Source: Diplonema japonicum
Taxonomy: Eukaryota; Protista; Euglenozoa: Diplonemea
DNA length: 64,000 nucleotides
Assembly (NCBI GenBank): GCA_964019335.1
Contig: OZ025731.1
Span: forward strand, 365,545-429,544
Direction: 5' to 3'
The position numbers and the translations under genes are program-made. The notes below the pieces were generated by a model that was not told the origin of the DNA, searched no databases, and was given only the letters and a program-made list of their open reading frames with translations. How positions within the stretch are numbered: the first letter of the stretch is position 1; each line of letters begins with the position of its first letter. Shown in pieces: positions 1 to 64,000 of the stretch.

Positions 1-400
1 GGCAATGAAATTCAGCGACAACATAGTGCGTCAGGCATATGCAGCTTGCATGTTTGCAAGTGGGATGAGGACAAAAGAGTCGCACAAACTGAAATTTAGC
101 GACGGTGTATCTCCCACACGCTGTAACCCAAATCCCACTTTTCACTTGTTGTAACCCTGTAACCTCCCACCCTTTCAAACCCGGCTCTTGTTAAATAAAA
201 CAACTTATTAGTGAAAATAAGAGCATTTTATTCCACTTGTGGTGGCAGGTTTAACTCGTAGCTTTTTACTTCACTCGCTGCGCTCGTGAAGTAAACAGGA
301 TATTAGTTCACTCGCTTCGCTCGTGAACTAAGATCCCTACTCGTTAAACCCCCTACCACGCGTGAAATAATGCTATCTTATTTTCACTTACTAAATAGCT
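1..400 (+). mobile_element. 3' part of a Crypton-like (tyrosine recombinase) element, with nested terminal hairpin
   Basis: YR fragment at 2-154, then a long imperfect inverted repeat (~209-392) enclosing two hairpins with TCGCTGCGCTCG / TCGCTTCGCTCG cores. Ends in TAAATAGCT, the reverse complement of the AGCTATTTA terminus of the other copies. Confidence 0.65.
2..154 (+). pseudogene. Tyrosine recombinase fragment (truncated)
   Basis: Translates AMKFSDNIVRQAYAACMFASGMRTKESHKLKFSD, alignable to IVACMFSGGMRACEVVSMEISD of the YR at 49 kb (catalytic Arg motif). Stops at 152-154. Confidence 0.7.
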
Positions 401-512
401 TTTTTTTTCTTCCCCCTCCGCCTTTTATCTCCAATTGTGTTAGGCCCTCGTCGAAAATGCCATTCAAATGCGTGGTCAAAATTGTCCTTTTGTTGCCGTT
501 GGTCATGCGATC

Positions 513-546
<34 letters not shown>

Positions 547-898
547 GAGTCTTTATTTTCTTTTTTCTTCAGGAAGGTCTGTGCCAGGCGGAGTAGGCAC
601 AGGCAGACCTCTCAAAAACAAGGGGTAACATGGATTACATTTGATTTCGGAAAAAGAAGAAAAAAAAATGTCCCCCACTATGTCTGAGAGGTGGCGCCGC
701 ACAGGTCAGAAGCTCACTCCAATGTCATCTGACAATAATTCTTAACGTCAGAAAATCGTTGTTGTGGTTTAAAAAAAAAAAGTGTAGGTGGAAACGGCTT
801 GCACAAAAACAATCAGCTGACTCTTTTTTGAGCCAGGGACGCTGTTTTCAGATATTCGTGCAATTTAAAAAAAAAAAAAGGAAAAAGAAAATGTGGTG

Positions 899-1150
899 TG
901 CTAACTAAACCCCTATGTTTTAGAAAACCCCCAAGTTTCTAAATGCCCAAATTAGACCCCTAGGCTTTAAAAGTTGCCGGATATGCAAAAGGGAGAGAGA
1001 AAAAAAAAACCCATTGGTGAAAAATCATGCCTTTGTGACCCAAGAATGCCCCAACAACTACTGGGATTCTTGGTCACTCAAGTAAACCCTTTTGCCTGTC
1101 TGTGAGGGGGTTGGTTTTAAATTTTCCCAAACTTAGGGGTTTAGTTAGCA
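899..1150. mobile_element. MITE-like element
   Basis: Terminal inverted repeats TGCTAACTAAACCCCTA / TAGGGGTTTAGTTAGCA; internal hairpin GTGACCCAAGAAT...ATTCTTGGTCAC. Confidence 0.55.
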
Positions 1151-1809
1151 GCTTTCTCAAAAAAAAAAAAAAAAGTAGACTTGTACTCTTTGTTATGACG
1201 AGAAAAAAAGTTTTTTTTTTTACTTTACCATTTGCTTTTTTTCTTCTCTTTGTTCGAGCGAAAAAATACCAAAGTGCGAGACGAGTTTACCCTATAATAA
1301 TTTTTTTTTTTGTTCAGAGATCAGAATCATCTGATGAATGTTCTCAACTGGGGGGGGTCCCCCCAAAGTGGGGAAAGCAAGAGACAATTCTTTGGGTTCT
1401 AGGTCCTCTGTTTTTTTTTTCTTTTCTTTTCTTTTTTTTTTTTTGCAATTTTGAAAAAAAAAAAAAAAAATCGGCACTTTTTTTTTTCATTTTTACAGTA
1501 TCAGCTATATTTTATCTTCACAAACGAATGATGAAAGAAATTAATTCTATGTCACCCCTGAAAATAAGGTTTTTTTTCTTTTTTTTTTTTTTACTTCCCC
1601 CCCTCCTTTTTTTTTTCACCCCCGTTCCACAACGGAAATTCAAAATCACAGGAGTATTAAAAAAAAAAAAAGAGACACCCTTACAAGTGAAGTTTAAAAA
1701 AAAAAGGTCCCTACCCCCCCCTACCTCTTTGTGTTTTTTTTGTACTTTACGAATATACCTCTAAGTCCCGTTTTGACCCTTCGTTAGGCCCCCCGTCAAA
1801 AAAAATTGG

Positions 1810-1950
1810 ATGAATCTTGTTGTAGACCCGGCTGATCGTGAAGCCAGTAGCAAACAAGCGGGGTGTCCTTTTGTTGCACGAACAACCATCTCCGACAGAC
1901 ACTGTTGAAGGCATTGGCGTCCGTCTTGATGAGGATCGCAAGATTGCTCA
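1810..1950 (-). pseudogene. Decayed fragment of a CRE-type reverse transcriptase
   Basis: Minus strand reads ILIKTDANAFNSVCRRWL versus VILKIDYANAFNSVCRRQL in the RT at ~59420-59475; the DNA is also visibly similar. Confidence 0.7.
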
Positions 1951-2371
1951 ATGAGTAGAGATGTGGGGAAAAAAAAAAAAAAAAAAAAAAAGAGGGGACA
2001 AAAAGTTAATCTTTTCATTACCTTCGTCAACGTAGATTTCTTTTTTTTATATTTTTTGTTTTTTTGTTTTCTTTGAATGGAAAAAAAAAAAAAAAAAAAA
2101 AATGAAAAGTAGTAAAAATAAACGAAAAAAAAAGGGAAGCGAATTTTTATAGCCCGCCATCTGAATCCAGATTGGGAAAGAAGAGAACTAAAAAGGGGTG
2201 GGGGGGAAAATAAAAAAAAGAAAAAGAAAAAAAAACCTTATTTTATGAATTACATGCAGCCATGAATCGAAAAAGAAAAAAAAAAAAAAGATATTAGGAC
2301 CTCCTCCTCCCCCATCTCCCCTAATTAGGCCATTAAAAAAACAAGAATACCAAATCGCCGACGAAAGTAAC

Positions 2372-3049
2372 AATAGCTATTTACTAACAAGTAATGACTT
2401 TACCGTTACCTCGAGGTCGGTAAAGCATTACTTGGCGGTAGGTAAGTGGTTTTATTTCACGACACTCTGAAATTACTTCACCACGAGGGGCACAACAGGG
2501 TGACAAGGGGTACAACAAGAGAGGGGTTACAAAGGTTACAATACAAGTTGTTTTCCCTCCTTTTGTTGACTAAGAGCTGCCGCTGCCGCTGGCATTGCCA
2601 CTGTCACCATCTCTAATCAAGCCTTCCCATACCTGGCGCGGCCGCTGGCTCCTTTTTTTCTGCTGCTTCGGTATTTTGAAGTCATTTGGGGAGCTTGGGT
2701 AAGCTGACTAAGTTACCCTTACCCACAGAAGAGTTACCCCCAGAAACTGGGAACAAGGCCTAGCCAAAAGTGGGCAAATTGGGAGGAAAAAGTAGTCCAA
2801 CTTGGAACTGAGCCGAGGCAAAAGTTGGCCAATTGAGCTGAACCTGGGGGGAAATAGCAAACTGGGAGGAAAAAGTAGCCCCACTGGGAACCGAACCGAG
2901 GCAAAAATTGGCCTACCGAGGCATATTATTTAACGGAAACCCCCTATTACTTCACGGAAAACAGGCCATTATTTCACCCGTGAAGTAATGAGATTTAGCG
3001 TGAAGTAATGGGCCCCCCAGTGCGTGAAGTAATTTCTGAAGAGTGAAAT
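2372..3049 (-). mobile_element. Non-autonomous Crypton-like element, copy 1
   Basis: Starts AATAGCTATTTACT with a terminal hairpin; subterminal IR ATTTCAC..GAAATTACTTCAC / GTGAAGTAATTTC..GTGAAAT; near-identical ends at 6813-7151. Confidence 0.65.
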
Positions 3050-3098
3050 ATAAAAAAAAAATTGCCATGGCATTATGGCTTTTTTTTTTTTTTTGCAA

Positions 3099-3390
3099 GA
3101 ACGAGTCTTTGACTTGTCTAAACAAAAGGGGAACGTTGGCAACGTGTTTCGGGTTGACAAACTTCTCCAGGTTTTACCCGGCACGTACAAACAAAATGAC
3201 GGCACTAGACTGGGATGATCTGGTCCAATACGCGGACCTCGAGTACCCATCGGGAAGCACTCGCGCCCCTCACCTCGCGGATTGCATCTTCGAGGAGTGC
3301 GACACCTCGCACGGTGACACTGCGGTTCACTGTGCGAGGTGTGGCGCTAAAGGGCAGGCACGTACAAACAACGGCCAGTTCCTCTTTTTT
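3099..3390. repeat. Dispersed repeat (second copy at 40921-40995) carrying a ~160-bp structured insert
   Basis: GAACGAGTCTTTGACTTGTCTAAACAAAA...ACTTCTCCAGGTTTTA...GCCAGTTCCTC shared with 40921. Insert flanked by 15-bp direct repeat GGCACGTACAAACAA (3180-3194, 3357-3371). Confidence 0.65.
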
Positions 3391-3772
3391 CTTTCTTAAC
3401 TCTAGTTTCCGAAGTTTTAACCCCCAACCCAACACACCCGTTAGAATCAATGGACGTGGTGTTCGATAACTTTTTTTTGTTTTGTTTTTTTTTGCTTTTT
3501 TTTTTTGTTCTTCAATCCCCCCTCCCCGTTCCGCAAATTCAATACTACTTTTTTTTCTTTTTCTTTTTTTTTTCCCCAGTTACATCACCACCCTTGCATT
3601 CGCTTTTGCTCTGTTTCCGACCCTTTACCCGTACAGAAAGCAGATGAACTACAGGGGGGATACCTTTACCCCCCCCCCCCCCCCCCCCCGTTTGGTTGTC
3701 CCAGGCTGAACACTGGACCAAAAAAAAAGGGGGGAAATAAAAGAAAGGGGGAAAAAAAAAGAGAAAAAAAAC

Positions 3773-4603
3773 ATGAAAATCGCAGGTAAGATTTGCGCAG
3801 TGACAGGGGGTGGAAACGGCATCGGTGCGGCCATTGTGGAGGCCTTGTGCGAGAAGGGTGCGAAGGCGGTAATCGTGGCCGACATCGACATTGAAGGCTG
3901 CAGGCGTGTGGAGGAGTCCATGACGCAGCGCTACCCGAAAACCAAGGTCATCGTCCAAAGGTGCGACGTCACTAACGAGGGAAACATCAGGTCCCTGGTG
4001 CTGACGGCGAAGGTTCGATTCTTAAGAGGTATCGACCTCTTCGTGGCCAACGCAGGCATCACAGGGGGGTTCGGCGGACCAGAAGTGTCCAACAGGGAGT
4101 GGGAGGACATCTTCCAAATCAACGTAATGCACATAATTCAAGCCGCAAGGCACGCTCTCCCCGATATGCTTGCAAAGGGCGAAGGCGGTTTCATCATCAC
4201 AGCCTCTGCCGCAGGCCTTCTCTCGCAGATTGGAAGCCTGCCTTACACCGTTACCAAGCGTGCAGCTGTGAGCGTTGCGGAGTGGTTATCCATTACGTAC
4301 GGCGACGCTGGTATTTCCGTCTCATGTTTATGCCCTCAAGCAGTGGACACAAACATGATTAAAGGTGCGCCTGGTGGTGGTGTTGCTGGTGTCGATGGTG
4401 TGCTGCAGCCTCTTCCCGTTGCACGCGAGACTCTCAATACTTTTGAGGACGGAAAGTTTCTTGTTCTTCCCCACAAGTCGGTTTCCGGGTATGTTAAAGG
4501 CAAAGCCAATGACCCTGACAAGTGGATCCTCGGGATGCGTGGGTTGATGAAAAGATCGGGAGGCGGGCTTCTTATGCCACCCCGCCCAAGTGCTAAAATG
4601 TGA
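3773..4603 (+). CDS. Short-chain dehydrogenase/reductase (SDR)
   Basis: TGGGNGIG Rossmann motif, ANAG, S...YTVTK catalytic motif; 276 aa, intronless. Confidence 0.95.
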   Translation: MKIAGKICAVTGGGNGIGAAIVEALCEKGAKAVIVADIDIEGCRRVEESMTQRYPKTKVIVQRCDVTNEGNIRSLVLTAKVRFLRGIDLFVANAGITGGFGGPEVSNREWEDIFQINVMHIIQAARHALPDMLAKGEGGFIITASAAGLLSQIGSLPYTVTKRAAVSVAEWLSITYGDAGISVSCLCPQAVDTNMIKGAPGGGVAGVDGVLQPLPVARETLNTFEDGKFLVLPHKSVSGYVKGKANDPDKWILGMRGLMKRSGGGLLMPPRPSAKM

Positions 4604-4891
4604 GATTTTTTTTTTTTTTGAAAAATTTGTTTGTTTTTTGTTTTGTTTTTTTGTTTTCTTTAAAGCTTATCTACCAACGAGGATGTATTTTTTTTTTTTT
4701 GTTTTTTTATAAAAAGTAAAAACTTTTTTCGCTGAACAGGCTTTCGTTGTCCAAAACTACGAATACCCCCCCTCCCCGTTGGTGGATGGTTTAAAAAAAG
4801 AAGGAAAAAAAGAAGGCACCACCATGCTCTGTTCTTTTTTTTTTCTTCTTCTTTTTCATTTTTTTTATTAACAATATTTATTGTCAAAGAC

Positions 4892-4932
<41 letters not shown>

Positions 4933-5187
4933 AAACTAGTTGATGGCAGCCGTAAATTGGTTATTAAATACCGCTCGTGGGAAGAGACAAGGGGGGGGAA
5001 AAAAGTTTTAAAAAAAGATTTTTTTTTCCCCCCTCACACCCCCTCTTCCCCTCCCCCCTCTTTTTTTTTTTTTTTTACGATTTTTATGCGGCCTCTATAT
5101 TTTGAGCTTCCTCCCACCTTGGAAGTCAACAGCAAAGTATAGATACACAAAATAAAAAACGTTATCATTAGGTAGTAAAGAAAAAAT

Positions 5188-5673
5188 ATGGGTTGCGGGC
5201 TGGCAAAATCTGCATCAGGCAGCGAAGTAATTATGAATGAGCCGTCTCCTCTCCACTGCGCCCTGAGGATGAAACGGTGCAGCATAGTGGCTGGGCTGAA
5301 GATTGCCATGGCAAGGGACCTTTACTCGGATACTAGGAGCGCCTCCTCTCTGGAGAGCAGTGACAGAAGAAGGCTTGAGTCATGGGTAAAAGAAGTCCCT
5401 GCTTGCAGCAGTGACAGCGATGAAACGGCAGAATCACGAAGCGTCACTTCTGACGAAAGCTTGCACACAATTGAGGAAAATCCTTTTGTGCCCGAACCAC
5501 TGCCGCCTGCCCGTTCGGGTTGTTGCCTCTCCCCAGTGCGGCTGACTACAAAAATGCAGCTTGTTGCCCTGGAGGAACACGGACGCCGGGCGTCCATTGC
5601 AACGTCCCCTCTAGATGTTGTTCTTCGGTTGCCACCTGCAGCGCGTAAGCAGCTGCCGCCTCTTCTTAAGTAA
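5188..5673 (+). CDS. Hypothetical protein, possibly N-myristoylated/palmitoylated
   Basis: 161-aa homopolymer-free GC-rich ORF beginning MGCG. Confidence 0.7.
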   Translation: MGCGLAKSASGSEVIMNEPSPLHCALRMKRCSIVAGLKIAMARDLYSDTRSASSLESSDRRRLESWVKEVPACSSDSDETAESRSVTSDESLHTIEENPFVPEPLPPARSGCCLSPVRLTTKMQLVALEEHGRRASIATSPLDVVLRLPPAARKQLPPLLK

Positions 5674-5675
5674 TC

Positions 5676-5729
<54 letters not shown>

Positions 5730-5854
5730 ATGAACAAGAAAAACAATATATTGATAATGAATTGTTATTGCTAAAAAGAGTAGTGGTAGCATTGTTGGGC
5801 TTATCATTCTACAGGTTAACCCCGGCTGTGCACAAAACAACAATCAACCGGACT

Positions 5855-5899
<45 letters not shown>

Positions 5900-6812
5900 G
5901 CGATTGGAAGGGGAAATAAAAAAAAAGGAAGGGTTCATCAAACAAAACAAAGGGAAAAAAAAAGAGCAAAAATAAAATAAATTCTGCAAAATTCCTTCCC
6001 CCCCCCTTCCCCAGCGACCCGAATCGATTTACCGCACCCTTCCTTTATCCTTCCCCTGCGCGCTGTATTTTTTTTAAAGGAACAGAAGAATCCCTTTCTT
6101 CAGCTTTAATTCCTTTCAGTTTTTTTTTTTTTTTCTTCTTGAGTTGAAATTTTATCGAGTTTTTCCTTTTTTTTTTTTTTAAAAAAAATGCTATTTTTTT
6201 TTCGCCCACAGCCCTTAGAAGAGTTTAAAAAAAAAAGAACCGGGAGCAAAAGGCGGAAAGAAAAAAAAAAAGGAAAAAAAAAGGGAGAAAATGATGGAGT
6301 GCAACTTTCCTCGTTTAAAAAGAAAAAGAAAAAAAAAGTGAGAGAAAAAAAAAAAAGAAGAAGAAAAAAATACCATTTACGGCAACCAAACAACTTTGTT
6401 TCTTTTCTTTTAGTCGTAAAACTTTTTTGTAGTTGGTTATATTCCAAAAGAAAAAAAAGAAAAAGAAAAGAAATAGTGCCTCCCTTTTTTTTTCTAGTCG
6501 TAATCACTTCTTATCCTCCTCGGACAGAGGACGCAACTTTCTTTTTTTTTTTTTTTTTTTTTTTTTCCAACATCATTCACATCTTTGTTATTTAATGGTG
6601 AGCATTTTTCTAGCTCGCTGACAGTTTTTATCCATGTTATTGATTCTTATTATTATTATTTTTTTTTTTATTTCTGCGGGAGACCAAGGATTTAGATTAT
6701 ATTATACTTGGGTTCCACCGCTGTTTTTTTTTTTTTTTTTTTCTTCATTATTAAGCTAAGTCGGAGCCATCTTTTAATTGCTCCTTACTTACATATCCCA
6801 GAAAATATTCTT

Positions 6813-7147
6813 AATAGCTATTTACTGCCAACAAGTAATGACTTTACCGTTACCTCGAGGTCGGTAAAGCATTACTTGGCGGTAGGTAAGTGGTTTTATT
6901 TCACGACACTCTGAAATTACTTCACCGCGTTGTCGCTGGCGCGGCCACTCGCTCCTCACTTTCTGCTGCTTGTGTGTGCGTTATTTTGCTGACTAAATAT
7001 GAAAAGTTGTAACTGGGAACAAGGCCTAGCCAAAAGTGGGCAAATTGGAGGAAAAGGTAGTCGACCTTGGAACCGAGCCGAGGCAAAAGCTGGCCAATTG
7101 AGCTGAACCTGGGGGGCCCTAGTGCGTGAAGTAATTTCTGAAGAGTG

Positions 7148-7151
<4 letters not shown>
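6813..7151 (-). mobile_element. Non-autonomous Crypton-like element, copy 2
   Basis: Same termini and internal AACTGGGAACAAGGCCTAGCC block as 2372-3049, internally deleted. Confidence 0.65.
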
Positions 7152-7186
<35 letters not shown>

Positions 7187-7923
7187 AGAAGGATTGTACT
7201 AACAAAACAAACAACAACAGAATACCTCTTTTTTTTTTTCTTTTTTTTTTTTTTTGCCCCTCCCCTTTTTTTTTTCCCTGTTTTCTTTGTGCATGTGATG
7301 CTTCCCCCCTGAGTCCGAAGAAGAAAAACAAGGGAGAAAAAAAAAAAGAAACGCGAAAAAGATCTTTGGTTTTAAAAGCTTGAAAGCACCAGAATTAAGG
7401 GAGAAGAGAGAGAGAGAGTGTGTGGGTTTTTTTTTTTAACCCTGAGAAAAACATTTACTTCTAAAATTCTTGATTCCCCCCCCCCCCCCCCCCCCTGCTC
7501 TTCCGAGCCCTTAATGGTACCCAAAGAGCGCTAATCACTATTGAAACCAAACAATACCCCTCCCCCAGTAAGTGCCAAGTGTCAAGGTTTGACTAAAGGT
7601 ACGGAATCTGATTTCAAATAAGGGCCCCTACCTTATTTTTTTTTTGTGGGCCGTTGCTAACCACCGTTTCCTATCATAGTGAAAAAAAAAAAAGATCTTT
7701 TTTTTTATTATTCGTGCGTACTTTGCCCCTACAAAAAAAGAATTTTTCTGTTTTTTAACCCGTAAAAAGAGGACCGCTTGATTTTTTGCTCCCCTCCCTT
7801 TTTTTTAGGCGATCCTGTGTACTGCAGGTTCCCTTCAAGGACATCTTTTTTTTTTTTTTTTTGTGGGCTAGAAGAAAGGTTACCTACACTGACTTTTGTT
7901 GTTGTGTTAATTACGTTTTGACT

Positions 7924-7958
<35 letters not shown>

Positions 7959-9012
7959 AGAAACTGTTAGTTATGTGTGGTGGCCCGGTAACTTTTGAAA
8001 AATCTGTTTTAGACTGATTAATCAGTTGCGGTCCTCTAGGGGATTTAAAAAAAAAAAAAAAAAGGACCCTCCTCCCACAACCCCCGCTTCTTCCCTGTCT
8101 ACGACATGCCTTTCACACCTTGAAATATATTGCTGCCTGGTGGTCGACCAGCTGCTGTCACCATCCTTAGGCGTCATTAGGCAGGAGGAGGTTTTTTTTT
8201 TTTTTTTTTTGGCTGACAAATATTTATGGGTACGCCGAAACATTTTCAACTTGAACACCTAGTTTAGTTTCGGGGTTACTCTTACAGCCTTCTTCTTGCT
8301 TGCTTTTTTTTTTTTTTTTTTTTTTTTTCTTTCCCCCCTTTCTCCCTCTCCCCCGTCCCCCTGGTACCAGGGTGGAAATATAATACTTCTAGTGATATTT
8401 CCCTTCCACAATCAATTTAAAAAAAAAAAAAAAAAAAAAAAAAGAAATAAGAAAGAAATAAAAGCAAAAGGACAGCCAGAGAGAGAGAGAGGCAGGGGGG
8501 GGAAGGGGGAAAAAAAGTTTCTTTCCATGTGAGCCCCGGTCGTTGTGGGGGGTTAGAAAAAACACGTGAACCATCAAACTTTTTTTCTCTTTCCCCCCCC
8601 CCCCCCCCGGCGAACAGAAAACACTTGATAAAATAAGTCAAAAAGAAAAAAGAGAAAAAGAAAGCTTAGGCAGCAGTGTGTGGGTTACAAAATACTGTAA
8701 AGCGAGCAATGTCGTCCCGACAAATTCCGGCAAAAAAGAAAAAGTTTGTAATTCCAGCACACACTGATTAAAAATGTGCTTACTCTTCTTTATCATTATT
8801 TGCTTCATATGTTTTTTTTTCTTCATTCAGCCCCTCTCTTGTGAATCTGCTAAATAAACCCTGTATGGGTGGGATTTCTTCTTATCTTTTCCTTCCCCCC
8901 CCCCCATTTTTGTCCTTTGCTAGAAACGAAAAAGAAATATGTAAACAAAAAGAAAGCAAAAAATAAAAAAATAAAAAAAGAGAAAGGGGGAAAAAAAAAA
9001 CTCTGTCCCTTT

Positions 9013-9043
<31 letters not shown>

Positions 9044-9678
9044 TTTTCCTTTTGTAAAATGAAAAATTAGCCGGAAAAGAAAAAAAAAAAAAAAAAAATC
9101 ATCTGGTCGGTCAGGGCCCTCCTGGAGACATTTTTTTATTTTCCTTCCTGTGATTTTTCCTTTTTACAGTATTTTGTCTTTTTTTTTTAAAAAAGTTTTT
9201 CTAACTAAATGCCAACATGTATCGAGCCAAAAAAAAAAAATTCCTTTTTGCTCGTGCGAATCAAACAACGAAGCACAACAAAAGCCAAATAGTCAAGAAT
9301 TCCCCCCCCCCCCCCCCCAGGGATTTTCTGCTGTGCAAAAAAAAAAAAAAAAAGGAAATGCAAGCGATATTATTTTAATATTGTTTCTAATACGGGGGAT
9401 TTAATTCCCTTTTTTACGGCACAAAATGATGCTCCTTCCCTCCATCTACCCCTCTCAGCCCGTTGCTCAAAATGTCTCCTCTCCACCCCTTTTACTCTCT
9501 TTTAAAAGAGGAGGTAATCTGAATTGTTCAAAGGAGAAAAAAGTGCAAGCTGCCGATGACTTGCGCCTACTAGGCATTCCTCATTCAAGGAGAATAATTG
9601 CAATCATCGATCCTCATCACGACGCAAGTTCAGTTAGGTTGCCGAAAAGCAATCAGTAGTCGGGAGATTAAAAAAAAG

Positions 9679-9713
<35 letters not shown>

Positions 9714-11395
9714 TTTCTTTTTTTTTTTTTTTAAAGTTGTTTAAGATACTGAAGTAGTGATTCATGAGTAATATGGTGGATAGTATTTAGCTTCGGTGTA
9801 AAAAAGGAAGATGCCTCCCCCCCCACCCCTACCGCAGGAAACGAGGACCAAGCGACGATTCACTCCAACGTTTGCTTAGATTTTTTTTTTTTTTTTTATA
9901 TTTTTTTTTTATATTCGTATTCATATTCTGAACAGGGTTATCCGACATTATTTCTTTAATAACCCTTTGTTTACGATGCAAAAAAAAAAAAAAGGAGAAA
10001 AAAAGAAACGTACACCAGGGTAACCAGTTAACTTTTTTTTCCACCCAAGTCTGTAAGCAGAACTACTAAACCATGTAAGTAAGAACTGGTTGTAAAAAAA
10101 AAAGTTGGAGGTTGAAGGCGACGGTAGAAAAAAGTTATTTGGTTACCGTACGTTGTTTTTCTCAAAGAAAACGGAAAAAAGGAAAAAGAAAAAAAAGAAA
10201 TGTTTAAAAAAAAGTTTTTGTTCTCACTATTTTGTGACAACCCTCCCCCCGGGTTACTGTTAAAAAATGTTAAGTTGCAAAGAAAAAAAAAAAAAAAAAA
10301 GATCTTCACCCCTCTTTTACGGACTAAGGTTGAAAGAAACAAAAAGAAGAAAATATACCGTATGCTCTCCCTCTTTTGTGACGAACAGTTGTCATTGTAT
10401 GATACCGATGGGGGAGGTCAATTCGAACAAATCTTTTTTTTTTTTAAACAAGTGCGAATTCATATCACACCCTTTCCCCCCCCCCCCCCCCCTTTTCTTT
10501 TATAATTATTAGGGGTTTTTTCTTATCAAACAATATTACGTTCTCCCACCGGAGCACCAGGGCAGCAGTTATGTGTCGGGTAGAAAACTATCTCTAACTT
10601 GTCGAGGAAAAAAAAAAAAAAAAAAAAAAAACTTTTTTAAGTAGTCACTCGCTGATAATTTTTCTTTGAATTCCCTGGTCAGGTGGGGTGAACTTTCTAT
10701 ACCTTATATTTTTTAAGAGCTCCGCCTGCCCGTACGAACATTTTCATGAGCGGGGAAGAAACTTAGGGAGTCTTGGAAGGCCTGTGTTGTGAGCCTGCAA
10801 CAGCCTCTTTAGGTTCTGAGGAGCACGAAGTAATTCTATTTAAACCACAAAAAAAAAAAAAAAAGAAATAACGAAAAGGCTACACCCCTTTGCCCCTCGA
10901 TTTTCTTTCGCTCCTTTCCAGCTTCCTTCCCCCACTTTTTTTTTTGTACTTTTTTTAGTACCAGCAGAGAAAAAAGAAATGGCCGGAAAACTATCGCGAC
11001 AAGCAAAAGCACACGTAAGAGGAAGAGGGGAGGGGGGTTTTTTTTTGTTTTATTTAGAATCTATGAAGACCGAAAAAAAGAGGAGATGAATACTTTAAAA
11101 AAAGAAAAAAGAATGAACTGAAGAAAACCTCCGGACTGACAAATTCCCGGACGCAAAAAAGAAATAAAGAAAAGAAGAAGAAGAAAAAAAAAGAGTACCG
11201 TCAGGGCAGGTGGATCTTAAAAGAGAAAACCCCCCCCTCGGACGGGGAAAAAAAGAAAAAGAAACTTGTGTACAGCTTTTAGCTGCCTGGTTCTCCTATA
11301 CCCACCACCTCCCCCCGCCTCCCTTTTTTTTTTTTTTTTTTTTCATAAAAAAAAACTCCCCCCCCCCCCCCCCCCCACAGGGTCCTCTTCGTTTC

Positions 11396-12889
11396 ATGCC
11401 ATCGCAAGCATGCCATAACATGGAAGTAAGCATGCCTGAGGTGGACCCAGAAAGCAAAGACGACGGGCGGAAGATGCGTGCACAGCCCGAGCGCAACAGC
11501 ACAATGAGGAGAAGCTTGTCGACCCACTACGATTTCTGGAAAGACGCTCTAATCCTCATTGACATGTCTGTACCTGAAAAGCAGCAGGACGATGGTGAAG
11601 CATTCGTGCTAGTTGAACACGCGATGGGGACACACGGCGTCACGGAGAGTAATATTTCAAACAAACGCGCATTTTTTTTAATGCTCAAATCATATATCGG
11701 GACGTCAATCTTAATCCTCCCGAGGGCGTTTCGTGACGGTGGGCTGGTACCGTCAACATTCATGCTAACGACGGCAGGCCTGCTCAGCATCCCATGCCTT
11801 GTGTTGATGGGAAAGGTTGCAGAATATGTCGGAACAAACACGTACCAGCACATTGTAACCGCGATATACGGAAGGCGGTGGGGCGATTTTGTAGCTATTC
11901 TGTTGGTTCTTTCGCAGCTGTCGTGTTGTGTTATGAATTTTGCGTTTTTGTCGCAAACTTTGCAGAAGGTTATGCTTTACACGTCTGACTGCAACGAGTG
12001 GATTGAAAACGGAGAGAATTGGCTTTTCATTCTATTCGTCGTCCCGATTTTGCTAACACCCATCGTTCTCATTAGAAAACTTCACCGTCTTGTCCTCCCC
12101 GTTTTGTTCAGCGATGTCACTATTCTTCTTGGTATTGTGGTGATGTCTGTCCATGCGTCATATCTTTTGAAAACCCGAGGTGTTGGGTTTAACATAAAAA
12201 GGTACGAAGGGGATGACATAATGGTGTCGGTCGGGACCGATATTTTCACGTTTGAAAGCGCTGTTGTGACGGTTCTCCCCATTCGATCTTTGATGCGGTG
12301 CCCTCAGGATTTTCCGAAAATACTTGCGTTGGCGATATGCGCGAGGATGGTGGTATACCTCGGTTTCGCCTCGCTTCAGTACGTAACCTACGGGGAGAAG
12401 ATCCACCCGACAGCCATTTTAAATATGCCGGATAACCCTGCGAGTATGGTGTTATGTGTACCTTATATGGTGGCCATCAGTATTATGTTTCCACAGGTAT
12501 TTCACCCAGCTACACGTGTTTTGGAGGACTGGCTCGGGATGCCCGTTGGATCTGGAAAACACGATTTTCGGGTGAAAATGAAAAAGAACGTTTTTCGCTT
12601 CGTGCTTATGTTCGCCATGGCTGGGGTTGCGATCACCGTGTCATACAGGTTGGAGGTGTTCACAGCGATTTGCGGTGGGGTTCTGTTGATCCCGCTTGTC
12701 TATATTATACCTTGTTTTGTTTACAAGGCGATGTTCGGTGATCCTTACAGGGTGCTGACGCTGGTACCATTGTTGTGCCTTGTTGCTTTGGTGAGTGTTC
12801 TGTATCAGTCCGTCAACCTTGCCAGGAACTATCCGAATGGTGAGGACGATCTGAAAAGTTATTGCCTTGATGAGGTTCCTCTTTCTTGA
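11396..12889 (+). CDS. Amino-acid transporter (AAAP/Aa_trans family)
   Basis: FLMLKSYIGTSILILPRAFRDGG motif and many hydrophobic helices. First credible ATG follows a C-tract-CAG acceptor at 11380. Confidence 0.9.
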   Translation: MPSQACHNMEVSMPEVDPESKDDGRKMRAQPERNSTMRRSLSTHYDFWKDALILIDMSVPEKQQDDGEAFVLVEHAMGTHGVTESNISNKRAFFLMLKSYIGTSILILPRAFRDGGLVPSTFMLTTAGLLSIPCLVLMGKVAEYVGTNTYQHIVTAIYGRRWGDFVAILLVLSQLSCCVMNFAFLSQTLQKVMLYTSDCNEWIENGENWLFILFVVPILLTPIVLIRKLHRLVLPVLFSDVTILLGIVVMSVHASYLLKTRGVGFNIKRYEGDDIMVSVGTDIFTFESAVVTVLPIRSLMRCPQDFPKILALAICARMVVYLGFASLQYVTYGEKIHPTAILNMPDNPASMVLCVPYMVAISIMFPQVFHPATRVLEDWLGMPVGSGKHDFRVKMKKNVFRFVLMFAMAGVAITVSYRLEVFTAICGGVLLIPLVYIIPCFVYKAMFGDPYRVLTLVPLLCLVALVSVLYQSVNLARNYPNGEDDLKSYCLDEVPLS

Positions 12890-13079
12890 GAGGGGGGGGA
12901 AGGCTACCGTGATTATTTCAGAAAAGTGAAATGAAAAAAAAAAAAAGGAAAAAAAAAAAATGAAAAAAAAAGACGCAGTAGTTGGTGATTCCCCTTTGGC
13001 GCTCGGCCCATAGTGGGATAGTTTCTTTGTTTTTTTTTTTTTTTTCAAGGGGTTCTGAATTTGGGTTAAAAGAAACGTT

Positions 13080-15363
13080 ATGGCAACATCAACACCAACA
13101 CTATCATCGACGTCCAGCGCGGTGGGAGCGACCTCCTCGAGGTTGAACCCCGGGCAACGCTGCCACATGGGGGGTGGTGGTAGCGGCGAAGGCTCCGGCC
13201 GCGGGACGGGAACGGGAAGCGAGGTGGGCAAGGCGAAGGCGGAGCTTCAGGCGAAGCTGGGAGAAGGGTTCTCGATCAGAGACTTCTCCAAGACGGAGGG
13301 GGACTGCCTCTACGAGGCGACATCAGTAGCGATCCATCAGGGCACCTCTGCTGGATCGGCCTTGAGGGAGCTGGTGGCTAGCCACCTGGCATCAACCGAC
13401 AACAGTGCACTGCTGTATGCCCCCGAGCGCTACGGGGAATATGTGCAAGCAGTGAAGGACGGAGCGTGGGGGGACATCCTGCAGCTCCTCGCGCTCAGCG
13501 TGGTGTGCCGGCGCCACCTGGCCTGCTACCAGGTGAAGGACGGGGAGCTGTTGTGCACCTCCTTCCCCTTGCGCAACGCGGTAGAGAGCCCCCATATACC
13601 TGGGGTTCGCTGCCGCCCATTACGTGGCGCTGTCGGTGCGTGAGGGCACAACGCTCCCGGCAGCAGGCACCTACAACAACCCGAAGGTGCCCATGCCCTT
13701 CCTGAGCGAGAGCGCGAAGAGGAGAGCGGCAGCAGCCCGAAAGGCTAAGGAAACGAAGGACGCCGAGGACGGTGACAACGAGGCAACGACGAAAGACGAC
13801 GCGGTGCTGGTGAGTGACGGCTGGGAGGCATTCTCCGGCGACTGGACGCCGCAGGTGGGCAGGAACAGATCGGTCCTGCTCGTCCCTGCAGGTATGGAAA
13901 AGGTGGCGTCCCTGTGGCTGATGGACGCAGACGACAAGGAAGGACCCACCTTGGTGTCCAGGGCCAAACTCCCCACGATGCCGGGAGTACTGGAGCAGGT
14001 GGTGCTGACGGCGGCAAGGGCAGGTGTGCGCAGGCTGTGGGTGACGGCGAAGGGCGGCGCACCCCTGAAGCAGGTCAAGAAGACGGTGGTAGTCCCCGCG
14101 GTCGAGAGCTGTGCTGCCGAGGTCTACTTGGTGGAGAGGACCAAGAAGGACTACCACGACGCAAGGAGGGACCTCGTTCGCAGGGCCGCGAGCAAGTGCA
14201 CGGCGCGGGTCGAGCCGAGGACGGGATCGAAGAGGGACGGCTGCGCCGAGCTGTGCATGGTAGTTGCCCGAGCGGACCTGGAGACCCTGTACCGACACAG
14301 TGGGACCGGTGGAGTCTATGTACGTCCCCCACACCAATCGACGAGCAAATTTCCCGTTCTGTGGATCGAAGGCGCCTCGGCGACTGACGCCGCTCTCCTC
14401 GCAAAGCAGGCAGACGGGCTGGGGGTGGCATGGAGCAAGGGCACGGGAGAGTACGGGATCCGCGTGAAAGCAGAACGACTGGAAGAAATGGTGGCCTTCC
14501 TCCACAACAGGACCGCGAAGAAGGTGAAGGACCGCCGTCCGGTGCCGATCAAGGGGGCCCCCTTCACGGTCAAGGGGATGGGAACGCAGGTCCCGGGGCT
14601 GGTGGTGGAGCAGAGGCTGCGCGCGATCGGGTGGGCAGCACAAGCGGTGCGCGTACTGGCGAGTGGCAGAAAAACCTGCACATGGCTGGTAGCGTCGGAG
14701 GCTGATCCACCAGGCCTCATGTTCGAGAGCGGCGACGAGCAGTGGCTGATCCGGCCGCACGGTGCGGAAGGAGACCTCCTGAAGCACTCCACGTGGGGGA
14801 GCAAGGGTGGGGCAAAGAAGCCAGCACATAAGCCTCCCCCTCCACCTGCGACCAAGAACAAGACGAGCGACTTCCCACCCCTGCGGCCCGCCGCACAACC
14901 TCGACCTGCCAAGCGTCCGACGCGGAGTGAGGGAGCCGAGCAATCGTTCCACTCGTGGTGGCAGTCCAAGGAGGCCGAGTACGCCGAAAAGGACCGCCGA
15001 CACGAGGAGACGATGGCGAAGCTTCGACTCGAGCAGGAGAGGAGGCAGGCGGACCAGCAGGCGATGGCGCAGGCACTACGAGAGGCCCTGGCAAAGATCA
15101 CTCGGATGCAGAAGGCGCAGGAGAGCACGCAAATGCGTTTGATGGACGTGGAACAACAGCTTGCCGAGTTGGCGGCGGTGGCGTTGACGAGCAGTGCTAG
15201 TCGGAAGAGGACGGCAGGAGGTGAGGAAAAGGGCGGGAAGGTCTCGAAGTCCGGCACGAGATCCACCGCTAGCACACCAACGGGACAGATGCAGGTCGAC
15301 CCACAGCACCCGGCCACCCCGCTACTGCTGCCCCAAGGGCCGGTGCAACAACAACAACAATAG
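13080..15363 (+). pseudogene. LINE ORF1: N-terminal OTU cysteine protease, central domain, coiled coil; one +1 frameshift near 13590
   Basis: EGDCLYEA (Cys), WGDILQLLAL; removing one C from the CCCCC run gives PIYLGFAAAHYVAL (His) in frame with ORF 13624-15363. Confidence 0.8.
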
Positions 15364-15384
15364 CAATTACAGCTGTCGGCAGGG

Positions 15385-18300
15385 ATGAGTGGAGGAAGCG
15401 CTAGTGGCCCGCCTCTGCTCGATGACGTGCTCCGGATCACATCGGTGAATGTCGGGTCCCTGCACAACAAGCTCCCGCAGGTCCTAGCAACGCAGGATGA
15501 GGTGATCTGCCTGCAGGAGACCAAACTCACTGAGCACGGTCAACGCCAACTGTCGCAGGCTGTTGATGAAGGCGGGTATCACCCCCGTGTGGGGTCGCGC
15601 TCAGGATGGCACGCCGGACAGGGCGGGGGTACTCAATCCAAACCTTGGGCAAAGGGGGGGCGTCGCTGTGCTGACGAAGAAAGGCAGGCCGGCCATCGTG
15701 GCTCCAGTATCGGGGATCACAGTGCAGCCGAACAGGTGGCTGCACACTATGATAAATGTGGATGGCCGCGATCTATGGGTCCACGTCATCACGGTGTACT
15801 GCAGCGCCGGCCACTACGGGAAGGCTGACAGGGAACGACTCCTACACTCGCTGCTCGTTGAACTGAGGGCTAAACTCGGGGAGGTGCCGATCCTGGTCTT
15901 AGGGGATCTGAACACGGACGTTTCCGGGTCAGCGACGCTGAAACACGCGGTGGAAAACGACTGGGTCGACGTCGGGGCGCTTCAGGCCGAGAAGGACGGA
16001 CGGGAACCGGACCACACCTTCGAACGACCCGGGACGGAGACGAAGACGCGGATAGACTTCGTCCTGGCCAACGCGGTGGCTGCCGGAGCGCTGAAACGCT
16101 TCTGGACACACAAGAGGGTGCGGACCGGGGAGCACCTGTGTCTGTCCGTTGAGCTCTTCACGCCGACGCTCAAGAAGCGGACGAAACGTTTCTTCCTCCC
16201 GAAGGAGCTACCGGTGGGAGCGGTGACGCCCGACGCTGATCTTGACTAAGGGCTTGCCGGCGACGACGCAATCCACCAAGCAGTTGACGCCAGGGACGTG
16301 GGGGGCCTCTACGCCTTGCTGAGCTGCGCTACCGAACGCTATATGCTGAGCTCAGCCGGAGTGACGGAGGTGAGGTCGTACGTAGGCAGAGGAGAGCCGC
16401 GAGAGCTGACGGAGAAGATGGTAGCAGCGAAGTCGACGGGGACGTCAGGGGGAGCTGCCGCACGAGGCCAGACGATGCACGGCAGCCTCAGGAGGAAAAT
16501 CGTGGCGCTCAGGACGGGGCTGAACGAGGCACTGCTGCGTGGTGGGCCGGGGACGCTGCCAGCGATGCTGCACGGGACGTGGCGGAACATCGTTAAGCTG
16601 GCCGAGAAGATGCACCTTGGGGTCGTGCCGGACAAGGACCTGCTACGGGGGGCTAGCCTGGAGGCTGCGCTGGTGGGACTGCGGGAGCTGGAGGCTGCGG
16701 CGGAGCAGGCTGACAGAGACACGGTGATGCGGCAACGCCTGGAGAACGAGGCAAGTTATAGGAAACGGGTGGCAGCTGATTTCCGTGACGACAGGCGGAG
16801 GATCGTAGCTTACGTTAGAGGTGACAAGGATGTTCACACATTGGCAGTCGCGAAGGAGGACGGCAGGCTGACGGTAGATCTGGGGGAGATAGACGCGCTG
16901 ATGAGGGGGGCATGGGCCTCCGTCTTCCACCTGTACCCAGACAAAAGTGACCGACCTTCCTACGCTGCTTTCAAAGAGAGGTATGGCGGGTATATCGATA
17001 AACACCCCATGGAACTGGAGCCGATCACGGGGGGCGACCTCAGGGAGGTGTTAAACAGCAGACCTGCGAGGGGCACCCCAGGCGTCGACGGCTGGAGGAT
17101 CACGGAACTGAAGGCTATACCTGACGCGCTGCTCGAGAGGTGGGCGCAGCTCTTCAACGTCGTCGAGGAGACCGGCGAGTGGCCGGAGGCGCTATTGACA
17201 GCGCTTGTCTCTCTGATCCCGAAAGGCGAGGGCAGAGCCCCGTTGGACCACCGCCCGATCACCGTCACCAGCGCCGTGTACAGGCTGTGGGCGACAACGA
17301 GGATGAGACGCATCTTGGTCTGGCAGGAGTCGTGGGCGGACGCGTCACAACATGGGTTTAGGTCGAGGAGGGGTACGGACACGCTACTGCTGGAACTGAC
17401 GACGCAGCTCGAAGAAGCTCTGCTATCGGGAACGCCGATGCACGGGCTCGCGCTAGACTTTGTCAAGTGCTTCGACCGAATCCCGCGGGAAGTGGCGCTC
17501 GGGCTAATGGGGGACCTGGGACTGCATCAGAACATACTGCGCCCTCTGGAGACGATGTACGAATCCCTCAGACGGAGGTTCAAGTACCCGACAGGGGTGG
17601 GTGACGAATTTGCTACGTCGAACGGCATCCTGCAGGGGTGCCCCATCTCGGTGGTGATGGTGAACGCGCTGGTAGGGGTGATGGTGAAGGCCATCATGGC
17701 GGAGGTGCCCGGCGCTGATTCCCTGTCATACGCGGACGACGTCTACTTGATAGCAGCTCTGCTCAGCGCCCTGGAGAAGGCGGCAGCGGGGGTGTGCGAG
17801 TTCTCTCTGCTGACAGGGATGAACCTCAACCTGAGGAAGACAGACCTGTTCACAACGGCAGAACACGGAACGGTGAAGTGCGGACGTGAGGTGCTCACGG
17901 CCAAAAAGGAGATCAACGTCCTGGGAGTCCGGGTATGTATGGACGGCGAGCACAGGGCGAAGCCCCTTGAGGCGATGGGACGCGCTTGCGGGAGACTGGC
18001 CGCCATGCCGCTGGGGTTCACACAGAAGGCGAGGATCCTCACCAGCTCCATTCTCCCCTCCTGCCTCTACGGTGTTGCCTATGCACCCCCCTCGAAAATG
18101 GATGCGGGTACAATCCGAGCGAGTGTTGCGACGTGCCTCTGGGGACCGAAGTTCAAGATGCGCTCGCCGTGTGCTGTTGCGAACGTCTTGCTGCCAGGGC
18201 ACACGACGGACCCGCTGGTGGTGACACTTTACCGACTGCTGTGCACAGTGGTGAAGGTAGGCGGGTCGGATACGGAGCTGTGGGACCGGATGGGGAGGTG

Positions 18301-19498
18301 TGCCGCCCTGTACCGGGAGTGCGATATTGAAGCCCTGGGGCCAGTGGGGACCCTGATGAGAAGATGGCTGCCGGCGATCGGGAAAGGCTGGAATTTCGTG
18401 GTGGGGCTGGGTGCCATGCCGGAACGCGAGCGCAAGCACGAGATCCGGCGGGTGACGAGGGCCATGACGGCAGCCGAGCTAGCAGACGGGAGGGACTCCT
18501 ACGACGGCATGCCGGAGGGAGCCGACCCGGACACGAACGTGTGGTGGAGGTCACTCTCGGGCAACCCAGTGGCGGCGTACCGACTGAGGAGGCTGATTGC
18601 AGGAGCGGTGTTTGCGGTATACCCGGGAGCGCGGGGCGTGGCGCAGGAACCGAACAACCCGCTGCAGCACCTCTGCGACGTGTGTGAGGAACGGTTCGGC
18701 AGCTACACGGAGGTGCTGGAGCACGCCCTCTGGCGATGCGAGCCGGGTGTCGCGGTGCGGAGCAAGATGGAGAACGCGAACCTGGACCCGGCAGCTATGC
18801 CGAAGGCGACGAGGCTCCATGGGGTGGTGCCCAGAGGCTGCCAAGACAAGCCAAGGGCCTTACTGGTGCAGAAGTACCTGCTGGAGGTAGTCACGCGGAG
18901 GGATGCAGCGGTGGAAGCGAACCGCGCACTGCAGACACAAGCTTACCCGTGGCGGGCGGTCGTGACGGGGAGGGCGCACCCGACGCCGACGGTGTCTGAA
19001 CTACGAAGGCTGGGGGCGTCAGGAACAGTGATGGACAAGCTGCTGAGGCCGGTGCTGAGGTGGTTGGGAGGCCTGCTGTGGGATGACGCGCCTGGTCGGC
19101 ACACGGCGGTGACGACGTTAGAGCTGGCCCTCGACTTCGAGAGGGAGATGGAGCTGCCGCTGGACGACGGCGGGGAAGTGGGCAAGGTGGAGGACCTGGG
19201 CGTCAAGGCAAGGAGGCTACGGTATGTGCTGAGACGAGTCCAGGACCTGTACCACGCTGATGGCAGAGGGGTAGCGTTCCCAGCGGCGCGAGTGGAGCGC
19301 GTCAACTCCCTACGCTGTATCGGAGGACCGACCACACACGGGTATGACAGGAGGCCAGTACTCCCGGAACGAACCATGAGTAGCATCGAAGGCTTGCGGG
19401 ACAGGTACCTGTCGCAGACACCGACAAGGCTGCCCCGCAGCATGACCACCGCAGTAGGAACCCGCCAGAGCCCCCAGAACGGGGACAACGGGGACTAA
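15385..19498 (+). pseudogene. LINE ORF2: APE endonuclease, RT, CCHC finger, C-terminal domain; +1 frameshift near 15585 and in-frame TAA at 16247
   Basis: SVNVGSL, CLQET, LGDLN, TRIDFVL (APE); QHGFR, LDFVKCFD, GILQGCPIS, YADD (RT); CDVC..HALWRC. Confidence 0.92.
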
Positions 19499-20559
19499 GC
19501 GCAGCGCGGCCGGTGAGCGCAAAAACGCATACCTTAAAAGAATAGTTTTTTTTTTTTTTTTTTTGTCTTTCCTTCTTTCCCACTTTCTTGGCACAGCATC
19601 CCCGATAACATGGAATTTCAAAATGTCAAGTTTTTTTTTCCTTTTTTCTGGTCGGGAAAAGGACTCTCCAACCAACTAGGACGCTAGGGTGCCGTTGAAG
19701 GGTGCTTCTCGCCTGATGAGGAGGATAGCACCTGGAGGAGTCCCAAGATATGTCCGTAGCTGAGATGCCTAGTACTGACCATCTCCCTCCCCTTCTCTAA
19801 GCCTGCGACTTTCGCGCGGAGTTTGCAAGTGACATCGCTTTTTTTTTTTTTTTTGGTGGTGGGGATAACACAGAAATATGGAAATATAAAGAAGTACATC
19901 AGATGTTGTTCGCTGTTGACCTCCACGTCGGTCATCACCGGTAGCGCCCGAGTGGAAGAACGTATTGCAGATTCTCAGGGTGACGAACAGGCAGCAAACT
20001 GCACGGGCTCAGAATCTTGGTTACCAGGGACGCCATGGCTGGGGTTGAGTTGCACACCGCACGCATTAAGGACACGACGCGGAACGCAGAAGAAGCTACA
20101 ACTACTAGGCCGAGGTGTGCCCCCTGTAATCAAGTAGACGATGCTTGTGCAGGGCACCCTGCCACATACTGCAGGCACCCTTAAATAGTCTCTTTTTTTT
20201 TTTCTTTTTTTTTTCTTTTTTTTTTTTTCATGTTTCCTCTCAACCTTTTTTTTTCTTCCCCCCATATTGGCTTTTAAAAAAAAAAAAAGAACCAAAACAG
20301 AAGCTTTTGGGAAGTAATATTCCATGGACCTAGCCTGGCAAATTCCCAAAAAGAAAAAAAAAAGAAAAAAAGAAGAAAACCAAAATAAAAAGCTTTTTGG
20401 ACAGTTGCGTTAGTTGCAGCTTATTTTTTTTTTTTTTTTTTTTTTATATATCGATTTGAAATAAAATAATCGATTTTCGAAAAAAGCCCCCCGTTCCCAA
20501 AAGAAAATAAGAAAAGTTCGAGTTTTCTTCTTTTTTTTTTTTTTTCTTTTTTCTTTCTA

Positions 20560-21603
20560 CACCCACCCAAAGGCGTGGTACCAGGACAAAATCACCAGAC
20601 GGGTACCACCCCCAGAGGGCGAGCAGAGCGAAAGCGAGGACAGCTCGGAAGAGGAAGGGGACGAGACACACGAGCGTGTGAACAAGAGACCAACAACAGA
20701 CGAAGTCACATGCGACGCGTGCGGTGCGGAGGAGGACGAGAGCAACATGCTGCGACACGCATTATGGGAATGCAGTGTGGCGAAGGAGGTGCAACAGAAG
20801 GAAGTACATGCAGAAGTAGTGGCCAGCAAGACGGAAATGCCAATCTGCATGCAGCTACATGGAACGCTCCCGCGTGATCACCGAACACACCAACACCGGC
20901 TGAGGAAGACGCAATACTACCTGCTGGAAGTGGTGGCAAAACGGGACCAGCTTCTCCAGGACAAGAGAAAGCTAGAAACGTACACGACGCACCCCTGGGA
21001 ACAGATAACGGAAGGAAACGCTCATGCGCCACCTGAATGGAAGGAGCTGAGGAAGCATGTGAGCGGGAGCCTGATGATGAAGCACGGTGAAGACATCGTC
21101 AAGTGGCTCAAAAAGCTGAAGTGGTACGATGGACCGAGGAAGACGACAGTCACCACAATGGAACTCGTACTAGACTTCGAGAACACGCTGGGCGTCGAGC
21201 CGATCACGGGGAAGAAGGGTGATCTAGACATGATACAGAAGAAAGCGCGGAGTTTCCACGGCCTCCTGGAAAGAATCCAAGAGGGGTGGGACACAGCACG
21301 CATACAGAAGAAGGTCAGAGGCAAGCGGATCTTCCCAGCGGAGAGCCAGAAGAACCACGCGCTTAGAACCATAGGTGCGAAGAAGAGTCTGGGATGGAAC
21401 AGAAGGCCAGTTTTTGCATCAGAGAAAACCAAGAAGGACCTTAAGAAACTGGGCAGAAAGTGGCAAGAAGAAAGGGAGGATACTTTGAGGAAGGCAACAC
21501 AGCCAAAAAAGAAAGAAAGGCCGAGGCCCCAGAAGGGAGAAAGGGGTAGATAAGTAGAGACAAGGGGGACGTTCCAAAACAGGAACCTCCTTTATCTCAT
21601 CTC
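20560..21603 (+). mobile_element. 5'-truncated LINE (CCHC finger plus C-terminal domain only), divergent family
   Basis: CDAC..HALWEC, HPW, WLKKLKW, TTMELVLDFE, FPAE, GWNRRP align with the ORF2 C-terminus; flanked by T tracts. Confidence 0.85.
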
Positions 21604-21668
21604 TTTTTTTTTTTTTTTTTTGCACTTAACAAAGCTGTTCAGCTTCTTGTAAAATCAAAAAAAAAAAA

Positions 21669-21840
21669 AGCTATTTACTACCGACAAGTAATGACTTTAC
21701 CGTTACCTGGAGGTTCCGCTTTAAAAAAAAAAGTAAAGTCATTCCTTGGCGATAGGTAAGTGGTTTCATTTCACGACTCTCTGAGATAATAACTACGACG
21801 GGGCAAAAGAGGTAAATATAAATTCACCGGAGAGTGAAAA
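21669..21840 (-). mobile_element. Minimal non-autonomous Crypton-like element, copy 3
   Basis: AGCTATTTACTACCGACAAGTAATGACTTTACCGTTACC terminus and GAGAGTGAAA end, as in copies 1 and 2. Confidence 0.6.
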
Positions 21841-21932
21841 ATGTCCGTACCCGACTCTTATGTTTCTTATTTTTTTTTCCCCTTTAAGTGTATCGCACAA
21901 ACAAACACAAGGAGGGAAAAAAGAGGGAAAAA

Positions 21933-22316
21933 ATGACCAGCGTAAAGAAGAATATTGCACCTATAGTGCACCCCAGCGAAGCAGGTGTGACTTGTGACGT
22001 TCCTGAGGACCTAATGTCCCCCGCAATGGGCGTCCCAAGGATGACCTCAGTGACAAATGCCGCAGCGCCAAAGAAGGAAGAAGACAACATGCTGTCCCCA
22101 ATGTCCCCGGCCCCTGGGGTAAAGCGGATGGTCTCAGTCACTGCTGCTGTTGCCCCCGCACCCGAACAGGTACTAGGGGAGGGGGGGAGAAAAAAAAAAA
22201 AAAAAAAGGCAAACTCACCTGAACCCGGCCTCCCCAGGATGGCATCGGTAACCGCCGCAGCTGCCCCAACATCTCCGGACACCACTCTTGGTAAGCCACA
22301 ACTCGAGGTGAAATGA
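21933..22316 (+). CDS. Small hypothetical protein with three SPxxGxxRMxSVT repeats; intron 22170-22208
   Basis: Repeats MSPAMGVPRMTSVT / MSPAPGVKRMVSVT / NSPEPGLPRMASVT. A 39-nt GT..AG intron removes VLGEGGRKKKKKK. Confidence 0.7.
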   Translation: MTSVKKNIAPIVHPSEAGVTCDVPEDLMSPAMGVPRMTSVTNAAAPKKEEDNMLSPMSPAPGVKRMVSVTAAVAPAPEQVLGEGGRKKKKKKANSPEPGLPRMASVTAAAAPTSPDTTLGKPQLEVK

Positions 22317-22389
22317 GGAAGAAAACGAGAAAAAAAAAAAAGAAAAAAGACAGATTTTTTTTTTTCTTCAGAGTGATTGATGGTTCTCA

Positions 22390-22439
<50 letters not shown>

Positions 22440-23257
22440 GTTTCCTTCATCTTTTTTTAACACTGATGGCAAAACAAAAGGCAATATGTAGTCGGTACAG
22501 CCCCACCCACCCCCCATTGTAAGGAAAGCTTCTGTTCCCCCCGATAAGCCGTTTTGTGCAACAAGTTACAGAGAAGGAAGAAGAGAAAATTGTTGTCCCC
22601 CCCCCCCCCCCCCCCCTCTTTCCTTTTTTGTTTCTTCTTTTAGATCCCTCATTCTTCTTTTTCCTTTTGTCTGTCAATCTTTTGAATAGTTTTTTATATG
22701 AAATAGAAGAAAAGAAAAAGGGTGGGAAAGAGTGTAAGAAGGGAGGGGGAGACACCCCCACCCCACCCCACCCTTTTTTCCTGTGCTTTTTGTGAATAGT
22801 ACATTCAGAAAGAAAGAGGGGGGGGGGGGGGGGCATTTTAACGGCCTGCAAAAAAAAGGAGGAGAAGAAATACTGGAAATGTAAGGGTCGCTGTGTATTT
22901 ATATCTGTATGGCTTGCCTTTAGGTTTTCCTGTCTGTCACCACCTGCCACCACGATGCCTTTTCTTCAGTTTCTTTTTTTTTTTTTTTTTTTTCCCCTTT
23001 CTTTTTTTAAGTTTTCTTGTATCTCTTTCACCGTCTCATGACACACGTCCTGCCAAGAAGAAAAAAGGGGGGGGGAGGGGGTGTAAGCATTTTGGTAATG
23101 AAAGGGGGGCAGGAAATTAGAAAAAAAAAGAATGTGTTTTCCTCCTTTTTATTTCTTCTTCTTCCGATTAAACAAAATATTTCTTTCTTTTTTTTTCTTT
23201 TTTTTTTATATAAAGTAGGTACCGGGATTGCGTTTATTACGTAATATGAATTGGGCT

Positions 23258-23297
<40 letters not shown>

Positions 23298-23909
23298 GTT
23301 TTGGAACCCAACTTTTCACAGTTCGCAACATTCGGTATTTTCAAAAAGAAAAAAAAAAAAAAAAAAAAAAGAAGAGGGAAAGAATTTAGCTGGGGGTTTT
23401 AGTACAGGTACAGAATGGGATTGAAGAAAAGAACCCGCATCTCCCCACCCCCTTTTTTTTTCCCCATCCCCCCCACTCTGGAAATCCATTCATTTATTTT
23501 GTTCTTCTCCCTCTCCCTCTCCCTCTCAGCCCCCCCCCCCTCCCTGCCCCTACCACGATATCACTGTAATTTTCAATAAGAAAAGAAGGGAAGAGAGGCA
23601 GGAAAGAGAAGGAGAAATGGATGTTAATTGTGTTTTTTTTTTTCGGTCTGCTGAGTGTATCTCCCGTGAATTCTTTTGTAAGTAACATAAAGGGGGGATG
23701 TAAAAGAGAAAGACTTTTTAAAAAAAAGAAAGAAGGGGGGGGGGGGGGTGAGGGAATAACCTTTTGAGGGGAGGGAAAACTCGCCTCTCGTAATTAAAAA
23801 AATAACTTTGGGGGGGGGGGAATAAAACTTTTGTTTATTCATTGACAAAGGCGACAGAAATTCGTGTGCGGAAAATTGACAGAATTTTTTCTAATTCCTC
23901 TAGTGGAGC

Positions 23910-23942
<33 letters not shown>

Positions 23943-24856
23943 CATTATCCTTATTCTAGGCCAGCCTTCTTTCCTGCCCTTCAACCTTTGACGATATCCT
24001 CAGCAGCTTAGTTTGATGCCGTCTCCCCCCACATGACCTTACCTTCAAAATATTATTTGGTTTTTTTTTTTTTTTTTTTTTCTCTCTTTTTTTTTTTTTT
24101 TCCCGATATTTGACCGTATTTAGATGGCTGACAACTTTAAAAAAAGAAATAAGAAAAAAAAAAAGAAAAAAAAGACCTACGGGAACTTTTAGTTTAAAAA
24201 ACCTTAGTCTAGTTCCCCTTAGCATTTTTTTTTTTTTTTTCCATTACCCCCTTTGCAGTTCTAGAATACTTTGGGGAAGGGGGAGCATTTGTTTTTTTAG
24301 TCAGAAATAATAGCACGGTTGTTTGTCCCTTCTCCTTTCCCCCTTTGAATAGTCCACTGAAGGAGGGAGAACAAAAAAAAAAAAAGGAATGCTACGGACT
24401 GGAAAGCAAAAAGAAAAAGAAGAAAAAAAAGTCGGGAACAGAGAGAGAGAAAAGTTATATTCGGGGAAATGGAAGAGGGGGGGGGGGGGAGGGACGGAGG
24501 AAATGCAAAATACAAGAATTTCCTGTTTCTTCCCCTTTCTCTCTTCCTTCTCTCTCTCTCTTTCTTTCTCTTTCCCCCACTCCTCCCCTCTATTTTTTAT
24601 TTTTCCCTGTGCGAGCAAAAAAAAAAAGAAATAGACAACAAAAGATTCTTTTTTTCTTTTCTTTCATTTCCGGTTTTTTTAATAATTTTTTTTTTAATAA
24701 AAAAAAAAGAAGAAAAAAAAGATCCCTGCCTGCACCCATGCTCCCCTCATCACCCTCCCCCTCATACGCCCCTTCAGGTGACCCTTTTTTACTACTATTT
24801 AACTGCTTTTACCCATCGTTACAAAACTAAAAGGCTGGCAACATTCTCTTCATGAC

Positions 24857-25273
24857 ATGACGGAAGATATAACACGCACGGGCAACAAGGCGGATCGAGA
24901 GATTGCAAAGCAGAAGCTGACGTACTTCTACGCAAAGCTGTTCCCTGACCAAGCACACACAGTTGACAAATTGTTAGAGAAATACCGAGGAAGGGAGCAA
25001 GAGGTGATAAACACACACAGGGTCAAATACCCCATGTGGAACTGGGACTACATCCCCCCCCCAGACATCATTCTCACAGCTACCACAGCATGTTCCCAGC
25101 TTACAGATTCTTTATCCGGGATGAAGAAGAAACAAGACGAGCAAACCAAAGTCATGGAAAACATGCAACTTACACTTATCGGGATGCAAAGGCAGGTTGC
25201 ACAAATTGCTTGTGCTGTTAATGCCGATGCTCACCCCAATCCTGCCCTGGACCCACCAAGGCACAGCTTGTAG
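24857..25273 (+). CDS. Hypothetical protein, paralogous to the N-terminus of the next gene
   Basis: REIAKQKLTYFYAKLFP..VDKLLEKY.G.E..KYPMWNWDY domain plus a short coiled coil. Confidence 0.75.
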   Translation: MTEDITRTGNKADREIAKQKLTYFYAKLFPDQAHTVDKLLEKYRGREQEVINTHRVKYPMWNWDYIPPPDIILTATTACSQLTDSLSGMKKKQDEQTKVMENMQLTLIGMQRQVAQIACAVNADAHPNPALDPPRHSL

Positions 25274-25330
25274 TATATTACTACCATTTTGTTTTCTTTC
25301 TCGCAACATACACAGGGACAGGGGGGCAAC

Positions 25331-27151
25331 ATGGAGGAGAACCTGACAGCAAGGGAGGTCGCCAAGCGGAAGATCACCGCCTTCTACGCAAGGCTCTTCC
25401 CGGAGAAGCTGCACACCGTTGACAAGCTGCTTGACAAGTACGCTGGCGAAGAGGACGACGTCATCCGCACGCACAAGATAAAGTATCCTGTTTGGAACTG
25501 GGACTACCTCCCCCCACCGACCTCTGTGTCGAGCCAGGGGGCCAGCACCCGGCCTGGTGCGTTGCCCCACAGCGACAGTGCTGCCCGTTACTACCGTCAG
25601 CCATCGCCAGGTGAGTACACCACCACGGGTGGTGCGGGTGGGAAGGATCACAACCTGAACATTACGCTTACCCTGCAGGGTCCGCAGGGCCAGGTTCCAT
25701 CTGTCAGCGTCAACCAGCCGCCGCACGTCGACTACGACACCAGCTTCACGCCTGCTCCAGCGCTTCCCTCTTCCAGCCACACCGACCCTCCCTTCGAAGA
25801 GCCCCACCGTGCCTTCGCGTCGCCCAGGCCAGGCCTGCCGAACTACACACCAATCCGCCATGGAAACAACCCCCCACCAGCACCCCCAGGGACCGCAGGG
25901 TACACCCCTGACCCCCCTGCTCCCCTGGCACATTACGAACCAGTGCCCCTCCCAGTGAATACCTCCATGCACCAGACGCCTGGGTACACTGCCCACAAGA
26001 TTTCAGGTCCGCCTATGCACTCCCCGGGACAGCTCATGCACCCACCGACCAACCACTCCCCCCCGCACGGTGTAATCGGCTTCCCTGCTCCCGATGCCAG
26101 TCAGCTTGTGTCGCGCAATGAGATCGAAGGTGCCTTCGCAGCGCTGGAATCGAAGCTCACCGAAGCGCAGCGTCAAGATGTGGCAGTCCTGGAGGTGAAG
26201 CTGGACCAGCTGCTGGACCAGATATCGGGGAGGGTCAAGATGAAGGACAACGACGTGCAGCAGCAGCTGCGGGATATGATGACGCGCATCGATGCACTGT
26301 CGCAGGTACAGCATGCAGGGCCACCGATGGCTACGACACCAGCAGTCTCGTACAAGTCCCAGCAGACGGCGGATCTGACTGCCAAGGTGAAGATGCTAGA
26401 GGCACAACTTGCAAAGGCGCCCATGAAGCAGCTTGAGGAGGACGAACCGAGCAATGTACCGTGGAGGGACGCTGTGACAGACTACGTAGACCTCCTGAAG
26501 CAGGAGAACAGTAAAAAAAATGCGGAGCTGGGTGTCATGGCACACAGCACGCAGTCCCTGCAGAACCAGCTGGGGGAGCAGCAGCAAAGGTATGTTCGCG
26601 ACGTGAACGAGATGCAGAGGAAGCTGAGTGCACTGGAGGGACACCACTCGGCGGTTCAAGAAACGAAAGATCTGGCCCACAAGCTACACTCCGCTGTGGG
26701 TCAGGCCGCCAATGCTCAACAGCAGGCCCAAGTGCAACACCGTCAGCTGCTTGAAGCAACGAACAATTTGAAGCAGCAGCCGTCACAGATTGCAGTGTCC
26801 ATGCCTTTGCAGCAGCTACCTCCCCAGTCGCAACCTGTACAGCAAGCTGTGCAGCCAGTGTACGCGCAGGTGCAGCCTCAAGTCCAAACGCTGGCACCTG
26901 TCGCGCACCAGAATGAGATGAAGAGTTTGCATGACGAGATCGAAGAGCTGAGGAGGAGGGACGACCTCTCCAGGAAGGTATTTGTATTGGGCTTTTTTTT
27001 TAGTTTTGTTTTAAACACACGGCAGCTCATCCACGAGAAGCAGATGCTTCTGGACACCATGTTCGCCCTCTCGCACCAACAGCAAAGCAACTCTCCGTCG
27101 CGCGGACTGGTGATGGGCTACAACGGCATCCCTGTCCCTCCTGCACCGTAG
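25331..27151 (+). CDS. Proline-rich/coiled-coil hypothetical protein; intron 26978-27025
   Basis: Long GC-rich ORF with the same N-terminal domain as the upstream gene; 48-nt in-frame GTATTT..GGCAG intron. Confidence 0.85.
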   Translation: MEENLTAREVAKRKITAFYARLFPEKLHTVDKLLDKYAGEEDDVIRTHKIKYPVWNWDYLPPPTSVSSQGASTRPGALPHSDSAARYYRQPSPGEYTTTGGAGGKDHNLNITLTLQGPQGQVPSVSVNQPPHVDYDTSFTPAPALPSSSHTDPPFEEPHRAFASPRPGLPNYTPIRHGNNPPPAPPGTAGYTPDPPAPLAHYEPVPLPVNTSMHQTPGYTAHKISGPPMHSPGQLMHPPTNHSPPHGVIGFPAPDASQLVSRNEIEGAFAALESKLTEAQRQDVAVLEVKLDQLLDQISGRVKMKDNDVQQQLRDMMTRIDALSQVQHAGPPMATTPAVSYKSQQTADLTAKVKMLEAQLAKAPMKQLEEDEPSNVPWRDAVTDYVDLLKQENSKKNAELGVMAHSTQSLQNQLGEQQQRYVRDVNEMQRKLSALEGHHSAVQETKDLAHKLHSAVGQAANAQQQAQVQHRQLLEATNNLKQQPSQIAVSMPLQQLPPQSQPVQQAVQPVYAQVQPQVQTLAPVAHQNEMKSLHDEIEELRRRDDLSRKVFVLGFFFSFVLNTRQLIHEKQMLLDTMFALSHQQQSNSPSRGLVMGYNGIPVPPAP

Positions 27152-27450
27152 CCCTTATAGATGTAGTAGTTGAATGACCCTTACCCCCCACCCAAATTTG
27201 TACCATGTTTTGTCAACCCCCTCTTGGGTAAGATTTTGTTAAGCCATTCACTGCCGTTGCAGCCGTTCTGTTCACTTTTCCCCCCCGTCCTTTATGTTAA
27301 TTTGCATCCCCCCCCCCCCCCCTCCCTCCACCCTCCTGTCCCTTCCCTTTTGCATGGCTTAAGAGTAAGTCCACGGCGTTGTTTAGATTCTTTGTGTTTG
27401 CTATCTTACTTTTGCGTCCCCTCTGTGAATGGTTCACAGAATAGGAAAAG

Positions 27451-29005
27451 ATGAGCAGAAAGAGGGGCGGCGGTGACCCGAAGGATCAGTTCTGGGCGTC
27501 TGTCGAGTCGCAGAAGCAGGACACGCTGAGGTGGTGCCTGCACAACTGCAATGGTCTGGAGGCCAGCACGCAGAACGAGGACGGGCTGACGTCGTTCATG
27601 CTTTCGGCGAAGCATGACAAATGGAAGTCTATGCAACAGCTTATCGACTTCTACGCAAGGGCGCCTGCCCTGAGGGAGCACGGGTGGGTGGAGTGCCAGG
27701 ACGAAGACGGCAAGAGTGCCCTAATGTACGCATGCGAATCGGGGAGCTTGAAGTCTGTGGACTTCCTTCTCGACGCGCAGCCGCAGGGCCGTGGGGAGCG
27801 ACGTGGTGTCAACGCACCCACCATGGCGGACCAGCTGCTCAAGCAGAAGGACAAGAAGGGCAAGACAGCGTACGACCACGCCAAGCTGAGGAAGAGGGAC
27901 AAGATCATCGAGTACATCGACGACTACCTCGCACCGCCTGAGGAGGTGGAGGAGGTCGAGAAGAACGCAGACGGCATCTCCTCAACACAAAAGTCCAAAC
28001 AGAAGAAGAGGGCAATGCTCGCACAGTCCGGCGGCGACGCTTTGGAGAAGCACCTGGAAGAGGAGAAGGCTCACAACATCAGGCTAGAGGCTGAAAAAGC
28101 AGCGGACAACGCAGTTGAGAACATCAAGAACAGGAAGCCAGTGTGGGTGGAGATCGAGAAGGTGGACAAGCAAGCCGACAACTCTTCAAAGATCTGCGAG
28201 CTGAACATCGTGAGGGAAAAGGCCGGCGGTGACTGCCCTGCACACGGCGATGAGAAGAACCCTGTGGACCCTGCGCTGTGGGATCTTGCAATGCTCAACA
28301 GGCTGTCGCTGAAGCTGCCGAAGGGGATGCTGACAAGCCTGCCGTCCGACTTGCAGAGGTTGACTGTACTTCAGATTCTAATCGTGAGTAAGAACAGCCT
28401 GTCGATGTTGCCCGAGGAGATTGGGCTGCTGAGCAACCTGAAGGTCCTGGAGGCCGAGGACAACGACCTCACTGTGCTGCCTAAGGGGCTTGGTGAATGC
28501 AAGAAGCTTGAGGTGCTGAAGCTCGGCCGCAACAAGGTCTCAGACCTTGACGTTCTAAGGAAGCACACCAACCTGACGATGATCCACTGCAACAACAACC
28601 AGCTCACGTCGTTGGAGGCCATCCCTTTCGAGAACCTCGCAAGGCTCTCAGAGCTGTGCATGCAGGGGAATGCCATCACAGAACTCCCCGATGAGGTCGG
28701 GAGCTGCCCTGTGCTGTCGAAGATCTCCTTGCAGAATAACCAGATCAAGGAGCTGCCAGCAGCACTCACCGCCCTCAAGAAAGTGAAGGAGGTCAACATG
28801 GACGAGAACCCATTGAAAGACAACAAGGTATGATTACATACGAGGGCGGGAAGAAATTAACTTACAGGTGAAGAAGTACCTCGATCAAGGCGGCAAGGGG
28901 CTCAAGGACTTGTGGAAGTACCTTGAGAAGAACGCCAAGAAGGGTGGTGGCGGTAAAAAGAAGAAGAAGAAGACCGTGGTGGAGTCGGATGAAGAGGAGG
29001 ACTAA
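27451..29005 (+). CDS. Ankyrin-repeat plus leucine-rich-repeat protein; intron 28828-28867
   Basis: DGKSALMYAC and KGKTAYDHA ankyrin motifs, LxxLxLxxNxL repeats. A 40-nt intron extends the ORF to TAA at 29003-29005. Confidence 0.9.
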
Positions 29006-29406
29006 AACCTTCAAGGAGACTGAAGGCATTTCAAAAAAAAAAAAGGAAAGAAAATAAAAAAGTACCTTGCCCTTTATAATTTCACTCCCCGTAAAAAAAG
29101 AAAAAAAGAAAATTTGAAAAAAAAAGAATTACCCCCCCCTTTTTTTTCCTTTTTTGTTTTTGTTCCTCCGACTTTCCACGGGATAAAAAGAAGAAAAAAG
29201 GGGGGGGGGAGAACCCAGCAATAAACTATTTTTTTTTAGTGTTCATTTTTTTTTTCCGTCCCCCCTTCATGGTCAGACTCTCCACCCTTCCCGCCAAATT
29301 CTTATATTTCTTTCTTTTTTTTTTTTTTACAATTCGAAAAAAACAAAAAAAAAACAAAAAAACTTGATTAGAAAATACTCTTTTAAAAAAAAAAGAAAAA
29401 AAAAAA

Positions 29407-30318
29407 ATGGAAGACGAAAAATGGCAAGGCCCTGAAGTGAAGGAGTGCTCTGTTGTTGATGCGTTCAACATGCCGTTGTTCGAGCTGTACCTGGTGATTG
29501 ACACCAGGACAGAAGCTGAGGTAGCCGCTGCAGGGGGGAAAAGGCTTGCTTCAGCACGCTCCATTCCACCACCCCCTGAAGGGGTAACACTGGAAACGAA
29601 AATGTGGGAGTTTTTCACCGAATTAGAATCGGAGGACATGTGGCCCATCCAATGGAAGTGGGTGCTGGTTTACGGAAATGACAGCGAAAACACGTACACT
29701 TGGAAAGTAGCTGAGTTTTTGAAGAAAGCGCTGCTCGTAGGCTGGGGGGACCCGAACAATACACGAAGGAATTTATTCCGGATGGTACAGGCAGTGCGTG
29801 TGATGTCAGGGGGATATCCAGCATTTCTTTCTTCTTACCCTATGCTATGTGGGGAAGAGGTTGAGGACATGAGAGCTTCGCCTGCAGAAATTGTCCCAGG
29901 GCTCTTTCTTTCGTCCAGGTGTATGGAGTTCAACTCCGACACTGTGCGCTACTGGGGGCTCACTCACATTATTGTAGATGGTTCGCAGGATGTTCCCACC
30001 TTGCCAGGACTGGTCACGTTGCCTGTGGAAATCCCTGATGATAACTTGGTTGATTTTACAAGGTCCTTTCCTGCAGTCTACTCCTTTATCACAGAGGCGC
30101 TGGCGAACCCTTCAAACCGCGTGTTGGTTCTGTTCTGGGGCCGGTCTCGGTCGGCAATTCTCGTGATATCCTGGCTCATAAAGCGGTTCTCATTCACGGC
30201 GCTGCAGGCGTTCGATTATTTGCAAGAGCGGGTTTTTAAGAAGCTGGACAAGGTTTACCTTGCGTTGGACCAGCTGCATGAATGGGCAGAGGGCACCACC
30301 GGGAAAACGATTGAATGA
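29407..30318 (+). CDS. Rhodanese-like plus dual-specificity phosphatase domain protein, probably catalytically inactive
   Basis: LVIDTR...GGYPAF (rhodanese), EIVPGLFLS, VLVLFWGRSRSA in place of VHCxxGxSRS. Confidence 0.8.
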   Translation: MEDEKWQGPEVKECSVVDAFNMPLFELYLVIDTRTEAEVAAAGGKRLASARSIPPPPEGVTLETKMWEFFTELESEDMWPIQWKWVLVYGNDSENTYTWKVAEFLKKALLVGWGDPNNTRRNLFRMVQAVRVMSGGYPAFLSSYPMLCGEEVEDMRASPAEIVPGLFLSSRCMEFNSDTVRYWGLTHIIVDGSQDVPTLPGLVTLPVEIPDDNLVDFTRSFPAVYSFITEALANPSNRVLVLFWGRSRSAILVISWLIKRFSFTALQAFDYLQERVFKKLDKVYLALDQLHEWAEGTTGKTIE

Positions 30319-30614
30319 TTTAAAAAAAAAAAAAAAATGATACGCTTAACGAAGTTTTATCTAACCTTTTCTCTTTCTTTGTAGTTTTTTTTTTTCTTCT
30401 CTCTCTCTCTCTCTATCTCTCCCCTGGCGCCAATAGGTATTTTTTTTTTTTTAAAAAAGAAATACTCTCCTAACCCTTTTTAAACGGCGACATTACGTCT
30501 ATTTTTTTTATTCACCCGAAAGGAAAAAAAAAAAAAAAAATGGGGAGAGAAATTTTTTTATTATCCCCCCCCCCCCCTTGCTCTTTTTTATCAACCGCAC
30601 AACCACAGGAAGCC

Positions 30615-31850
30615 ATGCCCACGGAGGGAGAGGAGGGTGAGGAAACTGAGGACACGAAGGGGTCCTCGGAAAAGCTGCTAGACGAGTACTGCGAGAGGGG
30701 GCTGATAAGCAAGGATGATATAGCGGAGGTTCTGGGAGGGCAGTGGCAGGAGCTGATGGAGTCGGAGGTGGTATCGCAGTGTATAAAAATAGTCCTGAGC
30801 GAAAAGGGGCTGCCGTTTGAGAGCGTGCAGTGCAACGGCCCAGGCGCAGGGGCTTACAAGAAACCAACAAATATCATAAAAATTTTGCTAACAATCGATA
30901 TAAAACACGGAGGACGGGCTCCCCTGTGCCCGACCGAGGGCAAGACTATCGACGCACTCCAGCGCCTTCTCACGCTGCTGCCCTGCGACGAGCCCTCCGA
31001 CAATGTATCAGTCCAAGAAATGCAAGCTACACTCACAGCGAACAGCTGGTATCTAGGCGAGCATTTCTCCGCCTGCGACGCGCTTCTCTTCCCTCATATC
31101 CACCACCACCTCACCCATCATCTGACCTCGTCGGTGGATGCTCTTCTGAAATGGTACTACAAGTGCCGGAGCAGGCCTTCTGTAGAACGGGTAGTGAAAC
31201 AGAGAGTGCACAACGGTAGTACAAAATGGCAGCTTGTCCCCCCGGAGATAATATGCGTAGTGCTCGAGTACACTGGGACGAACGAGGTGTTGCTGATCCA
31301 ATTGTTGAGCAAGCTATGGGCGTGCGAGGCGAAGCGCGTGTTGAGAAGCAGGCTTCCTGTGGTGCATGGGCTTCTACCTTGTGAGGTGATATATGATGGG
31401 TGGACTGTGCGGGCAGGGCGGACTGCGTTACGAATTAGCGGGAAAGGATTTTCTGCAGCAGGTGGGTGGCTTGGGTTGTCCAAGTTGTTGTCATGGCTTG
31501 AAAAGCTAATGAACCCGTCTCCAATGGGCGAACCCACCTCACCACCATGGGCACCAGGCGGCGATCGCCGACGGCTTGAAGTTAACATCACCGGCCCTGT
31601 GTTGTCCCCTACATCTCTTCTCCCTCAGCAGCGGCGTTTTGTGGTCGATTTAGCTCAGTGCGATTCAGACCAACGGGCTGCAGCACTTGCCCTTCGCAAC
31701 TGGCTGCTAGTCGTGGAGGAACTCCCCGGTGCGGCGGGGCCCTTGGACGGGCTGTCACTCTGCAGTTCTATCAAACCAGTTCAACAATCACCCCCTGAGA
31801 GCAACACTCCAGAGGACCCTGAAATGGACGTGGCATCGCAGCTGCCCTAG
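30615..31850 (+). CDS. Protein with GST C-terminal-like domain and F-box-like motif
   Basis: YLGEHFSACDALLFPHI..LLKWYYKCRSRPSV (GST_C); LVPPEIICVVLEY..LLSKLW (F-box). Confidence 0.7.
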   Translation: MPTEGEEGEETEDTKGSSEKLLDEYCERGLISKDDIAEVLGGQWQELMESEVVSQCIKIVLSEKGLPFESVQCNGPGAGAYKKPTNIIKILLTIDIKHGGRAPLCPTEGKTIDALQRLLTLLPCDEPSDNVSVQEMQATLTANSWYLGEHFSACDALLFPHIHHHLTHHLTSSVDALLKWYYKCRSRPSVERVVKQRVHNGSTKWQLVPPEIICVVLEYTGTNEVLLIQLLSKLWACEAKRVLRSRLPVVHGLLPCEVIYDGWTVRAGRTALRISGKGFSAAGGWLGLSKLLSWLEKLMNPSPMGEPTSPPWAPGGDRRRLEVNITGPVLSPTSLLPQQRRFVVDLAQCDSDQRAAALALRNWLLVVEELPGAAGPLDGLSLCSSIKPVQQSPPESNTPEDPEMDVASQLP

Positions 31851-32255
31851 AAGAAAAAACCCCCCTTTTCCATTATTATTATATTTTTTTTTTCTTTTTT
31901 TCCGGTATGGACACCATATTAGTTTTCTTTTTTTTTTTTTCAACCTTTCCTGACGACCACGGGGGGGGGGGGGGGGGGGGGGGTGGACGCTACAGGATTT
32001 TTCACCTCAAAAACATTTGTATTTTTTTTTTTAGCCTCCATCAACAACAACAGAAACCTCCTGTAACTTCTGGAAGAAAAAAAAAAAGAGGAAAGAAGAA
32101 AAAAAAAAAACACTAATTCTTTATGACTATATGTCTTTGTTTGCTCAGCACGAGTTGCATATAGTTATAAATAAAAAAATCATTTTCTTTTTTGAAAGAT
32201 AAATACTTGTAACAAACCCCCCCGATTGGATTCCCCCCCCCCCCCCCCCCCCCCC

Positions 32256-32410
32256 TAGGGCTATGCTGGCAGAAAACGTTTCCGTTTCCATACTTTTCAA
32301 AATTCTTATGGAACGGTTTCCTTCTTAAGGAAACATAAGGAAACGTTTCCGTTTCCGTTTCCTTTTTCAAAAAATGCATGGAAACGCGTTTCCATGCCAG
32401 CATAGCCCTA
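32256..32410. mobile_element. MITE type A, copy 1
   Basis: TA-GGGCTATGCTGGCA ... TGCCAGCATAGCCC-TA; internal GGAAACGTTTCC palindromes. Confidence 0.7.
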
Positions 32411-33015
32411 GGGGGGGTCACATGGGGGTGGTAAAGTGGGTTTTTTCAAATTCGGAAATGCAGAACACTGGAGCCGCTTAAGCCATGTAAAACGCCCCTT
32501 TCTCGACCAAAAAATCGATTTCCGCCCGGTACTTTTTACTTTTGGGCACCTACAAATCATTATTATGCATTTTTAAAACTGGTGACCACGGTTTGGTACC
32601 TGGCCTGTTGTCTCCCCTGTAGTTTCTGAGTTTTCTGAAAATTTTAGAATTTGACCATGGTTTGTTCCACCCTTTGAACGCGGCTCTTTAGGACGCCGCT
32701 ACCGTTTGAACGGCAGAGTACTGTCTTACATTGTCCGATTGTGAACTTTTCTGTGTTTTGCGCGGCATTTCTGATGAATATCTATCATTTTCCCAAGGTT
32801 AGGATGGTAAGTTTGCAAACCGTGGTCACTGTTTGTCAAAAATACAGATAAAGCATTAACAAGTGCCCAGAAATGCTCTAATCCGGCGAATTTTGATTTT
32901 TTGGCTAATTTGGAGGGTATTGGGCGGTTTTTTTTACCTTAGGGGAAAGAATTTTAAAAAACTTTTTTTTTTTCACGTTTAACCACGTTTTTTAGGACCA
33001 TGTGACCCCCCCCTA
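32411..33015. mobile_element. MITE type B, copy 1
   Basis: G(n)TCACATGG ... CCATGTGAC(n)-TA termini. Confidence 0.65.
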
Positions 33016-33033
33016 CCCCCCCCCCCCCCCCCC

Positions 33034-33192
33034 GGCTATACTGGCAAGGAAAAGCGTTTCTAAGCTTTTTTCGAAATAAGGAAACGGAAACGTTTCCTTA
33101 CTGTTTCCTTAAGAAGGGAACACGTTTCCTTAGGTATTTGAAAAATAAGGAAACGGAGACGTTTCCCCGTTTCTTGCCGTAGCATAGCCCTA
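33034..33192. mobile_element. MITE type A, copy 2
   Basis: GGCTATACTGGCA ... GCATAGCCCTA with GGAAACG repeats. Confidence 0.65.
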
Positions 33193-33511
33193 GGGGGGGG
33201 TCACATGGTCCTTAAAAACGTGAAAAAGAAATTTTCTAAGGTAAAAAAGACCACCAATACCCTCTAAATTAACCAAAAAATCAAAATTCGCATTTCTGAG
33301 CACTTGTTAATGCTTTATTTATATTTTTGAAGAAAGTGACCACGGTTGGTACCTGAAATCTTTGCAGAAACAAACTAACAAACTTACCATCCTAACCTCG
33401 GGAAAATGATAGATATTCATCAGATCAGTTAGGCGGCTCCAGTACTCTGCATTTGCGAATTTGAAAAAAACCCACTTTACCGCTACCATGTGACCCCCCC
33501 CCCCCCCCCCC
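33193..33511. mobile_element. MITE type B, copy 2 (inverted relative to copy 1, internally deleted)
   Basis: Same termini; internal blocks (CGGCTCCAGT, CCCACTTTACC, CTTACCATCCTAACCT) are reverse complements of copy 1. Confidence 0.65.
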
Positions 33512-36501
33512 ACGATTTTGACGCAGGAAGGTTTTAAAAAAAAAAAGAAAAAATGTCCTTCTGACATATAGGGTAAAGGAGGGGGGGGGGGGAGAAAGAT
33601 TTAAAAAAAAAGCTTGAAGCAAAGTTGGGGAGTCAATGGGGGAATGAATCCATTTTTTTTTCCACATGACGGGGTAGCCCCCAAAAATATGGCATTATTC
33701 CCCTTTTTAAGGCTATTTTGACCCCCCCCCCCCCCCCCAGTGTACCGAATACGCACAGATCCGATAATGATGAGTGCTAGGGTATCGGGCGTTGTCGGAT
33801 TTGGTCCTACCCGGTCCTACCTTGGGTAATTTGCCGAAGGGTAATCCATGCATCTGTTGTATTCTATGCTGTGGGGGGGGGGGGGGGGGGGGGGTGCGTT
33901 AGACGAATTTTCAAGTTCCTTTTTTATTTATTTATTCAAGAATATCATTCACAAAGAACCCGTAACAAGGGGACTGGGCATTAGTACACCTTGGTGATAT
34001 TCCCAAAACGCCAAAAGTATAGAATTGTTGCGACCTCCTCGTGGTACCCTGCAGCATGCTCATCCAGAACTGGCAACAGGGGGCGTATGGAGCATTGGTA
34101 GCAGGGAACGACCCCAAAAGTCATAATGAATTTTTTTTTCGAAGCCTTTGATAGCTACAACATCTTCCCCAGGCCTTTTGAATGATATCCTCATTTAGTA
34201 AGAAATATATTATCCATATAAAAATCAGTGCCAGGATTTCACTTGCAGGTTGCAATTTAAACCATGAACTCGTAAAAAAGTGAAATCAGAGCACTTGATT
34301 TTTAATAGATAAAATAGTTTTTTTTTTTTTTTTTTTTCCCCACGCACCCCCCTTTTTTTTTCCTCCTTTTCCCCGTATTGTCCTCCTTTTTTTCGTTTTT
34401 TTATTTATTTATTTTTTTTTAAATCCTTTCTGTTTTCGGTTAGGTGTCGCTACCCATCCCCTCCCCTATGCCCCCCATACCCATAGCCCGAAAGGAAAAA
34501 TACGATTTTCTACTGTCTTTTTCCTTTTTTATTTTTTTTTGGAAATAGTTTGCTTAATGTCTCCCCCCGATAAAAATAAAGTTTGTCTCACTTTTAAATT
34601 GCCTTAAAAAAAAAAAAAAAAAAAAAAAGTGGGTTTTCTTCTCCTTTTTTTTTTGTTTTGTTTTTTTAGGCAAAAGCTGGAAGTGAATTTCTGTATTTTT
34701 TAATGGCATTAAGAGTGAAGTATTCCCTTTCCACTTTTCTTTTTGTTCTTTTTTTTTTTTTTTCTTCCAATATCTCCGTGACCAACATGTACGTCACTAC
34801 AGCACCGATAGTAATGGGGAAGTTTGCCCTTAAAAGGAAAGGGACATAAAAGAAAGAAAGAAAGAAAGAAAGAAAAAAAGATTATTAGAAGAAAAGCAGT
34901 AATATTTTAGGCGCCTCGCGCCTCTCTCCCCCCTTTCTTTTTTTGCCATTTGTATGTCTGGTTTATTTTTGAAAAAGGTTTTTTTTTTTAAGGTGAGAAT
35001 TAAGAGAGTGTTTTTTTTTTTTTTTTTTCCCTTCTTTTTTTTTCCCACCCGTTCTTGTTCCCTGGGGGGGGGGGGGAGTCGAAGGGGATGCAATCCGGAA
35101 TTTTTCTTCTTCTGGAGGTTTTTTTCTTTTCTCAAATAAAATTGTAATATAGTGTCGGCAGGGCCGGTATGGCTCAGGCGAGGGTCTCGTTTCGTTGATT
35201 ACATGTCAAGACCTGTTAATGTGTGAAATTTTCCCCTGACCTCCTTCCCTCTCTGTTTCTTTTTTTTTTTTTCCGGGAGACATTTGTGGTAAAACTTGTT
35301 CAATTTAAAAAGAAAAAAAAGAAAAGAGTAGTGGTTAGCATTGTTTAGCACGGGTTAAATCCCCCCCCCCCCCCCCCCCCCGACTGCGCAAACTAAAGAG
35401 AATTTGAGGTTATTGCTCTGAAAAGATTCGTTGAAAAATATCTGCACTTTCATAGTTTTGACTTGTTTTTTTTTTTTTTTTTTTTTTTTTTTTTCCTGTT
35501 TTCAGGCCTATGGTGGCATGGTTTGTTTTTCCTTTTTCTTTTTTTTTATTTTTTTTTTATTTTATTTTTTTTTTAAAGGCTAAGGCAACTGGGTGTGCTG
35601 CTCTGCTACAAACCATTCTTCCCGGTTCTCCTTTTTTTCGGCATATTTTCTGTAATCATTTATAAAGACTATTATTGGCACAAACAGGATCTGGATTTAA
35701 AAATGGAAACAAACGTTCAGGAAAAAAAAAGTTTTTTTTTTTTTTTAGAAGAAAGGGCAAATGGGTGCACCGAACGGGAGGAAGAGGTGGTTCACCCCCA
35801 AATTTAAAAAAAAGGGGGAAAAAAAAAAAGAAAAGAGTAAAAGAGAGGAAGCGAGAAAGAAGAAAAAGAAAAATACATGATCCCTTCATACTTCCTTCCA
35901 CTCCATACCCACACCCCATTCTTTGTGTTTCTATTCTTTTTTTTTTTTGTCCCTCGCCCCTCCCCATTATTCTTTTTTTTCTTTTCCCCTTCTTTGTCCC
36001 TCCCCCCCCTTTTTTTTATAGTGTTTTCCCATTCAATACAATTCAGTCATTCTTTTCTCCTTTTGTTTTTTTTTTAAAAGAATTTTAAAAAGAAAAAAAG
36101 ACCAAAACCACGGTTACCCATATTTTCGAGTGTTCATGATGAGTTTGTCCGTACTAAAATATTCAAAACACACTTTTTTTTGTTTTGTTATGTGATATAT
36201 TTAGGCACCAAGGCTGTTGAAAGTACTTAGTGACAATTGGAGACAGCCCGGAAAAACAGGGGTTTTCAGGCTATACACCAGCCCAACACTCTGCCACGGC
36301 ATAATCAGCCACACTAAACCCCCTTTCTGGGCTCCTCCCCTCTCTTCACAGGTTTTTTGCCTATCTTACCCAATATTTTTTTCCCCCAGTTTTTTCAAAA
36401 TTTTGAAAAGAAATAAAAATACCAGGGTTTGAAATTACTATGCAAGTTGACAACCGTGGTTAAATTTCAGGAAAGAATAATTGCTTTGAAAAAAGAACAA
36501 G

Positions 36502-36532
<31 letters not shown>

Positions 36533-36657
36533 ACACACACACAAACACAGGCTCTGGGACAAGAATCTTAAAACAAAGATTTTATGATTTTTCCTTGGGG
36601 ATATTAAAAAAAAAAAAAAGAGAAAAACCTGTAAGAGGGCAAGAGAACAAAAAAAAA

Positions 36658-39252
36658 ATGGGATGTGGAGCAAGTAGGAAGCAAAAAGAAGGGGAAGGGG
36701 ATCTGGATGGAGTGATGACGGTGAAGGAGACGGATGAGGTTATGAACAATAACAACAACCCCGAAGAAGAACAGGAGAGCAAAGAGCCGGTGAGCAAAGA
36801 CGAGGTCTCGGAGAAAGAAACGAAAAAACAAGGGAAGCGAAACACGATCGTCCTGGGAGCACCCCCTCCCCAACCGGGCCAGCTGGGCAAGGTAGGGTCG
36901 CCCTCCGACGACACCGACGGTGGCTTCGGCACAGAAGCAACTCTTCCATGCGACGGGTTCAACCTAGCCAACGGCCCTTCAAAACTAAACTCGGAAATAA
37001 CCCGTAAAATGCATCTCTCTTTTCTCCACTTCAACGACGTGTACCACATAGCCCCCAGCGCCAAGGAACCCGTGGGAGGTGCACCAAGGTTCTCATACAA
37101 AGTAAAGGAATACCAACAAGCCTATGGGTCCGACTTGATGTTCTCGGGAGACTGCTATAACCCCTCCCTCATGAGCACGGTGACTAAAGGCAAACACATG
37201 ACACCCATTTTAAACGAGCTGCGCATGAAATGTGCGGTGTACGGCAACCACGACTTCGACTTCGGGGTCGACATGTTGCGAGAACTGACAGCTGCGTCGA
37301 ACTGCCCGTGGCTCATGAGCAATGTGATCGATGTTAACGACGGGCTGCCTGCTGCAGACGGGTTGATGTCATACACCTACACCGTGAACAGCAAGCAGAA
37401 CAGCACAGAGATCAAGGTCGGTGTCATAGGTCTAGGTGAGGAGGAATGGCTTTCTTGTGTAAAGGACCTGCCGGACAATATCGAGTACCGCGATGCGGTC
37501 ACCGTCGCACGACGTGAAGCTACAAAACTTCGAGAAGACGGCTGCCACATCATCGTTGCCCTGACGCACATGCGGCAGAACAACGACGAGTCCTTCACAC
37601 GAGCTGTCCCCGAGGTTGATGTCGTACTAGGTGGCCATGATCATTTTTATAAATCGCAGGTTTTGGAATCCGGGCAGCTTCTTCTTAAAAGCGGGACGGA
37701 TTTTAAAAACTTATCGTTCGTGGCGGTCGAGCTTCGTGAAGGTCAGCGGCCTGTCTTCAATGTGGAGCGGATAGACATCACGAGCGACATTCCAGAAGAT
37801 CCTGTCGTTGCGGAGATCGTGTCGGGTTTTGAAGAATCTTTGAAAGGAAAGATCGGCAAGGAGCTCTGCCATCTGGAATGCCACATGGACATCACAACGG
37901 AAACCGTCCGCACGAGCGAGAGCGGGATGGGGAACCTCATCACAGACATCATGCGCGACCATTGCGACGCCGACTGCGCGTTTGTGAACAGTGGTATCCT
38001 GCGTGCAGATGTTGTATACCACCCCAGCCCCATGAGCATCAAGGACCTCCTCGACATCATCCCCATTGAGGATGTGGTGGTGTGTGTGGAGGTCACCGGC
38101 GAGCAGATATTATCATGCGTCGAAAACGGTCTCAGCAAATGGCCCCAACATGAAGGACGCTTCCTTCAAATGAGCGGTCTTCACGTCAAGGCCGACCCTG
38201 AGCTCCCATCCGGCAGCCGTGTCCTTCAATGCCTCATCAACGGTGCAGCCATCGACAACTGCAAACTGTACAAAGCATCGACCACTGCCTTTCTATGCAA
38301 AGGCTGCGACGGGTTCGACGCGTTGCGAGGATCAAGGTACATCATCGACTCCGAGAACGGCCCTGTTCTCCCGACGTTGGTTCGCAAGGCGATAGAAGCC
38401 ATGGTGCCGAAAGAGACAAAAGTGGTAAGGCGGGAATCGTTACATGACCTGAAACGGAGCATGTCGGCGTTGGGGAAGAGCGGTGAAGACTTCAAGTCCG
38501 CTGCAGGGCATATTAAACGGGCGTACTTGCCATCTGTGTGCCCGCAGGCTGACGGGCGTATTTATTTAGAAGGCTTCACACAGCCTCCACCACAGGCAGC
38601 GGTGATAAACACACCGAAATCAGTCCCGATGATGAGCGTGCCTCTAGCTGGGGGTGTGTCGCCTATGATACCTCCCTTGAACGCGCCTGTGGGAGGTCCT
38701 GTCAACCCTGTTGTGTACGGCAGTGTTATGAGGGATCTTGCGATGGTGAAGAGGCATTTCAAGGACCTTGCGCTTCGTATCTCAACGACGAACATTGAGT
38801 GGAGCATCGAGCTGCTCCCTTACCTTGGGCTGTCAGGGCAGATCATAGGTAGCTTCCCAGACGTGGGTGTGACGCAGATCAAGTTCTCCGACAACGCCAC
38901 CTTCTGGTTCCCCTCTGATTCTATCATCGAAAGCGACGAGGTGGCGCATCCCTCTATGACACCCCCCTCAATGGTCCCTAGTGACCTACGGGTCAACGAG
39001 CTCCCGCAAAGGCCCAATTCATCTATGGGCTACAGGAAGCTCCCTAGGGCACATACTATCGGCGAGGGCGATATGAAGCGCAGGTACTTCCCGGTTCCTA
39101 AGGTATTTTTTTTTAGAGGGAAAAAAGGAAAGGGAAAAAAAAAAAAAAAAAAAAAACCGCAGGAACGTACCCTCTCGTTTATCTTCCGTCCTGTTGGGAC
39201 GGATGACAATGTCACTAAGCAGGAGGTTGCTGATCGTGGGAAGAGGAGAAAC

Positions 39253-39293
<41 letters not shown>

Positions 39294-40903
39294 AATTTTC
39301 GACCAATTTTTTTTAATACAGTCGGAAAAGGAATCGCAAGGGACCATAGCTACCAGGGAGTCAGCGTCGAGGAGGGATGAATTCGCATGGGTAATGGAAA
39401 AAAAAAAAAAAAAACTTTTTTGTTTTTTTTTTGTTTTTGTTTTTTCGTACGCCTCAGTTTTCACCACAGCACCGGTGGCGGATGCAGTGGAGCAGTGTAA
39501 GAGGTGGGGTCAACTTAAATCAGGGCTTGAACCCAAGACCCTTGAGACTGTGGTCCAGGGTCCTGACCACTGACCTACAGCAGTGCGACGTTTTTTTTTT
39601 TTTTTCTCTTTTTTTTTTTGTTTTGCAATAATAACCACTGGGGGGAAACTGGGGGTGGGGGTGTGTTCCAGTCTTTTGTCTGGAGGAACCGAGAGGGCCA
39701 CATGGGTTGGACCATCGTTCCCCTTGCGTAGGACAGCCTTGGCTGATTACATGCGGGGCGAACCCCTCGAGACTTTACGCAGGGGCGTCCTCGTGCTGCG
39801 TCCTGCGCCCTCCCCAGTCCGTGGCTATCTCTTGGGAGGCGTTCTTTAGTGTGTGTGGGGGAGAGACTAGATTGCAGCCCGATCGGGTGGGGGTTCTTCC
39901 TCGGCGTCTCTTGCTGGCGCTCCTCGAGCGTTATAACGCAACGCCGCTATCAATAAAGGGGGAGGGCTTTTTTTTTTCGAGAGAAAAAGAGTGAAGTCCC
40001 TCATCGCCATTGGAGGAAAGGCAGCTATTGGTTTCTCCAGGAGGCCTATTTTCGCCACCCGCTCCACGCACGACAAGCTAATGGAATTGAAAGCCGACTA
40101 CAAGCGGGACCGCATCACACGACTCCGCAAGACGCTCACGGCCTCAATCGGAATGAAAGCAATGCTCCAGAAGGGGAGTATTAACAGATAGACCCCCCCC
40201 CTCCCATAGGGCGGCCCTCTAGCGGGGGGCTTGTCCTGTACTTTGAGTTTTTTTTGCCATAGCCAACCACTTCTTCGTTTCCTATCTTAAATAAAAAAAA
40301 ATTTTTCAGGAGACGGGCCGTCCGCCGCTGATAGCAGGGAGCACCTTGTGGGACATGGCGTGGGAGAACGCACTGGAGGAGGCTGAGGTAATTATTTGAG
40401 AAGAAAAAAGAAAAAAAACAAAACAAATACAACAGGCGTATCTAGCTTCAGGGAATTCAGGTGCAATCAACCGGATGGGGACTGGGTCGCCAGATGCCTG
40501 GGGCGAACACGAAGCACTGCACATGTATTATGGTTTGGGAGAGGAAGGACAAAAGGCGGCCCCACTCCATTATGCAGCAGCAAGGGGAAATGCTGACATG
40601 GTATGAGGATTTGGAAGGGAAAAAAATAAAATAAAATAAAATAAAATAAAATAAAATAAAATAAAATAAAATAAAATAAACAGGTAAAGCTTCTCCTGTC
40701 GTATAAAGCTGATTTATCGCAAAGGTCAGACGTTGGCTTCACTCCCCGTGACACAGCGTGTGCCAGAAAGGCACTTGCAATGTTACACAAGAAGAATGAA
40801 GTGGTGTGCTTTTTTTTTTCGTGTGGGGGTAAACCATTTTTTTTGCCAGGTAGCAATGATGGACACTGTGATACATATCCTCGACTCTCACCAAGCTATG
40901 TAG
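36658..40903 (+). CDS. 5'-nucleotidase (metallophosphoesterase plus 5'-NT C domain) with C-terminal ankyrin repeats; exons 36658-39102, 39163-39252, 39322-39390, 40310-40387, 40436-40600, 40684-40800, 40850-40903
   Basis: HFNDVYH, GDCY, GNHDFDFG, LTH, GGHDH motifs; MGCG start. The spliced 3' exons give APLHYAAARGNADMVKLLLSYKAD..GFTP. All six introns are GT-AG, phase 0. The link across the 919-nt third intron is inferred. Confidence 0.85.
39513..39584 (-). other. Degenerate tRNA-like sequence (possible SINE head or tRNA pseudogene) in an intron
   Basis: Minus strand TAGGTCAGTGGTCAGGACC (A box, GGTC/GACC D-stem) and GGGTTCAAGCCC (B box); acceptor stem poor. Confidence 0.5.
39978..40247 (+). 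mobile_element. Very short 5'-truncated LINE copy inside an intron
   Basis: Near-identical to 52298-52570, including the 3' UTR; T tracts on both sides. Confidence 0.85.
40621..40680. repeat. (AAAAT)n microsatellite within intron 40601-40683
   Basis: Directly visible tandem pentamer. Confidence 0.9.
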
Positions 40904-40920
40904 CTTGTGCCTTCTGCAAC

Positions 40921-40995
40921 GAACGAGTCTTTGACTTGTCTAAACAAAAAGGGAACGTTGGGTTACAAACTTCTCCAGGTTTTAGCCAGTTCCTC
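40921..40995. repeat. Dispersed repeat, empty form of 3099-3390
   Basis: Shared sequence lacking the structured insert. Confidence 0.6.
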
Positions 40996-42109
40996 TTTTT
41001 TTTTTCTCTTTTTTTTGAACCATCTACCAACGGGTAATTTTTTTTTTTTTGAACACCTTCTTCAAAAAAAAAGAAACTATTCCAACGTCAGGCGTTTCTA
41101 AGCTTTCTTTTTTAAGAAAACGGACAACGGTTTTCCTACCACCCCTACAAAGCCCTCTGTGAATTTTTTTTTCTTGTTTTTTTCCAAATCCAATATATGT
41201 TCTCGTTGGTAGATGGTTACGTGAGGCTTTTTCTAAAGTGCTTTTTAAGGTGTTCGGTTGTTTTTCTTTGCCCCTCCTTATATTTTTTTCCCATCTCCTT
41301 TCTCTTCTTTTTTTTTTAGTTCGATTTAGTATTTCTTTTTTAATAAATTTATTTCCATATGGGAGTTAGGGAAAAGGTGTTGGAGGGGGGGGGCGAAAAA
41401 AAGAAGAAGAAAAAAAAAGAAGAACGATGAAAGAATGCTTCCCCCCCCCCTCCTTTTGTGTCGGTAAACGTCCCTCCTTCTAACTTTGTTTTTTTATTAT
41501 AGGAATTATAAAAAAAAGAAGAGAAAAAGAAGAAGAAAACAGAAACGAAAGCAACATCCCCCCCCCCCCCCCCCCATACCCATCCCCCCCTTTTTTTCTT
41601 CTTATGGCCAGTAGGTGCGGTTTGTTAAATTATCTAATAATTTGCATTTTTTAGCACGGTCAATGATATTTCTTATCTTCCACATGGTGAGTGAAAGGGG
41701 AGAAAAAAAAAAAGTAATGATGAAACTGGCAGCAGAGCACCATTCTCTAATTTTTCTCCTTTTCCCCCCTCTGCTACCCTTTTACTCCCTGCTGTATCTC
41801 TTTCTTTCAAAAGCGGTGGAAATTCTTTTCTTTGGGAAGAAGAAGAAAAAAAAAGGGGGGGTGAAGGGGGAAAGCACATTCCAAAAAGAACTGTGTTTTT
41901 CTTTCTTTTTTTTTCTTTTTTTTTTGCCCTGCCTTGCTGTTCCTGCTTTTCTTTTTTTTTTTCTCCTTTTTATTTTTCTTTTTTTTTTAGGTGCTCCTGT
42001 ACATACTGCAGGTTCCCTTCAAAGACATTTTTTTTTCTTTTATTCCACATTCTATTGCGAGACAAAAACTTCATGTACCAAAAGGAGACTTTTTTTTTTT
42101 TGGGCTTTG

Positions 42110-42142
<33 letters not shown>

Positions 42143-42245
42143 AGAATAAGCGAGATATTCTTTGTTGTGCGCAATTGTTATGAATTCTTTTTTTCAACAT
42201 GTACAATTTTTTTTGATTACTTGTAACGCATAACGCCGCCGACAT

Positions 42246-42276
<31 letters not shown>

Positions 42277-43680
42277 GATAGCTAACAAAATGTTTCTGTG
42301 TTCATTAAAAAAAGAAAGAAGAAAAAGACCAAAATAAAAGAATATCTCCCCCCCCCCCCCCAGCGTATTTGTTACCCTGCGAAGGGTACCTCTTTGTTTT
42401 TTTTTTTTTTTTTCCTTCCTCAATTTTTTTACTCACGCAGTACCATTAGGGTATGGGGTCGTTTGGGGAAAAAAAAAAAAAAAGAGTAGTCTTACCCCGC
42501 CCCTCCGTCGCCACCAGCTCGGGTACCACTGGTATACTGTATCCCGTGTCCGCATCAAACAGGAGGCGCAAGCCTTTTGTTCGCGTGAAAATTGAAGGAA
42601 TATATATTTTTATATTTTTTTTTTAAAACTTTTTTTTAGAGAGTACCCGTTGCTCCCGAAGGAACAGCTGCCATATGTTTTAAATATACCGGATTTGGAC
42701 TTGTTATGTTATGTAAATTACTACCAAATAAATATTATATTACAGAAAACATAAAATTTACAAAAAATAAAAGAAAGAAATCCCAGAAAGTATCCAAAAG
42801 AATCTGATAGAAATCTCACACGCGATTCTAGTTCACTATTGCCCACCATCTCCAATAAGGACATCACTTCCTCCACTACCTGTCTGGCGGTTGGGAGAGA
42901 GGAGGTCACGGGCAGTCAAGAAGCCTTGGAGCGACATCTTTTATTCAGAGAATAGGGGTTGGATTTTTTTTTTAAGGTGGTAAATAAGTTGGAAAACGTG
43001 AGGGTCAGGCCAAAATAAAATAAAAGTAATCTTTTGCATTGTTCCGTAAAAAGTTCCAGGCCAAAATCCAAAGGAACATAATTTAAACACATTATTAATA
43101 TTGAACAAAAGTAACTACAAATCCGGTAACCAATTTTTATATTTTTTTTTTTTAAATCTGTTGAACAGGTAACGATGCAGTCTTGCTACAAGGTGACAAA
43201 GCAAGCAAACTCTTTCTTGCGAGAAAACTGAAACAGAAACAATAGAAGGGGAGGAGAAGAGGGAACAAAGAAAAAAAGAAAGAAAGAAAAAAAGCAAACA
43301 AAAAGAAGACATGGGGCCCTTAATGATCGAATTCAAAAAAAAAAGAAGAAAAAAAAAAGAGAAGAAACAACTCCACCCTACTTCACCCCTCCATTTTCCC
43401 CCCATATGTGTTGCTCAGGATTCTTTTTTTTTTTTTTTTATCTCTTCCCCTTTTTATTTCTCTCTCTTCATCGGTTTAGGAATATGGTACTTGATAAGGA
43501 AAAAGGGGGGGAAATGGGGAGCAAGAAAAAAAAAAAAAAAGGTCGAATTTTTCTTTTTGTTTTCCCTTCGCACCAATTATTTACTTCTTTGTCCCCCCGT
43601 TTCCCCCTTTTATTTTTCTTGTTCATTCTTTGCTCAAAAAAAAAAATAATAAGGGACAACCAAAAAAAACGGGTTTTTCA

Positions 43681-43708
<28 letters not shown>

Positions 43709-43711
<3 letters not shown>

Positions 43712-44038
43712 GTTAAGTGGGCAACGATGTTTCTCCACAAGGCGGTGCTACCATCGATGACGTTTCACATGAAGTACTGGAGCGCGAAGGTGCAGCTTGA
43801 CCGGTGGCTGGAAATGTACCATCCAGCAGCACAGGCTGGGATTGCAGCGCTGGTAGGAAGTGTGGGCTTCCTGTTGATGCTCCCGTTTATAGCAAACGAG
43901 AGCGAAAAATGGCTGCTAGAAATGATGAGAGTTGAACGGGAAGAGGCCAGACAGGCAGGGGTGCCCCATGGCAACTACGTGCAATCGCTCAAATCCTCGG
44001 AACGAACAATGCAAAGCCGGATATTAACTGCTCTCTAG
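43709..44038 (+). CDS. Small hypothetical membrane protein
   Basis: 109-aa clean ORF after an A tract, with one hydrophobic segment (AGIAALVGSVGFLLMLPFIA). Confidence 0.7.
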
Positions 44039-44104
44039 TCTCTATAAAAAAAAAATGTTTTTTTTCTTTCTTTTTTTTTATATAAAATTCATAGGTAGCT
44101 AAAC

Positions 44105-45156
44105 ATGACACGAAACGCTCCCTCCAAAATCCTCTTTGTGGGTGCCCTCCCTGCAGAATGCCACGAAAGCGATGTTTCCCGCCTCTTTGACGACATGCCT
44201 GGCTTCGAGTCTGCAAATGTCATCATCACGAAGAACAACACTCAAGTATGCTTTCCACCAACAAAACCCTTTCCTCTTCTTAGTGCGCTGGATTTGTTAC
44301 CTTCGAAACTATTGACGACGCGGAGTCCGCGATACTCGAAAAGGCGAACCTCGAATACCAGGGCAAACGGCTAATCCTCGAATTTGCAAAAGCCAAAAAA
44401 GACAAGGAGAGGGAAAGAGGGCCCGACAGAAGGGAAAGGAGTTATGACAGAGACAGGGGTAATGACAGAGACAGGGGTAATGACAGAGACAGGGGTAATG
44501 ACAGGGACAGAAACAGGGATAGAAACAGGGAAAGGGATTACGACAGACGGGATGACAGAAGAGAGCGGGGCGGGATCGACCCGCGTTCCATGGGCCCCTA
44601 CGAGAAAAGGTTCCAGCAATGGCTGAAAAGAAACTCAGGAGACACACGTTCCCCAGGGACAGTGTTCATGCACGGGCTGCCCTCGGATGCTACAGAGCGA
44701 GAAATTATGCATATTGTGCGCCCCTTTGCAGGCTTCAAGGCACTGCGCCTCCTGAGGAAAGGGGATGTATGTTTTTTTTTTTTTTTCTTGACATAAGAAA
44801 CACCACCACAACCTCCCCCAGAACGACAGCTCATACGCCTTTGCTGACTTCGACACGCAGCTCATTGCTAACTTCGTGATTGACGTTCTTTCCGATTATG
44901 ACTTCGATGGGTATGGCATTTTCTTTTTTTTTGGGGACCAATGTTTCCAACCTCCCTGTGGTGGTTCCTGGTAATTGTGGTTTGGAGAAACACAAGCGAA
45001 AGGGAAACTCTCGTTCTAAAGCCGTACACTGGGGAAACTTGGACGGGGGTGGAGAGCCCACCCTACGCGTGGCGCCAGTTAGCATCGCCCTCAACGGAGA
45101 GTCCCTTATCCCATTACATCGAACAAGGAGGTGGCTTCACCAGGTCAGGCAAGTAG
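44105..45156 (+). CDS. Two-RRM RNA-binding protein with RD-rich linker; introns 44246-44283, 44767-44821, 44911-44977 (or 44986)
   Basis: LFVGALP/CAGFVTF and VFMHGLP/YAFADF RNP2/RNP1 pairs appear after splicing; 18-nt DRDRGN tandem repeat. Confidence 0.85.
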
Positions 45157-45254
45157 CCTCCCCGCGGCATCGTGCCAGTGAAAGCCTCCCACAACTCTCC
45201 AGTTGGTGTTTAATTGCTTCTGTGGCCCCTCTCCCTATTTCAATTTCCAAGCTT

Positions 45255-45385
45255 TCTTTACCTCTCCACTTTTACTTTCTACGGGACCACAGGGGACTTG
45301 GGAGGCTTCGGGGCGAAGTTTCACAAGGGTGGCCGCTGTGTCACATACTGCATGGCACCACTAAAATCGAGACAACTTTTTTTTA
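45255..45385. repeat. Dispersed repeat (also 50645-50745)
   Basis: TTACCTCTCCACTTTT..TTCTAC..GG..CAC..GGGG..CTTG...CATAC.GCATGGCACCACTAAAATC shared between copies. Confidence 0.6.
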
Positions 45386-45608
45386 AACCGCACAACAGGA
45401 GAGGGAGGGGGATCAAAGCAGAGATGTCGAGAAAAAGAAGGGACTAGTTAACACGGGGGAAGGGGGTTTTAATAGTAACGAGATTCAGTGTGATTTCTTT
45501 GTTTGTTTTTTTTTTTTTTTTTTTTTTTTTGGTAGTCCCCGACGACTGCTTTTGTTTCTTTTTTTTTATATTCTTCCTCATTACTCATCACGCACAACGC
45601 AGGACAAC

Positions 45609-47792
45609 ATGTCGAGGAGGAAGCATGAACCGGCTTGGACATGTTTGCAGCCAACAAAAGAAAGCAGCTGGCACACCTCTGCGTCATGCCTCTGCGGGCA
45701 GGCCCTGGTGATAATAGGAGGAACAGGCAGGGAAGGGAAGTCAGCGGAGGTATACGTTTATCACCTGCATGAACTGCAATGGCTGAAAGCCGAGACGACC
45801 GGGAAGGGCCCACCGACACGGCCGCTGTACTGCTCTGCTACAGGGCGAGGGGAGTCCGTGGCTGTGGTATGGAGCAAGCAGCAACCGGGGACTTCAAAAG
45901 TCCTGGTGACGCTTTCTGTGCTGTCTCTGAATCAGATGAGGTGGCACAGCATAGCACTCGACGGGACGGTGTCACCTCCTAGGAGGGGCTACCGTGCTGC
46001 AATGTCTGCACACGGGGATGTCCTCATTCTCGGGGGCGAGGGCAGCGTGAACGAACACCTCCCCAGCAGTGCCTGCGTCCTTGTGCAGGATGACGACACC
46101 GTCTCGTTGCTGCCTCGGGAGGAGTGTCCACCGCCAAGGAGCGACCATGCGTGCACAGTGGCCCCGCACGATACCATTGTGATCCATGGGGGCAAGGGTA
46201 CAGGGGGGGTGCTGCTTGGGGACATGTGGGTTTATGATGCAGCACGGAGAACATGGTTGGAAATAGGCAACGGTCCCCAGAGGTGTGGGCACGGGATCTC
46301 TGCCACGGAGCGAATGATCCTTCTCTTTGGCGGCGTGAGCAGCGACGGTGTTGTGTGTAACGACCTGTGGATATGGAACGTGGAAGGCCATGAGTGGCGC
46401 GGTCCCATCATGGTAGAATGCACGCTCCCATCGCCTCGTGCAGGGCATCTCTTCAGCTTGGTGTGGCCCGTCCTCGACGATCCGAGCCCCGAGCCCACCA
46501 CCTGCTTCGTATTGTACGGCGGTGTTGGCGGCCCCAACCTCCCCCCCTTTCACGACGTCTACAGGCTGGCGGTGCCCACAGACAGCACACAGCTCCCCCT
46601 GGTGCTCTCCGCCGTTGCCAAGACGCGAAGCCCTAAGCTCCTTCATTCTGAATCTGTTAGGAACAACGACAGCTACTTAACGCAGGATTCTGAAGACGCT
46701 GAGATCGTGGCAGCGATGCACAAACTGAAGGAGACGGCCAACTTCCTTGACGACAAGGAACGGGAGTTGAATGACATCGAAATCACCAGAAGGAACAAGG
46801 AGATGCAGCTGCAGCTCGACCGCGAGAAGCTGGACCGGGACCGTGCGCAGCTGGTGAGCAAGATGCACCGCATGGAGACCATCGTCAACGACTTCGAACA
46901 AAAGAACATGCAGACCGGACGGGAGCACTGGCACAAGGAACACAGCCGGAACCCACCTGTTTCACCGGGCATCTACACCTCGAAGCCGCAGCCCGCGATA
47001 TCCATGCGCCCTGAGCCTGCCGCAACTCTCCAGCTTGAGTACAATGCCCCGACTAGAGTTCCCAGAGCGGTCTATGCACCTGTTCATGAGCCTGTCATGC
47101 AACCCGCACCCCAGCCACCTTCTTTCCAGCCCTCGTTTGCGCCCATGCGGCCTGTACAGGCTTCAGCGTCCCCCTCTGCCGCACATGCATCGATGTCTCA
47201 ACCAACAACCCCTGTGCACTCCGCCCACCCAGCGCCACACTCGCGTCCTATAAGCCCTGTAGCGTCTACCCGAACTGTTCCTGTCCAGCCTATGCCTATG
47301 CCCATGCCTATGCCTATTCCACAACCTACCCCGACTCTCGCTGCCCACCCTGTTGCGCCGTATGGTGCTCACGTGGTACACAATACCTCTGCTGCGTCTC
47401 CCACTTACCCACCAGCACATGCCGTGCAATCTGCACATGCCGTGCCTGCGACGCCTTCGTACACTGTCCCCACTAAGTCCGTTCCTGCCTCGGGGCAGAT
47501 CACCACGTTAGAGGCACAGCTCGCTCAGGAGCGGCAGAAGGTCCAGCTTCTGATGGGGCAGCTAGCAGCGAAAAAGCAGCTTCCGCCTGTGCAGCCAGTC
47601 GTGGCGTACGCCCCTGTACCCGTCTCAGCACCAAAGGCCACGGAGCCCCCTTTTGTGGTCCCGCAGCATGTGGTCCCGCAGCAACCCCCAGGGAAGACCC
47701 TTAGCGATGCCAGGTGCAGGGTCATCTCACCGCCCCGGCCCGTGAGGTGGGAAACACCTATAAACAATACATTTTCCCACCCTGTTAGATAG
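45609..47792 (+). CDS. Kelch-repeat protein with coiled coil and Pro-rich tail
   Basis: Repeated GG...D.W.Y/W kelch motifs (IHGGKG..GDMWVYD, LFGGV..NDLWIWN, PSPRAGH). Confidence 0.88.
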   Translation: MSRRKHEPAWTCLQPTKESSWHTSASCLCGQALVIIGGTGREGKSAEVYVYHLHELQWLKAETTGKGPPTRPLYCSATGRGESVAVVWSKQQPGTSKVLVTLSVLSLNQMRWHSIALDGTVSPPRRGYRAAMSAHGDVLILGGEGSVNEHLPSSACVLVQDDDTVSLLPREECPPPRSDHACTVAPHDTIVIHGGKGTGGVLLGDMWVYDAARRTWLEIGNGPQRCGHGISATERMILLFGGVSSDGVVCNDLWIWNVEGHEWRGPIMVECTLPSPRAGHLFSLVWPVLDDPSPEPTTCFVLYGGVGGPNLPPFHDVYRLAVPTDSTQLPLVLSAVAKTRSPKLLHSESVRNNDSYLTQDSEDAEIVAAMHKLKETANFLDDKERELNDIEITRRNKEMQLQLDREKLDRDRAQLVSKMHRMETIVNDFEQKNMQTGREHWHKEHSRNPPVSPGIYTSKPQPAISMRPEPAATLQLEYNAPTRVPRAVYAPVHEPVMQPAPQPPSFQPSFAPMRPVQASASPSAAHASMSQPTTPVHSAHPAPHSRPISPVASTRTVPVQPMPMPMPMPIPQPTPTLAAHPVAPYGAHVVHNTSAASPTYPPAHAVQSAHAVPATPSYTVPTKSVPASGQITTLEAQLAQERQKVQLLMGQLAAKKQLPPVQPVVAYAPVPVSAPKATEPPFVVPQHVVPQQPPGKTLSDARCRVISPPRPVRWETPINNTFSHPVR

Positions 47793-47958
47793 ACTTATTG
47801 CTTTAGACCTCTTATCGTAGATGTGTCCTTTTTCTAGATTAGATTTCTCCTTCTTCTTATTTATTTCTTTTCGATTTGCAAGGAAAAAAAGGAAAAAGAA
47901 CTTTTTTTTTAGCTTAGGTATTTACCATACCCGTTCCCACCCGTTTTCACACGAAAAT

Positions 47959-48360
47959 ATGTTCGAGGAGATGAGCGAGAGGCACGCGAAGGAGATGGGG
48001 ACATTGCTGGAGAAGCAGAGTCAGGAAAGGGAGGCGCTTACGGAGAAGACGGCTAACGGAGGGGTACCGGAGATGGGGGACAGGATTATGCTGAGGGTGC
48101 ATGGAGAAGAGCTTGTAGGTGGAGTGGTGACTGGTGGGCCTCACTATGATGGCAGCGTGAACGTGCAGACTGACCAAGGTGAGCAACACATGTACTGTGA
48201 GTTAGATCGTGTTCACACATTTGTCCTACGAAGACAGTCCACCGGCGGGTTCTCGTCTGCAGCTTCTTCTTACGGTCTGACCGCCAGTCGTAAGTCCTCG
48301 ATCGCCTCGCTTTGCAATTCTCGCCGCTCTTCGGGGTGCATGCCGACCCAGCCTGTCTAA
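47959..48360 (+). CDS. Hypothetical protein
   Basis: GC-rich 133-codon ORF: short coiled coil plus a small beta (SH3/Tudor-like) segment GDRIMLRV..GGVVT..GSVNVQTD. Confidence 0.65.
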   Translation: MFEEMSERHAKEMGTLLEKQSQEREALTEKTANGGVPEMGDRIMLRVHGEELVGGVVTGGPHYDGSVNVQTDQGEQHMYCELDRVHTFVLRRQSTGGFSSAASSYGLTASRKSSIASLCNSRRSSGCMPTQPV

Positions 48361-48591
48361 TTTTTTTTGTATTAGTTTTGTAAATATTACTATTAAAATG
48401 TAATTTTCTTTTTCCCCCGGTTTGACCGGAAAGGCAAAGGAGTGGAGCAAGCAAAGTTAGCCCGCCTTTCCCCCCACTTTATTTTTATTTTTATTTTTTT
48501 TTTATTTGGCATTATGCAGCTTCGTGTCCAAAATACTGTTGCATTATTGAGCACTGGCTCAGAGGGGGGGGGGGGGGGGGGAGAAGAATAA

Positions 48592-49995
48592 AAATAACTA
48601 TTTATTCCGGGGCAATAAAGTAGGGTTTATTTCCCCGAGACATAATTTTTACCGAGCGAAGCGAGGTAAAAATTGGTTCCGAGGGGCCAGGACAATCTGT
48701 CGAGGGAAAAGGTAAACCCTACTTTACCCCGGAATACGGCGTTTTATTTACAGTTTATTTTCCCGAGGCCTAAATTCTCAAAGAGCGGGACGTGAACTCC
48801 GGAATACGCTGGACTATCACGCTTGTTTGTAGAATGAAAAAATAAAAATGGCAAAAGAAAAGAAAAAAGGGGTGGAGTGGGTACTATCTACTCCTGGCGT
48901 GTGCGGATGTTGATATTGATGTTGACGTCCTGTGACTGGCTTGGGCTTCCTGGTCCTGGGCTGGTCTGTATTTGACTCAAAAGTCCTGCCATGTGTTGCT
49001 TGTGCTCTGTTCCCCGTACATTGCTGGCATGCTTGTGTTTCTCCATCCAAAATGTGATTGCATCATGGAGATAGATGCGCCGTTTTCAGCAGCAGCTGTG
49101 GCCGCAGAACGTCGAAAAGTGTGACGTAAACTTGGATATCTCATTGGCGGGCTTTCCGATGACGGATGCCACATCGTACCCCAGTTTGTATACCTTGTTT
49201 TTGCCAATGGGCGTTCCTCTCTCCGAAAGGAACAGACGCTTGGTCTCTTTCTTAGGTCGTAGCAACAAGTACTGGTCCATTGCTGATGCATAAATGCCAG
49301 ACATGTGGAATTTTGTGTGCCCACCCGTCTTTGAACGTGCTGCGGTGCAGATAAAACTCCCATCAACTTGATTCTTAACAATGTCGCTGATTTCCATCGA
49401 CACCACTTCGCAAGCTCTCATGCCCCCGCTAAACATGCAAGCAACGATAGCGGCGGTAGCGGTCCCTTTTTTTTGTTCAATATAATCTTGAACCTCGTCA
49501 CTTGATAAAGTGGCAGTGACGCTCTTCGTTACGGTCCCAGGACTTTAACAAAGACGTCAAGCGAGGCCAAGCTTGTAGTTTGCAGTTGTACTTGGCTTTG
49601 AAGGTTGCGTTCAATTTGGAGTAAAGACACCAGAGGCTCGATGCCTTGAGCCCGGCTTCCCTCCTGCTTTGGAAGTAGCTCACGATATCTTGCTCACGCG
49701 GCTTCCCTGCTATGTTCTCTGACTCGAGCATCGCAGTCCACGCTTTTTCATAGGAAGGGTTCTTATATGTGTTTGACTCATAGATCTCTTCCATGCGCTT
49801 GACCTTCTTGCTTTTTGGCATCAAAGATAAAAAAAAGAGCTGGAAGAATTATGTTAGTTTATTTCCCTGCCCTGTTAAATTTGGCTTAAAAGTTTTATAG
49901 AATTATGTTAGTTTATTTGCCCGGGGGGAAAAACCCTACTTTACGTTCCCCGCTCTTTGAGAATTTAGGCCGAGGGAAATAAACAGTGAAATAAA
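48592..49995 (-). mobile_element. Crypton-like tyrosine recombinase DNA transposon
   Basis: AATAACTATTTA terminus, hairpin with CCGAGCGAAGCGAGG core, asymmetric IR (48742-48790 vs 49948-49995), YR gene with no RT. Confidence 0.8.
48977..49821 (-). pseudogene. Tyrosine recombinase with two frameshifts (~49520, ~49120)
   Basis: KASSLWCLYSKL N-terminal domain; GMRACE (R), SKT (K), H-TFRR (HxxR), HFGW, AMY (Y). Confidence 0.88.
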
Positions 49996-51696
49996 GATTT
50001 TAAAAAAAAAAAAGGAACACGGAACACCACAGGAAGCGCGAATCTTGCGAACTGACCTTACCTTCCTTGTACTTTTCTTTTTTTTTTCTTTCTTTTTTTT
50101 TTTCTAGTCTGAAGAAAATAGAGCGAAGGGAGAAAAATAAAATGGGGGACAGGATGGAAACACGCCATTCTATTCCTCGAGGTTTTCTTTTTACTTTTGT
50201 GCAAAAAAAAGGGGGGGGGGGGGGGGGGGCAATGGCAACTTATGGCATGTTAGACCACCGACACATGAATGCAAGGGAAAAAGTGTTTTTGTGTTGTTGC
50301 ATATATTTTCCACGCCTTATATCTAATTTTGTAGCGTACCCTTTTTTGCTTTACTGAAAGGGAATAAGGGGTGTCTCACTCAGACCTCCTTTAACTCATA
50401 TATTTTTTTTATTTTTTAAAATGCGCCTATCAGCTTTTTTGCATTTTGTTGTTTTTTCTTTTTCCAGTAGAAGAGGGGGGGGGGGGGGGGGGGGGGGGAG
50501 ACAGTGAAAGAAACTTCACTTAACCAAACTAATATTTTCTTCTTTTTTTTTTAAATTTCAGTTTGGGTTGGTGTGGTTCTTGGATCGGGGGAAGTTAATT
50601 TGGAGGGGGGGAGATTTTATTTTCCGAACTTTTTTTTTCTTATTTCTTTTTACCTCTCCACTTTTTTACATTCTACTGGATCACGGGGCCTTGAGATGTG
50701 TGCGCATACCGCATGGCACCACTAAAATCAAAACAACCTTTTTAAGCCTAGACATAGACGTGTGCGCAAATAATGGTTATTTTTTTCTTTTTTTTTTTCT
50801 CAAAGAGATGCTGCAGATGGACTAAACGCATAAATATAAAAAAGGAAAAAAAAGAACAGAAACAATTAACTAACTAGCTACTGAGCCCATAAAGGACTGG
50901 GATTTTTATAAAAAAAAAGGGGTTTTTTTTTTTGGTTTCGTCAAGTAAAGCATGGCGCGCCATGCCACCGCATAGAGTCTGACAGAACCCAAAAGTCCCC
51001 CCAAGGGTTGAGAAAATAAGAAAAAGAAAATATTAAGATGACTGTAAATCAACAGGCAGAAAAAGTTCGAGACAAAAAGAAAAAAATAAGAGATTGGGAC
51101 GGGTTTAAGAAAGAGTAGAAAGTAGTTCGTCGTTGTCATCTTATTCTAGATCCCCCCCCCCCCCCCCCCCCTGCTTTTAGCCTACTACCTTGTGCAATTT
51201 TATAGTTTTCTCCCCCAGGCACAGTAGTGATGCAAAATGTTTTTCGCAATACGAATTCACTTTCACAGTACCGCGGCTAAAAAGTCGCAAGAAAATAAAT
51301 CTTTAGTAAGAAAGTGATCGCGAAATAATGTGCGGAAAACAATTCGTTTCACCAGTGGTCGAAGGGTACAAATGATTCTATTTTATAGCCCCCTCCTTAT
51401 TCTTTAATCAAAAAAAAACAGTTTTATATTCTATTTTACCCCTTCACTACTAACATACTTGCTACAGGGTATGGATAAAATTACTTCATCATGTTCTATT
51501 TCTTTTTCTTCTCTCTTGGCTAATAGTCTGTCCCCCCGCCCCCCCCCCCTCTTTTTCCTCCCTTTAAAAAAACATACACAAAAAAGAAGAATGAATAGGG
51601 GAAAAAAAAAAAGAAAGAAAATGAAGAAAAAAAAAAGGACGAACTCTCCCTTTTCTCATATTTTTTTTTTTTAATATTCTATTCTTTTTTTTTTTT

Positions 51697-52570
51697 CGAC
51701 GGAAGTACCACGCAATCAAGGGTTCAGGTGTGACCTGTGTGAGTCACCACACCCGGACACGGTAACCTTACTCCGCCATCAGCTCTACGAGTGTGCCTGC
51801 GCACGGGACGAACAGGACGGTTTGGAACCGCTGCGCGACAGGACGGATGGCCCCTGTGTCTTGAGCTACACGCAATACTGCCGAGAGGACGCCTTTGCAT
51901 ACCTGGAAAAACTGCAACGATACTTGGCCGTGGTGGTTGAGAAGCGGGACGTGGAGCTCATGCAGAAGGAGGACGTCAACACACAGCCGCTACCGTGGGA
52001 ACGAAATGTAGTAGGAAAGAGATGCCCCGTTCCGATAGCAGGCGAGCTCGAAGGAGTGAGTGGGATCCTGTCCCAGTACCTGAACCCGCTGCTACAATGG
52101 TTGTCACAGCTGCGCTGGGTGGAGAAGGACACCACCTCGGAGGTGTCGGCGGTGGAGCTAGCCATTGACTTCGAATGGACGACCGGTAAATCATTAGGAG
52201 GCCTGCTGGAAGATAGGGCACGCAGAATCAAGGCCCTAATCGTAAAGATAAACGCAGCGTGCAGGGCACGGAAGAAGCGACGCCCCTTCCCAGCGGATGA
52301 GCAGAAAAGGGTGAAGTCCCTCATCGCCATTGGAGGAAAGGCAGCTATAGGCTTCTCCAGGAGGCCCATTTTTGCTACCCGCTCCACGCACGACAAGCTG
52401 ATGGATTTGAAGGCCGCCTACAAGCGGGATCGCATCACACGACTCCGCAAGACGCTCACAGCCACAATCGGGATGAAAGCAATGCTCCAGAAGGGGAGTA
52501 TTAACAGATAGACCCCCCCCCCCCTCCCATAGGGCGGCCCTCTAACGGGGGGCTTGTCCTGTACTTTGAG
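51697..52570 (+). mobile_element. 5'-truncated LINE (CCHC finger plus C-terminal domain), third family
   Basis: CDLC..HQLYEC, LPW, WLSQLRW, VELAIDFE, FPADE, GFSRRP; open frame 51699-52511; T tracts on both sides. Confidence 0.85.
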
Positions 52571-52779
52571 TTTTTTTTTTAAAAAAATTCTTCTTTTCTT
52601 TATTCAATGCATTTAAAAAAAACAAAAAAGATTACTATTTCCACCTAGGTTTTTTTACATTGTGTTTTTTGTTCCTCTGCGCTTCTTTGCTCGAAAGCGG
52701 GAAAAAAAAAAAGGAAAAAGAAAATCGACGAAGTCTATTATTTTTCCGCTACTGAAAGACATAGGATCTCGAGGAATGG

Positions 52780-52820
<41 letters not shown>

Positions 52821-53449
52821 ACTATTTTTTTTGAGAACACAGCAATGCAGAATCATTTGCGATTTTCTTTTGTGCTACACTGGCAGGGGTTACTTTTTTC
52901 TGTTTTCGCTCCCGCTTTCTAACCTCAGATGCATTTTTGTCATGGGTGAAACTAGGCTGTATTATTCCCTTTTTCTTCTCGTTTTTTTTTCACCCCGTTC
53001 CTTCATTTACACCATTTCCCTTCCCCCCTTAAATTAAGAGCAGAAAAAAAAGATAGAATAAAAGAAATATTTCCATCCAATTGTGGCCGGCTGGATTTCT
53101 ATTTTATGTTGCCCTTTCTCTTCAAAAAAAGAAAAGAAAAGAAAAAGAGCGATCCAACGACGAGGAATTTTACAACAGGAAAAAAAAAAAGAAGAAAGAA
53201 AGCGTGTTGTGCATCCCCCCCCTCCCTGCCCTTACCCTCCCTCGTTTTATTTAAATTTTCTTTTCTCTTTTCTATCTAATCTTCCAAACAAAGTCTGACA
53301 CCAGTTTTCTGTGCAAAAAAAGGGGGCGTTCTTTTAACGGAAGTAAGCAGTATTTTTCTTTTATTCTTTATCCCCCCCCCCCCCCTCCATTATTTTTTTG
53401 AACGGTTTTTTTCATCAATATATCCCCGCGTAGCTCACCCATAGGTGCG

Positions 53450-55436
53450 ATGCCCGCTCTGTACAAAGACATGATGCCGGGACCACCTTCGCCAATAGCT
53501 GGGCAGAGCATTGATGGGTATTACTTGGCAGCCTCTTCTCTGCCAGTTTCGTGTTCAAAAGCCGACGTGATTTTAAGATCCGAGATTTTCAGCTCGATCG
53601 TGTCTGGAGGGGGCCGGATGGCTCCTGGCCATGTAAAGGACTGCAAGGTCAGCCCTGCTGAGGTTTCTCGCTGGCTCCAGGCTGAGGTGCTACGTGGAAA
53701 TTGGCCACCTATTGTCATGCAGTGCTGCTCGGCCGTCTGGCAGATCAGCAAGAAACCCAGCACCGAAGTCTTCAGCAACCACCTGTACTTCCTGCAACCC
53801 TCCGACCTCCGCACTCTCTTCGTAGCCGTCCAAAGGCTCACAGAGCTCTACGTCAGAGTGGGTGCCACGTCCCCTACGGAGCAGCGCTTTCTCAGCTTCT
53901 CTGAGTTCCAGAACCTCACTTCTCTACTGTGCGATTGGGGTTTCTACGTCGAGGACCCTTACGACTCCTTCAGAGAGGCAGGCACGTCTGATGCGCCAGG
54001 TGGCTCGCTTCTCCCCCTCGACAACCTCACCCGCTTCTCCTTGGCCAATTGCACCAAGTACATCAGCGACACAGGCGTCCCAGAGGAAGCATGGATTATT
54101 ATCGCACCTGCCGCCATCGTGCGCAAGTCACACTCCCTCACCTCCCCGCAAGTGGGTGATGAAGTGCCTGAAGGGGAGACAGCTATCGTGATCGATATCG
54201 TGGGGCGCAGGGCCTTGCTTTCCAGTCCTGTGAACGGCTGGGTCAGCATCAAAACGCGCAGGGGGCAGGACATCATGGAGCCCTTGAACAGGGAGAGGTC
54301 GACCTCCTGGGGCAGCCCCAACGAACAGCAGCAACAGTGGGCGCTGCAATGCAACACGCGCAGCGAGTCCAGATCCGGGCAGAACGAGAGGACACATTCA
54401 AGCGGGAGTTCCCTCGAGCCCGAGCCGCTTCCCCAGAACTCCATACCCGTCCCTTCCCTTCAGTTTGACAGCACCAGTTCCCTCGACCCGATGCGTCAGG
54501 CCCTGTCTAGCCCGTCGGTGTACTCAAGAGACACAAACGAGGCTATCATAATGCAGGAATCTTTCCCACCCATGCCCATGTCCGCTCCCGCCCCGGAGCC
54601 CACTCCTATCCGTGAACCGAACTATGGGCCTGCACCCGCTCCACTTGGGTCCAAGCCTCCAACTTCCCTGCTCGCCTTTAGACATAGCAACAGCGACAGC
54701 CGGTCCCCGCCACCTTCTAGGGTATGCCTTTTGTAAACTAGCAACTCTACAGTCTGCAAGTGGGCACATGAACTTCACGAAGCCAACGCAAAATGCCTGC
54801 ATGAGGATACAAGACCCTTCCAGTGGTCAGGCCGACTTCAAGAAGTACCCATGGGACTTCGCAGGAGAATGTGTGCCGCTTCCGTCGAGGACAAGGAAAA
54901 TGAGTGCTGGGCAGACGCCTGAATTGAGGTTCGCTTTAGGGAAACCTGTGCAGAAGCTGCAAGTGGGGAGTGCGGCCTTTAAGAGTTCAACGCCAAGGGG
55001 GACGAAGATGGTGAAGGGATACTCGGAGAGCGGGTCCTTGGGGCCCGGTGCTTATGCTGCTGACTCTAGGCAGAAGAAAGTACATCCCCGTAGCCGTAGC
55101 CAAAGCGCAGCTTTCTGCACCTCCAAGCGGGATGTACTGAAGACTATGACGGGTGGGAAGGTTGTGAGCGATGGGAACAGGCCTGTTGCCCGTGAAGGGA
55201 GGGCCAGAGAGACTCCATTCGCGACTAACAAGCCTTCCTTTATGCAGCCATTGAAACGAACCCCATCAGAGCTCAAGATGGGAGACAGGAAGAGGTATGC
55301 AGCACTTCTTTGCACCACTGCCAACAGGTCGTCTTCTGCATCTACAAATGTAAGGAAGCCCGGCTTTGGTTCTTCAACGAGGCGCGAGCTTCCTTTACGC
55401 AGGGTTTGTGGCCCTGATAGCTATCAGCAAATGTAA
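53450..55436 (+). CDS. Hypothetical protein with SH3-like domain and GPGAY-type motifs; 31-nt intron 54722-54752
   Basis: VRKSHSLTSPQVG..GRRALLSSPVNGWVSI. The GTATG..CTACAG intron joins the two listed ORFs in phase 0. Confidence 0.75.
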
Positions 55437-56284
55437 ATAGATATGTTTACTTTGTTTCAAACTTGCTACTTTATAGATACCTTAGTTTAACACATCGAGC
55501 GGGGTGGTTGTGTGCCTCCTTTGTATGCCCTGCTCGCATGTGGTGTTGTTATTTTTAGTCTTAGCTCCCACGAGCTTCCAGTTTTTTGTGCTGCTGCTGG
55601 CGACTACTGTTATTGAAACAGCATGACAGGTCGGTCGTTTGTAAAATGTTATGGATAAAATGAAGCCGAAGGAAGCTCGAGACTAGCAGTCGGGAATAAG
55701 TGAGAAAGGTGCATGAGTGTTTGATAGAAACGAACACCAAAGGGGGACAAAGCGACTTGTGCAAGTAAATTGAATCCAAAATATCAACGTTCTTCCGTTA
55801 GGAGGTGACTCTCCCCTTGGATGAGGCAAACACACTGGTCTGCTCCTGGGAACAGTGTGACGAAGCAAGCAGGGGAGTGGACCCTTGTGTCAGACGGAAC
55901 GAGTTACGATGGGGTGTCGGTGAAGGTGGTGCCCAAACCTCGGGTTCTGGGCAGAGTCGTGCTCCCCCGGGTCCCAGTGCATGAGCATTCTGGTGTCATC
56001 GTGAAAATGAAAGATATTTTACAGGTAGAGGATGAGAACAAGGGGGCGTCTCACAAAGACTTCCTTTAACTCATATATTTGTTTTGCACAGCCGTGTTTC
56101 ACACGGGAAACCAAACACCAAGCCTTTGGAACATGCATGCACGTTGTCAGTTACCATGGTGCGGTTGTTAACGCTGCTTCCTCCCTGCTTTCAATTTTTT
56201 TTTCCACCTCTTTTTTTATGGTCATTTTATTTTCACTTGCATCACCGTTTACAACTGGGCATCTTCTCATCTTAGTTCTGAGCT

Positions 56285-56352
56285 ATAGGAAGATGTGAAA
56301 CATTTGTTTTTTTTTTCTGAAAAAAAAAGGGAAAAATAAAAGAATAGGGAAC
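56285..56352. repeat. Left copy of ~70-bp direct repeat flanking the CRE element
   Basis: ATAGGAAGATGTGAAAC..TTTCTGA..GGGAAAAATAAAAGAATAGGGAAC, repeated at 63318-63390. Confidence 0.85.
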
Positions 56353-56917
56353 TTCCCTTCCCTTTTTTTTTTTTTCCGCACCCAAAAGGGGTGCCAAAAT
56401 GGGGCTGGACGGACGCAGATGCCTACAGGGGGTTTTTGTAAGTTTGAAAACCGAAAATTCCGGATGCAAATTTGGCTCCGCGGTGTTCTTGGTGTTCAGG
56501 CTCCCTGTCTGCCAGGGCTGGCCCATGGCTGTTTTCACCGCCTTCTTTGGGGCCGTAGGTCTTTCAATTACTCCCTAAACTCCTTCTCCTTGGCTTTTTT
56601 TCTTGGCGTCCGCCGTAAAAATGGTGATATTTTGATAAACGAGAGAGGTATGTATGGGGAAAAAGTGCATGCTCAGTGTTGGGGGGGGGTCCGGAATAGT
56701 GATTTTATCCGCCTCTTTTCACCCATGGGACGGAAAAGCCCCCGCCTTGCCGATCGCGATGGAAGACACGGTTTATGGTTCCCATGCCCCCCACCGGATC
56801 GTCTTCTACTCCTCTTTTCACTTTTTTTATTTTTTTACTAGTAAATTAAAACTTCTCTAACAAGGCGGGAGAAAAAAAAAATCTGGCATGCACAATGCCT
56901 CATTCGAGGGCACCCTC

Positions 56918-56956
56918 TTCCAACGATTCTAAAGCTACAGTTTCTGTACTTTATTG
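56918..56956 (+). other. Spliced-leader exon sequence (37 of 39 nt; first two positions TT rather than AA)
   Basis: CCAACGATTCTAAAGCTACAGTTTCTGTACTTTATTG. The 3' half matches the conserved kinetoplastid/diplonemid SL end CAGTTTCTGTACTTTATTG; followed by GT. Confidence 0.92.
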
Positions 56957-57324
56957 GTCGTTCGTGTTCTGCTGGTGCCTGCCGCCTCTGCCTGGGTTTG
57001 CCGCTGCGTCCGTCGTCCGTCGTCGCCGTCGTCCGGGGGGGTTGTTTTGCCCGTCGGCCTGCCCGCCGCTCAACGAAAGGATCCCCTCCCCCCCATCACA
57101 CACTATAAAACAAAAAAAAAAATGGATCCAAGACGACTCGCAGGAGGAGGTGACCGCAGCCGCAGCCCGCAGGAGCAAGCCCGCAGCCCGCAGTGCACGG
57201 CACCGAGACCCACCCAACCAGGCAATCTGGTTGGGCAGTATGAATCCCCACCCCCTAGATCCCCCCACCCCCCTTTAGAAAAAAAAAATAATAAAAAAAA
57301 AAATCACAAGTAGAGACCGCGGTT

Positions 57325-58569
57325 TTGACCGCCACAACCAAGGGAGCAGCAGCCCCTGCTACAGCCACGGCCGCCCCGGCCGCAAGCACGACTGCTGCAG
57401 CAGCCCCAGCCGCACTGAACGCCGCAGCCGACCCTGCCGCCCCAAACGCCGCAGCCGCCCCTGCCGCAGCCACGACCGACACAACCACGATCGCCGCAGC
57501 CGCCCCTGCCGCCTTGAACGCTGCAGCCGCCCCTGCCGCAACTGAGACAGCCGCAGCCGCCCCTGCCGCAAGCCCGACCTCCGCAGCCGACCCTGCCATA
57601 GTTGAAGAGGAAAAAAAAAAGAAGAAAAAGGGGGAAGGGTGGATACTGAAAGATGGTGAGCACCCCCCCGGGTTGAAGACAGGTGCTGCCCCCGCCTTCC
57701 CAGAAGCTCTGCTGTCCGGGAAGTGGGAGGCCCTGTCAGGGAACACGGGGAGGGAGACGCTCCAGCATGGGCACCGGTGGGAGGGGACGGACGCCGAGGT
57801 GCGCCCCACCACCGGCATCCCAGGGGAGGCAAAGGGGTGGGTGAGGGAGGTGGCCGCCGCCGCAGGGCTCAAGGTGGTCCCCAACCAGGTACTTGTGAAT
57901 AAGTACAGACCTGGTTGTGGGATTGCCGCCCACAAGGACGACGCAAGACTGGGACCGGTCGTCCTAGTCTTGTCGTACGGGGCTGAGACCACAATGGTCA
58001 TGAGGAAGGGGGACAGGGTAGCGAGGTACCTGGTGCCCCCCTTCTCATGGGCACTGTTGGAAGGCGAAGCGAGACACCAGTGGACACACCACATCCCGTC
58101 AGGGGTGTCCACTGGTGTCAGGGTGTCGATCACCCTGCGTGCGGTTGGCCCCGAGCTCACCCACATACCCCCCCAGGAAGACCCACCCCCTGGGCTAACA
58201 AACGAACCCCCCCCTTTTTTTTTAGAACCCTCCACGGAGGTAAAAAACAGACCCTCTTCGGAGGAAAATGGAGAGAGAGGGGAAGAGGCAGCGCTCCCAA
58301 AAGAGGGTAGTGTTCCTCCCCCCCATTTGTCCCCCCCTTTTTCATTTTTAGAGCCCTCTTTGCCTGGTGTGCAGGGGCTGTGTGTGGAAGGGTCAGGGGT
58401 GCCACGACGAGTGCAAAAAGGCGGTGCGAAGGGAAGGGGAATACACGACCCCCCCGCCGGCCCCGACGAGGACCGAGTTACCCAGCCTGGAAACCATAGC
58501 CGCCATGAACGTCACGACCATGGGGTCGATCCCGACGAGCCTTCAAAGACTGTGGGGGCTTACCCTTAA
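57325..58569 (+). CDS. Retroelement ORF with Ala/Pro tandem repeats and AlkB-type 2OG-Fe(II) dioxygenase domain (probable true ATG at 57122, out of frame)
   Basis: NQVLVNKY.PGCGIAAHKD (NxY, HxD), LSYG, EARHQWTHHIP (H), RVSITLR (R..R) at ~57880-58140. Confidence 0.85.
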   Translation: MTATTKGAAAPATATAAPAASTTAAAAPAALNAAADPAAPNAAAAPAAATTDTTTIAAAAPAALNAAAAPAATETAAAAPAASPTSAADPAIVEEEKKKKKKGEGWILKDGEHPPGLKTGAAPAFPEALLSGKWEALSGNTGRETLQHGHRWEGTDAEVRPTTGIPGEAKGWVREVAAAAGLKVVPNQVLVNKYRPGCGIAAHKDDARLGPVVLVLSYGAETTMVMRKGDRVARYLVPPFSWALLEGEARHQWTHHIPSGVSTGVRVSITLRAVGPELTHIPPQEDPPPGLTNEPPPFFLEPSTEVKNRPSSEENGERGEEAALPKEGSVPPPHLSPPFSFLEPSLPGVQGLCVEGSGVPRRVQKGGAKGRGIHDPPAGPDEDRVTQPGNHSRHERHDHGVDPDEPSKTVGAYP

Positions 58570-61500
58570 GCACACTCTGGGCCGAGCGGTGAAGGACAAC
58601 ACAGAGGAGGCTTGGCTGCTGGTGGCGATGCTCCCCAAAGCCTGCCTGTGGAAGAAGAGGGGAGGGAAGAAGCGGGACAAGGAGACGGAGCTGAGTGTCC
58701 AGGCCAGATTGGAGGAGTGGGAGAAGGGAAATTACATGGCCCTCTGGAATAAGCTGGAATCAGGTGAGAAGGGGGAACCTAAGAACGACGAGGTCTCTAA
58801 GGTCGCCAGGGCCACGGAACTGTGCAGCAAAGGGAGGTTCTCGGCAGGAAACGCGGCGCTTGTAGCCCAGGGGCTGGCGGAAGACAATGAGGATTGCTGG
58901 AGAGCGCTGCAGAGCAAACATCCAGAGCCACTACACCCCCAATGGGACAACCCGGCGAAGACGAAGGAAGCGGTAGAAGTCTTGCCAGAAGAAGTGCTGG
59001 ACGCAATCAGGGACTTCCCGAGGGGGACTGCTGCGGGACCGACTGGTCTGAGAGCCCAGCACATCAAGGACGCGGTGGACGGAGCTTTTGAGTCTCAAGG
59101 CTGTTTGATGTCGGTGACGAGGGCAGTCAACGCATTAGCTAGAGGCACGGCCCCTAGGGAGGTGGCTCCGCTGATGGCAGGGGCGAACCTTGTGGCCCTC
59201 AAGAAGAACGACAGGGACGTGCGGCCCATAGCCGTTGGGGATGTGCTGCGTCGGCTGGTGGGGAAATCCCTTGTGAAGAAGATCGCTCCGGAAGTGGCCT
59301 CTTCGTACCTGAAGAAAGGCGGCCAGGTGGGGGTATCGGTCCCTGCTGGAATGGAGGCGGCTATACACACCATCAGGCAGTATGTGGACAGGGAACGGGG
59401 CAACAAGCAGGAAAACAAGGTGATCCTCAAGATCGACTACGCCAACGCCTTCAACAGTGTTTGTCGGAGGCAGCTGTGCTCACAGGCCTATGAGCAAGCG
59501 TCGGGGCTGTATGCGTGGGCCGATTGGTGCTACAGGGTGCCCTCCCAATTATACTACAACGGAAAGGTGATTAAGTCCCAGGAAGGGGTGCAACAGGGGG
59601 ACCCGATGGGACCGCTGCTGTTCTCTCTGGCCATCCAACCCCTGGTGAACAAGATAAGTGAAGACTGCAACCTGGACATCCTCCAGTTCTACCTGGACGA
59701 TGGCGTCCTTGTGGGGAATGTGGATGAAGTGAGAAAGGCGTACAACATCTTGTGTGAGCTGAGCGGAATGATAGGGCTGAAAGTGAAACCCCAGAAGTGC
59801 GAGCTCATATGGGTTAGTGGCGACCTCCCCCAGACAGTGGAGGACACAGGCTTCGATGGCCTGACAGAAGAGAATTTCCACAAAGAGAGGAACTTCATGC
59901 TCCTGGGGGCGCCGATAGGATCGCCGGAGTACACGCAAGCCTTTCTGAACAAACGCTTGGACGCGCTGGAAGAGAACTTCGACATGCTGACCAAGGTGGG
60001 GAGGCAGACAGGGTACACACTTCTCCGGTATTGCAGCTCATACAGCAAACTGGTGTTTTACATGAGAGTGGTCCCAGACTCGCATGTGGGAGGGGTCATG
60101 CACAGGTTCGACGAGATGGTGCGGAAGACGATGTCGAAGGTGTGCGGCATGCAGTTCGAGAACGGGTCGAAAGAATGGCAGCAGGCGAAACTGTCCGTAA
60201 AAGTCGGTGGGCTTGGGATGAGGAGCTGCCAGGAGCACCTGCGCGCGGCCAACATGGCTTCGAGGGCGTCGACGATGAAGCTGTGCAAGGAGCTGGATCC
60301 CAAATACGAACATGGGCTGGAAGGGGGTGTATGGGGGAGCTGGCTCGAGTGGTTCAACAGGACGAAGGGCGGCATGCAGATTACACCCGACATGGTGGCC
60401 AAGGCCCCCCACATCTGCAGCCAGAGGTGGCTCTCTAGGGTGCTTGATGAGAAGGCGCTGGAGGACCTCTTGGCGAAAGCAGATGCACGCTCGAGAGCGA
60501 GGTTGATGTCGGAGTCAATGCACTATGCGGGGGCGTGGTTGACGGCGACGCCTGACTTCTACAACCAGCTGTCGGACAACGAGTTTGGGGCTCTGATCAA
60601 GTGGTGGTTGGGGGCTCCGGTCTACAAGCAGGGTGAGAGCTGCCACGACCCGAGGTGCAAGACTGAGGGGATGGACGTATGGGGTGACCATGCCCAGGGA
60701 TGCGGCAACGCCAGGATTGCGAGGCACGACCGGGTGAAGGAGACCATCCACAGACACTGTCAGTGGGCCGGGGTGAGCGCAACGATGGAGAAGACGGGGC
60801 TGATCCCGGGGTCGTCCCAGCGCCCGGCGGACGTGTTCTTCCCAGGTGGGGTGGGGGGTTCCCGCCCAATGGCTATGGACGTGGTCATCGTGCACCCGAG
60901 GAACGAGTCTTGTGTCAACCAGGCGGCGAAGACTGCGGGGTACGCAGCGGCGAAGGCGGAACACTACAAGCGCCAGAAGTATGAGGCGGAGCTCGCCAAG
61001 ACACGCGTGGCCTTTGTACCTTTCGCGATGGAGACCTTTGGGGGGTTCGGGGAGGCAGCAGTCTACCTCACGAAGAAACTGTCCAGGAGCATAGCTGCGC
61101 GGGCTCACGGGGACAGAGTCTCGATACACAGGCGTGTGGTCCAAGAGGTGTCAACGGCCATGATGAGATCGATAGCAGGGGCGCTGTTAGTCAAAGGGCC
61201 TGTACAGTTGGATCCAGGGCCCCCGGTACCGGACGGCGAAGAGGAAAAAAAGGACAACGAGGAAGCGAACAACGAACCCAACACTGAATCCAACACTGAC
61301 CTCACAGAGGACTCCTTCGGCAATGAAAAAACCACCGAAGCTGAGGAGTCGTCCGAGAGGGAAGTGAAGGGACAGGGAGGCGGACCCCCAATCACGGTGG
61401 CCCACCAGCTGGATGCCCTTCTGGAGCAGACGAAGAAGGACCTGGACGCCCGAATGCAGCAGCAGCGAAAGGCGGAACCGGTGGAGGGTGGAACACAAGG

Positions 61501-63277
61501 GAAAGCGGGAGCAGGACTCGAAGCAGCCTCGCCGGGAGGAGAAGACACGGAGATGGCCGGAACAGGATCCAGCGAGAGGGCTGGGCAGGGAGGGGAGCTT
61601 GACCCGAAGGCCCAGGAAGATGGGAAGAGACAAGGGGCGACTGACGCTGCGGTGAACCAGACCTTGGACCAGTGTCCTAAGGGGGATACGGAGGCCCAGA
61701 GGGACTCGAACAAGGGGGACCAGAGTGCGACAACTGCTACGAGGAAGATGACCGTGAGCGAATTCTGTAGGGAACAAGCTGCGAAGAGACAGGGCGGTGG
61801 GAGGACTCTGAAGCCGCAGGCGGATGACGCCCCCGAAGGGACCAAAGAGGGCGGGAACGCACCGAGCGGAGGCAGCCAGTCGGGGCCTGACACACCTAGG
61901 GGTGGGATCCAGACGCCGGAGGGAGATCAGCTGATGGGAGTCGGGGCACCGGAAAGGGAACAGCAGGTGGAAGTAGGGGGAGACTTCGTTCAGCTTGACC
62001 CGATTGATGTGGTGATGGGCATCCCAATTCCGAGAGCGATGGTGCCACTGAGGGCGAGGCCGGGGGACCGACTGCTCAAGTTCATCATCCAGTTCGAGGG
62101 CCGGGTGGAGATCATCCTTGAAGAAGGAACGGACCCTGGAAGGGAGAGGACTGAGGAGATGCTTCTTGCGAAGGCCGAGTCGCTGGGTGTTCCACTGGAG
62201 GTGGCTATGGCTGGCCAGATTGGTATCGCTGGACTTGGATACATGATGGTAAAGCAGTACTTCGCAAGCTTGGAAGGTGGGTCGGACGGAGAGCGCCGCA
62301 GCCGCATTGTGGGTTGTGAGGTGCAGAAGTCGGAAACATACCGCGAGTTCGAGTTCCCGAGGACGGTCCAGGATTTCCAGATCACGTACGCGTGTGGGTG
62401 TTCGGCGGTGCAACCTGTTCGTTTCAAGGGTGGCGTGCTCAAGGGGACTCTGGAAACGGCATGGAGGGTGGTCAAGTTGCAGACCCGGGGGTGCAGACAC
62501 CACCCAACACCGGGGAAGGAAGGGGTAGTGGGCATTGCGGCGGGAGCCGGCGCTACCAAGGTGACACTACGTGAGTTCTTGGAGAGGTGCGACGCAAGGA
62601 TAAGGGCCCCAGTGGGAAAGGTCAAGGACCTGATCAAAGTGAAGGCGTGGGTGAGGGATGGAAGGAAGGTCACCCTCGACGTCTACGAGGGGAGGGGGCC
62701 CTGCGAGAAGGAGACGAGGCGCACTGTCCAGGACCATCTGCGGAAGATGGGTGTTGAAGAGGTCGACCTGCAGTCAGCGGTGGTGACGGTCCCGGGGTTG
62801 TTCGAGGACGTCTCCTTTGAGAGGTACCTTGGGCTGTTGGCCCGGAAGAAGGAGGAAGACAGGGAGAGGCGGCCTGAGGTGGTTGCCACGGACCTCCCCA
62901 CCCTGGAAGAGCTGAAGTGGAGCAAGAAGGACAAGAAGCGGGCCCGGGCCCGATCGGCCAGTACTGACTCGGATTGTGTGGAGGGTGGCTACATCTATCT
63001 GAAGGGTACGGGGGCGGATGGCACCGTGGTCGAAGCCAACATATGCAGGGGTGAGCTCAAGGGGATGACCGGGCCCCAGTTCAAGTTCTTGGCGGAGCAC
63101 AGGTTGATGGAAGAGCTGGGGAGCGACGACCTGGTGCGGGACACGGTCAAGGTGCGCAACAAGGAGAACTGGGCCCCGGTGAACAGTGCGGTGGCTTGGC
63201 TGCAGCTCGAGTCGGGGAGGGCACGGGTGGGGCCCATACCCCACAAGAAGAGGTCCAAAGGCTCGCTGGCCAGATAG
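58352..63277 (+). CDS. CRE-type polyprotein: Cys-rich finger, RT, CCHC, REL endonuclease, ~690-aa C-terminal extension
   Basis: AAGPTGLR, RPIAVGDVLRRL, DYANAFN, GVQQGDPMGP, YLDD, GGLG; C..C..DHAQGC, RHD, RPAD, D, KRQKY, ETFG. Open for more than 1600 codons. Confidence 0.95.
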   Translation, partial: SPLCLVCRGCVWKGQGCHDECKKAVRREGEYTTPPPAPTRTELPSLETIAAMNVTTMGSIPTSLQRLWGLTLKHTLGRAVKDNTEEAWLLVAMLPKACLWKKRGGKKRDKETELSVQARLEEWEKGNYMALWNKLESGEKGEPKNDEVSKVARATELCSKGRFSAGNAALVAQGLAEDNEDCWRALQSKHPEPLHPQWDNPAKTKEAVEVLPEEVLDAIRDFPRGTAAGPTGLRAQHIKDAVDGAFESQGCLMSVTRAVNALARGTAPREVAPLMAGANLVALKKNDRDVRPIAVGDVLRRLVGKSLVKKIAPEVASSYLKKGGQVGVSVPAGMEAAIHTIRQYVDRERGNKQENKVILKIDYANAFNSVCRRQLCSQAYEQASGLYAWADWCYRVPSQLYYNGKVIKSQEGVQQGDPMGPLLFSLAIQPLVNKISEDCNLDILQFYLDDGVLVGNVDEVRKAYNILCELSGMIGLKVKPQKCELIWVSGDLPQTVEDTGFDGLTEENFHKERNFMLLGAPIGSPEYTQAFLNKRLDALEENFDMLTKVGRQTGYTLLRYCSSYSKLVFYMRVVPDSHVGGVMHRFDEMVRKTMSKVCGMQFENGSKEWQQAKLSVKVGGLGMRSCQEHLRAANMASRASTMKLCKELDPKYEHGLEGGVWGSWLEWFNRTKGGMQITPDMVAKAPHICSQRWLSRVLDEKALEDLLAKADARSRARLMSESMHYAGAWLTATPDFYNQLSDNEFGALIKWWLGAPVYKQGESCHDPRCKTEGMDVWGDHAQGCGNARIARHDRVKETIHRHCQWAGVSATMEKTGLIPGSSQRPADVFFPGGVGGSRPMAMDVVIVHPRNESCVNQAAKTAGYAAAKAEHYKRQKYEAELAKTRVAFVPFAMETFGGFGEAAVYLTKKLSRSIAARAHGDRVSIHRRVVQEVSTAMMRSIAGALLVKGPVQLDPGPPVPDGEEEKKDNEEANNEPNTESNTDLTEDSFGNEKTTEAEESSEREVKGQGGGPPITVAHQLDALLEQTKKDLDARMQQQRKAEPVEGGTQGKAGAGLEAASPGGEDTEMAGTGSSERAGQGGELDPKAQEDGKRQGATDAAVNQTLDQCPKGDTEAQRDSNKGDQSATTATRKMTVSEFCREQAAKRQGGGRTLKPQADDAPEGTKEGGNAPSGGSQSGPDTPRGGIQTPEGDQLMGVGAPEREQQVEVGGDFVQLDPIDVVMGIPIPRAMVPLRARPGDRLLKFIIQFEGRVEIILEEGTDPGRERTEEMLLAKAESLGVPLEVAMAGQIGIAGLGYMMVKQYFASLEGGSDGERRSRIVGCEVQKSETYREFEFPRTVQDFQITYACGCSAVQPVRFKGGVLKGTLETAWRVVKLQTRGCRHHPTPGKEGVVGIAAGAGATKVTLREFLERCDARIRAPVGKVKDLIKVKAWVRDGRKVTLDVYEGRGPCEKETRRTVQDHLRKMGVEEVDLQSAVVTVPGLFEDVSFERYLGLLARKKEEDRERRPEVVATDLPTLEELKWSKKDKKRARARSASTDSDCVEGGYIYLKGTGADGTVVEANICRGELKGMTGPQFKFLAEHRLMEELGSDDLVRDTVKVRNKENWAPVNSAVAWLQLESGRARVGPIPHKKRSKGSLAR

Positions 63278-63317
63278 GCCAGCGGGGGTGTGGGGGGCTG
63301 TTCTCCCCCCCCCCGCC

Positions 63318-63390
63318 ATAAGAAGATGTGAAACTTTTTTTTTTTTTTTCTGAGAAAAAAAAAAAAGGGAAAAATAAAAGAATAGGGAAC
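63318..63390. repeat. Right copy of ~70-bp direct repeat
   Basis: Matches 56285-56352 apart from homopolymer lengths and a few substitutions. Confidence 0.85.
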
Positions 63391-63768
63391 AGGTGCTACA
63401 ACGGCCAGGCTAGATAGAACCACTTAGATTTTTTTTTTTTTTCCTTTTTTTTTTTTTCTTTTTGTTTTTCCTTTTTTTTTTTTTTTTTTTATTTTTCTGT
63501 TTTTCTTTTTCTTTTTCTTTTTGAAGTGGAACCATCTCGGTCGACGTTTTTTTTTTTTTTTTTTTTTTTTTCTTTTTTCTTTTGTGGTGATGTGTTTTTC
63601 CTGTTTTTGATTTTCTTCTTCCCCCGCTCTATGCTTTATCGCATGGACATTGGCCACTCTGCCCCTTTCCCCTTTTTTGATTCTCCCTCTTTCCCCCTCC
63701 TAAATTTTACCCCCTGCCCCACTCATTCCTCCCTAGTATGTTTTTGAATTTGCCTCTTCTTCTTTTAA

Positions 63769-64000
63769 GCAAACCCGCAAACCCGCAAACCCGCAAACCC
63801 GCAAACCCGCAAACCCGCAAACCCGCAAACCCGCAAACCCGCAAACCCGCAAACCCGCAAACCCGCAAACCCGCAAACCCGCAAACCCGCAAACCCGCAA
63901 ACCCGCAAACCCGCAAACCCGCAAACCCGCAAACCCGCAAACCCGCAAACCCGCAAACCCGCAAACCCGCAAACCCGCAAACCCGCAAACCCGCAAACCC
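63769..64000. repeat. Perfect (GCAAACCC)n tandem array, 29 units to the window edge; telomere-like
   Basis: Directly visible; the G-rich strand (TTTGCGGG) is the minus strand. Confidence 0.95.

Follow-up and report, generated by a model that had tools for sequence, protein, structure and literature searches.

How does a retrotransposon come to carry the spliced leader (SL) of its host in its own DNA? The question is raised by a locus near the end of a Diplonema japonicum contig, within the stretch of 64,000 nucleotides analysed here (the window). A preliminary description had presented this locus as a CRE retrotransposon that starts at the first of two direct repeats and carries an SL exon as internal cargo, followed by an adenine-free leader, an AlkB demethylase and a reverse transcriptase (RT) with a restriction-enzyme-like endonuclease. 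Our analysis retained these parts and redrew their limits. We assign positions 56920 to about 63428 to a single full-length non-LTR retrotransposon, whose endonuclease is of the R2 type (restriction-enzyme-like). Its start is not the first direct repeat but nucleotide 3 of the 39-nt SL, so that the SL forms the very 5′ end of the element rather than cargo inside it (Table 1). The SL is the only one in the window, where none would be expected by chance.

Table 1. Features of the locus, in window positions (a slash marks a splice junction)
Feature	Positions	Strand	Remarks
First direct repeat	56285..56352	+	Family 3′-UTR fragment from the neighbouring upstream unit; outside the element
Independent repeat ('spacer')	56363..56895	+	Subtelomeric, ~533 bp; T-tract before it
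Unique flank	56896..56919	+	Directly 5′ of the element
Spliced leader (SL), nt 3-39	56920..56956	+	True 5′ end of the element
GT...AG-bounded leader	56957..57079	+	No adenine up to 57071; its 3′ end is the conserved AAAG/GATCC trans-splice acceptor
Start codon and N-terminal piece of ORF1	57122..57313	+	Start codon conserved; severed from the AlkB frame in the window copy
ORF1 frame	57325..58569	+	Ala/Pro-rich region, then AlkB-like 2OG-Fe(II) oxygenase domain (about 57736-58140)
ORF2	58367..63277	+	RT about 59201-59812; CCHC and PD-(D/E)xK-type endonuclease about 60635-60991
ORF2 C-terminal extension			~700 aa; no known domain
3′ UTR	63278..63428	+	Contains the second direct repeat, 63318-63390
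T-rich tract and downstream sequence	63429..63768	+	Common to many other chromosome ends
Terminal (CAAACCCG)n array	63769..64000	+	Contig end; added at a break point

The 3′ UTR is found at full length in at least 40 copies, with 98-100% identity. Behind it comes a T-tract whose length varies, and past that tract the copies diverge. Past the break point at 63769, other copies run on with shared sequence.

The direct repeats are present as described (88% identical over 76 aligned columns) but are neither the termini of the element nor a target duplication, the first being a leftover 3′-UTR fragment of a neighbouring unit. At two other loci (L036 and L054), the same 3′-UTR segment and its downstream T-tract are likewise followed by the 'spacer' repeat. 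This repeat has at least 40 copies with 89-99% identity and identical limits, and it is found beside SL-headed elements at varied internal positions and facing either way (inverted in C62, C76 and C24). Of the region 56353-56956, other copies thus share the SL and not the 565-bp spacer. In the fetched loci, the upstream flanks of 19 distinct class A/B 5′ ends (two subfamilies, see below) are unrelated. A target duplication at the 5′ end was rejected as well, since the 24 nt preceding the SL occur only once in the window and 65 fetched loci. The spacer and the first direct repeat are neighbouring units in a head-to-tail subtelomeric chain, outside the element.

In the genome as a whole, an SL 19-mer occurs 232 times, and SL-gene upstream sequence is found at only six of these occurrences. 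In the three of these six true SL RNA genes that were read (loci L011 and L029), the true intron is present; both genes in L029 adjoin a 5S rRNA gene. The retrotransposon gives a different picture. We counted 94 copies, namely those of the two subfamilies (class A and class B) whose leader start matches the search pattern. The 3′ end of the SL precedes the leader in 65/65 exact class A starts and in 94/94 starts of both classes together, and SL-gene upstream sequence stands ahead of none of the 94. In every copy read the upstream flank is different, that is, SL-headed copies follow unrelated sequences. With a query that starts at 56920, the matches of all 40 scored copies set in at its first base. 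A hand count of 156 of the 208 SL 5′ ends placed about 79% of retrocopy 5′ ends at SL nucleotide 2 and 19% at nucleotide 3, and A at the position of nucleotide 1 is no more frequent than expected by chance.

These results agree with the earlier view that the SL is part of the element and not the target-site remnant of an SL RNA gene. No SL was found past the 3′ end of the element in the window. Beyond the GT, the leader bears no likeness to the SL intron.

Two explanations of the SL can be weighed on this basis. The preliminary description had offered as one model that the upstream 565 bp are a captured SL promoter, held with the SL exon as cargo between terminal repeats. It accounts for the arrangement in the single window copy, but comparison of copies refutes it because the spacer is a separate repeat, not common to other copies. 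The repeat has its own limits, its homology ends 24 nt short of the SL, and it is absent ahead of other copies or, where adjacent, is inverted or cut at other positions. Moreover, the direct repeats are only 88% identical although the copies are 98-100% alike. We give this model practically no credence. Scarcely better placed is an event of the CRE/SLACS/CZAR type, in which the element would have inserted in an SL RNA gene, the SL would be the target and the SL gene promoter would drive transcription. The restriction-enzyme-like endonuclease, the GT that follows the SL as it does in the SL gene, and a 40%-identical homologue in Diplonema papillatum annotated as SLACS-like are in its favour. 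However, the SL is complete and not split at an internal site, the 3′ end is followed by neither SL nor intron sequence, and the leader shows no relationship to the SL intron. A conventional insertion in an SL RNA unit, named in the preliminary description as grounds for dropping its reading, is contradicted by the 0/94 copies behind SL-gene upstream sequence, which makes such an event very improbable.

The protein evidence bears on the name CRE as well. As described earlier, ORF2 encodes an RT (RVT_1, E=1e-16) with endonuclease motifs downstream: a CCHC motif is followed by RHD..PADV..D..K, and residues ~757-875 (C..C..H..C, RHD, PADV, D, K) align with D. papillatum homologues. The best solved-structure relatives of ORF2 are R2 proteins. 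The layout of AlkB, RT and endonuclease recurs in D. papillatum, and the 40%-identical homologue there carries the depositors' name 'SLACS 132 kDa protein'; this annotation is the one observation that would point to an affinity of the RT to SLACS. In trypanosomatids, CRE/SLACS/CZAR elements insert site-specifically in the SL exon of SL RNA genes and are flanked by SL-gene sequence. The Diplonema element shares with the clade (CRE1/CRE2, SLACS, CZAR) a euglenozoan host, two ORFs, the order of RT, then CCHC and restriction-enzyme-like endonuclease, the association with SL sequence, and relatives in D. papillatum annotated as SLACS-like. In contrast to them, it lies outside SL RNA genes, has a complete SL at its 5′ end only and unrelated flanks, is subtelomeric, and encodes an AlkB-type oxygenase as ORF1. 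We therefore do not retain the label, since what defines the clade is its target site in the SL exon.

The AlkB assignment was borne out. ORF1 matches 2OG-FeII_Oxy_2 (Pfam PF13532, E=3e-14), its best PDB match is ALKBH8 (E=3e-9), and both the HxD...H iron triad and the RxSxTxR 2-oxoglutarate motif are intact (HKD, H, RVSITLR). A word-based search returned no relatives of ORF1, and an exhaustive search found them at no more than about 48% identity. The ATG at 57122 is present and conserved in both subfamilies. In the window copy the ATG and the AlkB ORF are not in frame with each other; an A-rich run contains a stop in each frame, at 57289 for that of AlkB and at 57311 for that of the ATG. A class B copy in locus L048 is open across the region corresponding to 57122..57313. 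Between the window copy and class B, dN/dS in the AlkB domain is 0.15, with a dS of 0.34 between the subfamilies; the domain is under purifying selection. This predicted demethylase would act on element RNA; it might, for instance, strip off base methylations that mark the RNA or obstruct its reverse transcription.

The adenine-free leader is likewise real: no longer stretch without adenine exists on the window's + strand than the 118 nt at 56954-57071. An adenine-free tract of 93-115 nt and a stem that closes the SL are conserved in classes A and B, the first bases of the leader pairing with the 5′ part of the SL. Consensus folding of nine class A and B leaders yielded only the SL hairpin with its 6-bp closing stem, with no covariation in that fold, and the whole leader folds no better than shuffled sequences (z = 0.09). 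Neither a ribozyme nor an SL RNA nor any other credible RNA family emerged when 56200-57400 was scanned against Rfam (E<=10).

Traces of trans-splicing were observed in the genomic copies themselves. In four of them the SL is joined directly to GATCCCCT, precisely at the conserved AG acceptor with which the adenine-free leader ends. A stuttered SL (SL+TTTCTGTACTTTATTG) is found in seven copies, which include members of both classes. Most copies of an unrelated ~394-copy repeat have no SL, and the first base of this repeat is preceded by AG; in a few copies the SL is joined exactly at that base. An AG-acceptor parent is thus present for this repeat and for the downstream acceptor AAAG/GATCC, and absent for the class A/B junction. 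A 22-nt joint between 56956 and 58651 was set aside as a low-complexity match in a purine-rich stretch. In two possible RNA runs (Logan contigs), ORF2 was covered at low depth with about 5% differences and no 5′ ends.

Taken together, we consider it probable (about 0.75) that an SL-capped element RNA, which acquired its SL by trans-splicing, was reverse transcribed almost to the cap and fixed in DNA. The capped 5′ end of the element RNA would consist of the host's SL, and the element's RT would copy the SL-headed RNA nearly to the cap; every DNA copy would then begin at SL nucleotide 2 or 3, behind any upstream sequence, because the RT had copied the RNA that far. On this reading, transcripts of resident copies are still trans-spliced, either at the AG that ends the adenine-free leader or at the CAG within the SL they carry, and the re-spliced RNAs return to DNA as further copies. 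The second model of the preliminary description, a trans-spliced RNA copied to the cap and fixed, thus fits the SL heads, the unrelated flanks and the splice-junction variants. Three observations count against it. The assembly contains no SL-less source copy with AG/GTCGT, in class A or class B; the single AG-preceded match to the leader start (C11:439671, locus L061) is unrelated sequence. The SL/GTCGT junction is common to two subfamilies dS 0.34 apart. Finally, a resident copy cannot regenerate this junction by canonical trans-splicing because TG, not AG, precedes GTCGT.

Two further explanations may be considered. The SL might have been captured once and, encoded in DNA together with the adenine-free GT-rich leader, have become a permanent 5′ module. 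A putative internal promoter, of a kind found in many LINEs, would start the RNA at the resident SL, giving SL-bearing RNA without trans-splicing, and the leader between SL/GT and AG could be removed in cis. The SL in 94/94 copies with an AG acceptor in its place in none, a junction older than the A/B split, the conservation of the adenine-free tract and the SL-closing stem in both subfamilies, and the GT...AG borders of the leader are all consistent with such a module. On the other hand, the 5′ ends show no erosion and lie mostly at nucleotide 2, which better fits a fresh capped SL in each cycle; the sequence upstream of copies is random, whereas SL genes have their own conserved upstream sequence; and the whole leader folds like shuffled sequences, without covariation. 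We regard this explanation as possible, though clearly less probable than renewed trans-splicing. Less likely again is a template switch guided by homology, in which the RT on a read-through RNA would jump within the resident SL to another SL-bearing RNA (any mRNA or SL RNA) and finish the cDNA at its cap; neither an AG nor a promoter would be needed to restore the exact SL end. The RT is R2-like, and R2 RTs are known for template jumping. In addition, template switching does occur in this genome: it holds three whole unspliced SL RNA copies without SL-gene upstream sequence, the one read in locus L004 being fused end-to-end to another unit. Locus L024 has a class A SL joined to a class B SL plus 45 nt. 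The proposal is nevertheless purely inferential and would require very high efficiency.

Comparable phenomena are known elsewhere. Dinoflagellate retrogenes with DinoSL relics have been described as 'recycled cDNAs' (PMC6050394, PMC5585692). They likewise have a DNA-encoded SL at the 5′ end of the retrocopy, with stuttered and truncated relics from renewed trans-splicing at the AG inside the resident SL. In Diplonema, by contrast, the host is a euglenozoan, the tagged sequences include an autonomous retrotransposon itself, and 94/94 pattern-matched class A/B copies are SL-headed while an SL-less parent was not found. The literature searched contained no report of SL relics on retrocopies in Euglenozoa, nor of an autonomous element with an SL head on every pattern-matched copy. 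Template-switch chimeras of the U6/L1 type resemble the arrangement in L004, where an entire unspliced SL RNA stands fused to the 5′ side of another retro-unit; C30 and C107 also have SL and intron without SL-gene upstream sequence. Such chimeras fit a few other Diplonema units but not the SL-exon-only head of the AlkB family. In L1Tc, the 5′ end carries the Pr77 internal promoter and an HDV-like ribozyme (PMC3383444). A similar 5′ module that sets the RNA start regardless of the flank would solve the renewal of the SL, but the Diplonema 5′ region matches no ribozyme family.

AlkB domains, for their part, occur in plant RNA viruses. They are also found in orchid Ty3/Gypsy elements (PMC9289625). 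In all these cases an RNA-copied mobile element has its own AlkB-type demethylase; that of Diplonema differs in being ORF1 of a non-LTR element and in its conservation across two subfamilies and a second diplonemid species.

The copies lie near contig ends with the sense strand outward. We found 21 of the 22 minus-strand full-length 3′-end matches within 11 kb of the left end of a contig, and the plus-strand matches at high coordinates, near the contig end wherever that end is known. Seven SLs (five of them class A) stand immediately behind (CCCGCAAA)n and share its orientation; the majority of copies are flanked by other sequence, and a fixed 3′ junction with this repeat was not found. A literature search on the 8-mer repeat gave no relevant match. 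Concentration at chromosome ends, fixed orientation and head-to-tail runs are shared with Giardia GilM/GilT, Bombyx SART1/TRAS1 and Drosophila HeT-A/TART, and some Diplonema copies directly abut telomere-type repeats, as telomere-associated non-LTR elements do. Unlike these elements, the Diplonema copies are SL-headed at the 5′ end, and a target in the repeats is only a candidate; the outward sense strand is the opposite of the direction in HeT-A/TART.

The locus thus raises a testable question, namely how the exact SL end is renewed without an AG acceptor ahead of the leader. The predicted AlkB demethylase is an addition to the domains carried by non-LTR elements, and it would connect reverse transcription with the methylation of RNA, perhaps that of the hypermethylated euglenozoan cap. 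More tentatively, the SL and the adenine-free GT...AG leader may be a heritable module that yields SL-headed RNA, either through internal initiation or because SL homology guides the finish of the cDNA, with AlkB clearing cap-adjacent or internal base methylations; such a self-leadered system would build outward chains at chromosome ends. The family makes up a large part of the subtelomeres in a genome with unusual strand polarity of its terminal repeats; for this reason it is relevant to the question of how the ends of diplonemid chromosomes are formed.

The 62.5-Mb genome contains 232 occurrences of a 19-mer from the host 39-nt spliced leader (SL), which is of the diplonemid type. In the 30 loci read, the flank 5′ of the SL varies between copies right up to the SL edge, and the sequence 3′ of it sorts into classes. 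Class A, to which the window copy belongs, and class B are two subfamilies of the non-LTR retrotransposon found in the window (56920 to ~63428). The 65 exact starts of the class A leader are all preceded by the SL 3′ end, directly in 63 cases and with an additional TG in two (C65:499757 and C71:490300; C numbers denote contigs); nothing else was observed in front of any of the 65. With a degenerate pattern, the SL 3′ end stood in front of every one of the 94 class A and class B starts. A lone AG-preceded match to this pattern was rejected as a source copy, its sequence being unrelated. Finally, a query beginning at 56920 aligned from its first base in 40 out of 40 scored copies. The SL before all matched leader starts, the varying flanks and the alignment from 56920 therefore place the 5′ end of the element at the SL. 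This contradicts the preliminary description, which had regarded the SL as internal cargo. One locus (L024, C11:820954-821093) has a composite 5′ end, in which a class B SL and 45 nt of the class B leader are fused to a class A SL.

Features of the window copy and leader starts of the two subfamilies
Feature	Position or sequence	Remarks
First direct repeat	56285-56352	68 bp; recurs at 63318-63390, 88% identity over 76 aligned columns
SL	56920-56956	nt 3-39 of the 39-nt SL; sole SL in the window
Adenine-free run	56954-57071	118 nt; plus-strand maximum for the window
ATG	57122	kept in class A and class B
ORF1 (AlkB)	57325-58569	PF13532 match, E=3e-14
ORF2 (RT and endonuclease)	58367-63277	RVT_1 match, E=1e-16
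Class A leader start	GTCGTTCG	as in the window
Class B leader start	GTCGTCTG	

All features listed earlier (repeats, SL, adenine-free leader, ATG, AlkB, RT and endonuclease) were found in the window sequence. In the window copy the ATG and the AlkB ORF lie in different frames, with stops at 57289 and 57311 inside an A-rich run; in one class B copy the reading frame is open across this region. Downstream of the RT, ORF2 carries a CCHC motif and the RHD..PADV..D..K endonuclease motifs, and its closest solved relatives are R2 proteins. Residues ~950-1636 (61200-63277) form a long C-terminal extension, part of it acidic and of low complexity, which includes a ~400-aa region without a Pfam match and is unalignable with the Diplonema papillatum homologue. 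The genes upstream of the element in the window lie on the same strand, and the contig (C84) ends where the window (365545-429544) does.

The sequence ahead of the SL does not belong to the element. Segment 56363-56895, most of the former spacer, is an independent repeat with at least 40 copies (89-99% identity, common limits), which elsewhere adjoins SL elements inverted and at other internal positions (202 in C62, 141 in C76, 345 and 15 in C24); the 24 nt separating it from the SL are unique. As to whether 56353-56956 is common to the copies, only the SL is in the loci read. In two fetched loci (L036 and L054) the 3′ UTR of the family is followed by a T-tract and then by the 56363-56895 repeat. 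Judged from this arrangement, the first repeat and spacer of the window are a shortened version of it, i.e., the tail of a neighboring unit. The direct repeats, previously read as element flanks, are not a target duplication, because they are 88% alike, while family copies share 98-100% identity.

An upstream sequence, GGGAGGTTA, is common to six SL copies, and in nine copies the SL is followed by the intron GTACCCAATC. SL RNA genes that have the common upstream sequence number only six in the assembly (L011 and L029, at C4:650 kb and C15:779 kb; C51 and C59), a low count given that the organism trans-splices its mRNAs; arrays may have been collapsed. The SL RNA region of L011 has a typical SL RNA fold (z = -4.7), and L029 contains two SL gene copies 352 bp apart, next to a 5S rRNA gene. 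Three of the nine intron-bearing copies (C2:150582, which is L004, C30:484543 and C107:8888) lack the gene upstream sequence and represent the complete SL RNA before splicing (the exon with ~84 nt of the intron), located away from the SL genes. In L004 it is joined to another unit, whose 493-aa ORF belongs to no known family, giving a chimera of the template-switch type; this unit recurs in L042 after a T-tract and CAG. No class A or class B copy has the SL-gene upstream sequence ahead of it, and the leader (56957-57079) has GT alone in common with the SL intron. These results exclude both CRE-style insertion and a captured promoter. The earlier view that the SL is not the leftover of an SL RNA gene target holds, and the model of a captured SL promoter and exon, for which the spacer would have to be more than an independent repeat, is refuted.

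The data support the other model proposed earlier, a trans-spliced RNA fixed in DNA. In four copies the SL is fused directly to GATCCCCT, at the position right after the conserved AAAG that closes the adenine-free tract in both classes; the leader is thus bordered by GT...AG. In seven copies, among them class A (C20, C76) and class B (C8, C12), the SL is followed by its own last 16 nt, the product expected from trans-splicing of a resident SL at the internal CAG. In a separate repeat of ~394 copies, beginning GGTGGTGGGGATAACATGG, most copies carry no SL, and AG, often as CATTCAG, usually stands ahead of the first base (L002, L006, L020; L062-L065); in a few copies the SL is joined exactly there. 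In L020 a GH6 glycoside hydrolase ORF lies downstream. We counted by hand 156 of the 208 listed SL 5′ ends, six of which belong to true genes. Retrocopies begin at SL nt 2 (~79%), nt 3 (19%) or further in (3%), and the 27% with A at nt 1 are not above chance. Such a uniform stop 1-2 bases before the RNA end fits an arrest at a modified base next to the cap, which we infer from the cap-4 structure of trypanosomatids.

In resident copies TG, not AG, precedes GTCGT, and therefore canonical trans-splicing cannot rebuild the main SL|GTCGT junction from a resident copy. No SL-less source copy of class A or class B was found in the assembly; the two classes have diverged to a dS of 0.34. Among the explanations that remain, source copies of both subfamilies may be absent from the assembly, or the resident SL may be used again via internal initiation. 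The lack of any source copy favors such re-use, but the non-eroded 5′ ends favor a fresh SL in every cycle. Alternatively, cDNA synthesis may be completed by homology on another SL-bearing RNA.

Copies of the element gather near contig ends and point outward: 21 of the 22 minus-strand full-length 3′-end matches lie less than 11 kb from the left end of a contig. Seven SLs come immediately after (CCCGCAAA)n and share its orientation. Terminal repeats, seen at 63769-64000 and at contig ends in L012, L024, L038, L056 and L058, have the form (CAAACCCG)n, and no TTAGGG array occurs in the genome. Their C-rich strand runs 5′ to 3′ toward the chromosome end (left ends begin GCGGGTTT, right ends close with CCCGCAAA), a polarity opposite to that of the usual G-rich 3′ strand. 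The common subtelomeric sequence runs beyond 63768, where the terminal repeat of the window starts, in most copies; at other chromosome ends (L005, L046, L051) the repeat starts at other points of it, which looks like repeat addition at breaks. Units can also be separated by short interstitial stretches of the repeat, as in L014 and in the joint 60212 > AAACCCG > 56920 of run X3. Four loci (L044, L046, L048, L060) contain short internally deleted derivatives, possibly non-autonomous family members, made of the SL, the leader (to about 57090-57510) and the final ~800 bp (starting near 62930-62985). Tandem arrays were observed for class A 3′ ends (C99:347207/353228/359249, period 6,021 bp) and for class B together with the 533-bp repeat of 56363-56895 (C24:7178/17837/28496, period 10,659 bp). 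The genome note on Diplonema japonicum YPF1604 (62.3 Mb, 118 pseudomolecules) is silent on repeats, telomeres and the SL (PMC13598402).

Motifs HKD, H and RVSITLR are all present in the AlkB domain, whose best solved-structure alignment is to ALKBH8. The domain retains 90% protein identity between the two classes, with a dN/dS of 0.15 over 166 codons. Our literature search found no report of AlkB in any non-LTR element; orchid Ty3/Gypsy elements also bear such a domain (PMC9289625). D. papillatum proteins such as KAJ9442719.1, named by their depositors 'Retrotransposable element SLACS 132 kDa protein', combine 2OG-FeII_Oxy_2, a weak match to OTU protease located before the RT, and RVT_1; across 753 residues, covering RT and endonuclease, they are 40% identical to ORF2. 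The layout of AlkB, RT and endonuclease is thus shared between diplonemids.
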